Assembly: GCA_001938485.1 (NCBI GenBank)
Contig: MQRK01254915.1
Coordinates: 1-55,580, forward strand
Source: Girardia tigrina
Lineage: Eukaryota
Length of the DNA: 55,580 nt
Direction: 5' to 3'
The notes under the pieces were generated by a model. That model had not been told where the DNA came from, ran no database searches, and saw only the letters and a list, made by a program, of their open reading frames with translations. Made by a program: the position numbers and the translations under genes. This document shows, one piece after another, positions 1 through 55,580 of this stretch (positions are counted from its first letter, which is position 1; each line of letters begins with the position of its first letter).

Positions 1-713
1 AGTGTTTCGGTACTTCATCTTTGTCCAACCACTGTGCAGATCGACGTCGGTTATCATACAGGATCCATTTCTCATAACAGGTAACAATACGATCAAGAAA
101 TGGATCGTTTTTATTGCGAAGATGATTGGAAGAACAAATTTCATGGCGTCGGTTCTTTTGATTTTCATTCAAATCCTGTGGAACCCATTTATCAAGTTTC
201 TTGATTTTTCCCAGTTTTTTTAAATGACCCAGGACTGTTGCATGACTAATGCCCAACCCATCTAGAAGTTCTCTGATTGTTGTACGGGGATCTGTTTCCA
301 CCATTGTCCTCAAATTGTCGTGTTCACAGCAACTGGACGACCACGACCTTCTTCATCTTCAAGGTTTTCATCTCTATCAGAAAATTTTCGGAACCATCGT
401 TGCACTGTGCGCTCAGAAGCTGTTCCCTTGCCAAACGCTTTATTGATATTGCGAGCCGATTCTGCTGCTTTACGACCCAGTTTAAATTCGTACAAGAAAA
501 TGGCTCAAATTTTAATTTTTTCCATTATTAATTTAGCACCGTAAATATTCTAAAAAATAACAGCAATATGTTAATAATGGCTATAGGAATATACAGCTAG
601 GCATAAGATTTCAAATAATATCTAAAACTAATGCATTTAAACTTATATACATATCAAAGTAGATAAACAAAGTATAAAGCTCAAAAACCGCCATTATTTT
701 TCGACCAACCTAA
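1..713 (-). mobile_element. mariner element (Hsmar1-like), 5' part, frameshifted
   Basis: TIR TTAGGTTGGTCGAAAAATAATGGCGGTTTT ending at about 713 next to TA. HTH YEFKLGRKAAESARNINKAFG...RGRP, then KLDKWVPQDL and RIVTCYEKW in another frame. Confidence 0.9.
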
Positions 714-901
714 TATATATACGAATATCTTTTCAAAGCATTTATGATTTATTATTATAAACAGATAAAATATTTCAAAATAGTAAAGATTGTTAGATTA
801 TTAATAAGAAAATTTCTAAATTATGACCTTTAAGACATTTTGTGGACAAACCTTTTAGCTAAGATTTATTAGTCTAATAATATTAAAAACATATAAATAA
901 C

Positions 902-1787
902 CTCAATCGAACATCATATTGATATCCATTTGGGCATATAGGTTCAATGCACGAATATTTTCCAGGTATATTGATACATATTGTATTATCAGGACATATT
1001 TTTGGATTAGCTCTGCACTCATCAATGTCTGTTACAATATACAAATACAAAATTAAGAAGTTCTATATCAATAGAAACTAACCGAGGCATTTCATAGTTT
1101 TGGGATATAAACTATAGCCATCTGGACATGAGCACCTGAAGCTTCCATATGTATTTATACAATTATATTGACATACATTTGGTTTCTCTTTAGAATCACA
1201 TTCATCAATATCTAACATGAAAAAATAAGCCAAAGAGCATAGAAAATAATATTTACCAATACAGCCGCGATTTGCACTCCATTTGAAGCCCGGTTTGCAG
1301 ACATCTTCTTTGCCTAATTACCATTTTTATATAAATTGTATCAAAAAATTTGATTTCATTTTACCTATACAAGACTTTTTGTCCATTGATTGTTTGAGGT
1401 CTTGTGGACAAAGACACTCATAAGAACCATAGGTATTTTTACAACCATATTTACAAATTGATTGATCCATTTTACACTCATCCATATCTAAAATATATTT
1501 TCATTGAAAAAAAGAATCACTAAATTTCGACGTACCAACACATGCACCAGATAGAGAAAAGAACCCGGGCTCACATTCACACTGGTATGATCCAGGCAAA
1601 TTGGTACAGGTGGCACCGGAAGAACAATTTGCTAACCCAACCGTACATTCATCAATATCGAAACATTGGTCATTAATTAACTGATATCCATCGTTACATA
1701 CGTTTTCACAATAATACGATCCTGGAGTATTTTTACATTTTTGATGCTGTTTACAATTCGCTATACCGACTGTACATTCGTTGACAT
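902..1787 (-). CDS. HMCN1: Hemicentin exons 33-37: Ca-binding EGF modules
   Basis: [78 protein letters not shown]. Introns 45-54 nt. Confidence 0.93.
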
Positions 1788-4700
1788 CTTAAATAAAACA
1801 ATTTTAATATAATATCTTGTGAAAGTATGTTATGAAGTAAATGTATATCAACGATGGACGATACGTTTACTTCAAAACGTATTCAATAAAAAAATAAAAC
1901 TCAAAGGCCGAAATTTATTTTACTCAATTTTATTAAGAATTAATGTTCAATAAGAGGTGAAGGTCTACACACCGTGAGCATGAATTAATTAAACATGCTA
2001 TGTGACTGAAGGGAAAGTAACTGATCAATATAGATTCCATGATATGTATATCATTATGTATGTAAAATATTATTAGTTCATACCAGAAAGAATGAGACTT
2101 TTGAAATGTCAATATCATTTTTAACGAGCAATGTAAAAAAAACAACCCTGTGTAATACATTCATTCATAATCACCATTCTTCTTTTTAACATTAGAGAGG
2201 CATTGTATCAGTTTTCCAATCTCAGATGACCATCGATCAGCAGAAATATTTTTCAGTTCTGATGTAATGAATTGATGTAACTCATCTGCAGATTGAAAAT
2301 TTGTTTTGTGTCGCTGATCTTCCAAGTAAGGGTGAATAAAGCGATCCAAGATGTTATAATCAGAGGAATATGGCGATTGACGGAGTAAGGTAGCATTCTT
2401 TTTTGCGAGAAACAAGGACGTCACTTTGGAAACATGAGGCCTCGCGTTGTCTTGCACGAAAATCATGTTTCTCCAGTTTAGTGGAAACACATGTCGACTA
2501 AACTTCTTCTCCATATTAACAAGAAAAGTGACATAACGCTCGCTATTCTTGATTTCTCTCTCCTGCAGCAGTTCGCAATGATATTTTCCAGTGAAGGAAA
2601 ATGATTTTTGATGATGAAATGACAGACATGATTTTTCTGTCAAACTGGCTACGCTTCACGACATGAATGGGTTCACTGTGATCATCATCAGAAGAGACCC
2701 AGCAACAGTTGCTTCTTTTCTTGCCAACAGTTCTCATGTAAAACCACTTCTCATCAACCATCACAATATATTCATGTTGGTGTTTGCTTTTCAAAATTTT
2801 TAACCATTCCTTTGCAGCATTGACACGATTAACCTTTAGATCATTTGACAATGTATGAAGAACCAACTTACAGGCAACAGACCGAAGCCCAAATGGCCAC
2901 TCACAATATGCTGAATGGTTCCATGGCTGAGGGATATCTCATCTACAATTTAATCAATGGTCACTGCACCATTGGCGTTAATAATTCCAGAGACCAACAG
3001 AATGTTTTCAGGGGTTATTTTTGTTAATTTTCTCCCGAGGTTTTTCCAAGCAAAAGAAGTCTTGTCATTGTCAAATTCAGTTATCCACCGATACACTGTA
3101 GATTCTCCAACACTGTCAGCACCATGAACAGAGATATTTTCCTGATAAATTTCACTTCCCGTTATGCCGAGTGAATAACGGGAGAAGGTATAGAAATGAA
3201 GATTTTTTTCGATTTTTCGCCATCATACAGACAAATAAATCAACCAATATTCAAACAAGTATTCAATAAATATTTTCTGTCAATATTTTTTTAACTATTA
3301 CATATTTTTACTCTTTATATGTTACTATATACTGCACAAGTAATTTCCGCCTTTACAGATCACAAACATAGAAATATAACATCATTCTCACTCTTTCTGG
3401 TACGAACCAATAATTTGACTTTAGAGCCCTAAAGTTCTATTTTTTAACAACTTCGAAAGCCGCATTTATTTTGAAACAGCACCTTGTGACATTCAAGGTA
3501 GCCGTTGCTCACGTCTGATAACACAATTATTTATCTGTCTTAGCCGTTTTTGAGAATTTTAGCAGATAAAAGAAGAAACGCTTGAGAGTAAAAGAGTGGA
3601 CAACTAATGCTATAAGTATGGATTTTTCCAATTTTTTGTTTGCGTTTTTTATATTAAAATCAAAAATATCTAACTTTTTTAATGAACAAATATAATTAAA
3701 TCAGGCGCGTAGGCAGGATAATAATAATTTTTAAAAATAATTTTGATCCTAATTACCTCTTAGTTTTTAAACTGAAAATAAGTTTTACAGAGCAAAGAAA
3801 TTTTTCTTCCTCAAAATATTAAACATGCTGCAGATAATGATATCCTCCTATCTATGGATATCATTAATGAGCAATGACCAGGAGATAAAAGTTGCACTGA
3901 AGAAGTCTTTTTTGGCGAAGTGACAATGTAGAGGCATTATTGTATTAATCAAAATATTTTTCGATAGACAACCCATTGCTTGAATATTTGGAACTTTCAT
4001 TTATATCCTAAGATTCACAATATGCTGAAGTTATTTGCAAATTTACTAGTAACAACAGACACAGCTGAACGATCTCTTTCTACATTAAGCAGAATCAAGA
4101 CTTACTTACGAAATATTTCATCAGATCATATACTGAATGGCTTAGCTATAATGAACATTCATCAGGAATAATATGCTTCTTTAAAGACTGAAGAAGTTTA
4201 AGACACTGGCGCAGAACCCAAGAAGATTTATGCTTCTATAATTATTTTATAAATATATTTATTTCTAATAAAAGTTATTAAATGTGGAATTTCGATGATA
4301 TTATAAATTTTATTATTTTAATATTAGTTAATTTAAATTTTTTTAACTTTGAAAATCGAAATTCAAATACACAGAAAAATACTGCGTAATATTTATCCTC
4401 CCGAAATATTTTTCTGCGTACTAAATTAAATATTAAAGTTTATGATAATATCTATTTACTATGGAAAAAAAAGATACATTTAAAGCAATAAAACCCCATC
4501 TTTATTTTAGGAAAGCAAATGTTACATCATTTATCGCATTTAATAACCATTAGAATAATTATAATGATAATTGTAGCTGTCGCGACTGTTTTTCATGAAA
4601 GAATGTTATATTTCATTCATATTATTTGGATATAATATTTTTTCGCAGATAGCCATCATATGATTGAACGACTTAAAGCTTTTCGCGACGCTTATTGCTA

Positions 4701-7700
4701 TGACAATTCGGGCACCTCATTTAGACAGTTGCCCTACTCATTTAAAACTATTTGACTATTAGTTACTCAAGAACAACTCAAAATTCTGCAATTTAACTTT
4801 GTCAGTTTTTCTAATCATATCGTAATGTTCCTCCTGGATGGAGAACTAACCTCACGATTACTCAACGATGTGAAAGCCACAATGCCTCCAACAAGTGGAC
4901 CAAAGTCCGGACAGAGCAAATAGGAAGATCAATTGTGCATAGCACCAAATAGTAAATACCGATCAAAATCTATATGAGAAAACGGTTTGAATCCTCAAGT
5001 ATTTCAGTCTCTTGAAAGTAAAATCTGGTCGCTCTAATTTTATCGAATTCATTTTTAAATAACAATCCTTGTTTATCTAATTTTTAAAAAAAATTAATTA
5101 ATAAATGTTTGATTTGTTCAGTGAATTTAATTTGATATATTTATTTTATATATATAAAAAATAATTTATAGGAATTAAAATATTAATAATAAACGAATTA
5201 AATTCTAACAGTCTTTTTCAGTTCCAGACAAAAAGATCGCTACTTTTAGTTTTGCTAGAAACATCAACAGTTTTCAATGTTTAGGCTTTTTGATTTGAGA
5301 GATTCTGGATAATTTAGGGTTGACAGTAATAATTGGTCGGGATTATAATTGGTCATAGGTGGTCATGCTTGGAAGATAAATAAATTTAATTTGTTCGGCA
5401 GGAAAGTTCTGGCCGGAAAATTAAAAAATTAAATCTTTTGGCCGAGAATAACTTTTTGGAAAATTAATAAACTAAATTTAATTTAATTTTGTCGGGACTC
5501 TTAGTCGAAAACTTGGACGTGGAAACCCACAATCGTTTTTAGATGATTTTCAAAGAACCAATAATGCTTTTGAAACATTTCACAGAAGTATCCAATGTAT
5601 TCTTGCGAATCCAACACTATAGAAAATAATAGATTTGTTAATAAAACTGCAAAGTTGAAAAATGTAAAAATTGCACAAATTCTGGAGGTCAAAATATGCA
5701 TTTTAGTTTAGGTTTGAGCGGAAGAAGTAAGCATAAAAAATAAATCATCAATAATAATTAAAAATAAAATTAATATAATTTTAAAAATAATTATTAAAAA
5801 TTTTAATTATTTAAAGTATGTTCAAGTTTATTTTTTTAAAAAATTCGCCTATTATTTTACGATTAAAACTTAAACTGAAGAAATTATATTTTTATTTTGT
5901 ACAAAAATATTTATTTTAATTAGTGTCTTTTGTGTTTCAAATTACTACTTGAAATACGTACACAATTATCAAATATAAATATAACAAATATCCATATAAA
6001 AATAATTTTAAAAATATATAAATATGTACATATACTGAAAATATGTTTTATACAATAAATTATATATTTGTTAGCAATTCTTATTATTTATATGTTCTGT
6101 ACAAATATTGTTTACCTTCAATATCTCTTTTATATAATTCAGAAGAATAATATAAAGGAAAGAAGTTATTATTGTCATTCAAGTTCTCCCATTTCGTTAC
6201 TATTTATTAGAGAATAATATATTTTTTCTTTTAAATAATAAAAATAACTTATGAAATTTTTTATTGATCAAGTTTTCATGTTTTTATTGTTAATAAAATT
6301 TTTAAATAAACATCATTTTGGCATCATTAATTTAAAATTATTATGTTAAAAAAATTAAGCATAATTATTTAAGGAGATCACTTTACTTAATATAATCATC
6401 TTCAATCTCACGATAAAATGTAATTTAACATACAACGAAATTTTCCACAAACATTCTCCAACCGAGGGAAGGTCGGTGTCAACTCCTCTAAAAAAATCAA
6501 TCTTATGTTTGATTCTGGCCAATAGAATCGTACTATTTCCAACTCCTCAGTGCTCTTCTACTATTATTAGAATATTCAATCTACTTTGAGGTCATCACGA
6601 ATAAGTTCAATGCGTACTATCAGATTTTCTAAATGCACGGCGGGTAGCTCCACTTGTACTTTTATAAAAGCTTTTATCAAATGATTAAGAGAGGAAAGTG
6701 AGTAAAAGAATAAATAAAAATCTCGGGTTAGAACAACGTTTTAAATTTTATACTATATTTACATTTTAAAGTATTTTTCCGTCTGAACTTTAAGTCTGTT
6801 TGAATTTGATTCGTAAACTACATTTTTCGTGAAGTTTAAAATAATTTCATAATTAATAAAATCTTATTTACTCACCAACACAAGTATTTTTTTTCTTTAA
6901 ATAACCTTGCCGGCACAAACAATAATAACTACTATGTGAATTTATACATTGTTGGATTCCACAAATATTTGGTTTTTCCTGACATTCATTAATATCTTAA
7001 GATGAATGAAAAATATTTAATAATAGTAATTATTGCAGACCTTCACATATGTTTTTGTCTTTGACTCTTCTTAATCCAGGAGGACATTTCGATTGACATA
7101 TAAAGCTCCCTAAAGTATTGATGCATTCCGAATCAGAGTCTGGACAAGGTGATGATTCTGCAGAGCATTCATCGATATCTTGACAAGATCTTCCATCACT
7201 GCTTAAAGCAAAACCAGATCGGCAGTTGCATTTAAATCGTGGAACTGTATTCTCACAAATCTGGTCACATTTATTTAGTGTGATATCAGCACATTCATTA
7301 ACATCTGCATGGACAAAGGTACAATTTTAAAGTTTATAAAATAGGTAAAATAGGAAAATTGAAATCCTATATAAAATATAAAAAATTATCAAATATAAAA
7401 ACAACGAGTCTGAAAGATTCCATAATACTTTGCAAGGTTCAATAGAAATATTGTAAGATTCAATTTGGAGATCCATTGAGTCGTCACCATGAGAAGAATC
7501 TCGTTAGCAAACTAATTACATCCAAATTTAGAAAGCAGAGATTTAGCTATCAACCCAAAGTAATCTAGGACGATTATTAAAAGATTCTGGTAGAAACTGA
7601 ACTACCTCATGTTAAATATGGCTTAAAAACTTTAAAAGTTGAAATTAGCTCGACAAGTAGGAGGCCTATGATTTGAAAGATGGGTACAAATCGTCACAGT

Positions 7701-10700
7701 TTTAAGTTTGGTCTTTCTTTTCTTTTGTGCAACCAAAATGACTTAACTTGGATCAAATAGATATTTGTGACAAAAATAGGTTCTGGACTTCAACCGGAAA
7801 AGTTTTAGGATTGTGATTACAATGATTACAGTGTGATTGTCGACAGCTGGTGTGACCCACCACAAGTTTTTGGAATAATGTCAAATTAACAAAACAAAAT
7901 CCTGATGTTAGGAAATCGACAAACCAGCCAGAGCTAATATACAGACGTAGTCCTACTACCCAAATTAATATGTATTCGGATACGTAAAATAATTCTTATT
8001 AAAAATTTAAATTATAAATAATATGTACTTATTTGTATTATAGATGAATTAATTTGATATTTCACGATAATCTAAATACAATTCTGAAATAATTTGAAGA
8101 AATCAAATAAAAAAGTTAACTAATAAAAATTTTATTCGCATTTAAAAATTTGTTCTCAAATTCTAAAGAATTCGGACATCTCTTTTTCAATTCAAAAGAA
8201 TTTGGACACTTAATAAAAATTATAATATAAATTTAGGCAATGAATTATTTTAAATTCAATATGGATTACTAGTAAAAACACAAGTAGTTGTTAATGTTTA
8301 AATATTTCAGTCGATTAAATTTTCCTTATTTTTAAAATATGGTTCGTGGAAAAAAGAATCATACGGAAATGCGTGAGAAAATATTTGCCATGTATATTAA
8401 AGGAAAATCAGTAAGGGAAATTTCAAAAATTTTACAGATAAGTAAATCGACGGTATTCGATAACATTAAAAAAGCTAAATACCGCCAGAATAACTCATCG
8501 CCAAAGAAATCTGGACGACCAAAGTTAACTTCCGCTACTGATAACCGGTGTTTGAAGAGGTTAATTCCTCAATATCGTCGTGCTACTGTTCAAGAAATCA
8601 ACGAGAAATGGAGTATGCAAACAGGCATTTCTTCTTCTCCGTCCACTTGTCTACGTCGAATACATAAATTAAATTATTCATTCTACAAGGTAAGATTTTC
8701 TTAATGAAATATAAGCATTGCGTAACACTTCTTTAAGGCTAAAAACAAACCCTCTCTGTCACCTATTCAAAAGAAAAAGAGAATTGAATGGGCTCTTAAT
8801 CATAGTAAATGGAGCCAAAATGATTGGAATATAGTTATTTTTTGAGACGAATCTCGTTTTGAATTGTCTATGGGCGACATGGAAAATCGGTCTATAGTAG
8901 TATAATACAGCATGACAACGACTGCATACATGCTTCGAGAATCTGCGTTTGAAATTTTAAGGACTTAAGGTTGAAGTTCTGCACTATACATCTTACTTTC
9001 TAGACCTTGATCCATCTAACTATCTTTGATAACTTTCTCGTCCGTAAAACCTTCACAATCAGGAACAATCCAAAACGGTTTTCATAAACTTCATCAAATT
9101 CCAAGTACCAAATTCCAAGGAAAAGTCAACTTACTTCTATTAAATCCATAGCTTAAAGTTTATCAATTAAAACTTTAGATCATTTCTAGAAACCCAATAT
9201 ATTATGTTAATATTTCTATACCAACAAAAGTATCAGCAAATTTAATATGGTCAATGAAAATAGTCGACAATGTTTTTATTCAATAAAAATATCTCTTCAG
9301 TTTTAAATATTTCATCTATTTTTTTTATTTCTTCGAATATCTTTCGTTGTTTGGAGATTTTTTAAAAAATCATAACTAAAAAACTTTTGATACAAATGTA
9401 TTTTATAAAATAAAAAATAATTTGTAAAATATTTTACCTTCGCAAAACTTTTGACCTTTGATTAAACTGAATCCAACTGGACACGATTTAGAATCATCAT
9501 CTTCTGCTATCAAACTAGACACAATAAAGTCTATTTTTGTACCCGAAGTATTTGTTATAACTGATAAATCTTGGACCAACAATTGTTGGACCATTAAGGG
9601 TTGCCTTTTACCTTTTTGAATAGTGATATTTGTCGACCACTGATAAGGTTCTATCTCTTTATTGATTCTAAATAATCTTGCCGAGTCAGAATTTAACCTT
9701 CCTACAATTAAATATTGAAAGATCTTGTTTGACATACCTCAAAACTAACCTAAGGTAGGATTCATTTGTACGATAATCTCTTTGTAATTTTCAAGTGTGA
9801 TTTTATCCGGATCAGAATTTAATACTGCTTTTGGACATTGAGCTTTTATTTGCGTTAATAGTTTTAATTTATTTTCTTTTGTGTGAAACTTATGATCCAT
9901 TTCCACTTTATTTCCTTCTGCCAATTCCATGGTCGTTTGCATTTCAAAATTTCCCCTACTGACGGTTTTTCCATTTCCCGCTGATCCAACCTAAATTAAT
10001 TCCATTTAATTAAAAAAATATTTTTGACGTTTTTATGAAATTAGTTGCATACTCTTACGTTTTATTTATCTCTAAAGGAAAACTTAAATAAACTTGTAAT
10101 TGATTAAGTCCGATCGGTTACTTAAGTTACTTATCACAAAAACGGATCTTTTAAAGGACATATTTGAATAAAACATTTTATGACTTTCATTATGTATTTT
10201 AGGAAAATTATTTTAAGATATATTATTAATTTTAACAGTTTGTTATTCTTGTTCTTCAACCTGAGTTTTTGTGATAAAGTAAACATTTAAATAAAAGATT
10301 CTATTATAATTTTACTTATCAGTATTACGGCAATAACGCTAATAAAATTACATACACCTTATTGGATCATGCGCAAAGTGATTTGTCCAATCAAATTAAA
10401 GTATCTTGAATTAAGGCATAAATGACGTCATGAGCATCTGAATATATGGGCAATAACAACTGCAGAACTGAGGAAGGCAAAAACACTTTGTGCAACACGT
10501 ATACGAATAAAACATTTCAAAATGTAGAATGACACCTTTTAATTGAATAACTAGATTACAATTTGTTATGATTTTCTTCATTCAACATTTCAATATTTTT
10601 GTGTAAATTTCATCAAATTGGAAACGTTTCAAAACGTGTATCAATGGGAATGTTTTGGATTGTCAGAAGAATTGCCGATTCCCATGGAAGTGATAAATTC

Positions 10701-13700
10701 TACCAAAATATACTTAAAACGATAATCTTTATGGGGTAAGTATCGGTATTTTCCGCTGATATCCGTCAAACAACTTCTTTACGCTATGCACAAGATCTAT
10801 TAGAGAATCTGTGTTCATCAATTCAGTCACTATATACGAAATGATAAGTACTAGATTTACATAAAAACGAAGACATTTAACAACCGTTAGTTTTAATTAA
10901 ATTAGACGTGAATTTACATTTACTCTAACAACCAAAATCAATACGAACCCCAAAATATCTTACAGCAAACAAAAGATCTCAATCTCCGCTGAAAGCCGAA
11001 TAAAAAAACTCTTACAAATCTCTTATTTCACGTTCCAATGTCTTCATTTCGTCTTTGAAGCGAATTCCGATTAATTTAAACTTTGATTATATCGACCGAT
11101 GAGAAAATGCGACTAAATCGTCGGCAACAAAAATACAAATGACAATTAAATCTGATGAGCGTTATTTGACTTTTTATACTATCTAAATGTCATTTTTTGA
11201 ATATTTAAATAATCATATCTGTTTCTTCTTTTTATTTCCAAAGCAAGCGCTTTTCTTTTCCAATTATTAGTAATTTTATACACATTTCTAGCAATTTTTT
11301 TTATAAAAGTGGTAATCAAAACATCTCAAACTTGAAAAAAAATACTTTTCTTATCTCTAATACATCTTGTTACTAGACGAAAATATTAAGCATATTAAAA
11401 ATGAACTGATATGATGATGTAGCACTTAAAACATTTTAAATTTTTTCAACTCTCCTGCTTTTTATTTCCTGAAATAATAATCGAAATAAAAGAAAAGAAC
11501 CCAGAAATAAAGTTGTCTCTCGTCAAATGATCATTTTTGTATATAAGTTTCTCATAAAAACTGCCACCATTAAAATGGTAATTAAATTAGTTTTGAAAAA
11601 GATTCATGTAATAAAAGACTATATTAACAATGATATACTCGCGTTTATATATCAAAGCAATGTTTATGTAATCATTATGTCATTTAAATCATGAAAATAC
11701 TTTCAATAAAGTTGAAGAGGATGGTGTTTGGACATTGATTTTAGGATCAATAGATTTGATCAACAATGCTTCACACATCACCCTCTCCCAGTAATTATCA
11801 AATTTTGAACACAAAATCTTAAAATTGCTTACATCAACTTTACTATTCAAACAGTTCTTCTTATGTTGAGCAATATTGCTATCACTTTCCCTGCGATTAT
11901 GTTCCTGAATCCGTTGACAGAGATGACGACAAGTCTCTCTGATGTATGTGGCGTCACACCCATTACATTTATATTGATAAACTAAATTGGAACATAACCC
12001 AGTTGGAGTGATGGATTTACTACTAAACAAACTTCCTATCTTACATGATCTAGATACAATTTTTAAATTTAATAAATTATTTTCATCATGTTTCAAAATA
12101 GAGTTTTTGAATTTCCTGAAACCCTCAGAGTAGGGAACAGTCAAAACAAAACCAATTTTATCATAATTATTATTTATCTGATTTTTGTTTTTGTCGCTAT
12201 TTATGGTATTTGATTTTTCATTTTCATTTTCCGATTTAATTAATTTATCGACAGTTTCACGAGTTAATTTTTCAACTATCGATTTGGAATATCCATTTTT
12301 ATGAAGTAAATTCATTAACTTGTCAATACTTTCATTACATTTAGCGTACATAGACGAAAGTGTCCAAGATCTATAGATCAAACCTTTTATCATATTTCTT
12401 TTATATTTAGGTTCACAAAAACTGTTAGGGGTTGTATATAACCCTGTATCAGTTTTCTTTCTATAGATCCCAGTTTCAAAATGGTTGTTTTTTGCTCTTT
12501 CTATCAAAAGATCTAAGAATGGTAAAACATTATTGTTTTCATATTCTACCGTGAATTTTATATTTGAATGTAGGGAATTCATATAATTTAAGAAACATTC
12601 AACTTGTTCTTTATTATCAAACAATAGAAAAATATCATCCACATAACGCTTATAAATTTTAGGTTTAATACCATCATATAGACTTATTTTTTCTTCAATC
12701 TTGGAAAGAAATATCGAAGCTAAAGTTGAAGGTAATGGAGAACCCATAGCTACCCCATCAACCTGTCGATACCAATCATTATTAAATAAAAATCGTAAAT
12801 TCGATGTTGCAAAATATAACGATTCCCGAAAAGCAATCTCATCAACTAAATGATGTTCATACATTATTTCTTCATCATTTGCAACATAAGTCTATAGTTT
12901 CATGTAAAGGAACATTTGTAAACAAATTTACAACGTCAAACGATACCATGAAATTATTATTTACGTCAAGATTAGAAATTACCTCAACAAACTCAAAACT
13001 NNNNNNNNAAGTGAATTCAGAAGAAAGTAAAGGCTTTAGTTTTGAATCTAGATATTTAGCGATTCTGTACTGGGAAGTGTTAATCATTGAAATTACTGGT
13101 CTCATAGGAATTCCGTCTTTATGAACTTTTGGCAATATTGCTCAACATAAGAAGAACTGTTTGAATAGTAAAGTAAGTAATTTTAAGATTTTGTGTTCAA
13201 AATTTGATAATTACTGGGAGAGGGTGATGTGTGAAGCATTGTTGATCAAATCCTTTGATCCTAAAATCAATGTCCATACACCGTCCTCTTCAACTTTATT
13301 GAAAATATTTTCATGATTTAAATGACATAATGATTACATAAACATTGCTTTGATATATAAACGCGAGTATATCATTGTTAATTCAGTCTGATGATGACGG
13401 TTGATCCGTCGAAATTAATCACAATATATTCTGACGAAAATTTTTTGACTTTTAAAAATTCATTATCATCATTTTTTAAATATTTATAAAAAGACTATGT
13501 TTTTGATTGTTATTTTGTATACACGTAAAAAAAGAGTTAAGTGTAATTGAATAAATTGATATTTTTGAATTTATTTTAATCCGAATTCAACAGAATCATT
13601 TCCTATTTTTAAGAATAACTCAGAAATTATCTAAATTCTATCAATTCATCATTAAAAGTAAGTGCTTACCTCATATGCTTCTAGCCAAAGCAAAGGAGTC

Positions 13701-16700
13701 AGTAGGCCTGTGTATATCTTAATACAGGATAAAAATTTATTCTTAATTTCAGAAAGACTTATATTGAAATTAGTCTTTTTTATGTTATTCGAATTCCATG
13801 AGGCATTTAGAAGAACAACACCGATGTCTTCCCCATTTATAGTACCACGTATTTCACCCAGAGAATTGTTTTTGGATAATTTAACTAAGATAAATTATAT
13901 TTAATGAGAAGCAATATATAGTTATTTTTAAAATGAAATAGGAAAAAAATTAATATAGAATTATTTTCCTATATAAATCGAACAATAAGGTTTGTAGGAA
14001 TCCCCTTTATATTACAATGACTTATAAAACAACTGTAAAACAATTAACGTTCTATAAATTTATTTGATGAAATGCCCCTACATTCAATTTGATGGTTACT
14101 GATTACTAATACAAAAAGTTTTAAAGGTTACATATTAATTTTGAAAAATAAAGATAAAGTGAGTAAAATACTTACAAAATGACCAACATTCTAATACAAT
14201 GTATACATGTATTTAAGGGCTCTAGATGTTTCATCACCGGACTATTCATCACACTTATTTTTAATAAAAAAATTAAAACTTTTATTTTTAATTTTTATAA
14301 ATATGTTTTTATTTAGTTAAATATTTAGCAGGTGTTATGAATCGTCCGGTGATGAATCATCCACGAGAAAAATTAAAGTGTGATGAATCATTCGGTAATG
14401 AAAAGTCCTAAAATTGTATTAAAAACGGAAAAAGTAATAATGAAATCAAGATTACACTTATTAAATACTTCCTCTATACTCCTTTTATTTAAATTAAAAT
14501 AATAACGAAAAAGAAACAATAGTGCACCATACTGGTCAATCAATTAGCATTATACAGTTTACATATAAAAGAACTTGTCTCAAAGAAGCGAAAAATCAGT
14601 CATAAAAATTTACTTGTTCTGCCTTTGTTTTTAAATTGGACAACAACATAGGCTTTACATGTTGTAGCTTCTTTTTCATAATATTCCAACAATAATTTAT
14701 TGTATTACGATCAGATGAATTAAATGACCAATGATCTAGAACCTGAAATCCAAATTCTTTAAATCAGTCTTTCAATACCTTCGTGGAGTGGGAAGAAGCG
14801 TATTTAAGTTTGAATTTGCAACAATTATTACAGTTAATGAATATTGGAAGATGTTTCTGAGGCACTTTGGAGTATACAAAAATAGTTATAGTTGATTGAG
14901 ACCGTAAAGAACAATAATCGACTAATGCCAATTGAAGTAAAAAAGTGTGAATTTTCCACAAAAAAGATCGATCATTCACCGATCTTTTTTTTTTCATTAT
15001 ATTATATTTTCATTATATCGAAATAAGAGAAAAAAATATAAAAGTTCTTCCCAATGGTCTTCACTATAGCAGTTGACTATTGCTGAGGGATCTCGGGGCA
15101 ATAAATTCTGTAAGGTCAATTATTCTGTAAGATATATTCTTAGTTGAGTTTAATGATATTGTTGGTGGTAATAAGCTCGTAAGTAAAAATCCCTGAGAAG
15201 TATTCTGGTACTCATATTCCGTATGTCTGAAAACAATTATGCGGAAATATTGGTAGAAAAGTTTGTGGATCATGTAACATTAAATGATGATTGAAGAAGT
15301 CTATCTGATGAGAAGTCAACCTTCAGTATCATTGTGCTTTTGGTTTTACTATTTTTCCTTTCTAATCACTATTATATTACATGAAATATCATAATTATAC
15401 ATTGTCCTCAAGACATTCAATATAGAAATGGACAACTTTACAAAAAAGAGATCTTATATATTTTCAAGAAATAACATATAATTGATTCAGCAATTATAAA
15501 GATAGAAAATCATAGAAAAACCGAGACCTCAAGAAAATGTTTTTATTTCAGAAAATAATTTTCTTTGAAGAAGAGAATATTTTTTATTATTTAATCGTAA
15601 TTTATACAAGTATTATGCCAATTATATCTATAAGTTATTCATATGTTTTAAAACGATCTTATAAATGCTCTATAAAATTTAATCAATTGTTCATAAAAAA
15701 TGTATATTATTGTTTTAAAACCGAATTCTTCACGAAATAAGAAAAGTATTAAAAAATAAATTTTTAAAATTTGTAGGTAGAAATGTTTATAGAGGTGTTG
15801 AACTGAAGTTGCTTGCTTGATTAATATTCTATGGCAGGGCTGCCCAACCAGGCGATCGCGACACGAATTTGGGTCGATCTTCTACTACAGACTGAAAATG
15901 AAAAAAAAATGTTTGTAAAAAAAATTTGTAAAAAAAATTTTTTTTTGTAAACACAAATATTAAAAAAAAATTAAGCAATCACTATACTTCTCCGTTTTTT
16001 AGTTTGCTTTGCAAAAGTTTGTTCAAACGCTCTTCATCAAATTCATTTGGTCGTCCTGAACGAGGTGCATCCTTGAGGTCAAAATTGCCAATTTTAAATT
16101 TTGCAAATCAATCACGAGCGGTTATATCAGCTATAGCACCTTCTCCGTATACAGTACAAAGCTCTCGTATTATAACATAATGTAAAAACATAGTATGTAT
16201 TTCTAACTTCCCAATCTCCCTTAAACTACAACTAGGACAACAAGTCGATCGCGACACATTTTTAAGAAACAAAGTCGATCTTACATACACAAAAGTTGGG
16301 CAGAACTGTTCTATGGTATGTGGTTCGATGTGAAAAGTGTTTTAAGCATCTTACTGAACCCCAGAAACACTTTTATTACACGGTTATTCGAAAATATATT
16401 TCAAATCATTTCAAAATATAAAGAAAATAATATTGAAGATGAAAATAATTTTACAAAATATTTTGAATAATTTAAACTTTATTTTGGAATAATTTTTAAT
16501 ATATTTTAAAATAATTCTCTAAAATCACATTGATGATTGATCGACATTCTTATTGCTTAATTAACTCCAATTGTTAATGAAAATTAATAAATGAAAAATA
16601 ATTAAGCAAAATAGCTTAATTTTTTAAAATGTTAAATAATTGTTTAAAAAATTTTTTTTAAGACCACACTCAAATTGTCCAAGATTCTTCTGTGGTAAGC

Positions 16701-19700
16701 ATCGGAAACCTTAAAAATCGACTGAAATTTTCCATAGACAAATTTCTATGGTATTTTTTTGCAGATCGGTATACCATTTTAATTGAGGTTTGATAATCCA
16801 TTGGACTGTATATAAATGTGATTATCTGGATGCTTATTCACATATTTCATTTTCTAGTGGACGATTCACCATCGAATGTTTAATCACCGGATGATTTATC
16901 ATGCCATTTTTTACAGGTTGAAGAAAAATTAAGTACTACTTAAAGAGCAGATCAGGCGTGCAATTGAAAGTTACGGGAGATCAAGTCGTTTGACGTTTTT
17001 AAATGCATTCTCTCATTTGTCATACTGTTAATAAATAAAGTAATTTTTATGTTGTTGTAATGTAAATATATGTTATATATATTTTATCTTAATTCATTAG
17101 TCATAATTTTAATTCAGTCTTGGTCAGGCAGGGAAAATAGGTGTCCTAAAAATAGTTTGTTGTGAAAGTTATCGAATTTAGTACGAATTATCGTTAAAAC
17201 AATTGTTTTAAGCAGGTGTGATAAATCATCAGGTGATGAAAAGTCTTAGAATCATAAATTTCTATTTAAATTCAAATTTCTTATTTATTTTATTTATATT
17301 TTTTAATCCTCTTTTGAATTAAAATTTAAAACGCGAAATTTAAATAACATTTGAATATTGGAACTATTTATCAATCATCAAACATAGTTTGGAGGGGTTT
17401 AACTTTTGATTTTGGTGTCCAAACTACATCTACATTTTCTACTCTACATCGCTTGAATAAAAAATTTATTAATTTACCTTTATCTGAACATTTCGGGATC
17501 CAGACACATTTTATTGTTTCCACTGATTTTTCAGAACACAAACCATTTGGTGACAAACATCTTCGACTTCTAGTTTTAACAGATGAACTATCAACTGTTT
17601 CATAACATGTTTGCGAACATTCACTCCACTCAGACCATGGTGACCATATACTTTTATTTTTATTATCGCATTTGTTTTCGTTACATTTTTGAACATCCTT
17701 AGATGGACCACGACACCATTGTCCTCCAAAAGAAGGTGGTGGTTCCGTACATGTTCTGTCACGTTCTTGAAGTCCTGTTCCACACTTTGTAGAACACTCA
17801 GTCCATGATCCCCAATTAGACCACTGTCCATATACTATCATGTGTACTCAATAATTACTTAATTATAAATAATAAATTGTACCTGGGCATGGAGATTCAT
17901 TACATTTTGTTTTCATAATATTTTGACCATTACAATCTACACCTCCGAATTTTGGTGTAGGTTTATCACAGCGTCTGGTCTTTTGTTTCTCACCAGAACC
18001 ACAACTTTTAGAACAATATGACCATTTCGACCAAGCACTCCAATTTCCATCAATTGGACATTCGCCTTTTGAACAAGACCTGATCTGTACAATTTTAGTA
18101 TAAACTGAGTCTAATTTATTTAGCAAAAACTAATTTTAATCCTTAAACTTTTTATAACTTGTAGATAACAGACTTTAATACTAATTTAATATATAAATGA
18201 TACACAAAAATAAGAAATTTTAAATATTTTGATTAAAAATAAATACTAGAATTTGATATGACCTTTAAAGTTTTCTATTATTTACATTATTAAGCCTTAC
18301 TTCTAAATCTTTTCCTCTACAAAATTTTCCATTATTCTTCGGTTCAGGGTTGTTACAGTGTCGCTCTCTACGTTGGCTTCCACCCGAACCACATGTGACT
18401 GAACAAACTGACCATGAGTTCCATTCGGACCATGCCCCATCAATTGGACAAGGCAAATTTCTTTCACATAGAATGTCTTCCATTGCATCTCCAATACATG
18501 GCTATCTTATGAATTGAAAATGATAGCAAAATAAATATTTACCTTTCCTAAATTACTAGGCGGAGGATTATCGCATCTTCTAGTTCTCTGGCGGATACCG
18601 GAACCACACGTTGTTGAACAAGGACTCCAGTCTTGCCAAGAACTCCATTTGCCATCCGTAGGACAAAATCGTAATAAGCATTCACGTTTTTCTTCACTTT
18701 CTCCGATACATGCCATTCCTTCATTAGATGGCGGAGGATTATTGCAAAGTCGTTTTCTAATTCATTTATATTCAAATTGATTCCAAAAATATAATACCGT
18801 GCCATAAATCCTTTTCCGCAACTAACACTACATTTAGACCATTCTTCCCATTTTGACCATCCTCCAGCAATTTGAACTGTTACATATGCTGGATGAGAGT
18901 AAACTTCTCCTCTATCACTTGAAGCCACACAAAAATATATTCCTTCATGTTCCTTTTGAACTCCAATTATTCTTTAAAATTAAAATAAAATTTCTTGAAA
19001 TATTTCAATTAAATATACAAATATTTGTTAAAACAATAATGGGGAAAACTATAAGTGTTAAAATTAATCTTTGTGATATAACCGAAGCTGTAAAAGAAAT
19101 TATATTCTTAAAAGAAGGTATTCTTCAAGAATTACAAAGAATTATCTTGGCTGGAAAACAACTGTAGGATGGAAGACATTTGGTCGATTACGAAATTCAA
19201 AAAAAATCAACATTATATTTGGTTATGAGGCTGAAAGGGGGTTCCAAAAATGAGCAAGACATCCAACAATACGAACATAAACTAAGTCAAAGAAGAGTAA
19301 TCAAAGCGTAATTAACCAGATCAAGAAGATTATTATTCCAGAACGCTGTTTTCGAAGACGAATGGATAAAGAGAGTGGAAAAATATACCGAAAAACACGA
19401 TCTATTATTGAAAGAGTATGAAAATATGTTGAACCTTGGTTACAAATTAAAAAGAACGGAAATTGGAAGATTAGAAGATGAATTAGATAAAATCGAAGCT
19501 GAGGATCGAGAAATAAATGAAGTAACAAAAGAACGTTACAATATTTTAGAAGATCAAAAATATATTCAGCCAACAAATAAAGGTTATGACACCAAAGAAT
19601 TGGAATCGTTCGAGAAATTACAGATTCCTACGTTTGATGGGACGATTTCAAAATATGAAAATTGGAATGCCATTTTTATGGCGTTCATTGATACCGTAAA

Positions 19701-22700
19701 TGCACCCAAAACAATAAAATTACTTCATTTCAAAAAATATTTAATTGGAGAACCTTCACGAATAACTGAACGGTATGGATTCGATGATAATACTTATAAA
19801 GAAGCATTAAAAGCTTTAGAAAAACGATACGGAGTGGAAAAGAGCTATGTATCTTTGAAAGATGAAGTAAACCGATTTCGAAATGTTGATCGTTGAAAGT
19901 TTAAAGAAGTAGAAAAGTTTACGAATCTTCTACAATCATTAGTGAGTAGATTAAAGCGTTTGGAAAAAATTGCAGATTTGCATCCGGGATTTTTATATCA
20001 ATGTCTAATACTTAAATTACCGGAGATAATGGTTGCAGGATTTGAAAGATAGAGAGAAGACCACCATAAAGATCAAGGAGTTGAAATTTTATGTGAATGG
20101 GTAACAAGAGAAACAGAGATTCGTCAAACAGCTTATGAGACATTATACGGAGTTGATTCAAAAGAACGGATCAAGGACTACAAATTAACAAATATGACAC
20201 AATCTGTTGGAATGACAAGGAAACCAGGTGCGAAATTTTTTAATTCAGAGAAAAAGCAGAAGTGTCCTTGGTTTGAAAAAGGAGAATGTAGTTTCGGGGA
20301 TAATTGTCGAATGATACCTATAAAAGAAAATTCAGCAAAAATTCAACAAACAAATCAAACTGTAGAGAAGTTATGAAGGACTTCTGTAAATTTGGAGAAA
20401 AATGCAAATTTAGCCACTCCAAAATAAGATCAGATTACAAGATATATGATAAAACTGAAAGAAATCAAGAGAGCAAACATAACGATAAAGATAGTGAACT
20501 AAGACGAGAGACACAAAATTCAACTTCTTTGACAGTTGCAATGAGTAAAAATGTGATACTGGATCAGGTGGAAATCGCAATGCGAACATTACCCGTAACA
20601 TTAAAATATGGTGAAAATAAAGTGGATGTCATAGCTTTGCTTGACGATGGTAGTAATTGCAGATATATCTCAGAAGACGTGGCAGAATTATTGAAAATAG
20701 TAGGGAATAAAGAAAACATGACAATTCAAATGTTGAGTGAGACAGAAAGAGTTATGTCTACTAATCAGGTTAAAATTGAGATTTCTGGGGAAAATAATCA
20801 GGAGAGTTGGCCGTTTACAGCCTTAGCCTCAGTTGTTAAAGGAATTAATGTAATAAATTGGAATAGGGAGTCAAAAAAATGGAGACATTTGGAGGAAGTT
20901 CCATTTATTCAAATTAAAGAAGACGAATCAGTTAGCTTAGATCATCCTAAATTTCACAAATCTATCATTGAGATTAGTGGAGGTAAAAATAATCCAATTG
21001 CACGGTTAACGGCGTTGGGTTGGACAGTTGTTGAAAAAATGGGTAAAGGAGAAAGAAAAAAACTTGAATGCTAATTTTTCTTGCGCTGAAATTTTGACAG
21101 ATGCAGATTTAGATAAAATCGTCAGGTGTCAAGAAAAAAATGAATTTTAAATCTGCTTATATATGCAAGCAGTGATTATGTCAACAATGGTTTATTATGT
21201 CATCTAAACACGCCCAATAGGGTTTTGAAAGACCCATTTGAACATTAATCTTAGAATCTAAAGATCTGATATAAAGTGCTTCACAGGCCACCCTCTCCAA
21301 ATAATTCTTAAAACGAGAAACGTTTTAATTTTTCGTTTAAATTGACCAAATCCCTCTGAATATGGGATGCTGAAAATGTATTTTAAATTTGTTGATTCTT
21401 CTTTAACATTTTTTATCTTTAGATCCTAAGATTAATGTTCAAATGGGTCTTTCAAAAACCCTATTGAGTGTGTTTAGATGACATAACAATCCATTTATTA
21501 TATAATCACTGCTTGTCTATATAAGCAGATTTAAAACTGATATTTTTCTTGAGACCTGATGATGACGGTTATACTGTCGAAATTAATTGTCATAAAAAAA
21601 TAATGTTTAGTTAACAAATAGCGTGATTTTGTGTTTAAAAATAATTTGCCATCATTTTTTAATTTTCTGAATAATAATAATAACAATTTATACTGGTAAA
21701 AGTAGTGAAAATGGTTTCTTCCTATGCGTCCACTATTGAGCTCTTGATAATTATGTTCACGTAGAATATGCATCACATTCATATAAAGAGAAGAATCTTT
21801 TGTCAATTCTTGAAGTTATTCCAGAAACATAATCATGAAGGTGGCGACAAAATTGTTGAATATTTTGAGGATTATATGAGGACATGAAATCAAAAATTCT
21901 ATTTTTTTATTAAATTATTTATGATGTATCATTAAACTATTGTATCTAAAATCTATAAATCTTTAAAATGTTAATCGAAAATGATGAATAAATATTTAAG
22001 ATTAAAACAAATAACTGTACTGGATATGGTTTGTTAAGCGGTCCATAATGTTCTTATATTATTTTGCCTTGGGGGCCACATAATCCTTTTATAAAGAGAA
22101 TTAATCATATTTTATTATAGACAGAATATTTATTTTTATAAAATTTACTAGGTTTTCTATTATTCTTTCAGTTGAGAAGGTCTTTATTGCATGTTGTTTT
22201 AGAGTAATGACTCTAGCAAATCTACTGTTCCAATGATTATATTATTACAACTTGATGAAATACTGACTAGTAATAATTAATTTTTAATCAATATTAAAAT
22301 TTACTAAAAATTGCCAAATAAAATTTTAAAAAGTTTTATCATTTAAACTAACATTATTTTACAGAAATAATTTGTTATACTCATAAAAACTGTACAGTGT
22401 AAAGCCATGGGTACACTTATTCGAGTCGTGATTCGATTGTAAAGTTTATGTTATTTTTTAAAATTATGTTTGATAATATTTTTTATTATTTATATATTTA
22501 AATATCATAATATTATTACCTAAGTGAACCATTTTTTATAATAGATTTGACAAAGTCAAAGTCAACTTTCTTTTTATCTTTATACCAACTTATTGCTGGA
22601 ACTGGATATCCTTCAGCTGCACAGTGTAAAACAAGAACATCCCCCAGATTTACCGATGTATTGCTTGGCATGAGTGTTAAAACTGGAGAACCTAAATTAA

Positions 22701-25700
22701 ATTTAATAAATGTTTTTTAAGAATTTTTAATTCCAATTATCATATCTGGGAATACAGAAAAAAATTAATTTCTACATTATTTTTTTTAAAAAGAATATTT
22801 TTGATCTTCAAGAAGATTTTGCTGTCTATTTGGTTGGATAGGAAGGGTAAAGTGTATTAGGAACTGCTTCCAAGGAACTAAACCATTAATGTAAAGGTTT
22901 ACTTTTATTTACTGTTGATAAATGGATTAATTGAATGCATCGGTTAAGGAAAAGCGACCAGAATCGGTCAATCGTAAAGATGTCATTTTTCACTAGGATA
23001 ATGCTAGGCCTCACACAACTTTGGTCCCTCGGATAAAAATGATGGATATTGGTTGAAAATTGATGTTGCACTCATCATATAGTTCTGATTCCGCACCAAT
23101 GGATTACAACTTTTTTCGATCCTTGGACAACTCCATTCATGGTAAAAACTTTCAATGACAATGGCGTTATAAAATCTCACTTAACTCAGTTTTAGACGGA
23201 AAAAGATCATACTTTCTACGAGCGTGGAATTTTCAAGTTGTCAGAGAGACGTCAAAAGGTCATCAAACAAAATGGAAATTAAATCATATATTAAAGTTAA
23301 TTTCAAGTAAAAAAAACTCTTTTTTCAGTGAATAAATCGGCAATTAGGTAGTTGGCAATATAAGTTATAAAAAATTATTATATAAAAATTAAATAATCAA
23401 ATAATAAGATATTATAAAATCAATTTTATCTACAGTACTGGTCAAAAGTCTTAGAACAAAGTACATAAATATCAAATTTATTGTTGCAAACATTTGTACA
23501 AGCAAAACATTGATTAAAATATGGCAGTAATTGATACAAAACATTAAAGCACTATTGTAAAAAGCTGTCTCTGCATGATTAATATTTAGTTGACCTACAG
23601 TGGTTCTTCAAAACATTAAGGCCTTAGTAGCCTCTAAAAACCAGACCGATTTTATTGCATTTTGTAAGTCTTTCAAATAAGTGAGTCTTCTAATTGACAC
23701 TTTTTTCTTTAATATAATCCAAAGATTCTCATTAGGATTAAGGTCTGGGCTGTTTCCAGGCTATTGCAAGACATCAATTCTATTTTCCCTAAACCCCTGT
23801 TTCACAATCTTTGCCTGGTTGCATGGGACACCTTCCTGCTTCAATTTTCCACAATAATGAATTTGCATAATTAGCTTCAGTTTATTTTTCAAAACCTCTT
23901 TGTAAGTAGTGGCATTCGCGGTTGTTCCTGGAGGTAAAACCACAAAGGACGTCGGCCAAAAGCAGAAAAGCACCCAATACCATGCAGGAAGATGGATGCT
24001 TAACGGTAGGGTTTGTATACCATGTATTAATTTTGACCAACTTGTTTCCTTATAAATGGTCTATAACTCTGAAAAACTAGATTCATCTGAAAATAATACT
24101 TTTCGTCATTCAGCTTGAGTCCAGTGGCCATATTTCTTACAAAATGCAATGCGATCGGTTATGTTCTTTTTACTCAAAAGGGTTTTTTGGTTACTTTATA
24201 AGTACGACATTTAAATGTAACCTGCAATCATCGTCTTATACTTCTGCAGTTTAACCGAATTTCAGGTAACTCTGCTTTAATATCTGAAGCGGAGAGAAAC
24301 GGATTCACTACACACATTCTTCAAATCATACTATCATACTTCTTTTTTACAACAATATGAAAATTAAAATATTTATTAACAGTATGACAAATGAGAAATT
24401 CCATTTAAAAACTTCAAACGACTTGAACTCGCGCAACTTTCAACTGCACACTTGATCTGCTCTTTAAGTAGTACATATTTTTTCTTCGGGTTTCTTTGAC
24501 TTCCTGCTGCGGCCTATAAAAAACTTCCAGTCTATATAGCCCTTTCTTTCATTATTCCCTGAAGAAAAGTCCACATTGATGGATGATTGCATAAAAGCAA
24601 TGATTGAAGGCTTTAAATTATAAAATTTTATTTAACCCTTAAATGCATGATTTTTTATTTTTTCATGAAATATTTGATGACAGCTAAAGAATTTTGACGT
24701 TTATATCAATATTGGCGGGAGTTTTGACATGTTTTGTTATAATCGTCATAGACAAAAATGTACAAAGATAATTTATTTACAAAGGACAGCAATTATTTAC
24801 ACAAACTGGATGCATGGCACTTTCAAACGTTTGTTGTATCATTTTTGATACAAGATGCATTCAAGGGTTAAAGTATGATGAATTATTTAATAAAAAATCA
24901 TTAAAAAATTTTATTTAAAGTGTGATGAATTGTCCGGTGATGGAACATCCGATGGTGAATCGTCCTCTAGAAAAATAAAAATGTAATGAAGCGTCCTGTG
25001 ATGAATCATCCGGTGATGAATATTAACATATGTTAATATTCATAACGTTATACTGATTAAATTAAAAATACATGAAATTATTAACAGTTTTTAAATTGTA
25101 AATAATATTTTTAAAGTTCGTACTTTTAACAAGGAAATTGACTTGGCCTTGGGCTTCCCCTGCTGTATTGGACGCAATGCATTGGTATGTACCCGTATCT
25201 CGGGACTGAAAAAGGTAAATATTTAACCGTATTTCTGAAAGCAATTATACTTCAGCATGATCTATAATTAAATTTGAGTTGCTTATAAAAAGCCGAGAAC
25301 TGTTTTGAACAACGATTCCATTCTTTAACCATATTATTGAATCAACTTTTCCTTCCACTTTACACATAAGGATGGATCGTTTTAGATTTTCTTTTGGTTG
25401 ATCCGACTGATAAACAGTGACTTTTGGTTTTGCTGGAAAAGAAAAGAATCGATTATACCATGAAAAATATTAAAATTTCAACAATAAGAAAATAATTTTG
25501 AATTTTTAAAGACATGGACAAAAATAAAAGTAAAATAAAAATATTTTTTAATTTTTATTTCAGAATTTTAATGTTTCTAATTTTTTGCTAACAATATATA
25601 TTATATAAATAAATTAAAATCTCAATTTTTACAAATTTACAGTTATCATTATTAATTAAATAAAAAGTATAAAACTCAAATTATTATAAAAGTCTAAAAG

Positions 25701-28700
25701 CATTTATATTTATAAAAAATATTTATATTTAATTCTCGAAATATTCTTTTTCTTTCCTTACCCAAAAGACAATCCAGATATAAATGATCAAAAAGTATAG
25801 ATTTAAAAATTCTTTTTGAAAGGTTTTCAAATTTGATATCTTTAAAATATTGTTCAAGCCTTAAATTAAATTTACGTCTGGGAAACTTGGAAACCAATTA
25901 TTAATAAATAAAGTTGTAATGGAAGGAAGAAATCGGATGTAATTTCTTCTTCCATTAACGTTATAGAATAATTGTATAAAGTGATGAATAATATTTATTA
26001 GGAACACAATAGACACCAGATTTTTAATGAATATAATTAATTGTCAAATCATTCAATGGTCATAAGAATCTTTCTGACCAAGAACTAATGAGTGTTGCCG
26101 AAATTGTCACATGGAATTTGTTGAACAAATGCTGATTTCCCTGTTTAGTCTGTTACTAAACATTTGCCTGATGAACTCACAATGCAAATAGTTTTAGGTA
26201 CCGGTAGTCTGATGGAAATTCGTCGGCGAGAGTGCCCAATGAGACGAATTTCCAGTTCCGGCTAAACCAGAAAACCCGGTAAATGGATAGTGATCTGGTT
26301 GTATACGTCACAGAAAAACAATGGGGAAATCAGCTTTTAAATTTTTCCAATGCGACAAAAATCAGCGGATTCCGACTTGTCCAGTATACTGAGGCATTGA
26401 ATAGGAACAATAAAATTATATTATTTCGGTATATGATGTCAAATCATGCTTGGTTGTTGGAAATTATCAATAAATTCTTTGACTTCTTTTTCAAAGTTGC
26501 ATGAGGAAGAATTAGAGTTGAAGTTGTCTTTGTTGTTGAAAATGTTAAGAGAAATATTATTTGGATTTTTCTCATAGGATGCATTTATAAATTATACCGA
26601 GCTTCAAATCGCTGCACTTTAGTCAGCATTATCAAAACTCTCAACGTCGTAATGGCAAATATCACGACACCGATCAAAAATTTGAATAACTGTAATTTGA
26701 TATCTGTTGTCCGTTGAGATGACGATATTTGACGGAGAATGTCGTTACCATTGTCACATGTGTTTCGTTGGATATCGCCAAAGTCTTAAAATATAAATTT
26801 CAAATATCCACAGCGATAAGTCATGTGATTATTTAATATATATTATCGAATCGATTGATAATAATATTTATTTATTTTCATATATATATATATAGTAATA
26901 GTAGCTAGGCTACTACAATAGTTTTAAAATATTTCAAAAAAAAATAAATAATTTCTTGAATTAATGTAACGTTTTTGTGAGCGCCGCATATTCGCGGGAG
27001 GCTGTTACTTATATAAAATATACAAAAGATAACGTTAAAAGTTTTATTCAATATTTTTATTAATTAAAAATTAAATTTTAACCATTTTGAGATTTAATAT
27101 ATGGATAAAACCAAGGGTGGGCTGCCAAATTTTGTACAACCGGCTTGCTTTTATTTCGAAGCATGGAACGGTAAATGAATACATTGTCTTCTCACCACTT
27201 AAAGAACCGTTTAATCATAAAAAGATTACTTGAGTAACATGCCATGAAATACAGGCTAATGATATAAAATGAGGTATTATTTTTTTCAAATGGCCAAGAA
27301 TAAATTGCATTACTATATTACTATATTTATTATTATTATAGTGTACTAAAAAACAAGGAATATAATTACTTTATCCTTGTTCAAGCTGAGAAAAACGTAA
27401 TTTTTTATCGTTTTTTGCAGATACGGTAGTTTAAATATGTACTCAATAAGAGTATATGTTATAGATACGCTTTTCCCGTCTTACAAAATGTTGCTATACA
27501 ATACTAAAACTACTATTGTGCATTAAGTAGCAAAACCATAACATTGCAGATAGACACTTTTACGGCAAGGAAAACATTGCATTCTTAGATACAATGAAAC
27601 CACTTTTGTTTTACAAAGGATTTTCATACACCTAAAAATCTCCGAAATACTGTTTTCACTAAAAACGGCTGGATTACACCAGAATGATTTGGATTCCATC
27701 CATTAAGGAAAATCTTATCATTTTACCTAATTAAGTTCGTTTGGGATTCTTTCCGCTTCCTATTTGAAGGCAGATTTAAAAGACATGTTGAAATTTGTTA
27801 AAAATAATATGGTAAATCATCCATATGGTGTACTGAGTACCTACGGCTTGCTAATGTTTTATGGAATGCATAATTTAGACAGAGATATCGTTTAATTTTA
27901 TCTATAAGTGAAATTAATTAGTGGAATTTTATTTGAATGACTAATTAATTTGATTTTAATTTATTTAATTAGATTAAGGTTATTGTTTTCTTAAAAATAA
28001 TTACTTATTTATTAATATTTTTTAATATATACTGAATAGCCAATGGCCGCAGTTGGATCCACCGCATCTTGTTCGATTTCAAAAATGAAGAGACCAACGG
28101 CCACGTTAGTACTTCTATAAGTGACCGACAGGGAATTTACTATTCAGGTCAGGTTAGGTACCAGGTGCGCATGTACTACCTGTCACATGGTCGGATTGTG
28201 TGCGACTAAAACGGATCCCTCTTAAATAGCACCATGGGTGAAGAGATTGTGTTGATGAAAAACATAGCCTGGCAATGGGTGGTTGAGCTCCTTGGAGCCA
28301 ACGGCAATCCATATCTGTAGAGGAGATAGGCATCACTGGTTTACTTGCCTACTGATACACTCAAAAGTATGCAAAAATCAAGCCACAAAAGACTTGTGCA
28401 TAATTGGGTACACACACGGCACAAATATGATCGTTTTGCAATATAATAGGGAAGATTTATCATTTTTCAATGTTTTTCGGGGTATTGAGATATCTTTAAA
28501 GATATGAATTGATCATTTACCTTTGAATTTAAACCTTTCCATGACTTGGAAACATTTCTTTTAATATTTAACTTTTTCAGTTAATGACTGAAAATATAAC
28601 GTTATTTTTTAAAGTACCCAGAATATATTTCATTTTGAACAGTAAATCTGTTTGAGTTATTTGAGATAAATAATTGATCTAAATTAAACGATTTGCTTCG

Positions 28701-31700
28701 AAAAGTAAATATATTTTAAATCATTATAAAACAAATTTTATGAGTTACAAAAATTCTCACATCTGAGACATTTGTGTATTAAATATGATACATTTACTGA
28801 TACATTAAAAAATACTTTATGTTGAAATATTTTATTAATTCTTATAATTGTATCAAAAATTAAACATTCCTAAATAATTTGAATTGTGATATATATTTAA
28901 TAAAATTTTGAAGACCAACCCACAACTTCAAGATTAAATTTGTATTCATCTGAACCCGCTCGGTTGGTGGCTATACATTTATATTCACCCTCATCTTCCG
29001 ACCTCACAGCCTTTTTGATTAATACTCCTCTGCCATTAGAGTTTGATTGTGAGTCAATGGCTCTTCCATTAAACATCCATTTGATATCCGGTTTGGGATG
29101 TGAATTGGCGATGCAGGTAAATGATATCCATCGTAATTCTTGGATCGTAATTTTTGATTTCGGTTTGTAAGTGAATTTTGGTCGAGCTGAAAATAATATT
29201 ATATATTTAATATAGTAAAAAGTAAAAAATATTTAGACAAAATATAAATCGTAAACTTACTAAAAACTGATAAATAGGTTGAAGCAGTTGATGCTTCGGC
29301 ACCAGATCTTTCCCCAATACAAATATAGTTTCCTGCATCTTCCGGCTAAATAATTTTAATTATAATTTTTGGATTTAGTTCAATTAACCTTTATATCATA
29401 AATGTATATTTCATTATCAGAATTTAATCTAAATCTATTTCCCAAAACACTTGTTAATGATTGACCTTCTTTTTTCCATGTTACAGTTGGTTTTGGTTTA
29501 CCTTCGACTCTACATGTTAAAGTAACTGAACGCCCTTCGTCCGCTGTTACGGACATTGGTAAAGAAACTTTTGGCAATACTTAAAAAATAAAAAAGTATT
29601 TACTAATAAAATGTTTCAAGCAAAATAAAACTAACGTTCAACATTAATCTGGAATGTTAGTCGATCTTCTCCAGCTGAATTCTTTGCAATACATGTAAGA
29701 GCACCTTCATCTTCATTTCTTAACAAATATTACCAATTAGATATTTTATAATTGGAGCGGAAAATTAAGATTGACCAAACATTTTACTACTTGGAAAATT
29801 TATATATAATTAAATAAAAATAAATTAAATAAGTGTAAGTAAATTAAATAAAGTTTTAAATAATTAATTAAAAAAAGTAAAAAAATAATAATTAACTAAA
29901 TGATTAATTATAAAAACGAATAAATAATTAAGAATTATAAAATGAAATAAAATAATAATTTAAATTTGGTGATTACTAATCACCAAAAGTTAAATAAAAA
30001 ATTAATCAAATCGATTTGATCACGTGATTTTCTGATTGGAAATCTCGATTCAATTTGAAATTGGGATGGTGTGTATAAATGAAATTGAGTGTGATTGATC
30101 GATGTTTGTGTAATTGTAAGTGTATGTGAGTATGAAATTGCTAATTGTGATTGGGGTGTGTGTGTGTGCCTTTTGCTTGTGTTTGTTTAATATTTTACAT
30201 TTTTTTGTGTTATAAAAAAGGAAAAAATGAATCGATTTCAATTGCAATTTGTATTTAATGTAAAAATGGGGTGATTGTGAGAAACCAAAGTTAAATAATG
30301 ATTGAATAAAAATTTAAAAAGAAAAGTGTCTTGTTTTTAAGCAGTGAAATAATTTCAAAAAAAATATATATCGTTTGATGCTGATAAAATTTTACTGGGG
30401 CTCACATTTCAATTTCAAACTGTTTGTATAAAGTATTCTCTAATGCCTATTCGATCGGCGCTAAATTTTTTTCTGTCTTTATTAGAAACCATCGTCGATG
30501 GGCCGTTAAGACACTATATTGATTCTATCAATACATTTAAATCAGAATTAATTAAAAGAAAAGCTGAAGTTACTTCTGTTTCTCGGTCTAATTCAATATT
30601 TGAAGTACGGTTTCAGCAACAATAAATATAAATTAACAAACTAAAAGTACATTTATGTATTCATGTTGCTACTAAAAATCCTATAAATTGGTCGAAATAA
30701 GTAACAATTCGACACTCAGTTGACAAAAAGGAACTTTTTATCATACCCATTTGAAAATAAAAAATTTGATGACCTGGATTTTATAATTACAGGATATGCG
30801 TTAATTGTGTTTTAAAAAAGTTTTATTTAATGCTTCCATAATAGCGTATTTTTTGAGCTTGCGTAACGGTTTCAAAAGTGTGCTTCGTCCACTTAACTGT
30901 CTCTAAATTGTCTTGTATCCGTATTAGGATCAGCATTCGTCAAAAAAAGTTTATCGAATTAGAGACTATTCAAAAGTTTTACTCAAACATTACACTTACT
31001 TTTGTAAAAAGAGATATTGTTCGTTTAGGTTAAGAGTTAGTACGAAGGCTAAATTAAATCTCAGAGAAATGTTAAATAAGTTATAGAAAATTACTTGTTG
31101 ATCAAAAAGAACCTGAAAAATCTTTAACGTAAGGAAATACTCTGTTGTCTTAGGAGCTCTAGTCACAGTGTATTCAAGAAAAATTTTATTTTACAAGAAT
31201 TGGAAAGTGTAAGTTCTTAAAGACAGAAAAGAAAAGATCGTCAAATTAGAACGCTTGACTTTTATTCAAAGCAAATATACTTCGAAAAGAAAACGTTTTA
31301 TCACCATTCCCCAAGAGATGTGTAGCTGCTACATTTAATTTTTATTCAAATTTTTGTGTTTTTTATTTACGTTTAAGAAACGTGTTCTTGATCTAATTTT
31401 AAATGATTTAGAAAATATAAGATAAACTTTGGAATAAAAATGATACAAATTAAGTATCACTTAAATTGAATAAAAGTACAAAAAAAGATATTAAATTTAC
31501 TTCACAACAAACAATATAAATTCAATTAACTTAATTCAATAAAATTGTGTAATTAATTTTTTAACTATAAATATTAAAACCTTAAAATTAAAAAAAAAAT
31601 GATTAATAAAAAAAACATTTTCTTATTTTTTTAATTTATTTTCCTTAAGATTTGCAGAAAGAAACTAATTGAAATAATTCTTTAAAACATCGAATGAATA

Positions 31701-34700
31701 ACAATTTGAATATATTTATAAATATATAAAATATTTTTTGTTCATTTTTTACAAGACATAAAAAAATTTTAAAACATTAAAATTTTATGAGTATTAAAAT
31801 AAATATGATCTACTTCAAGCTGTTAAATATAAAGAGACCAGATTCTGTTGTTGTATAATAATTTTTGACTTTTGACAATGTAACTCCGTTCCTTTCCCAT
31901 ACAATTGTTGGTGGGGGCATCCCCTCAACAATTTTACACTGCATCTGTAACACCGAGTTTAATATTCCTGTAATTTCAGTTTCCGCTGGACGAAATATCT
32001 TAGGCTGAACTAAATAATCGATAAATAATTAAATAAATTTATAGAATACTTAAAAATAAATTCAAAAATAATGGAAAATTTATATGATAGTCAATAACTT
32101 CATTCAAAAAACTAAATTTTATTGTCACAATATATTTCGGAGGATTTTCTACCATCTTCAATTGATTTTAATATAGGCGATTTAAATTTTTTATAACCTT
32201 CTGAATAAGGAATTATTGAGCGTATATCCAATATGAAAGTATCAAATACAGACTCGAATACAGGATATACTTTAATTATTCCTTATTCAGACGATTATAA
32301 ATTTAAATAGCCTATTTTTAAATCAATTGATAATAAAAATTTGAAATTAAGCATCAATTCTAAATCTTACAAAATTCAAAGTATGTTCAGCAATAAATCT
32401 CGTACTCCTTTGAGTTTATGGTTGCAACGCCACCTAGATTGGAGAGACTATTCGTCATCTCTGTAAACGGATTCAGGAGCATGGACGATTGGGTAATGGT
32501 TGTAATATTGCTGGACATGTGGAAATTTGTAGATCGGATGTGACAACAACTAATTTTCAAATATTGTGCAATAATTTTAAAAATTGTCGGGAAAGATACA
32601 TTTGTGAGGCATTATTGATTAAATCACTTACTTTATCCATTAATGTCCAAATAAGTCTCACTTCACTTTGTTGAAAATATTTAATTAGTTTTTACGCATG
32701 ATGATTACATAATCAACAATTTGATATACATATAAGACAGCGACATTGTTGTTAATTAGGTCAGACAGTGGTGGAAAATAAAATTTTGTTTTTTGAATGG
32801 CGTTATTGATTGAATATAAAATAAATTAAAATTTATATCACTTACCTAGGACATCAAGTGTCACCCGAATTTCTTGATAACCGGCATCATTATTGGCCAC
32901 ACAACGATAGACGCCTGCATGATCCTTTCTAACTCGATCTATTAAAAGACCTTGTTCAGGAAGAAAACGATATTCTCCCAAAATAGTCGATGAGATTTGA
33001 TTATTGCTGGGAGTATACCAATGGACTCTAATCGGGCGAGTTCCTTCGACCACACATGGAAGTAGGACTTGTTCACCCATACGTACCATTATGGGTTTTT
33101 TAGGAGCCTCAATTTTCGGAGCACCTATGTTACCATAAAAATTAAAATTGATAAAAATATTTTATCGAAATTTTTCAACATAATTTTACGAATAAGTATT
33201 CAATCAAAACGTTTTATTGTAATTCAAATTAGTTAATATATTTCAATAAATGAGGTTTGAAAAACAATTTTTAGTTGTACGTATTTTTGATAAACCAAAA
33301 AGTATAGTGAATGTTCAATTTAATTAAATGGTTCTTGATCGTCGTCCGTAACACGGAATTTTGACGCATTTAGTTGTATTGTCTAACAGTACATAACAAT
33401 GTCTCAAGATTACCCCATTGAAGTCAAGAACGATTATTACCTGAAAAAGCTTAACATGCCTGGAAATTTATATCAATTGGCTTTTAAGTTCCACACGTAT
33501 TTGAATTAGTTCAATTAAAGATTTAATGTGTTCTTTATTTTTAATAGTTTATTATATATGTGAAACTACATATTTATTTTTATCTATTTAATCTAAAGGA
33601 ATTTTGAGAAACATTAGTTGATTTCCAACTTCATTTATACATTCCACAATAAAAGAATCAGTACAGTTCGTAAGCATTGACGGATGGGTATCTGGATAAA
33701 AGAATAAATAATAAAAGAATTTCTGGATAGATGTAAAATTGGTCCATAGATGATAAAAATCGAAAAACAATGGTTTCAAAAGAAATAAATCAGAAATACT
33801 GAAAGACAATACAATTTTAATATTGTCAAAAATTTTAAATTCAAGAAATCAATATTAGATATTATATATAATAAATATTAATTATAAACTTATGAATCAT
33901 TTCTATAACTGCGTGATTTTCTTAAATATTACAACAATCACGTTAATTTTATTATTCAATTGTGTCTACGTAAAAAGGAATGATCCTTTACTCAAAACAT
34001 TCCTTGATACAAGGTCTTCCATTAGACTTTATTTATAATTATTATTTAAGGCCGTGTTTTTCAAACTTTATTTTACCACTCCTTTGAAAATATTTTATTA
34101 TATGACACCTTCCTTCCATTTTATAAAATAATACAAACACAAAAAATTTTATTGCAAAAACGTTTATTAATACAAATTATGGCAAACAAAAAAAGAGAAT
34201 AACAATATTTGATCATTGTCTTTTAATGAGATGGATGTACTTGTCTATTCACGCAAAGTTTATCAAATCTCTGATTTTGATGACGTAGCTACTTGTATCT
34301 CTTTTTCTACGACTAAACGAACTCGATATTTTGATTTATTTGCGGCTAATGCAGAAAATCATATTTCACATAAATATGATGTTGCGAACGGCAGAAGTGC
34401 TTAAAAGCTTTGTTTGACAAAGTATTATATTCTGTATTAATACTCAACGAATATTGAACGAGAGATACATTCTTAAATATTAGTTTCAATCAAGTTTTCT
34501 TTCTCAAAACTTGTCAATCTAAATTCATTATCTTCTTCGTTCATAAATGGATTCTGTATCTACCTATATTTTGTAAAACCAAGACCATCAAAATAATTCG
34601 AAAAGTGAATTAACAAACCATTCAAATGTTCAACAAACAGATTTTTGTTTGCTTCAATATTAACAATGAAATTATCATTCCTAAACATAATTGCATTCTC

Positions 34701-37700
34701 ATTATGTAATTCTAATTTCTTAAAAATATTGTAATTTCTTTCAGTTCAAGTATCCTTTGAATTACTTTTAAAATATTCGACAAAATGTCGTTATTTAAAC
34801 AACGATGAACTTGTCAGAAGCTAAAATTTTAATTTATAAGAAATTTCTACACCCATATAAGTTACTTTGAAATTTAAAAGAAATTAAAAAATTTAATAAT
34901 TAAATTTAGTTAAATTAGGATTTTGATACTAATAAGTTTTTCAATTGATGATATTTGATGATATTATTTGATGATATTCTTTACATTGTTCTTTAAAAAA
35001 TTAAACTTCTAAATTACCTAATATTTTGATTAGTCAGTAATTATGATGTTAATAATATTTTTTATTCTTATTTAGTATTTTAGTTATAAAACTTTAGAAA
35101 TCATTTGGAAAATTGCTCGCTGTGGTTAATATTCGCGCCTCCATAGGGAGGCACGCCTCACAGTTTTGAAAACGCTGATTAAAGGGGATTAATTTCGTGT
35201 ACAAAAGATTCTTATCATTTTTAGGTGTTGAGTTAAATCACTTTCTTTTGCCATTTTTACTCCAGAATTGAAATGGTTTATAAACTAAAAGAATAATTTT
35301 ATAGTTTAATAATAATTATAAAAAGTATTATTTACTGATTTTCATTTAAAAATGCGTCTCTTAATAATTATGAATTTCATAACTAAAAAGTATATTACTT
35401 AAAAAATGAGAATTAAGCTTGTTCTCAATGTTCAGAGAATAAATGAAACAGAAATTGTAATTAATTAAAAGGCACTGAGACTTTTATATCAATAATTAAT
35501 GCAAAATAATTGCAAATAAATTCAAGTTTTTAATTTTTGTAAAATAAATTTTTTTTACTAGTGTAAGAATATAATATAAAATATTTTTTGTATTATATTT
35601 TTAAATATTCTATCACTATTAAAATAGTAAATGATGCTGAAATAATTTCATTTTTTTGTAAAAGCTTTTATTGTTATAAAACTAATATAAAAATTAACAT
35701 TTCAAATCTTAAGAGTTTTATGTTTTGAAGGATTTTGATTTTGATTTATATTTGCTAATCTAAATTTTTCTTTAATGATTTAATTTATATATGTTTGATA
35801 ATTATTAAAATTTTTCATAATTAAATTTAATAATTAATTCTTTGTCATTTTGTTCTTTTATTATTAAAATTTATGGATGAAATTGTGTTAGTACTTCTTA
35901 AAATTCTAATGACTATTCAGTTTGTGTTTTATTAATAAATGTGTTCATGTCAGTAAATATGTTTTTACAATGACTACCTCAGTAAATTGAAAAGTATGTA
36001 CAAAGGGATGGAAAAGCTATAAAGAAGCGTTGAGGACAAAATTTTCAAAAAATATGTTCTTGTTAGCACGAAAGAATTAGTGAACCCTCGGTGTAAATCT
36101 TCAGATTCAGTGACAATATTGACTAAACAAAAACTCTCTAAGAAACTATTCAACTTATATATTCAGCATATATCGTTGAAAATTGTGAAGCCAAAAGATA
36201 AACTATATTGACAAAATATACAGACATTTTGGATGCAAAAGAAGATAACTTCTTATTTTTATGAACTACTAACACTGGAAACAGTGGAAACAATTGTGCC
36301 TTACTAAACGTTGCCGTAACTGTTTCCACTTTTTGCCAGTGTTAGTAATTCATACAAATTAGAATTTATGTGAAATGAAAAAGCAAAATCAAGGAAACAC
36401 AGCTGAAAGAATGTTTTCAGCAATACTGAGTATACATAAATATATGGGTAATAATGTATGTGATTTTATATGAGTGATTGAATACTTAATAATTATCCTT
36501 ACTTTTGAAAATAAAATTGTTGGAAAGAAATATGATGTCTTATATCTTAATTACAAAAGAAACCAAAAAACGTAAAATAAAGAATGCAGAAATGGTAAAA
36601 AAGTAAAACTTTAACATTAGATAAGAGAAATAATTTAAAAGACCAAGGATATTATTGCATATAAAAAGATAGAAAAGTATGTTATGTTAAGATTAAAGAA
36701 ACGAAGTAGTAAATCAAAAAATTATTTTTTTATATTCATTCTTTATGCTGACAGACCTCTACTTTGTCAACAAAGTTTTAATTAAAAAAAATAATCTAAA
36801 AAAACACAATAAAACAAGTTAATAAAAAGTCTAGTGACAATTTAAGCGCAATTTCCTTATGTTATTCGGTGCCCAAATATTAAAACGTTTATATCAGTAT
36901 TTGACTATGATTAATTTTTTGTGACCGAACGAAAGGATATTTTTGAAAACTTTCTTCGGCAATATTGTTCAAAATTATTGCAGGAATCGATTGGTAAATG
37001 TTTCAAGTCGCTAAGTGGTCTGGTTGCCGAGATATAGGCCAAAAACGGCATTTTTTCGAGGTTTTTTGGCTTTTCCGGGAAATCCATGAAGGAATTCCGG
37101 GATTTTTTTTGACCCACAATCATCCTCCAAACTTGCTTAACATATTTGCTTTTGGAACTAGCCCTCGATATTGCTTCGTTGAGGAGGAGATACGACTTAA
37201 AGCTGCGGACACACATCCATCCATCCATCCACACAGAAATAACCAATTAATTATCGCAATTGTCAGTATGGAAATTGCGCTACAAATAATTATACTACTT
37301 ATAATTTATAAGTAGATCTTTTTCAATTAATATTGTTTAAGAGCTCAGAATTTTCCTTTTTTACCCATTTTAGGGCCTTAAAAAGTTTTTTTTGATTTAA
37401 TTTTCAAATAATCATTTATTGTCATCGAGAATGTGCAAAGATTGAAGAAAATCGATTGAAAAATGTGAATATAAACCGTCAAGATAATTTAAAACAAACT
37501 TTACAAATTAAATCTATAATGATGTAACTACAAAAAAATTAATTTCATGACAAAATAATATTTCCTTCCTACATATTGCAGTGACGTTTTAGGTGCACCA
37601 TGTAAAATTGCATCGATTACATACTTATTTTAAGATGTTTTTGTACCTCATCAATTAAAGTCATAACTGTTATTTGTTTGTTTTAAGATAAAATGAATGA

Positions 37701-40700
37701 TTATTATACTTTCTTGTTTCTTAATTGTATAATTATATCGTACTTGGTAAAAGTACACAAGTAACTACGCATGTCTGAACTTTTCTGTAGTTTTTATGTT
37801 TGATATTCTTTAGGTGTTTTTCAAAAACAAAGTTATTTAAATAGGAAAAATCAATGAAATCAACTTACTTATGATGACTACGTCGACACTTTTTGAATCT
37901 TGGCTGACTTTATTGGTACCTGTACACGTATATCGACCACTATCCTCTTCCTTCGCATCACTTATTTCTAAAAGACCAGTTCTGAACAAAAAGTTTAATA
38001 AATATTCATAAAAACTAAAAATCAAGTTGTAAATGTGAACCTTTTATTAACATTACAATAATCGCAAAAATCACATTAATTTGAAACCCAAATTTATTGT
38101 TATTATTTCTATGTGCATAGATATGATTTTATTTAATAAAACAATTATTTATTTCCGTGTTTTAAGATTTGTATGAAGATGCATTACCTAATGAAACATG
38201 TGTACCACCAACTTAATATTAGGTTCTGATACTATTCAACTATTTGCAAGTTATATTTTTGATACCACGTAAATTGTAGACTCTACGAGCTATCCTTTCA
38301 AACCTTCAGAAGTAAAATAAAAATACCTTCTCAGACAAAATGAAACGACATATTTAAATATTTTTCTACTAATTATTGGTACTGATGATTTGTATAATTT
38401 TGTTTTAATATTTTTGAGAGATGGTAGGTTGATATGCTATCAATTACACTATCCGACATTCAAATTTAGACTATGAAAATCTAGTTAAAATTTTCAATTC
38501 GCCAAATGATTATAAAGTTCTTTAATTTAAAATTTTAACAAAAATTATATAATAACCTAAAACATAAAAAGTACATAAAATTTATAAAAATAAAAAAAGT
38601 TAAAAAGGATTTAAAAAAACAAACAAAAATTAAATAATTGTGAATAAATTTGAATCCAATTGACAGATTATTGAACAAAAAGTTTTCAAGTCAATCAAAA
38701 TTTATTAATTTCGACGGTTTAACCGTCATTGTTAGAACAAATGATTTTTCAAACGAAATTTACTTATATAGTGCAGTTAATGATTATGCAGTCAGTACGT
38801 CGTCAGTATATCATTTAAAAACTCCCAACACAGTTGTAGAGAATGCACTTTGAACGCTAATTTTAGGATTCAAAGATCTTATATATAACGCTTTACATGT
38901 CACTCTCTTCCAATAATTTTTAAATTGAGTGCACAGAATTTTAAAGTGTTGTGAATTTATATCTCCTTTACAATGTCTTCTATGTCGTGCAATGTTACTT
39001 CCACTTTCATTACGACTGTGTTCCTGGATTCTCTTACATAGATGACGCGAAGTCTCTCCAATGTATATGGAATTGCACCAATTACATGTATATTGGTAAA
39101 CGAGTGTAAAAATAATGATTCGGATAGATCAACGAATCACTATTTTTATCAAAAAAATATAATAGTCTAATAAAGGAAAAACTAGATTAACACAAAATCT
39201 ATCACGGTGATTGTATTAATCTAATTCTCGTCAATCAATTAAAATACAGAACAATAAAATTAAATTCCGAAAACAGACAAATCACTTTATTTCTTTCAAA
39301 TCATACATGTATAAACTTAGTAAATTATAACGGTAAGTAATTATATTCTTTTAAATTTGTGATCGATTAATTTTATCGATTCATTTTATTTATCTTAGCC
39401 TATTCGAAACAGTTGGAGATCTGAAGAAATTTTTCCCATTGAACCATCGGCCAACATTAATATATTTGTAAATAATTAAATGAACAAATGCGAGCTTCAT
39501 TATTTTTTAAGACTTAGAATTACCAATCGAAGATTAAATAAAATAAAAGTTGTTTGCGTAACTATAAAAATTCCTTCAATGACTCCATAAACTGCGTTAC
39601 TAATTTGAGAACGACTTTCACGATACCGAATACTTTTTTTCGTACCAATATATATGAGACTTGACATCCCGAATATTTTTAAACCCAATCGTAGATACAA
39701 ATTAACTTTTTCTCCTCTTGTGATAAAAAGTTTTAAATTACTATTTCTATCATCTTTCAAAGCTTCAAAAGTTTAATTTCGAAGTTTGAAAAGGTAAATC
39801 CAAATCGAAATTATTATAGCTGATGAAGTTAAAAACACGACATTGTAGAATACCGCTCTTGAGGTTTTGCCAGAAAATTGTCCCTTTAATTTGCTCAATT
39901 TCCTTTTCATAAAAAAAACAAACGCAACAAGATACATAACCGCACAAATAAATCATACATCACAAACAGGAAAAGCATATTCACAAAAAGAAACTGATCA
40001 AATAAGATTCTGTACATGCACAAAAGAAAGGTAATGTCAGAGTCATTCTAGTCACATGAAATAGAGATATCACAACGAGATCCGAACACAATCCTAACGG
40101 AGATTTATTGCCGAATATGCTTTCAAATTTTTTGGTAAGAGATATTACTTTTAAACTTATAGAATTATTTTAGGCTTTCAAAATAAAATTTTTAAATATT
40201 TAAACCCCTCTGAATATGGTACAGTTAACACATTCAATTTCTAAACTTTTATCATTAGTGTTGCAAGATTGCTCTTGATCTTGAACGTTTAAAATTTCAG
40301 TATTATTTTTATCAATTAATTTATCAATAGTTTCTTTTTGTTAATTTCTCCACTATCGATTTTGAATATCCGTTGTCATATAATAATTTGTTTAAGTTAT
40401 TAAGACTGTCATTACATCCTTTATATGCAGAGGAAAGAGCCCATAAGCGAAAAATAAAACCTTTATTCATATTTCGACGATATTTGAATTCACAGAAACT
40501 GTTCAGTGTTTTATACCAAATTTTTTTTGAAAATAAAATGTTAATTAAAAAAAAAATTTAATTTAAATAATTTTTACAAACGCAGTAAAATTCGATAGAT
40601 AAATTTTAATAGTGAAAGTTTTAAAATTTGTAAAATTAACAAATATAAATAAAACCTTGAATCTGTTTTCGTCCCAAGTCTGAAAATTCCTTTACCATCC

Positions 40701-43700
40701 CTTGTCCATTGTAGTACAGGCTTTGGGTATCCTTCAGCAGTACACAAAACGGAAAATGTGGTACCTGCTCGTTCTCTAACTTCAACTTTGTCTAATCTAA
40801 CTAATGTTGGCACTTAATTGAAATTATTATAATATAAATATGTATAGTTATCTACAAGTTTCAGCTTACTTATAATTTCTAACTCATAATATTTCTTCAC
40901 TAGTCCAACTTCATTGCGAGCCATACAATAAAAAATGCCTCCTTCTTTCGTCACTGATGGTATAGTCAGAACTTTTGCGTTGTTACTTAAAACGTAGTTC
41001 ACCATATCATAAGGAGATATTGGAATATCTTTATGAAACCAAGTAATTACTGGTGTCGGAGATCCTTCGGCCGGGCATTGAAAGTTGACAGAACTTCCTA
41101 GCTGTACCTTTATTATTTCTTTGTATAACAGAAATCCAGGAGGAAATTTCGGAGGAGCTAAATTATAAATAAACATTAAATAAAAATGACGAAAATATTT
41201 AAGCATTAGATGATGCTAACTCATGAAAATTGCTATAGGAGATGTTTTTGATTATTTTTGATCCTCATGAACCATGCTAACATTCGTACAATGTACAGGT
41301 TAAAGATTTCATTTCAAAACATAATTTAATAAAGATTCATATTTAAACAGACAAGTAAATTATGTGTCATGAATGATTAGACACTATAACCCTTTTGGGG
41401 AGACTTATAAAATTAATAATATTAAACTTTATTGCCCATAAACACTTTAAATGTAAATAATAATACTTTTAAAGAGGAAAAAATTTTTAATTTTCAGCAC
41501 AGAATTAAAGGTTAAACTTTTGTTACTGTTAGATAAGACGATACCACTTTTTTTAGATTAACATTTTTGAAATTGGTTCGATCGTTAATTATGTTTTTTA
41601 AATAAAACTTTCTGAGCTGAACCTATTTTGAAATTTACTATATAAATACCCTCATGAAATGTTTTTCGATTTTTGGACGAGCTAATACATTGGTCAGAGG
41701 ATTGGCATTATATGAACAAGTCAAATAGAAACAACTACTGGACGACATCGTTGCAGATGGAAGTGTTTAAGTCAAATAAAATCGTCATCAAATAAGAGAA
41801 AGAAGGCAAAGACAATACAAACTGAGAGATGGATGGAAGATGATTTTAATTAAATCAAAAAATGCGTAAAAATCCAGAATGATGTTGACAATGAAGATCT
41901 GCGAACGATAGTCCCAAGTGACGAGATTATATCTAATGGTGTGATATAATTTGGTTCCTCCCAGCTACCTAGGGACACCCCACCAACGCTACAGTACCGC
42001 AACTACGACAGTGGCGGATTTAGCTATTGGACTGGGGAGGGCATAACGCCCCTCCACGCCCCTATTAGATTCTAAATGGTGCCCCCAAGATGACTTTTAT
42101 AAATGTGTAGTTTTGTGTTCAAGAATTAGCTGCATTATGATTAAGTCTCATCCTTAACACTGACACAAGGTGTGTGATGCAGAAGAACTAAATGGATTGG
42201 TTTGGTATGTACACTGCAACATATTGCTGCTGATGCTTTGTTCCAGGGGACAAGATAGCGGGTAGCGTACAAATCGTGTATATTATAGTATTTACTCAAT
42301 ATTAAAATTAGTAGGGCTAGTACTACTTTTATCCTTTTTGGTGCCCCAAATAAGTTTTCTCGTCCCCCTACACACCAAAATCTAAATCTACCACTGAACT
42401 ACGATCCTGCACACGCTCTGTTAATATACACCAAAATATACAACAAAAATTATTATCACTTTTAAAATCTAATAAGTGAAATCAAATTATCATTAAATAA
42501 TTTAGAATAAATAGCTTATGATTGTAAGAAGTATTCTAAACTTGTTCAATGAATTATTTCTTAATATAGCAAAATCTGAAATGTTTTTGAATATTGTTAA
42601 TGTTCACAAGACTTCATATTTATTTATTTATATTTAGATTCGTTGTTAAAAATCAAAATTATAGTGACTATAAAAGCATTTCATTTACAGAGACACTTAC
42701 TTTATCAAACTTTTATATTTCAATTAAAGCAATCTTCGTTTTACGAAAAAGGTTTGTGGTAACTAAATAAGTTCAAGACTTTAAACATCAAAATCCCTTT
42801 CAATATATAAAGCCCATGCATTTTGATAAAAGTAAGTCTTACATGTAACTGTCAATACAAAACTATAGGAATCTTGACCAGCTAAATTTTTTGCCTCACA
42901 TGTGTAACGACCTGACTCATCTGATTTAGGATTCAAAATGGTTAAACTTTGTCCATTGTTTAAGGTTAAATAATAATCTGTATCTCCGATCAAAATAGGA
43001 CTGTTTTCTTTACTCCATAAAATAACTGGTTTTGTGGCATTGAAATTGTATACGTTACAATGAAATGTAACTGCAACATTTTCCTTTTCACGACGCATTT
43101 CTGCTCCGGAAGTCCGTTTCATTATTCGTGGTGGTACTGAAAAATAAAATAAATATATAATAAATTTAACTTAAAATGTTAAATTATTGATGTTAACAAG
43201 TAATAAATGTATTTACAGAAGGGAACAGAATAAAATAAACTGGATGCATAAAATTATATTCTATAAGTTGAAGAAATTTGTTAGAAGAATACAATAATAT
43301 AAATTAAAATAGTATTATAATAATATTATAGAAAGAGAATTAGTTATTAAGGAGACTGAAAATAAATATGGGTTGATTAAAATATTTCTTAATTAGGAAA
43401 CTGAATTTTATTAAAGAACTTATTTTATTTTTTCGGACATCAAGTTATTGTATTACAAAATATATTGCTTAACGTGCTTGCAAATAACTGTCGAAAAGAT
43501 CAATTTGAAAAATCTTAGAACTCATACGCAATGTTTTTATTGAAGATTATAGCTATACTTTTTCCCACAAGATTTGATCTTTGCTAAAGAGCACCAAGAG
43601 TTTTATCTGAATCCCATGTATCAGATTACCAATAATTCAGATCAGTTTTAGAAAAAAAACATAATTTTCTAAAAGAAATTTACTGAAATTGATTGCCCGC

Positions 43701-46700
43701 TAAGTATTTGTATTCTCAGTATACCTTCTTTATTTTTCCAACTATTTTGTCGAAAAAAGTGATTCTTACAGTCCAAAGTAGTAATATTCCTCGTAAACTT
43801 AGCTGAGAAGGGTATTTGTATCAAGAGCAAGTTCTACTCAAAGCTCATGTAAAAAAGCCAAGAACCTGAAAAAGAAGATCATTGTCCATAACTTGTACTT
43901 TTTTGTCGGTCAGTGTCCTCATCCACATTCGTAAATCATCCAGCATTCCATAAATTGTCTTTGGTTTAATTGAAAACAGCTCAATGAATAAAATTTCATG
44001 TTTTGAAAGAAACTTATCAATATAATGGAAACCGACTACTCTGAATGAAGTTACAAAATTTTCCAAAACAAACTTTCATCTACTTTGTATAACGACTTGA
44101 AGAATACATTAGTTATTTAAAAGAATGTCCGGATTCGCTACCATAATGATTAGATCTTTAAGCTTTCTGGACCATGACAAACATGAATAACAAAAATTAT
44201 TTTCCACATTTTTCTAAACTAAATAATAAAGTTTTTATCTTTAAGTATTATTTAAAATTTTGTCGAAATATTTTCGTTAAACCTGTTCATATATTTAGTT
44301 TTTAATGTCATTGAAAATATTATAGGATAATAAAAATATTATCTTACAAATCACAGAAATTTCAAATTTCTTTTCAATAGTTCCTCCACCGTTGTTAGCC
44401 GTACAGGCGTATAAGTCCGCATCAGAGGCTTGGATATTCGTTATTTGTAAAACAGCATTTCCACGGATTATATCGATATTATAGTACGTTTCCTTATCTA
44501 ATAATATTTCTCTTTCTTGTCTGTACCAAGACACTGTCGGTACAGGATAGCCTGTACATTCACAAGATAATTGAACTGTTGAGTTTTGTACAGCTTCAAT
44601 TTTGGTATACAGCTGACTTTTGTAAAATCTTGGCTTAACTGATTTAAAAAAAAACAGATCATTCAATTTATATTTATATTCCTAAATATTACCATATACA
44701 AGAACTTGAAATGCTAATGTAACTTTTGATACTTCATTTTGAGCATGACATTTGTACTCTCCAGCATCGTACTGTTTAACCTGAAAGACAAAAATTTATT
44801 GTACAAATTTTATTCTCAGGAATATATTATAATATAATTAATAGCAAAAAAACATTACATTTTATATATACTTAATGATTTTTCAAATTTTTGTAAAAAC
44901 TATAAATTATTTTCTCAATTTTTTTGAAAAAAAATATACTAGAAAAGGACTTAGATACAATTAACTTATGAGCTAGATTCTCTTCTAAAATAATAATTAT
45001 GCAAAATAAAAATATAAAAATTATTTAATACAAATTATATTAATTAAAACAGTTCGAACGGAAGGAATAAAAATAAGTGGTTGATAATAATAACAATGAA
45101 AGGAAGAGTGAGTTGAAGAATCAATTAAATATTTCAGTCCCTTTATGAATGATTGTATTACCTTCGAGTAATTGGATTTGAGATCGAACAGAATTGAATA
45201 CGGTACGGACTGCTAACGTAACTAATACATGATAATATGTTTCGGGGCTGGTTAATAATAATTAATAATAATAATTAATAATAATTAATAGTTATTTGAT
45301 TATTCTTGAGTTTGGTTTTGGATGGCAAAACTTCACTGGTTCTAATATTTTCTTTTGATAAAGTATTTTCCGATATAGAGGTCAACAATTTAATAATGAA
45401 GAAAGTGCTGTGAGGGTTCAGAACAAAAATGAAAAAATGTTCTTAAGATTGGAATTTATTACAGTTGTTAAGTTTTAAATTTTCAATTTTTTTATATTTG
45501 TTAATCGATATCCATTTATTATACTTATTTTTATATGGTAATTTATCACATAATATATGGTTTTTCTGGGCTAACTATCTGGAGGTGGCAGCTTAGAATA
45601 CATATCCCATATGGTACTGGTTCAGGGCAATTAAATGATGTCATGAGATATAGAAAAAATAAATGAAATTATGATACACTATATAGATAGAAATATGTTA
45701 GATTAAGATGTAAATACGTATTATCAAAAGAATAAAAGGAATGGGTATCAAGCCTTTTAAATAAAATATACACTGCTTTAATCAGGCCTTTAAAAATATG
45801 TTACCATTATTTATTTATCATTGAGATTTTGCATTCATTAAACAGAATAAAAACTAATGCATTTATAGAGTCACATAAACTTTATCATATTTCAATCTGG
45901 TATTCAAAAAGACTTATTTTATGAAAATTTTTGAAATTGATAGTAAATATCTCACATTTTCTATGGTCATTCTACTGCCATCTGGAGAAATTCTGATATT
46001 TCCACCGTTCGTTAGGGTTGTTCCTTGCTTTTCCCAAGTGATCTTAGCTGGTGGATCGGCAACTCCAAGCAAAGTACATTCCAATGACCTCGTTTGGTTA
46101 GTAAACCAATACACGTCCGGTTGAACATTAGATGTATCAAACTCAGGTGGTGCTAAAAATATTGAAATTCGCTACATTTTTATACAGAAAATTATTACTT
46201 CTGACACGGACACTGTATTCCATTATATCGTATCCAATGGGATTACTGGCGTTACACTGATATAACCCTGAATCAGTTCTTTTTGCATAGTACAGAGTAA
46301 ACATTTGTCTTTCTTGTGATACAGTAAATCGTTTTTTGAAAGACGAATCTCGATTTGTTAACGGATCAATAAAATCGAAGTTATTTCCATCTTTAGAAAA
46401 GGCAATATTAGGTGTTGGAGATCCGCTAGCTGGACATGGCAACCTTAACTCGTCACCAACTTTTACTATATATTCATTGAGAATACGATTTCTATCAATG
46501 CTCGGAGGTGCTGAAACGCATTTTATAAATTGTTTATTAAATGAAATAGATAATGTACAAATTTAGTAATAAATTAGTAAAGTGTGTGGGATTAGCGTGA
46601 ATGTATTTTTTGTTTTCATACAGAAACATATTTTTCAAAACAGAAAACAAATGAAATCGTTCTGAAGGACTTCCTTTGAGTATTGTTTTTATTCTTTTTG

Positions 46701-49700
46701 ACATTTGTTGTCAGATTCATTTAAGTATTACTTAATGAGCCTGATGTTTTTAATTGGATTTGTAGCTGTATCTTTAGGGTCACAAGTAACATGGACTGTA
46801 AAGGCGAACATTTTCGGAGTATTTGGCTCTTTTATTTTCATGAAGGAAATAAAATTGATGATACTCATAACGAAATATATAAAGTTTATTGTGTAGACTG
46901 TATAATTATAAGTAACAAGATCTTTATAATGTTAAATGAAAATATAAAACACTTGAATTAACACAAGTTGTATCTGTTTCTTGCATGTGTTTAACGTTGC
47001 TTTTTTGCAACTATTTTTAAATAATTCTGTAACCAATTTTATTCTTGAGCTATGCAAAATTCACAACTTTATACTTGAGACGAACAATCTACGACATTAT
47101 GTGGTCAGTCAATGTTAACTAAAAATTGTATAATTTGATGTTTTGAAACAAGTTCAATATATTTATTTGCACAATATTATTTAATACTTTATAACTGATT
47201 TTATTGTTCAAGATATTATCCCTGTAATATTATTTTGACCTTTTTTGGTACTTACTATATAATACTGGCTTATCAACACCGGCTTCTGAATTTCAGAATG
47301 AACTCTGAAAGAATAGCTCTTCCTAGTCTGCGCATCGGATAATCACCTACCGGCCAAAGAAGAACCAAGCCAATCCGGGTGAAACGATTTTTCACTAATT
47401 CTAATTCTCGTTAAGGTTTTTTAACTCCTGCATCAGAAAATTGCTAAAGTATATTTCTTTGTTTACATAAATGGTGTTGAGGGATCACAGGAGTCCTAAC
47501 AATCATTTCCTACCAAATGACCCAACCTGACAGTCTGTTCGACGAATCATGGTCGAACAAATGAAACCACTATAATTCTGGTGTTTCTTGTAGAGTTCAT
47601 CTCTGAGATTCTGAGGCCGGGGATTCAAAATAATCAGTATATAGCGATATGCATTAAAACTATGAAAACTTTTAATATATAATAAATATTAGTCCTTGAC
47701 AAGATAAATTCCTTGTTCGATTCCAAGGAATAAAATGTTGTTACTTTAGATTTTCAAAATATTCCCTAATTTTTAGAGATTAAAACAATTGTAATTTTAT
47801 TAATTGTTAAATAACAATTAACCAATCCTAAAAATTTCAATAGTGACTTCAATCCAATAATAATTGACTCAAAGTGTCCAGGAAGCGATATTGTGTCTCA
47901 ACACTAGCCAAAACATAAATGTATCACAAAACTCATCTCATATTTCTACAAAAAATCAACTATCGCTCACTAAGACTATTAACAACATCACAATTTGAAT
48001 GCAAACATTTATTGAAACACAAACAGATTCTTCACAACAATTTTCAGAGGTCATCTTTCTTTGATTGTATTCAAATCTAAAAAAACAATGAATGGGAAAT
48101 TTTTAATATTAATTTTTAATTTCTTAAATTTTATTGGATAAAAAGGCATTACGTAATTTATTAAATGAACATTAATTTTTAAAATATATTAAATTTAATA
48201 AGTTAAAATCGTTTACTAAAAATATTATTAAAATTCATAATTATAAAACTTTAATTAATTAGTACTTAAAATTAATATCATTAGATTCAAATAATTAATC
48301 AAATAACATATCAATCCCATCTGAGTAGAAGAGTCACAAATCTAAACAGCATACAAACAACAAACTTACAACATTCCAAAGTATCCCATTACAAAGACAA
48401 TCTTTTATTCATATAAAACAAAAGATTAAATTGTATCTTTAAGAAATTTTATGATTGTTTATTAGTGTAAAAGGGAAAATGACTTTAACTTTTAAATTTT
48501 AATACTTTAAATGACATAAAAGCCCTATAATTAGTTTGTTGACAAGAAACCATAAAAAAAATCATGAAAGTTTAAAAAAAGATGAAAAATGGTTAGAAAA
48601 TATTTGTTATGATTTGGTTTTGAGTTTTAATATATTTTTAAAAAATCTGTATGAATTTTCCGGACAACCAAATCTTACATTATTTTTTAAAGAATCTATA
48701 ATTTTTTTTAGAAAAGATGTTGCAATCCCTCAATTTCTAACTGGTATTACCAAAAGTGTCATACGATAAATTAAAGTTTTAAATTGAACCTCCAACTGAA
48801 ACGTCCATAAAGATTTCCATTTGACCGAAAGTATTCTTAGCCACACAGCTATATCTTCCAGCATCAGAACCTTGCATAGCGATTATTTCTAACTGTTTAC
48901 CATTTCCAATAATTCTGTATCTATATGATGGCAATCGATTGATTGGAATACCATCCTTTAACCATGAAATTTGTGGTGTTGGGTTTCCTGAAACTAGACA
49001 TTCTAAAACTGTAGTTCCTCCTACTGTTCTTTCAATTTTGTAATATCGTTTGCCTCCAGCATCTAATGTTGGACCATCTAAACATATTTTGTTTAGTTAC
49101 GTTAAAACAATTTATTGAAAACCCACATGTGACTTGTACATCAAACGATCTATCAGTTTGGCCATGAGTATTTTCAGCTGTACACTGATATCTTCCAACA
49201 TCAGATTCAATAGTTGAGTTTATCGTTAAGTGATAACCATCTTCACTCAAGATTACTCGTCTCATATCAATACGAGACCCGTCTTTACTCCATTCAAGCT
49301 TCGGTTTTGGCCGACCTTCCGAGACACAAAATAAGTATAAAACACCACCTAATGCAACTTGATGAACTCCGGGCAAACTGGAAAATTTAATTGATGGAGG
49401 AACTAAATAAAGGTCATCAATTGAAAGACAAATAATTAATTCATACTCATAATATCCACGGTCCATACTTGTTTGTCTACACCCAATTTGTTGGACACCA
49501 GACATTTATATATACCGATATCGGATTCTTGAGCATTAATTAAGCTCAACTGTTAAAAATTATAATTAAGTAAATAAATAAATTATATTTATTTACCTGA
49601 GTTCCTCTGTTTGTAATGTTAATTCTTTGATGATTTCTAATAACTTCTCCATCCTTAAACCATTCTGTTGTCGCTTGTGGTGCAGATTCACTATTGCAAG

Positions 49701-52700
49701 ATAGACGCATTTCTCCTCCCTTTAGTATCCATCGCTTTTTATCAGGATCAGTAGGCATAATTTTAGGGGGGTCTACAAAATGTTTGTTTGAATAAATACA
49801 TGTTTCGGCATGTGTTATTAAAATTTATTATTTTCGATTTTTCAAGAAATTATTCAGAAAAAAATGATTTAAATATTAATTTTCGTTCCAAAAAATCATT
49901 GCCATTGTTTAACTAAAAATCATTTCTCTAATTCAGACTTATACAAACTTCCTTATGTTAGAATTTTAGGGGGCTCACGAATATTAGAATTTTAGTATTT
50001 AAAATCTCTCAAAGGAATTTTAAAAATATTTAAAATATGTCTTCATAAATTAAAACATTGAAAAATTGTAGGGTTGAAAATATTTTTAATTAAAGTATTA
50101 CTCCCTCTGTCCGAAAATAAGAGTCCCATTTCTCTTATGAATTTCCCAATGAAATGGGACTCTTATTTTCGGACAGAGGGAGTAAATTATAATTTTATTA
50201 TTGAAAAATCATTGTAAAAAATGAAAATTTTAAATTAGCAAAAATAATAAATTTTAGTTTAAGATTTTTTTAAAGTAAAAATTTATAATAATAAGTTAGA
50301 AAAGCTAAGTAATGATTTTTTTTTTAAAAAATAAAAGAAATTATAAGTTTAACAATTGAAATGAAAACTTTAATAATTGCAAAATTTCCCATATGAATGT
50401 TTTTAAAATGAATTAAAAGAATTTTAACAAAAAAGAAAGTATAAAATTTTTAAAAAATTATGTTGTAAAATTAATTTTTAAAATTCTCACATTAAAGAAA
50501 TAATAAATTAATTATCCACAATTTAATAAAGTTAGTAAATTTAGGAAAAATGGAAAATTGCCCCCTTTAAAAGATGATGAATATTTGTCTTCGTTATTAT
50601 CGAATTTAATTGAAAATAAAAATATTGATAAAAATTTAGCTAATAGTTTAAAAGCAGTTGGTTCTCAACCAGCTAAACTGTATGGACTTCCAAAAGTTCA
50701 TAAAGATGGCATTCATTTGAATCCCGTATTATCTATGGTAAATACATCTCAATATGAAGTAGCGAAATATCTTGATGGTAAATTAAAGCCACTTCTGAAA
50801 AAGGGTTTTAATTGTTTAGATAGTTTTGAATTTGTTGACTTTATTTCAAATTATAAGATTAGTAACAAAAATGAAATTATGGTTTCTTTTGATGTGGTTA
50901 GTCTTTTCACCAATGTTCCTCTGAGGGAAACGATTGATTTATGTTGCAATCTTTGGAAAGATAATGTTGGTGAACACCATCTTATCGATGAAGTGGCATT
51001 TCGTGAATTGTTATGTTTTGCCACTTCTAATATTCATTTTCTTTTTAATAATGAGTGGTATAAACAGGTTGATGGTGTAGCAATGGGTTCGCCTTTAGCT
51101 CCAACACTGGCTTCAANNNNNNNNNNNNNNNNNNNNNNNNNNNNNNNNNNNNNNNNNNNNNNNNNNNNNNNNNNNNNNNNNNNNNNNNNNNNNNNNNNNT
51201 TTCTTATTTTCGATAATCAAACTGACATAGATCCATTTTTAGGATACTTAAATTCTTTGCATCAAAATATTAAGTTTACAACAGAAACAGAGAATAATGG
51301 TAAATTATCTTTCCTAGATTTACTGTTTGAAAGGAAAAGAGATGTTTATGAGACTGAGATTCACAGAAAGAAAACTGATACTGGGCTATAATGCAACGCC
51401 AAACAGTTTTTGTGAATCTCGATACAAATATAATATGATTAGAGGATTAATTTTTCGATCTTGGTCATTATCATCAACTTATACAAAAAGTTGTGATAGC
51501 ATTAACCAANNNNNNNNNNNNNNNNNNNNNNNNNNNNNNNNNNNNNNNNNNNNNNNNNNNNNNNNNNNNNNNNNNNNNNNNNNNNNNNNNNNNNNNNNNN
51601 NNNNNNNNNNNNNNNNNNNNNNNNNNNNNNNNNNNNNNNNNNNNNNNNNNNNNNNNNNNNNNNNNNNNNNNNNNNNNNNNNNNNNNNNNNNNNNNNNNNN
51701 NNNNNNNNNNNNNNNNNNNNNNNNNNNNNNNNNNNNNNNNNNNNNNNNNNNNNNNNNNNNNNNNNNNNNNNNNNNNNNNNNNNNNNNNNNNNNNNNNNNN
51801 NNNNNNNNNNNNNNNNNNNNNNNNNNNNNNNNNNNNNNNNNNNNNNNNNNNNNNNNNNNNNNNNNNNNNNNNNNNNNNNNNNNNNNNNNNNNNNNNNNNN
51901 NNNNNNNNNNNNNNNNNNNNNNNNNNNNNNNNNNNNNNNNNNNNNNNNNNNNNNNNNNNNNNNNNNNNNNNNNNNNNNNNNNNNNNNNNNNNNNNNNNNT
52001 GAGACCTGACGATGACGGTTATACCGTCGAAATTAATTGTCATAAAAAATAAATTTAACAAATGGCGTGTTTTTGTTTATAAACATAATTTGCCATTATT
52101 TTTTAATTTTTTAAATTAATTATTCGTATTTATATTTCATTATCTTTATATATAAATGGTTTATGAAAAAAAATTAATTTTTAATTTATTTTTAAATGTG
52201 TAAATATAAAATTAATTGATCTTATTCTTATAAAACAATTCAATTACTCTACTATTTATTTTTGTAAAATATTAGAGGTTAACAAAGATTTAAAGGCTGA
52301 CCTTTAAGAAAACCTTCAAACTGAACAGTTCAAAAGCATACAAACCAATTACAGGTTTGAGATAGAATTACCAGCCTCTTTGAGAGACGCACTTAAAATC
52401 TCCAGCTAAAGGATGACAAGACTGATTTCTAAATTTATTTTGTCTTCTGAACTAAATGTACAAATTCTGCTAGGGATATGCAAAATCTTACTACAAGAGA
52501 TTTTTTGTATGTCATATATAAATAATCTAAGAATAAAAAACTTGGGTTGGTAACAAATAGAGCTCGGCACTTATTTTATATGTTAATCCTACAAATAGTT
52601 TAAGGTTCAACACCCTGTACACTGAAGTAGCCTTAGGTATCTTTGAGAATAATAAACAATAACATATGAACTGAAATATGTAATTTATAATTCTTATATA

Positions 52701-55003
52701 AATATATTTTTTCTTATGAAATTATGGTAGTTTTATAATTTTGTAAAACCTTACAAATTATTAAAAATTATTCAAGTTTTTCGTTTTAAAAATAAATATT
52801 TTTTTTTAATTTTAAATATTAAACAAAAATTAAATTAACTAATAATTAATCAGAATTTTAAAAATATCATGAAAATCATTTTTTAGATAAATATTTTTAA
52901 TAATAATATAGAAAGAAAAACTTTTCTAAAAAATTGTTATTTTTTCTTTGATCAAATTTTTAGAACATCAAAAATTACTTCATATTTAATTATACTTAAA
53001 AAATTTTATTAAAATATATTACTAAAAATATTACTAATATTTTTCATTAATTACAATAATTTTTAATAATTTTTTTAAGTAAAACTAATTAACTAATTTA
53101 AAATTAATTAATTTTATTAGTATATTGTTAATAAAAAAATTAATTAAGCTATAAATTGAAGGTAGTTAAAATACTAAACTATTTTGAATAATTAATCCTT
53201 CAAATTAAAACGTTTCATGTATAAATTAAAATCTTTCCAAAGAAATGTTAAGGAAAACGTACTTAATTTTTACTGGCATCTTCTCAAAAAAATTAGAATG
53301 CTTTCAAACGAAACCCTTCTTTAGATATTTAAGTTATAGGAATAAAAGAGATTGTTGGCGGTATACTTTGACAAAAATAGTGCTGAAAAGTTCAAGAGAC
53401 TCAATGAAATGATAAAAAGAAGATTTGAAAGTTATAAAGGTTTTTTTTGAAATTATCAGATGATTAAAGAAGGTTAACTTATTAAAGCGAAAAATTCAAA
53501 TTTTATTAAAAAAATGTAAACAAAATGTCAACTGTTTAGAGAACTCACACATTGACTACAACATTTGTTACAGAATTTATTACTCATATTGTACGTTGGC
53601 GATATTCTATACCTTGATTTAAAATAATTTCTACTTTCAACTCTTTTAAGTTAAACCTTTTTCCATTCTTTATATTAGCTTACTTTCTAGAAACCTATTT
53701 TTGAAGGCTTTTTACTCAATCTCTTTTCTCCAAACTCATTCTCGATCACAATAAATGATAGTGTGAAAATTTGATCGAAAAAAACTTTTTAAGGTCCCAA
53801 AATAGGAAACAACGGAAAATTCTGAGTTCCAGAAGAATATTAATTGAAAAAGATCTACTTATAAATTATAAGTAGTTTATGTTAATTTTTAATCGTGTTT
53901 TTAAATTATTTTTTTAATTAAAACTTTGTTGGCATGGTAGAGTTCTGTCTACATAAAGAATGAATATAAAAAAATTAATTTTTTGATTTATTGGTCCCTT
54001 TTAAGGAAGTAAACAACCATGATCCTGTGTAGCAATTAGTTCTTAATGAACAATATAATTTTCTTTTATTTGCAACATTGTTAAGATTGACAGAGAATGG
54101 AAAGATCTTTTGAAATATTGATAAATAAATTGAAAATATAAACGAAATTATAACTAGAAATGGTAAAGTTACTAAAGTAGAACTATCTGAGGGACTGGAT
54201 GTCGCTGTCCTCTTATGTATCCCTTTCTTTATTGTAAGATGTCAGTATTAGTCTTTGAAATTATTTAAATTTATAATACAGATTTAGATTCTGATAAGGG
54301 TCATCATAAATTATGTAAATATATTTTAATTTAAATTTAAATTTTGATAAAATATTAACTATGTATTAGAAAACAATAAACTAGAATTTGAAAAAAATTA
54401 AACAATAAAATTAAAAAGGGAAATTCCAAGCAGAACCTCAATAGTATACGATAACCTTGATAGTAGAATTCAAAACGGAGTTTATTTTCTTTCCAAAATA
54501 ACTCATTCTATGAGGTTAATCATGGTTTGTTTTACTTCCTTTTACAATCTTCTGAGAGATTTTAAATTTAAAGAAACTTCTTGAATACATTGATTCTGAG
54601 TATTTTTGTATTGATAAAAATATTAAAATGTTTATAATATTGACTTCTTATGCAACAATACTGGATCAAATTTTGGTAATATATTCCATATATTTTGTTT
54701 AATAAAAAATTCTTATTATCCCTGATAATTTTAATATAATAACATAATTTCCATGTGGTATTATGAGAAGTTTAATATTAATTATTTAGGAATTAATTTA
54801 TTTAGTTCAATTAAAAAACAATAGAAAAATATTAAATTAGAATATTTTCTCTAACATGTGAGGATCGGATCAAAAAGTTTCCTTGCACTCCCAGCATCAT
54901 TGGTGGCGATACACGTGTACCTGGTGATGTGAGATTTGTCCACGTTCATAAAGTACAACTGGGAATTATTGCTCAGTACCACCGGAGGAGAACTCGTTTC
55001 CAA
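902..55003 (-). CDS. HMCN1: Hemicentin-1-like gene (partial; both ends lie outside the window). Ig repeats - 6x TSP1 - G2F - cbEGF repeats
   Basis: 37 exons read with GT-AG borders and consistent phase: 55003-54856, 49772-49597, 49549-49447, 49402-49127, 49077-48790, 46510-46199, 46152-45956, 44780-44693, 44638-44348, 43136-42843, 41157-40870, 40812-40656, 37981-37869, 33124-32846, 32009-31814, 29718-29636, 29579-29389, 29345-29261, 29186-28920, 25432-25251, 25205-25124, 22691-22520, 18971-18798, 18756-18543, 18501-18301, 18084-17883, 17834-17478, 13884-13670, 9990-9750, 9701-9438, 7304-7041, 6995-6876, 1787-1536, 1487-1365, 1313-1257, 1211-1083, 1028-902. The order Ig(n)-TSP1x6-G2F-EGF(n) is the hemicentin-1 architecture. 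Confidence 0.92.
2161..3225 (-). mobile_element. Decayed DD34D mariner-family transposase
   Basis: STVYRW in the HTH; catalytic VDEKW, QDNARPH and [11 protein letters not shown] with 34 residues between the second and third Asp. Several frameshifts; TIRs not identified. Confidence 0.85.
3702..4421 (+). mobile_element. hAT transposon remnant (C-terminal dimerisation domain)
   Basis: [48 protein letters not shown] (3980-4171). CAGGCGCGTAGGCAGG-type left end; right end degenerate. Confidence 0.7.
6876..7304 (-). CDS. HMCN1: Hemicentin exons 31-32: three cbEGF modules
   Basis: [19 protein letters not shown]..., [48 protein letters not shown]. 45-nt intron at 6996-7040. Confidence 0.92.
7953..8895 (+). 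mobile_element. Minos-like Tc1 transposon, 3'-truncated, with a 48-nt spliceosomal intron
   Basis: [21 protein letters not shown], intron gtaag..tttaag (8690-8737), then [30 protein letters not shown]. The left boundary is approximate. Confidence 0.85.
9438..9990 (-). CDS. HMCN1: Hemicentin exons 29-30: G2F domain, C-terminal part
   Basis: [26 protein letters not shown]...[10 protein letters not shown], then a 48-nt intron (9702-9749), then [11 protein letters not shown]...[16 protein letters not shown] leading into the EGF region. Confidence 0.85.
11622..13460 (-). mobile_element. Penelope-like retroelement (RT + GIY-YIG), 5'-truncated, with an inverted copy of its 3' end at 13132-13460
   Basis: [68 protein letters not shown]. 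13132-13385 (+) is the reverse complement of about 11622-11880. Confidence 0.93.
13380..13430 (+). ncRNA. Minimal type I hammerhead ribozyme motif (PLE-associated)
   Basis: gt-CTGATGA-T-GACGG-ttgat-CCGTC-GAAA-TTAA-TC-ac. Confidence 0.7.
13670..13884 (-). CDS. HMCN1: Hemicentin exon 28: G2F domain, N-terminal part
   Basis: [23 protein letters not shown]...[13 protein letters not shown]|gtaag. Phases match the flanking exons. Confidence 0.85.
14218..14412. repeat. MITE-like repeat built from TGATGAATCATCCGG units (related copies at about 16820-17255 and 24872-25020)
   Basis: Inverted arrays TTCATCACCGGA..TTCATCACAC / GTGTGATGAATCATTCGGTAATGAA. The same unit recurs at three places in the window. 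Confidence 0.6.
15835..16308. mobile_element. Non-autonomous hAT element carrying a mariner HTH fragment
   Basis: TIRs CAGGGCTGCCCAAC / GTTGGGCAGAACTG; perfect 8-bp TSD TTCTATGG (15827-15834 and 16309-16316). Confidence 0.85.
17478..18971 (-). CDS. HMCN1: Hemicentin exons 23-27: end of last Ig domain and six thrombospondin type-1 repeats
   Basis: Six WSxWxxWSxCSxxC-type motifs ([53 protein letters not shown]) with RxRxC motifs. Confidence 0.95.
19015..19242 (+). pseudogene. Ubiquitin-like moiety (76 codons) at the N-terminus of the retrotransposon Gag
   Basis: (I)[74 protein letters not shown]. Ungapped against ubiquitin, 45/76 identical by manual count. ATA at codon 1 and TAG at codon 51. 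Confidence 0.93.
19015..21120 (+). mobile_element. Decayed Bel/Pao LTR-retrotransposon gag-protease fragment (Ub - Gag - CCCH x2 - aspartic protease)
   Basis: Bel/Pao Gag core (DUF1759-type) [45 protein letters not shown]. Protease [14 protein letters not shown] and [13 protein letters not shown]. Stops at 19165, 19309, 19894 and 20050, frameshift near 20315. No LTR or RT seen. Confidence 0.88.
21142..21670. mobile_element. Severely 5'-truncated Penelope-like element: two 3' ends in inverted orientation
   Basis: 21142-21320 (-) encodes [20 protein letters not shown] and mirrors 21415-21535 (+). Only the + copy continues into the hammerhead. Confidence 0.85.
21545..21600 (+). ncRNA. Minimal type I hammerhead ribozyme motif (PLE-associated)
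   Basis: gac-CTGATGA-T-GACGGT-tat-ACTGTC-GAAA-TTAA-TT-gtc. Confidence 0.78.
22520..22691 (-). CDS. HMCN1: Hemicentin exon 22 (Ig domain, N-terminal half)
   Basis: [38 protein letters not shown]; GT-AG borders. Confidence 0.9.
22800..23361 (+). mobile_element. mariner remnant, 3' half
   Basis: [39 protein letters not shown]; degenerate TIR near 23335-23360. Confidence 0.85.
23433..24600 (-). mobile_element. Tc1-family remnant
   Basis: TA|CAGTACTGGTCAAAAGT terminus; degenerate transposase with FSDES, TVKHPSS and [14 protein letters not shown]. Confidence 0.82.
24636..24867. mobile_element. piggyBac-type MITE
   Basis: TTAA|CCCTTAAATGCAT ... ATGCATTCAAGGG|TTAA: 13-bp TIRs with one mismatch and TTAA on both sides. 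Confidence 0.8.
25124..25432 (-). CDS. HMCN1: Hemicentin exons 20-21 (Ig domain)
   Basis: [24 protein letters not shown] | [16 protein letters not shown]; 45-nt intron. Confidence 0.9.
28920..29718 (-). CDS. HMCN1: Hemicentin exons 16-19 (Ig domains)
   Basis: [67 protein letters not shown]. Confidence 0.9.
31814..33124 (-). CDS. HMCN1: Hemicentin exons 14-15 (Ig domains)
   Basis: 33124-32846 encodes [29 protein letters not shown]. 32009-31814 encodes [20 protein letters not shown]. Confidence 0.9.
32150..32765 (+). mobile_element. Old Penelope-like 3' fragment with a short inverted 5' piece
   Basis: [33 protein letters not shown]. 32155-32218 is inverted relative to about 32272-32330. Confidence 0.8.
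34052..35177 (-). mobile_element. hAT (Charlie/Buster-type) deletion derivative
   Basis: TIRs CCGTGTTTTTCAAACT / AGTTTTGAAAACGCTG; near-perfect 8-bp TSD ATTTAAGG / ATTAAAGG; C-terminal motif [24 protein letters not shown]. Confidence 0.82.
36260..36354. repeat. About 95-bp foldback (MITE-like hairpin)
   Basis: TATGAACTACTAACACTGGAAACAGTGGAAACA ... TGTTTCCACTTTTTGCCAGTGTTAGTAATTCATA. Confidence 0.7.
36825..37290 (-). mobile_element. DINE-1/HINE-like (Helentron-derived) non-autonomous element
   Basis: Subterminal inverted repeats GCGCAATTTCC (36846-36856) / GGAAATTGCGC (37270-37280), an adjacent partial inverted repeat, a (GGAT)n microsatellite and a CTAG-T-rich end. Confidence 0.6.
37295..37440. 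repeat. Dispersed repeat; opposite-orientation copy at about 53735-53990 (which also matches 36720-36800)
   Basis: Shared CTACTTATAATTTATAAGTAGATCTTTTTCAATTAATATT..CTCAGAATTTTCC. The left copy is interrupted by the HINE-like element. Confidence 0.75.
37869..37981 (-). CDS. HMCN1: Hemicentin exon 13 (Ig domain, C-terminal half)
   Basis: [25 protein letters not shown]; its phase-2 acceptor matches the exon 12 donor. Confidence 0.9.
39105..40074. mobile_element. Solo-LTR-like insertion (TGT...ACA, 5-bp TSD ACGAG)
   Basis: ACGAG (39100-39104) | TGTAAAAAT ... ATATCACA | ACGAG (40075-40079). Removing the insert and one TSD restores the PLE reading frame. Confidence 0.82.
39400..40010 (-). pseudogene. 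Otopetrin (OTOP proton channel) N-terminal-half fragment, frameshifted
   Basis: [33 protein letters not shown], and after frameshifts [20 protein letters not shown]. These match the otopetrin family motifs YLRxG..FG..S.IY.G, F...Q..F and FG..H...TN...W in the right order and spacing. Confidence 0.75.
40656..46510 (-). CDS. HMCN1: Hemicentin exons 6-12 (Ig domains)
   Basis: I-set Ig motifs such as [82 protein letters not shown]. Confidence 0.92.
42009..42396. mobile_element. Non-autonomous hAT MITE
   Basis: TIRs CAGTGGCGGATTTAG / CTAAATCTACCACTG; perfect 8-bp TSD AACTACGA (42001-42008 and 42397-42404). Confidence 0.88.
47262..47640. mobile_element. MITE with about 55-bp imperfect TIRs, superfamily unclear
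   Basis: CCGGCTTCTGAATTTCAGAATGAACTCTGAAAGAA versus TTCTTGTAGAGTTCATCTCTGAGATTCTGAGGCCGG; outer ATACTG / CAGTAT. Confidence 0.7.
48790..49772 (-). CDS. HMCN1: Hemicentin exons 2-5 (three Ig domains)
   Basis: [69 protein letters not shown]. Introns 44-49 nt. Confidence 0.92.
50101..50182. mobile_element. 82-bp Stowaway-like Tc1/mariner MITE
   Basis: Perfect 32-bp TIRs CTCCCTCTGTCCGAAAATAAGAGTCCCATTTC, 18-bp spacer, TA on both sides. Confidence 0.88.
50560..52110 (+). mobile_element. Penelope-like retroelement (two assembly gaps)
   Basis: [57 protein letters not shown]. The 3' end beyond the gap matches 21550-21665. Confidence 0.92.
52000..52050 (+). ncRNA. Minimal type I hammerhead ribozyme motif (PLE-associated)
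   Basis: gac-CTGACGA-T-GACGGT-tat-ACCGTC-GAAA-TTAA-TT-gtc. Confidence 0.8.
54856..55003 (-). CDS. HMCN1: First hemicentin exon in the window (Ig domain, C-terminal half)
   Basis: ttcag|[45 protein letters not shown]..|gttag. Confidence 0.85.
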
Positions 55004-55580
55004 CTGAAAGTAATAAAATTAAAATCAAATTGTGTACATGACCATGTCAATTTTTTCTAATAATTTTGATTTTATGTAACCTTATCAAAACATTGTTAAG
55101 TATTACGTATTTTCAAAATAAATTTCCATTTGTCCTATTCAAAAATGAATATTTGAAGAAAACTATTTTTTAAATAATGTTGCTCATTATGGTCTGCCAT
55201 CACAGTCTAACCTTTGAATCAACGTTTAAAATAATACATACTTATTTATTAAGATACATAATATTGGTTAATTTTAAAATTATCTAAGGGGTCTAGACAC
55301 ATAAAACGAATAGTAATAAAGAGAAGTGGTAATTTAATAATAACTCTACGTGCAAATTTTTGAATTGTAAAGTCAAGCTCACCCAAAAATAGTTTTTATG
55401 ATTAAAATATATAAACTTAAAATATGAAAACAAAAAAGTAGTGATTTTCTTTTATTTTACATTATTAGGGTGAGTCATAAGTTGTGGGACACTTTTTATT
55501 AAAAATTAAAATGTTCATAAAACAACGCACAATAAAGATTATGATTCGAAATAAAGTCCATTATGTTCAATACATTGTAC

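Follow-up and report, generated by a model that had tools for sequence, protein, structure and literature searches.

A Bel/Pao retrotransposon family of Girardia tigrina with ubiquitin fused to Gag and host mRNA pieces in its LTRs

We analysed a stretch of 55,580 nucleotides of Girardia tigrina DNA (the window) and identified in it a ubiquitin unit that continues in frame into a Bel/Pao Gag. The window copy is probably a dead remnant belonging to a family of Bel/Pao LTR retrotransposons in which one frame runs from a host mRNA piece captured in the LTR through the primer site to ubiquitin, Gag and Pol, and in which, judging from the sequences, host deubiquitinases likely cut after the GG that ends ubiquitin. 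At least 130 ubiquitin-Gag matches, belonging to about 13 deep subfamilies, were found in the genome.

A decayed remnant in a host intron

The remnant and its surroundings comprise the following features (positions in the window):

18548..18973, minus strand: open frame with an Ig/TSP1 host-gene exon (TSP_1 match), left of the remnant-bearing intron
18998..21117, plus strand: decayed internal-region remnant of the element, 2120 bp (alignment to sister copies begins at 18998)
19015..19242, plus strand: ubiquitin unit ending LVMRLKGG (76 codons; premature stop at 19165)
19243..20200, plus strand: Bel/Pao Gag, with a helical N-terminal part and a DUF1759 core at about 19633-19884 (stops at 19309, 19894 and 20050)
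20251..20423, plus strand: a pair of CCCH zinc fingers that differ in frame (zf-CCCH Pfam matches in both; stop at 20374)
20478..21032, plus strand: aspartic protease region with LLDDGS (weak Asp_protease_2 match, E 0.07; match to residues 547-740 of P0004, E 1e-25)
21118..21563, no strand assigned: inverted-repeat element (arms 21118-21226 / 21455-21563 and 21220-21265 / 21415-21460), sitting where the remnant ends
25065..25244, minus strand: nearest Ig exon on the other side of the remnant-bearing intron (motif scan, I-set match)

The remnant lies antisense to a host gene, within its intron; further Ig and EGF_CA exons of this gene are on the same strand as 18548..18973, and from the Ig-TSP1-EGF order we take the gene to be hemicentin-like. 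The remnant stops at 21117, beyond which the counterpart in copy L008 continues toward reverse transcriptase (RT), and the inverted-repeat element adjoining it appears to be MITE-like. Protease (PR) is the only Pol part retained; LTR, primer site, RT, RNase H (RH) and integrase (IN) are all missing, as searched in the window with two primer-site motifs and RT, RH and IN queries. Residues 69-458 of P0004 match window positions 19012-20172, and L054 holds in one frame the two CCCH fingers that a frameshift separates in the window.

The 76 codons at 19015-19242 encode, as the initial annotation had it, a ubiquitin that shares, by a count on the alignment, 45 of 76 residues with human ubiquitin; identity to the genome's own polyubiquitin unit is likewise 45/76. 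K6, K11, K27, K33, K48, K63, I44 and V70 are indeed kept, as are R72, L73, G75 and G76, and K29, L8, H68 and R74 are changed. The frame does continue into a Bel/Pao Gag (DUF1759, E 7.5e-5), the match lying just below the Pfam cut-off in the decayed window copy and above it in L056, L058, L061, L062 and L064. Stops occur at 19165, 19309, 19894, 20050 and 20374. Those at 19165 (E51) and 19309 had been read as single-base lesions; the ATA at ubiquitin codon 1, taken for a third, is not peculiar to the window copy, being common to L003, L004, L008, L018, L019 and L020. The associated view of ubiquitin as an N-terminal leader with a mutated ATG gains no support: the unit is enclosed in a longer frame, whose beginning lies within the LTR in an mRNA piece captured from the host.

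The ubiquitin-Gag family

A ubiquitin pseudogene beside Gag by chance, or a misjoined contig, would leave a junction unique to this locus and other Gag copies without ubiquitin. We found nothing in favour of such an accident, which is ruled out by the recurrence of the junction on many, in fact dozens of, unlinked contigs (66-91% DNA identity), across about 13 subfamilies with protein identity as low as 31%, and in proteins that come from independent assemblies (P0004, P0005, P0017, P0053, P0063, P0067, P0113 and P0125); its probability is practically nil. A whole Gag N-terminus without ubiquitin was found at none of 69 Gag-selected loci (misses judged by eye). The family-wide junction bears out the proposal that a Bel/Pao lineage captured ubiquitin. 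A near-length search with the L058 Gag yielded P0125 as its sole find, and a protein atlas search returned DUF1759 clusters alone, under 0.9. Matches in a metagenome scan were dominated by ordinary ubiquitin genes.

In Gag-core trees, which used relatives without superfamily names, a 100/100 branch divides 23 ubiquitin-bearing rows from 20 ubiquitin-less relatives. With three distant outgroup rows added, the AU test rejects one ubiquitin clade (p 0.012; LG+G4, with long branches and the group fixed after the first tree); on these trees ubiquitin may or may not have had a single origin. Between sister copies pS is 0.09-0.36 in Gag versus 0.70-0.81 in ubiquitin, and a newer ubiquitin form lies near one host unit (pS 0.30-0.36). 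The host-polyubiquitin comparison left out L306, a candidate host polyubiquitin rejected as an element copy, and L310, a duplicate of L307. Partial ubiquitin repeats occur upstream in L056, L058, L066 and L104 and end in GS or GN, not GG.

The order of parts is LTR, primer site, linker, ubiquitin, Gag, CCCH, PR, RT, RH, IN, DUF5641, polypurine tract and LTR; the Pol domains kept this order wherever they were found among 79 loci (RT in 17, RH in 15, IN in 13, DUF5641 in 13). Bel/Pao features are the DUF1759 Gag and a PR-RT-RH-IN Pol with Peptidase_A17 and DUF5641, joined in sister copies by LTRs, target-site duplications and the polypurine tract, which the window copy lacks: L089 and L128 have paired LTRs (TG...CA) with matching 5-bp target duplications, and the tract preceding the 3' LTR is G-rich. 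None of the copies retrieved from the fragmented assembly is full-length and unbroken. The primer site, present in 35 of 79 copies, is in its commoner form the complement of host fragments whose anticodon loop reads CAT, at which neither ARAGORN nor Rfam called a tRNA gene; we take this primer to be initiator Met tRNA, and the second is presumably Leu-like. The 18-nt site for tRNA-Arg or tRNA-Gly given in the ICTV profile was not found, primer identity being treated here as descriptive and not as a defining Bel/Pao trait. In fuller copies the frame starts inside the 5' LTR and passes through primer site and linker to ubiquitin. Alternative starts exist, since linkers contain in-frame Met codons and Met directly follows GG in six subfamilies.

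Conservation of ubiquitin across subfamilies

R72, G75 and G76, as well as K11 and K27, are retained in 12 of 12 subfamilies; L8, I44, H68, V70, K48 and K63 vary between subfamilies, and at position 1 Met predominates in two of the 12. R74 is retained in only five, with C, Q, K or N in others, and these changes could slow cleavage. GG is present in 66 of 75 in-frame copies and proline was absent among the post-GG residues counted, which gives the arrangement of a cleavable fusion, GG followed by a non-proline residue. S, M or G is the commonest residue after GG in all 12 subfamilies and fits the earlier suggestion of a defined new Gag N-terminus.

Alternatively, ubiquitin may remain on part of Gag as a signal for ESCRT budding, sorting or turnover, the LTR captures being tolerated passengers. 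Gag-ubiquitin fusions can replace late domains, and the constraint on the whole fold and not on the tail alone (N/S 0.08-0.44 by subfamily), the retention of K11 and K27 and the frequent alteration of R74 speak for this possibility. Deubiquitinases too need the ubiquitin fold, however, and a lasting signal agrees poorly with invariant G75 and G76 beside varying L8, I44, H68, V70, K48 and K63 and leaves unexplained why LTR pieces favour one frame (see below); we consider it unlikely. The ESCRT and decoy roles raised in the initial annotation accordingly gain little from a pattern in which K48, K63, H68, I44 and V70 vary and R72, G75 and G76 are constant.

Host mRNA pieces inside the LTR

The LTR consists of a conserved head and tip around variable, mutually unrelated middles, which are pieces of host mRNAs (14-3-3, PSMC2, PRMT, Sec22, tubulin, a USP9X-like piece and others). 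These captures sit within the LTR, before the primer site, and none replacing part of the internal ORF was found; the only internal pieces are ubiquitin and an HSP90 piece fixed in the linker. The PSMC2 piece is without 4 introns of L206 and the 14-3-3 piece without 3 introns of L223, the evidence for intron loss covering these two parent genes. Both retain 5' UTR and ATG and end mid-exon (2/2 traced parent genes), and the end of the 14-3-3 piece resembles the LTR tip, a short junction match seen for 14-3-3. Besides being truncated, captured pieces have internal deletions and a mosaic make-up, and their sources are unrelated genes.

The pieces are present in duplicate, in 3' LTRs and in solo LTRs at new sites. 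The 14-3-3 LTR has 1012 candidates (150 scored); 24 loci were examined, four of them without a scorable end, and the 20 scored comprised 15 with a perfect 5-bp duplication, three with one mismatch, one 5' LTR and one unclear case. The PSMC2 domain gave 94 matches. Twenty large regions, the first examined around LTR hits of 14-3-3 and PSMC2, contained neither ubiquitin nor Pol; the 14-3-3 regions among them are mostly solo LTRs. Contig C169071, considered as a two-LTR element, was rejected as an exact 1747-bp duplication without Pol.

Host-protein Pfam hits were obtained in 15 of 35 copies (117 frames, both strands) and missing in 20; all are sense and 14 lie in the primer-site frame. This frame has the fewest stops in 23 of 30 copies (7/30 miss) and, counted by independent lineages, in 18 of 22 (4/22 miss; p 4e-6), and it leads into ubiquitin or the HSP90 piece of the linker in L056, L058, L059, L063, L064, L086, L092, L123 and L089. 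Sense, intron-less, 5'-end pieces are likewise predicted if host transcripts were captured by read-through or splicing into resident elements, with the frame bias reflecting escape from nonsense-mediated decay, from which an open frame would shield the RNA, and not use of the host ATG. Yet both traced pieces stop within an exon instead of at a splice donor, copies of the pieces recur in 3' LTRs and, at new sites, in solo LTRs, and decay escape via an open frame would still imply that ribosomes read from the captured start into ubiquitin. This route is very improbable.

Selection on ubiquitin, Gag and captured pieces

Shared variants have an N/S of 0.82 in captured LTR pieces, 0.21 in Gag and 0.23 in ubiquitin, the last value leaving out two subfamilies that swapped ubiquitin (range by subfamily 0.08-0.44). 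The captured pieces drift nearly neutrally, and ubiquitin and Gag are constrained; the purifying selection on ubiquitin upholds the initial idea of selection inside the element. Stops in LTR pieces were one shared versus 16 single, a depletion that is not significant (p 0.08).

The released leader-ubiquitin might itself be the point, if truncated host proteins or variant ubiquitin acted as decoys or were conjugated to host proteins. Several of the genes captured are part of the machinery of ubiquitin or of signalling (PSMC2, USP9X-like, 14-3-3, HSP90), the 14-3-3 LTR is very abundant, and the fixed HSP90 linker piece has an N/S of 0.39. Against a function of the product, shared-variant N/S of the PSMC2 (1.06) and 14-3-3 (0.54) pieces does not differ from that of single variants, and the pieces are truncated, internally deleted mosaics from unrelated genes; we regard it as quite unlikely.

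Proposed mechanism and known systems

A frame from captured leader to ubiquitin-Gag-Pol, cut after GG, is the reading we prefer. While copying the RNA 5' end from the primer site, RT would jump at a short match to a co-packaged mRNA and later return to the element, which would place the captured piece in both LTRs. Translation would begin at the captured ATG, so that only in-frame captures would go on replicating. A deubiquitinase cut after GG would discard the borrowed leader and give Gag-Pol a fixed N-terminus; such a site would make nearly any leader tolerable, and the LTR could continue sampling host 5' ends. Ubiquitin would now and then be swapped for host polyubiquitin mRNA sequence. On sequence grounds we lean slightly toward the broader interpretation that the translation start is outsourced, the LTR swapping in a host 5' UTR and start codon and the deubiquitinase-cut ubiquitin linker making any in-frame leader usable.

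According to the ICTV profile of Bel/Pao (Belpaoviridae), the 5' LTR is followed by a non-coding region and the primers are tRNA-Arg or -Gly (PMC8742986). Features shared with the Bel/Pao elements described are LTRs of 0.5-1.9 kb, an 18-nt primer site, a polypurine tract and a single Gag-Pol frame (PR-RT-RH-IN) with DUF1759, Peptidase_A17 and DUF5641, and the Flow superfamily is known from Schmidtea, Hydra and Nematostella (PMC8742986; PMC3118150). Unlike the profile (PMC8742986), the frame here crosses the LTR end and primer site, ubiquitin precedes Gag, the LTR middle is host mRNA, several subfamilies have CCCH fingers and the primers look like initiator Met and Leu.

The pestivirus literature reports an S27a piece and truncated ubiquitin as processing signal for NS3 (PMC8310069), and in cytopathic BVDV host ubiquitin inside the polyprotein lets host hydrolases free the downstream protein; ubiquitin there sometimes sits behind another host mRNA piece, without its own Met, as it does here (PMC8310069, PMC13517609). 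BVDV insertions are sporadic RNA-virus recombinants (PMC8310069, PMC13517609); the element's ubiquitin is fixed throughout a deep radiation, and the leader coupled to it is exchangeable. LTR-mediated retroposition (Tan et al. 2016) is similar in its template switching at short matches, further copying rounds and partial, intron-less, sometimes multi-gene pieces; there the retrocopy replaces an internal ORF part and yields non-autonomous elements, whereas here the piece lies within the LTR, is copied to both ends and to solo LTRs, and leaves Gag-Pol whole (PMC5131818). The 2A peptides near the ORF2 N-terminus of non-LTR retrotransposons also free downstream enzymes by a separator in a single ORF, but through ribosome skipping and not proteolysis, and the available part of that account mentions no host-mRNA leader (PMC3708506). 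Burro, a giant gypsy element of planarians, is also an LTR element from flatworms and has many host-like domains, among them a SUMO/Ubi2-like one; it differs in being gypsy and in carrying the ubiquitin-like motif after Gag among accessory domains, and LTR capture is not mentioned in the available extract (PMC6431247). The literature searched, with Repbase outside the search, yielded no prior description of a ubiquitin-Gag Bel/Pao element with a host-mRNA leader.

Implications

If true, our reading describes a natural, long-lived ubiquitin-fusion trick built into an LTR retrotransposon, which would explain how repeated host-sequence capture is tolerated without harm to Gag. With capture into the LTR itself, fragments of host genes multiply as solo LTRs (about a thousand 14-3-3 candidates; 94 PSMC2-domain matches), and such fragments may matter for gene annotation and for RNAi/piRNA cross-targeting in these genomes. 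The ubiquitins of the family also make up a natural set of variants that share about 30-97% identity with the host protein and probably can still be cleaved, a readout of what deubiquitinases need. Should the translation start indeed be outsourced, each LTR lineage would inherit the translational control of a host gene, and solo LTRs would spread hundreds of ATG-bearing host gene fronts genome-wide.

Remnant copy in the window

The window carries a remnant of a ubiquitin-Gag Bel/Pao element and pieces of other transposons:

2161-3222 and 8336-8704: Tc1/mariner transposase remnants (DDE_3; HTH_Tnp_Tc3_2)
11616-13389: RT-bearing element fragment (RVT_1 at 11692-12891, minus strand)
18998-21117: element remnant, ending at an inverted-repeat element
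19015-19242: ubiquitin unit, 45/76 identical to human ubiquitin by alignment

The in-frame fusion of ubiquitin to a Bel/Pao Gag proposed in the initial annotation was borne out by this identity and by a DUF1759 match of Gag in the same frame; two CCCH fingers and an aspartic protease region lie downstream of it. The unit is likewise 45/76 identical to the genome's own polyubiquitin unit. The window copy is a dead fragment, with stops at 19165, 19309, 19894, 20050, and 20374, a frameshift separating the two CCCH fingers, and no LTR, primer site, or RT belonging to its element found in the window. The ATA at ubiquitin codon 1, previously listed among its lesions, is common to six sister loci. 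The remnant lies antisense within an intron of an Ig-TSP1-EGF gene, presumably hemicentin by name; inverted repeat arms (16828-17075 and 24332-24996, ~7-8 kb apart) bracket TSP1 exons and the remnant. The RT-bearing fragment, which we take to be Penelope-like from its C-terminal motif, sits between inverted arms (217 bases, 96% alike), and a related copy is located near 50507-52052. For a host proteasome gene, the top named single-domain matches are from flatworms, with a narrow lead (216 vs 210-215 bits); together with the AT-rich 1.43-Gb assembly, this may point to a free-living flatworm host.

Family size and distribution

A DNA search retrieved 24 matches to the window element at 66-100%, and a protein query consisting of the window frame with stops read as X yielded at least 136 matches (134 of 3457 candidates scored), the majority of which span ubiquitin and Gag. 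Ubiquitin was present upstream of Gag in 79 of 80 larger fetched regions, a set chosen with ubiquitin in the query. For an unbiased census, the Gag core alone was used as query (150 matches) and 69 matches were checked: the 29 that ranked best below the window itself, plus 40 from lower ranks picked as new. Ubiquitin was found at 48 of these loci, nine were untestable (gap or contig end), and 12 had no ubiquitin match, so the alternative of a junction unique to this locus, with other Gag copies lacking ubiquitin, failed. By eye, one of the 12 (L295) carries a highly diverged ubiquitin, the C-terminal end of ubiquitin persists in L290, L272, and L274, and eight are also missing the Gag start; with misses judged in this way, no whole Gag N-terminus without ubiquitin was found among the 69 loci. 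L295 and L297 represent a further subfamily with ubiquitin only ~30% like the others, yet L295 ends in GG.

Outside this genome, ubiquitin precedes Gag in 8 of 161 related proteins (JGI, ENA, and MetaClust sources) and P0028 starts with what appear to be the last residues of ubiquitin; the remaining relatives, many partial and including EukProt protein P0006 at 40%, had no ubiquitin match. Ubiquitin-bearing rows lie within a deep radiation in Gag-core trees, split by a 100/100 branch from 20 ubiquitin-less relatives (2 changes vs 15.7 in shuffles). A single ubiquitin-bearing clade was rejected by an AU test with three distant outgroup rows (p = 0.012). For speed, the second tree was restricted to 46 hand-chosen rows out of the 94 in the first.

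Structure of fuller copies

Fuller copies have the order LTR, primer site, linker, ubiquitin, Gag, CCCH, PR, RT, RH, IN, DUF5641, polypurine tract, LTR. Both LTRs are present in copies L089 and L128 (97-99% alike over the main blocks, with matching 5-bp duplications). The primer site, identified in 35 of 79 copies, lies 284-975 bases upstream of ubiquitin. Its commoner motif, presumably that of initiator Met, is the complement of tRNA-like host fragments that have a CAT loop and at which neither ARAGORN nor Rfam calls a tRNA gene. L317-L322 are 3' halves of initiator-like tRNA, some repeated within one contig and one with a CCA end.

The linker of several subfamilies contains a fixed HSP90 piece. 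This middle-domain piece was seen between primer site and ubiquitin in copies L054, L068, L086, and L124 and in the outside relative P0053, and is shrinking through deletion; in subfamily A its shared N/S is 0.39. Subfamily A linkers (L069, L076, L089) also have tandem 20-30-base repeats directly after the primer site, which read through in frame and vary in copy number.

The residue census covered the 75 of 79 copies with the C-terminal part in frame (12 subfamilies; four frameshifted copies dropped). R72, G75, and G76 are the commonest residues in 12/12 subfamilies, L71 and L73 in 11/12, K48 in 8/11, K63 in 8, H68 in 6, and R74 in 5. GG is retained in 66 of the 75 copies, with S, M, or G as the commonest following residue across the 12 subfamilies. 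Mean identity to a near-canonical copy ranges from 40% to 87%, depending on subfamily. Ubiquitin had been read as an N-terminal leader with a mutated ATG; it is internal, as the frame is open far upstream in many copies and Met1 is commonest in only 2/12 subfamilies.

Host mRNA in the LTR and the frame through the primer site

Close copies have a common 130-200-base LTR head and 25-120-base tip with differing middles, and the middle is of host mRNA origin. In 35 copies, we surveyed the 1150 bases preceding the primer site for open frames with a minimum of 62 residues (117 across both strands). Matches to Pfam families of host proteins occurred in 15 copies, namely Sec22-like (3), 14-3-3 (2), LRR (2), and, in single copies, PSMC2; PRMT; SH3 and actin-like; phosphatase and Nckap1; HR1; tubulin; metallophosphoesterase; and Usp. 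All 15 have sense orientation, and 14 share the frame crossing the primer site; the exception, L094, is off by one base near the tip. Two transposon matches, DDE_3 (antisense) and GIY-YIG, were set aside because they lie >800 bases upstream, probably outside the LTR. Further pieces (USP9X-like, SMC, KIF21A-like) came from copies in which no primer site was found. The PSMC2 and 14-3-3 pieces lack four and three introns, respectively, of their host genes (L206, L223), retain 5' UTR and ATG, and end mid-exon. LTRs bearing 14-3-3 also stand as solo LTRs, with perfect 5-bp duplications at 15 of 20 scorable loci (24 examined).

Sequence upstream of the PSMC2 piece (L203:1-1700, G000:C208051), which we take to be MND1-like, resembles the 3' portion of a different host mRNA, including a stop and AATAAA, and is possibly a second capture. 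Intron-less proteasome ATPase ORFs of ~380-420 residues (L207:4651-5907, L217; about 16 loci) coexist with the intron-bearing PSMC2 gene and are possible whole retrogenes.

Three-frame stop counts over 240 bases beyond the tip were lowest in the primer-site frame for 23 of the 30 copies free of gaps and for 18 of the 22 independent lineages (p = 4e-6); these frames were first noticed in the same data, but were fixed independently of the stop test by open continuity downstream of the primer site. The remaining 4/22 lineages are out of frame, some through visible small indels. Copies L056, L058, L059, L063, L064, L086, L092, and L123 are stop-free from primer site to ubiquitin, and L089 is open from the primer site into the HSP90 piece. 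Ty1 Gag begins inside the LTR and runs across the primer site of that element.

Selection and ubiquitin replacement

Variants were counted per column, and N/S ratios were derived from those common to at least two copies, taken as changes from the active period of the element. Ubiquitin is constrained among copies, as initially suggested (shared N/S 0.23 without subfamilies A and D; single variants 0.58, p = 0.008), and Gag has a shared N/S of 0.21 (seven subfamilies). LTR pieces have 0.82 (vs Gag, p = 1e-5; 14-3-3 0.54, PSMC2 1.06), with one shared vs 16 single stops (p = 0.08). Subfamilies A and D were excluded: as divergence between sister copies shows, their ubiquitin has been swapped (Gag pS 0.09-0.36 vs ubiquitin pS 0.70-0.81). 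In subfamily A, the newer form lies close to a single host polyubiquitin unit (pS 0.30-0.36). Partial ubiquitin repeats upstream, with GS or GN ends, suggest that the source was polyubiquitin. Host polyubiquitin (L307-L316) is distributed over numerous short genes, each with two or three units, with saturated synonymous differences.

Putative expression and capture mechanism

The layout shown by the copies is an open, in-frame, neutrally changing, host-derived leader, followed by constrained ubiquitin with a fixed GG and Gag-Pol. The captured ATG would serve as translation start, and a host deubiquitinase would cut after GG and set Gag-Pol free with a constant N-terminus. Deubiquitinase cutting after GG is established for ubiquitin precursors. 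Host deubiquitinase cleavage after the ubiquitin GG was shown for pestivirus inserts (PMC8310069). Against this reading stand alternative in-frame Met codons, the variable R74, and the out-of-frame lineages. LTR capture is best explained by a template switch while the RNA 5' end is copied, which would put the captured piece in the predicted U5.

A full-text literature search (titles and abstract openings, Repbase Reports outside its scope) found no description of a ubiquitin-Gag Bel/Pao element or of LTRs whose host mRNA fronts are in frame. PMC3118150 cites a 2008 note in Repbase on Schmidtea BEL elements, which may mention ubiquitin. Comparison literature comprised PMC8742986, PMC3118150, PMC5131818, PMC6431247, PMC9289625, PMC3708506, PMC8310069, and PMC13517609.

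The ubiquitin-Gag feature is genuine and belongs to Bel/Pao elements with an unusual, testable design; its interest rests on the family that the window copy points to and not on the window copy itself.

Follow-up and report, generated by a model that had tools for sequence, protein, structure and literature searches.

Layout of the locus

The features found in the window, i.e., the whole stretch of 55,580 nucleotides that was analyzed, are listed in Table 1. The central one is a fragment of a Bel/Pao-derived LTR retrotransposon in which a ubiquitin domain, Gag, two CCCH zinc fingers and an aspartic protease follow one another. It is 85% identical across 2144 columns to a sister locus (L064), the similarity stopping at position 21119, while LTRs, reverse transcriptase (RT), RNase H and integrase are absent from this copy in the 55.6-kb window. 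Pfam scanning was done on the frames read with X at the stops. The N-terminal region of Gag is probably helical and matrix-like. With four stops, one lost zinc ligand and one frame break, the window copy is dead.

Table 1. Features at the retrotransposon locus (positions in the window)
Feature	Position	Strand	Evidence
Host-gene exons (TSP1 repeats)	17371..18973	-	TSP_1, E 3e-17 to 2e-7, four frames
Bel/Pao-derived LTR retrotransposon fragment, CCCH type, subfamily A, decayed, about 2.1 kb	18999..21119	+	Match to L064; purine skew 19001-21000
Ubiquitin domain fused in frame to Gag; C-terminal RLKGG; interrupted by one stop	19018..19242	+	PF00240, E 2.4e-14
Gag N-terminal region, charged, one stop	19243..19632	+	Aligns with sister copies
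Gag core: DUF1759 (19633-20043) and C-terminal helices, two stops	19633..20157	+	PF03564, E 4.8e-8; Gag profile 155 bits
CCCH finger 1, C-x7-C-x5-C-x3, last ligand lost here	20263..20319	+	Motif; His in 7 of 11 sister copies
Inter-finger linker with frame break in the window copy	20320..20360	+	Fingers in different frames here
CCCH finger 2, intact C-x7-C-x5-C-x3-H	20361..20417	+	zf-CCCH_4, E 2e-6; zf-CCCH, E 9e-5; both above cut-off
Aspartic protease, Bel/Pao type, LLDDGS at 20637-20654	20580..21071	+	Asp_protease_2 weak, E 0.07; public relatives
MITE-like inverted-repeat element, where the retrotransposon fragment ends	21118..21563	.	Inverted repeats I5, I12

The fragment seems to sit in an intron of the TSP1-repeat gene, on the opposite strand; an Ig-like exon was read by eye near 22560-22650. 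Inverted-repeat pairs of the DNA-transposon/MITE type lie at 11616-13389, at 16828-17075 paired with 24332-24996, and at 21118-21563, and one such pair brackets the region carrying the retrotransposon fragment. A decayed transposase piece, which we take to be mariner-like, was read by eye at about 22900-23290.

A pair of CCCH fingers between Gag and protease

The original prediction, made from the letters of this DNA, placed two C-x7-C-x5-C-x3-H motifs between Gag and protease, the first ending in Pro instead of its last ligand in this copy, and found no CCHC knuckle beside them. All of this was borne out: the positions were right, with finger 2 in another frame and ending at 20417, one base beyond the predicted end, and the knuckle pattern C-x2-C-x3/4-H-x4-C occurs nowhere in the six frames of the window. 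Finger 2 is the sole complete C-x7/8-C-x5-C-x3-H in those frames. Since the coding frames of the Gag-protease interval are free of Cys outside the fingers, there is no degenerate knuckle either. In 5000 base shuffles of this 430-nt interval, two C-x7-C-x5-C motifs never arose, and one arose in three. The proposed HMM scan called DUF1759, ubiquitin and finger 2 (27.8 bits against a cut-off of 24.6 for zf-CCCH_4; 22.7 against 20.5 for zf-CCCH) but left finger 1 below the cut-off at 16.9 bits; both fingers pass the Pfam cut-off in sister copies. In the 11 aligned sister copies, finger 1 ends in His (seven), Gln (one) or a gap (three), and both fingers share one frame in six. By this comparison, the Pro and the frame break look like decay of the window copy.

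The family within the genome

In the genome, a search with the finger-protease frame scored 148 matches and one with the finger pair of a sister subfamily at least 150, from 653 candidates, counts that are inflated by duplicated contigs. At the best 30 protease loci, a finger signal lies within 1 kb upstream in 29, with an intact CCCH in 25 and a CCHC cluster in one, a tally biased towards CCCH, as finger 2 was part of the query and some of those loci went into the profile. The single CCHC cluster probably belongs to another, nested element. CCHC clusters beside L047/L067 and L052 were considered as the family's own and set aside as probably parts of other nested elements, because family similarity ends before them and their frames lack DUF1759.

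Natural frames P0018, P0020 and P0021 contain ubiquitin, DUF1759 and the CCCH pair (zf-CCCH_4, E 1e-10 to 5e-12). The protease follows in frame in P0018 and P0021 and RT in P0018, which thus reads ubiquitin-Gag-CCCH-CCCH-protease-RT in one frame; P0019 holds RT, Peptidase_A17 and DUF5641. LTRs, a primer site and a polypurine tract were found in copies L059, L058, L051 and L067, with a pair of LTRs 98% alike; this evidence concerns subfamily B only, the window copy being of subfamily A. The primer site matches the 3' end of tRNA-Ile(AAT), a tRNA called by ARAGORN in one of four loci. On contigs C190029 and C255005, tRNA-Ile-like ends stand in tandem, about 310-340 nt apart.

In many subfamily B copies (L057, L058, L059, L060, L061, L067), RT, RNase H and integrase give way to a common stretch that follows the protease; these copies are a probable non-autonomous subfamily keeping Gag, fingers and protease. 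Contigs from four RNA or guessed-RNA runs match subfamily B, mostly at 90-99% identity and in one case across both fingers. As they represent subfamily B rather than the window copy, and may stem from DNA in the libraries, they were not counted as support.

Relatives in other assemblies

The public relatives returned by word search were all Bel/Pao-type polyproteins (15 of 15), and CCHC boxes were present in all 15 of the longer relatives. An HMMER profile was run against 1.84 billion representatives and the 150 best hits were taken; they included 65 proteins with both Gag and protease, only two of which were of CCCH type and 63 of CCHC type. The combination of DUF1759 with CCCH, searched for as the original prediction had proposed, is therefore uncommon among these hits.

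A cluster look-up brought up P0174, an unbroken protein of 1,926 aa from another assembly, which runs in one frame through DUF1759 (E 1.7e-15), two CCCH motifs, protease, RT, Peptidase_A17, the integrase zinc domain and DUF5641; scanned as a whole protein, its CCCH motifs stay below the Pfam cut-off. Further outside cases are P0024 and P0175. All of them come from ENA or JGI assemblies, and some may derive from the same kind of animal as the genome analyzed here. No CCHC box is present in P0020, P0021, P0023, P0024 or P0174. Intact relatives carry CCCH fingers, and the outcome named beforehand as fatal to the prediction, intact relatives with CCHC and no CCCH, did not occur. Nor was a common annotated subfamily of this kind seen in the collections and papers searched, to which Repbase, Dfam and InterPro did not belong. 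Word-index searches with the finger-bearing P0023 and with the finger pair alone gave no matches, a weak result as HMMER later found P0024 and P0025. Look-alikes in the ESM Atlas, small clusters excepted, scored below 0.85 and were only ordinary DUF1759 clusters.

The exchange of the Gag zinc module in the CCCH form is real and extends over a whole lineage with several deep subfamilies; between them, its members have the shared layout and spread described, a single open frame for Gag-Pol, LTRs accompanied by a purine tract and tRNA-Ile primer site, and fingers under selection (see below).

Phylogeny, ubiquitin and other captured host pieces

A ubiquitin-Gag-CCCH-protease architecture with two captured modules had been proposed. 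The architecture itself holds, but ubiquitin is not tied to the swap, as it also occurs on elements with CCHC boxes (L062 and L069 in this genome, P0005 and P0089 elsewhere). For P0174 and P0024, Gly-Gly at the corresponding place suggests a ubiquitin-like end, with no call from Pfam or phmmer.

The Gag tree, of 28 rows hand-picked from 118 extracted (another Gag tree used 53), split the ubiquitin-bearing group from the other relatives at 100/99 and placed the CCCH rows in one group at 91/88. The ubiquitin-bearing group also held in the RT trees, at 99/97 with 29 rows and at 97/96 with 24 rows, the latter without three long rows, a near-duplicate and the partial row of L062. As was to be checked on RT, the elements are nested among CCHC-bearing Pao-type polyproteins, but the CCCH rows were not grouped: P0174 joined the ubiquitin-bearing CCHC protein P0005 at 97/76 (24 rows) and 91/73 (29 rows). 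A single CCCH clade was not rejected on RT (AU p 0.29). These trees were built without a gypsy or copia outgroup and without named reference elements, so that they do not assign the family to Sinbad, Suzu or another such group.

Ubiquitin being found also on CCHC-bearing sister lineages, it probably came first, and the fingers probably replaced the knuckles inside the ubiquitin clade. There may have been two captures, or recombination between gag and pol. The finger pairs have two layouts, one with a linker of 10-14 aa and x5, the other with a linker of 3 aa and x4, which may mean two captures and counts against a single one. At L045 and L055, the fingers and protease of subfamily C follow a P0174-like Gag, pointing to recombination just upstream of the fingers and to modules that move between lineages.

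The ubiquitin end reads LCGG, LCAG or LWGG in the subfamily B proteins P0018, P0020 and P0021, and LRGG or LKGG in other lineages; cleavage after the subfamily B ends may differ. In P0005 (residues 124-225), a full ubiquitin repeat comes after a partial one, which is what capture from a polyubiquitin mRNA would be expected to leave.

The number of captured modules also proved too low for some lineages, which add a third host piece, a fragment of HSP90. This middle-domain piece (PF00183, positions of about 240-349; E down to 4e-27) immediately precedes ubiquitin in L056, L054, L058, L059 and P0114, and in P0018, P0020 and P0114 it shares the reading frame. Its carriers are CCCH subfamily B and P0114, the Gag of which groups with the ubiquitin-bearing CCHC protein P0005. 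Moreover, the 5' portion of a 14-3-3 coding sequence (PF00244, E 3e-33) is present in L058 at 774-1223, with matching stretches in L051, L054 and L067. One copy has the piece upstream of Gag and three have it downstream of the purine tract, which maps it inside the LTR. A universal stress protein (USP) fragment in L059 (942-1541; PF00582, E 7e-7) has the same LTR position.

Proposed role of the fingers and alternative explanations

In retroviruses and LTR retrotransposons, the zinc knuckle is the usual RNA-holding part. We propose, with a probability of roughly 0.7, that the finger pair has taken over this nucleocapsid role, holding the element RNA at assembly, and that it stems from a host mRNA reached by template switching. 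The swap of the nucleocapsid for another fold, as originally predicted, stands insofar as CCCH fingers replace the knuckles lineage-wide; its RNA-binding part is a prediction from sequence likeness. In the proposed course of events, one lineage of the ubiquitin-Gag Bel/Pao clade would have lost its triple CCHC box, and two host-type CCCH fingers would have entered the same slot between capsid and protease. The putative pair would bind zinc and single-stranded RNA by base stacking and hold the element RNA during particle assembly. The capture itself probably took place through a template switch of reverse transcriptase to a host mRNA packaged alongside, and the ubiquitin, HSP90, 14-3-3 and USP pieces would be accounted for in the same way. 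From general ubiquitin biology, host deubiquitinases may cut after Gly-Gly and so free Gag; the altered Gly-Gly end of subfamily B was counted against this explanation.

The fingers look fit for such a task. All four ligands are kept in 12 of 12 fingers from six representatives, and an aromatic residue lies between C1 and C2 in all 12, at C2+2 in ten and at C3+2 in 11. These are the three segments in which CCCH fingers carry their RNA-stacking aromatics, according to the accessible text of PMC8136824. The best solved matches of the pair are CPSF4/Yth1 (E 2e-10; 4.5e-7) and other RNA-binding CCCH proteins; the AlphaFold model of Gag with the fingers is of low confidence (mean pLDDT 45). As for the donor gene, a word search with the finger pair yielded no candidate and no single donor family stands out: the 42 CCCH-only hits, compared with Pfam over their top five families, are many-finger proteins of mixed kinds. 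A search of the planarian's own genome with MKRN1_C gave no match, and the controls were likewise silent.

The main alternative, itself unlikely, is that the knuckles were simply lost and the basic capsid tail packages the RNA, while the CCCH pair would bind RNA in an accessory capacity, for translation control, RNA localization or transcript protection. The interval around the fingers is indeed rich in Lys and Arg, Tas lacks the triple box (as given in the available part of PMC554778), and Atlas belpaovirus capsids bind nucleic acid without knuckles (available text of bioRxiv 10.64898/2026.03.22.711591), so that packaging need not fall to the fingers. On the other hand, they occupy the exact knuckle slot, and no element examined holds both modules in one Gag; substitution therefore fits better than addition.

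That the fingers are CCHC knuckles remodelled in place, without any capture, we consider improbable. The position in Gag is the same, loose CCCH-like spacings overlap knuckles 2-3 in three of the 63 CCHC elements, and Gag Cys-His boxes vary elsewhere, as in CsRn1, which has CHCC (PMC2582038), and in Troyka (PMC12440569), as far as the accessible parts of these papers go. However, none of 74 CCHC intervals exceeds 3.2 bits with the finger-pair profile, compared with 22-52 bits for the four outside CCCH proteins. The matches of the fingers to cellular CCCH families exceed the Pfam cut-offs, and the match to CPSF4 is as given above.

It is a shade less probable still that the fingers are a passenger host fragment devoid of function, comparable to the pieces of 14-3-3 or USP that the LTRs contain. 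The clade does carry several captured fragments, and many copies are deletion derivatives unable to move alone. Yet over the 38 finger codons, pN between subfamilies is 0.20-0.32 and pS 0.60-0.94 (uncorrected, five copies), and within subfamily C these values are 0 and 0.22. The fingers are under purifying selection between subfamilies: the pairwise counts already point to a dN/dS far below 1, and the six divergent representatives keep every ligand with synonymous sites near saturation. Moreover, the fingers are in frame in an unbroken polyprotein, in elements that have no other Cys-His module.

An artefact, be it a nested insertion or mis-assembly of a host CCCH exon or a domesticated host gene, has next to no chance of being right: while the copy in the window is indeed broken and nesting of elements is frequent (L047/L067, L052), the same layout recurs in more than 100 places, several subfamilies and independent assemblies, the window copy itself has its stops, lost ligand and frame break, and P0174 and P0020 already refute the idea.

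Beyond the capture of the fingers for the nucleocapsid role, a wider picture may be drawn tentatively, with the odds somewhat against it. An undescribed Bel/Pao-derived clade would package its genome with the captured CCCH pair, its nucleocapsid slot being a cassette filled more than once and traded between Gag lineages, and it would habitually capture pieces of abundant stress-gene mRNAs (ubiquitin, HSP90, 14-3-3, USP), some of them into the LTRs. Quite apart from this picture, a successful, high-copy lineage with a swapped fold would make the nucleocapsid job independent of the knuckle, and the ubiquitin-Gag sisters with normal knuckles are a natural comparison for what a nucleocapsid must do. 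In addition, a gene model with CCCH fingers or ubiquitin may turn out, in genomes of this kind, to be a piece of a retrotransposon, which is a warning for annotation.

Comparison with known systems

In TTP/TIS11 proteins, two C-x8 fingers are separated by an 18-residue linker. The element fingers differ from this layout, with x7 (and one x8, in P0024) and linkers of 3, 10 or 14 residues. There may be a likeness to makorin fingers 1-2, which are x7 fingers with a 10-residue linker. Ligand spacing and the glycine and aromatic positions are like those of CPSF4/Yth1, MBNL and TIS11d/TTP; the element pair differs in lying inside a Gag-Pol polyprotein.

The triple Cys-His box is described as a hallmark of Pao/BEL, with Tas as an exception, in the accessible part of PMC554778, and three CCHC knuckles as a distinguishing feature of belpaoviruses in that of bioRxiv 10.64898/2026.03.22.711591. 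Lacking this box, the CCCH elements were classed as a Bel/Pao-derived variant and not as a canonical member. Other Bel/Pao features are present: the DUF1759 Gag core and the protease motifs LLDxG (LLDDGS in the window) and LIG (P0019, P0174), as given in the same part of PMC554778. The order protease-RT-RNase H-integrase in one frame with Gag was seen in relatives only (P0174, P0018, P0019).

The CCCH-fingered Bel/Pao form is probably new, short of proof. No Bel/Pao element with CCCH fingers or fused ubiquitin was met in the literature searched, which took in the accessible parts of PMC2864245, PMC12440569 and PMC10799480 and few subscription journals. The main text of the metazoan BEL/Pao survey (PMC3118150) mentions neither "zinc" nor "ubiquitin"; the sequences in its supplement may include such elements. 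A Gag "CCCH" motif in place of CCHC is reported in the accessible part of PMC2582038 for Saci-2 of Schistosoma mansoni, a CsRn1-like Ty3/gypsy element and hence of another superfamily. It is known there by description and may be a host-type C-x7/8-C-x5-C-x3-H pair or a re-ordered knuckle.

The closest described likeness is to Bel/Pao (Belpaoviridae) LTR retrotransposons such as Sinbad and Saci-1 of S. mansoni, which have the DUF1759 Gag, LLDxGS protease, YMDD RT, Peptidase_A17 and integrase with DUF5641, protease-RT-RNase H-integrase in one frame, and LTRs with a primer site and purine tract. In contrast to these, the CCCH elements have two CCCH fingers in place of the triple Cys-His box and carry ubiquitin, in some cases also the HSP90 piece, before Gag. 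In comparison, the ubiquitin-bearing CCHC elements (P0005, P0089, L062, L069) have ubiquitin fused to Gag and belong to the same strongly supported group in both Gag and RT trees but keep their CCHC boxes, which makes them sister or source lineages of the CCCH form.

Follow-up and report, generated by a model that had tools for sequence, protein, structure and literature searches.

The insertion analysed here is almost certainly a solo LTR of a Ty3/gypsy family that carries RNA-derived exons of a host gene, in this copy a piece of an otopetrin gene. It lies on the minus strand of a 55,580-nt stretch of the Girardia tigrina genome (contig MQRK01254915.1), referred to below as the window. Its parts are as follows.

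39105..40074, minus strand: solo LTR of a Ty3/gypsy family, 970 bp, TG..CA, recognised by its ends, copies, primer site and domain order
40075..40079, no strand: target-site duplication ACGAG at the LTR 5' end, letters read
39100..39104, no strand: target-site duplication ACGAG at the LTR 3' end, letters read
40080..40514, minus strand: interrupted Penelope-like element, upstream half, about 70% identical to the copy at 11689-12891
38778..39099, minus strand: interrupted Penelope-like element, GIY-YIG half (Pfam)
39902..40074, minus strand: 5' block of U3, 77-97% identical in sister LTRs with other cargos
39854..39901, minus strand: first cargo piece, 48 bp, 96% identical to G000:C173176 on the strand opposite a coding exon
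39676..39853, minus strand: otopetrin exon A, beginning exactly at an AG acceptor; parent C228601:4192-4372
39527..39675, minus strand: otopetrin exon B, 18,631-bp GT-AG intron lost; parent 23004-23152
39419..39526, minus strand: first 108 bp of otopetrin exon C, 7,636-bp intron lost; parent 30789-30896
39344..39418, minus strand: AT-rich block after the cargo, common to sisters L437 and L438; putative core promoter and end of U3
39330..39343, minus strand: TAATTACTTACCGT motif at which LTR halves exchange; putative U3/R boundary
39105..39329, minus strand: putative R-U5, with AATAAA at 39286-39291 and hairpins at about 39180-39229 and at 39105-39152

The initial annotation had described a 970-bp segment running from TGT to ACA within an ACGAG duplication, and the letters at 39105-40074, with ACGAG on both flanks, bear this out. 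It had also taken the segment to be a single integrase-type insertion into a Penelope-like open reading frame. The interrupted frame is of GIY-YIG type (Pfam E 1.4e-5) and is split at SDLV|YQYTC; a less broken Penelope copy at 11689-12891 spans the split site (12 protein letters there), and the integrase-type insertion is supported. A search of the organism's own genome with the element, as had been proposed, gave at least 41 matches from 40 scored of 202 candidates, and the same ends recur beside other 5-bp duplications (GTTCT, TTTAT and ATAAT). No terminal inverted repeat was found at the element ends, where 12 of the 30 terminal bases pair.

On the minus strand of the window, exons between about 17371 and 49505 belong to a large gene with immunoglobulin and thrombospondin-type exons, which by eye we take to be hemicentin-like; the LTR lies in one of its introns, on the same strand. 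The Penelope element at 11616-13389 has 217-bp inverted arms flanking a frame with RT and GIY-YIG, and what we presume by eye to be Tc1/mariner remnants are present at 2161-2938 and 8336-8704.

By itself the cargo scores 24 bits against Pfam Otopetrin PF03189 (E 2.2e-5; cut-off 27.8). What settles its identity is that three exons on host contig G000:C228601, which adjoin one another in the element, match it at 92-95%; the next coding stretch of this parent reaches 67 bits against the same model, over the cut-off. Comparison with the parent gene confirms the proposed intronless capture, since the element lacks two introns, of 18,631 and 7,636 bp, at exact GT-AG joints. The portion of exon C ends mid-exon. 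About 600 bp of the minus strand had been assigned to otopetrin: the peptides are present, the length is 435 bp (39419-39853), and the remainder of the element, apart from the 48-bp piece at 39854-39901, is T/G-rich LTR sequence common to sister LTRs. A homologue search with one parent otopetrin exon returned no match at E 1e-3. A later Pfam match in the parent (G000:C228601:30939-31670) holds two in-frame TAA codons, one of which lies, by eye, inside a short intron. The source of the 48-bp piece reads GCG|GT exactly where otopetrin begins; the coding exon opposite this piece has no Pfam match and, by eye, is presumably TOG-domain-like.

Across the cargo region the parent exons are open for 146 codons. 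Five otopetrin LTR copies are 95-98% alike and 93-95% identical to the parent, and the frameshifts already recognised in the initial annotation, a -1 and a +1 indel, are common to all five copies compared; the frame was thus broken before the family spread the cargo. That a host otopetrin was captured in an LTR and spread with it agrees with the four insertion sites found in eight contigs, three of which have duplications (ACGAG, GTTCT, TTTAT), while the 3' end at the fourth is not recognisable. Two roles suggested for the cargo are not favoured by these data. As a source of antisense RNA it has the wrong orientation, being sense to the LTR and upstream of the putative U3/R boundary. The seeding of a new paralogue is unlikely because the cargo is small and frame-broken: its 146 codons are a minor part of the channel, both indels are in all five copies, and no complete multi-helix channel frame was encountered.

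The loss of introns alone does not name the enzyme responsible, and Penelope elements are plentiful in this genome, so a non-LTR element (L1- or Penelope-like) might have produced a processed otopetrin cDNA or retrocopy that entered the LTR at the DNA level, by insertion or repair, and was then amplified. We consider this very improbable. Both a poly(A) tail and a flanking duplication are absent at the two cargo ends, the mid-exon end falls at a match to sister LTRs whose middle the cargo replaces, many unrelated cargos stop just before one common block, and there is no free otopetrin retrocopy among the 41 matches listed.

The family itself belongs to Ty3/gypsy, not to BEL/Pao or copia. The hairpin pattern of the U5 end occurs at 911 places in the genome, compared with 26 for a control pattern; the copy number is lower than 911, because the assembly keeps alleles as separate contigs, and the family comprises roughly several hundred copies. 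At 197 places (control 0) the hairpin end is followed by TGGTGTCAGAA, a primer site complementary to a genomic tRNA-Leu(CAG) gene, the genome-wide search for primer sites having covered the Leu pattern only. The succession of hairpin end and primer site identifies the hairpin end as that of U5 and the window minus strand as the element sense. On C184710 a 3' end of the window type (91%) is followed by the primer site. Beyond primer sites of the family lie gag (weak DUF7041), RT, RNase H and integrase, in gypsy order, and at locus L141 Pfam finds RVT_1, RT_RNaseH and Integrase_H2C2 in succession. The Gag motif is CHCC (CX2HX9CX3C) in three of the 14 loci scanned (L141, L148 and L156), and none of the 14 has a CCHC motif. 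At L162 a COG4-carrying LTR with the 5' block of the window copy is preceded by an integrase frame and a purine tract; such a tract is present before the 3' LTR for both L162 and L163. The nearest RT relatives are gypsy-type proteins with the same domain set, without clade names.

The LTR pairs and internal partner expected by the initial annotation exist in the family. L148 (G000:C189159) is a complete element whose two LTRs are 90% identical, hold the same middle and are flanked by the duplication ATTAT, and gag-pol stands next to the primer site elsewhere; no otopetrin-bearing LTR joined to an internal region was found. The interior of L148 measures 1.6 kb and contains gag only, and each of its LTRs includes a purine tract, the start of the LTR of another subfamily and a Ly6-like antisense piece. 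Four further loci (L126, L193, L194 and L219) have an LTR preceded by a purine tract and followed by a primer site, which suggests tandem elements with a common LTR. Target duplications were recorded for 36 solo LTRs including that of the window, with 31 different 5-mers; these were selected by a 5-bp match, so that 4-bp duplications would have escaped, and no 4-bp duplication was seen among four unresolved LTRs with both ends.

The TGT..ACA ends and the 5-bp duplication had led to a typing as BEL/Pao or copia, with a Ginger-type DNA transposon as the alternative. The first is contradicted by the RT-RNaseH-integrase order and the CHCC Gag; no DUF1759-type Gag of the BEL/Pao kind is present in the L141 and L142 frames scanned, and the order differs from that of Ty1/copia, in which integrase comes before RT. 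The reading in which genomic DNA is carried by a DNA transposon of the Ginger or Pack type, or by an LTR of the BEL/Pao or copia kind, is refuted by the lack of inverted repeats, the primer site, the purine tract, the paired LTRs, the gypsy domain order and the lost introns, and we give it almost no credence. The ubiquitin-Gag element, put forward as a possible partner, is likewise rejected: its Gag is of the DUF1759 BEL/Pao type, and at seven of seven loci no family LTR ends lie within 1.5 kb. In the window this element (18990-21074, plus strand) has a ubiquitin domain before a BEL/Pao-type gag (Pfam ubiquitin, DUF1759 and CCCH fingers); it has 31 genome matches and overlaps a region of host exons on the opposite strand.

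Among the gypsy clades, CsRn1 resembles the present family in its CHCC Gag, weak DUF7041 and RT-RH-IN order. As far as it is described in PMC2582038, its primer is tRNA-Trp, in contrast to tRNA-Leu here, its duplication is 4 bp and not 5 bp, and its LTRs measure about 330-380 bp (PMC3601003, PMC2582038), compared with 573-1498 bp. Judged by primer site and duplication length, the family is not a CsRn1 member. Opposite the gypsy pol of L141, at 6145-6876 on the minus strand, lies a leucine-rich-repeat frame (Pfam LRR_4 E 1.7e-14).

Within the LTR, the terminal hairpin (39105-39152) adjoins the primer site in the 5' LTRs of the family. Over 110 distinct ends 5.22 of 6 inner positions are paired, whereas shuffling the partners gives 3.40 and at most 3.67 in 1000 shuffles, a statistic that is inflated by related sequences, and the fold in the window has a z of -4.05; the hairpin appears to be maintained through compensating changes. 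In the window copy AATAAA follows 40 nt past the exchange motif. A TAATTACTTACCG-like motif is present in 37 LTRs, and of their 666 pairs 29 are alike on one side of it only; these 29, selected for an identity drop, represent about six independent groups. They are 0.90-0.96 identical on the cargo side and mostly 0.5-0.6 past the motif, or the reverse. The break comes right after TTACCGT: copies that share a cargo diverge after it, and those that share the 3' part are unlike before it. In the replication of LTR elements the first strand transfer joins the R-U5 of one RNA to the U3 of another, at the start of R. From these crossovers, and not from RNA ends, we take the motif to be the putative U3/R boundary, and since the halves exchange at this one motif the cargo would be placed in U3. 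The AT-rich block after the cargo is probably the promoter. On the opposite strand the crossover motif (39330-39343) reads ACG|GTAAGTA, a near-perfect splice donor.

The slot occupied by otopetrin holds other pieces in sister LTRs. Both ends could be placed by hand for 57 LTRs (573-1498 bp) from the loci fetched, and the 55 of at least 620 bp represent 31 distinct middles. In a partial scan 11 of the 31 were traced to host genes and 20 are without assigned source. Pfam traced otopetrin, COG4 with VPS11, FAIM1, Piezo, histone H2B, RPL15, a bromodomain and an ion-transport domain (TRP-like); parent exons traced the cargos of L200 and L103 and a JIP3-like piece, the names Ly6 and JIP3 being ones we assume by eye. 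The Pfam scans gave a match at E 0.01 for 8 of 43 and 9 of 35 frames, and cargos are undercounted because only frames of about 48 codons or more and of low F/I/L/K/N/Y content were scanned. Pieces resembling PLAC8, FHA and a rhabdovirus nucleocapsid stand at the cargo position in LTRs without placed 5' ends. Introns have been lost at exact GT-AG joints in COG4 (2), VPS11 (1), L200 (1) and L103 (2). At least six cargos are antisense: H2B, RPL15, PLAC8, FHA, the 48-bp piece and the Ly6-like piece. There are many copies of VPS11-like fragments that contain an intron, on G000:C216672 and at least five other contigs, which makes the direct source of the VPS11 cargo uncertain. The nucleocapsid-like frame of L152/L253 (G000:C182746, about 16900-17250; Pfam E 1e-4, 21.8 bits, below the cut-off) lies directly upstream of the family motif, U5 and primer site, that is, at the cargo position. 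A broken nucleocapsid-like stretch is also found at L351 (G000:C121098:5969-6481), about 1.5 kb upstream of an L103-type LTR and on the same strand.

How such pieces entered the putative U3 slot is best considered from their two junctions. What is observed is that host exons, intron-free and in sense, lie inside the LTR at several insertion sites. The route that we favour, with modest confidence, is that read-through RNA was spliced from the LTR into the host gene, with a predicted RT switch between this RNA and normal element RNA to follow. A provirus in or upstream of a gene would be transcribed beyond its own 3' LTR; splicing would then join a GT donor, located in U3 or in a cargo taken up before, to a host acceptor, giving the 5' junction. 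To judge from the sister LTRs, minus-strand synthesis would copy R and the last approximately 80 nt of U3 of a normal RNA before RT moved over to the chimeric RNA where the two match over a short stretch, giving the 3' junction. In LTR elements a changed U3 ends up in both LTRs, and recombination between the LTRs leaves solo LTRs; the altered U3 would be carried along in this way. The slot is presumably dispensable, so that cargos could replace one another, stack and decay, and the otopetrin piece, which encodes no channel, would be one of them.

The 3' junctions carry short matches that can be read as marks of an RT switch. At the otopetrin breakpoint the parent and sister L438 agree at 11 of 13 nt; no other of the 589 positions matches as well, the runner-up reaching 8. 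At that of FAIM a 9-nt ATCGTCAAA, unique within 308 nt of the parent, is common with the sisters, exact in four of the six shown, with one mismatch in the fifth and weaker in the sixth. For the 5' junctions we considered the 11 sense pieces that have an upstream neighbour from another source; a later Piezo exon and the TRP-like exons were excluded, as they are probably from the same gene as their neighbours. Five of the 11 begin exactly at an AG acceptor (otopetrin, COG4, FAIM, L200 and the first piece of the bromodomain LTR), an excess with a rough binomial p of 1e-4 to 3e-3; of the other six, three can be read either way, and three start away from an acceptor, either mid-exon or at a less well defined point. 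Upstream host exon ends were rejected as the cause of the acceptor starts, the best shared suffix being 0-4 nt. A GT partner was found for two of the five. Nine loci read AAA|GTAATT where five FAIM-bearing LTRs switch to the exon; the pre-promoter block of the family is present in six of these loci. The otopetrin donor, GTTATT, is weak, and a 3-nt overlap is present there too; none of 11 matches to the 48-bp piece is an LTR holding it together with the GT. The upstream partners found in the other three cases (COG4, L200 and the bromodomain LTR with its first piece) have no GT, and a search for a GT-bearing sister of the bromodomain LTR gave 0 matches.

These data also bear on a second account, in which the LTR is the same solo gypsy LTR and both junctions are RT template switches onto co-packaged host mRNA, without read-through or splicing; this would be the model of Tan et al. 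2016 at work within U3. Micro-matches mark the two 3' junctions that were tested, and some of the 5' junctions have them too: sister L180 reads CAG|GA at the 5' joint of COG4, with a 4-nt CAGG overlap, and the bromodomain piece has AATGACA. The family already exchanges LTR halves between different RNAs, three of the five acceptor-start cases are without a GT partner, and the parent loci lack a donor provirus, no family LTR being present in the 36 kb read for otopetrin, the 11.5 kb for COG4 and the 7 kb for the bromodomain gene. Splicing into exons is no explanation for the antisense cargos, of which there are at least six. A double switch does not, however, predict the exact acceptor starts in 5 of 11 pieces or the FAIM sisters with GT at the joint, and the antisense RPL15 cargo, which retains part of an intron and 3' flank, was not copied from mature mRNA. 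We regard double switching as a possible but weaker candidate than splicing of a read-through RNA followed by one switch; the two routes may coexist within the family.

A 2478-nt contig of run X3, which we guess to be RNA, was considered as a read-through RNA and rejected as evidence, since it fits an assembly mosaic. It covers 39419-40075 and continues with 1479 nt unlike the window. It has the letters of the LTR copies at 8 of 8 diagnostic sites in exon A, with one letter private to L002, those of the parent at 8 of 8 sites from 39470 to 39642, and LTR letters again at three near-end sites; its 5' block is L016-like.

Capture of host sequence by retroelements has several precedents. In retroviral transduction the captured gene is flanked by the two LTRs and, as a rule, maintained by selection as an oncogene, and according to Swain and Coffin (1992) one junction reportedly arises by splicing of read-through RNA and the other by an RT switch. 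The cargo considered here would, in contrast, lie in U3, and it is frame-broken and turning over. LTR-mediated retroposition in animals was described by Tan et al. 2016 (PMC5131818), where Drosophila retrocopies replace part of internal reading frames. Those cases and the present ones share partial intron-free mRNA, junction micro-matches, stacked genes and repeated copying; they differ in that the cargo here is within the LTR instead of replacing internal frames, survives in solo LTRs, recurs at one position family-wide and frequently starts at an acceptor. The word 'solo' has 0 occurrences in the main text of that paper, whose supplements could hold LTR-internal cases. Cassandra, Helenus and Ajax (PMC10886601; bioRxiv 10.1101/2023.07.14.548913) likewise have host RNA-derived sequence in both LTRs and in solo LTRs. 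As presented there, they are non-autonomous miniatures with one fixed 5S rRNA or tRNA piece that is a polymerase III promoter (PMC10886601), whereas this family has many interchangeable, decaying protein-coding pieces, also on gag-pol elements. Abnormal template switching also brought foreign sequence into BARE-2, Veju and Bs1, in BARE-2 into the LTR (PMC13317346); from the account in that source, BARE-2 took the sequence of another retrotransposon, once, and Bs1 has host pieces as an internal chimeric gene. In the portions of the two sources available to us, PMC3726574 counts genes within full-length elements without separating LTR and interior, and PMC3601003 notes U3 variability with no occurrence of 'captur'. 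The literature covered, mostly open-access main texts, does not describe any gypsy family whose LTRs or U3 hold interchangeable spliced exons. The kind of event is known; its position, inside the LTR, and its family-wide scale are unusual.

For the cargo itself, a position upstream of the putative promoter means that a solo LTR is not expected to transcribe it. Transcription from 3' LTRs and host introns could include it, and small RNAs from it are possible. Practical consequences follow for annotation, in which cargo LTRs resemble fragments of ion-channel and housekeeping genes, and for the study of replication, the family marking the point of first strand transfer without RNA data. It also offers a natural series for testing gene capture by LTR elements, splicing against template switching.

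Known LTR-mediated retrocopies lie mostly between the LTRs and cripple the element. A cargo in U3 would be costless to the element, doubled in each cycle and would outlast the element in solo LTRs, so that host exons would be spread wherever the family inserts. We tentatively suggest, as an idea still short of an even chance, that the U3 of this family may be a standing exon trap: 3' LTRs would be read through and spliced into neighbouring genes, reverse transcription would fix the captured piece in the two LTRs, and a changing stock of host exons, antisense pieces and possibly viral RNA would be scattered over the genome by hundreds of solo LTRs. If this is true, exon shuffling could readily draw on the trap, as could the production of small RNAs that target host genes.
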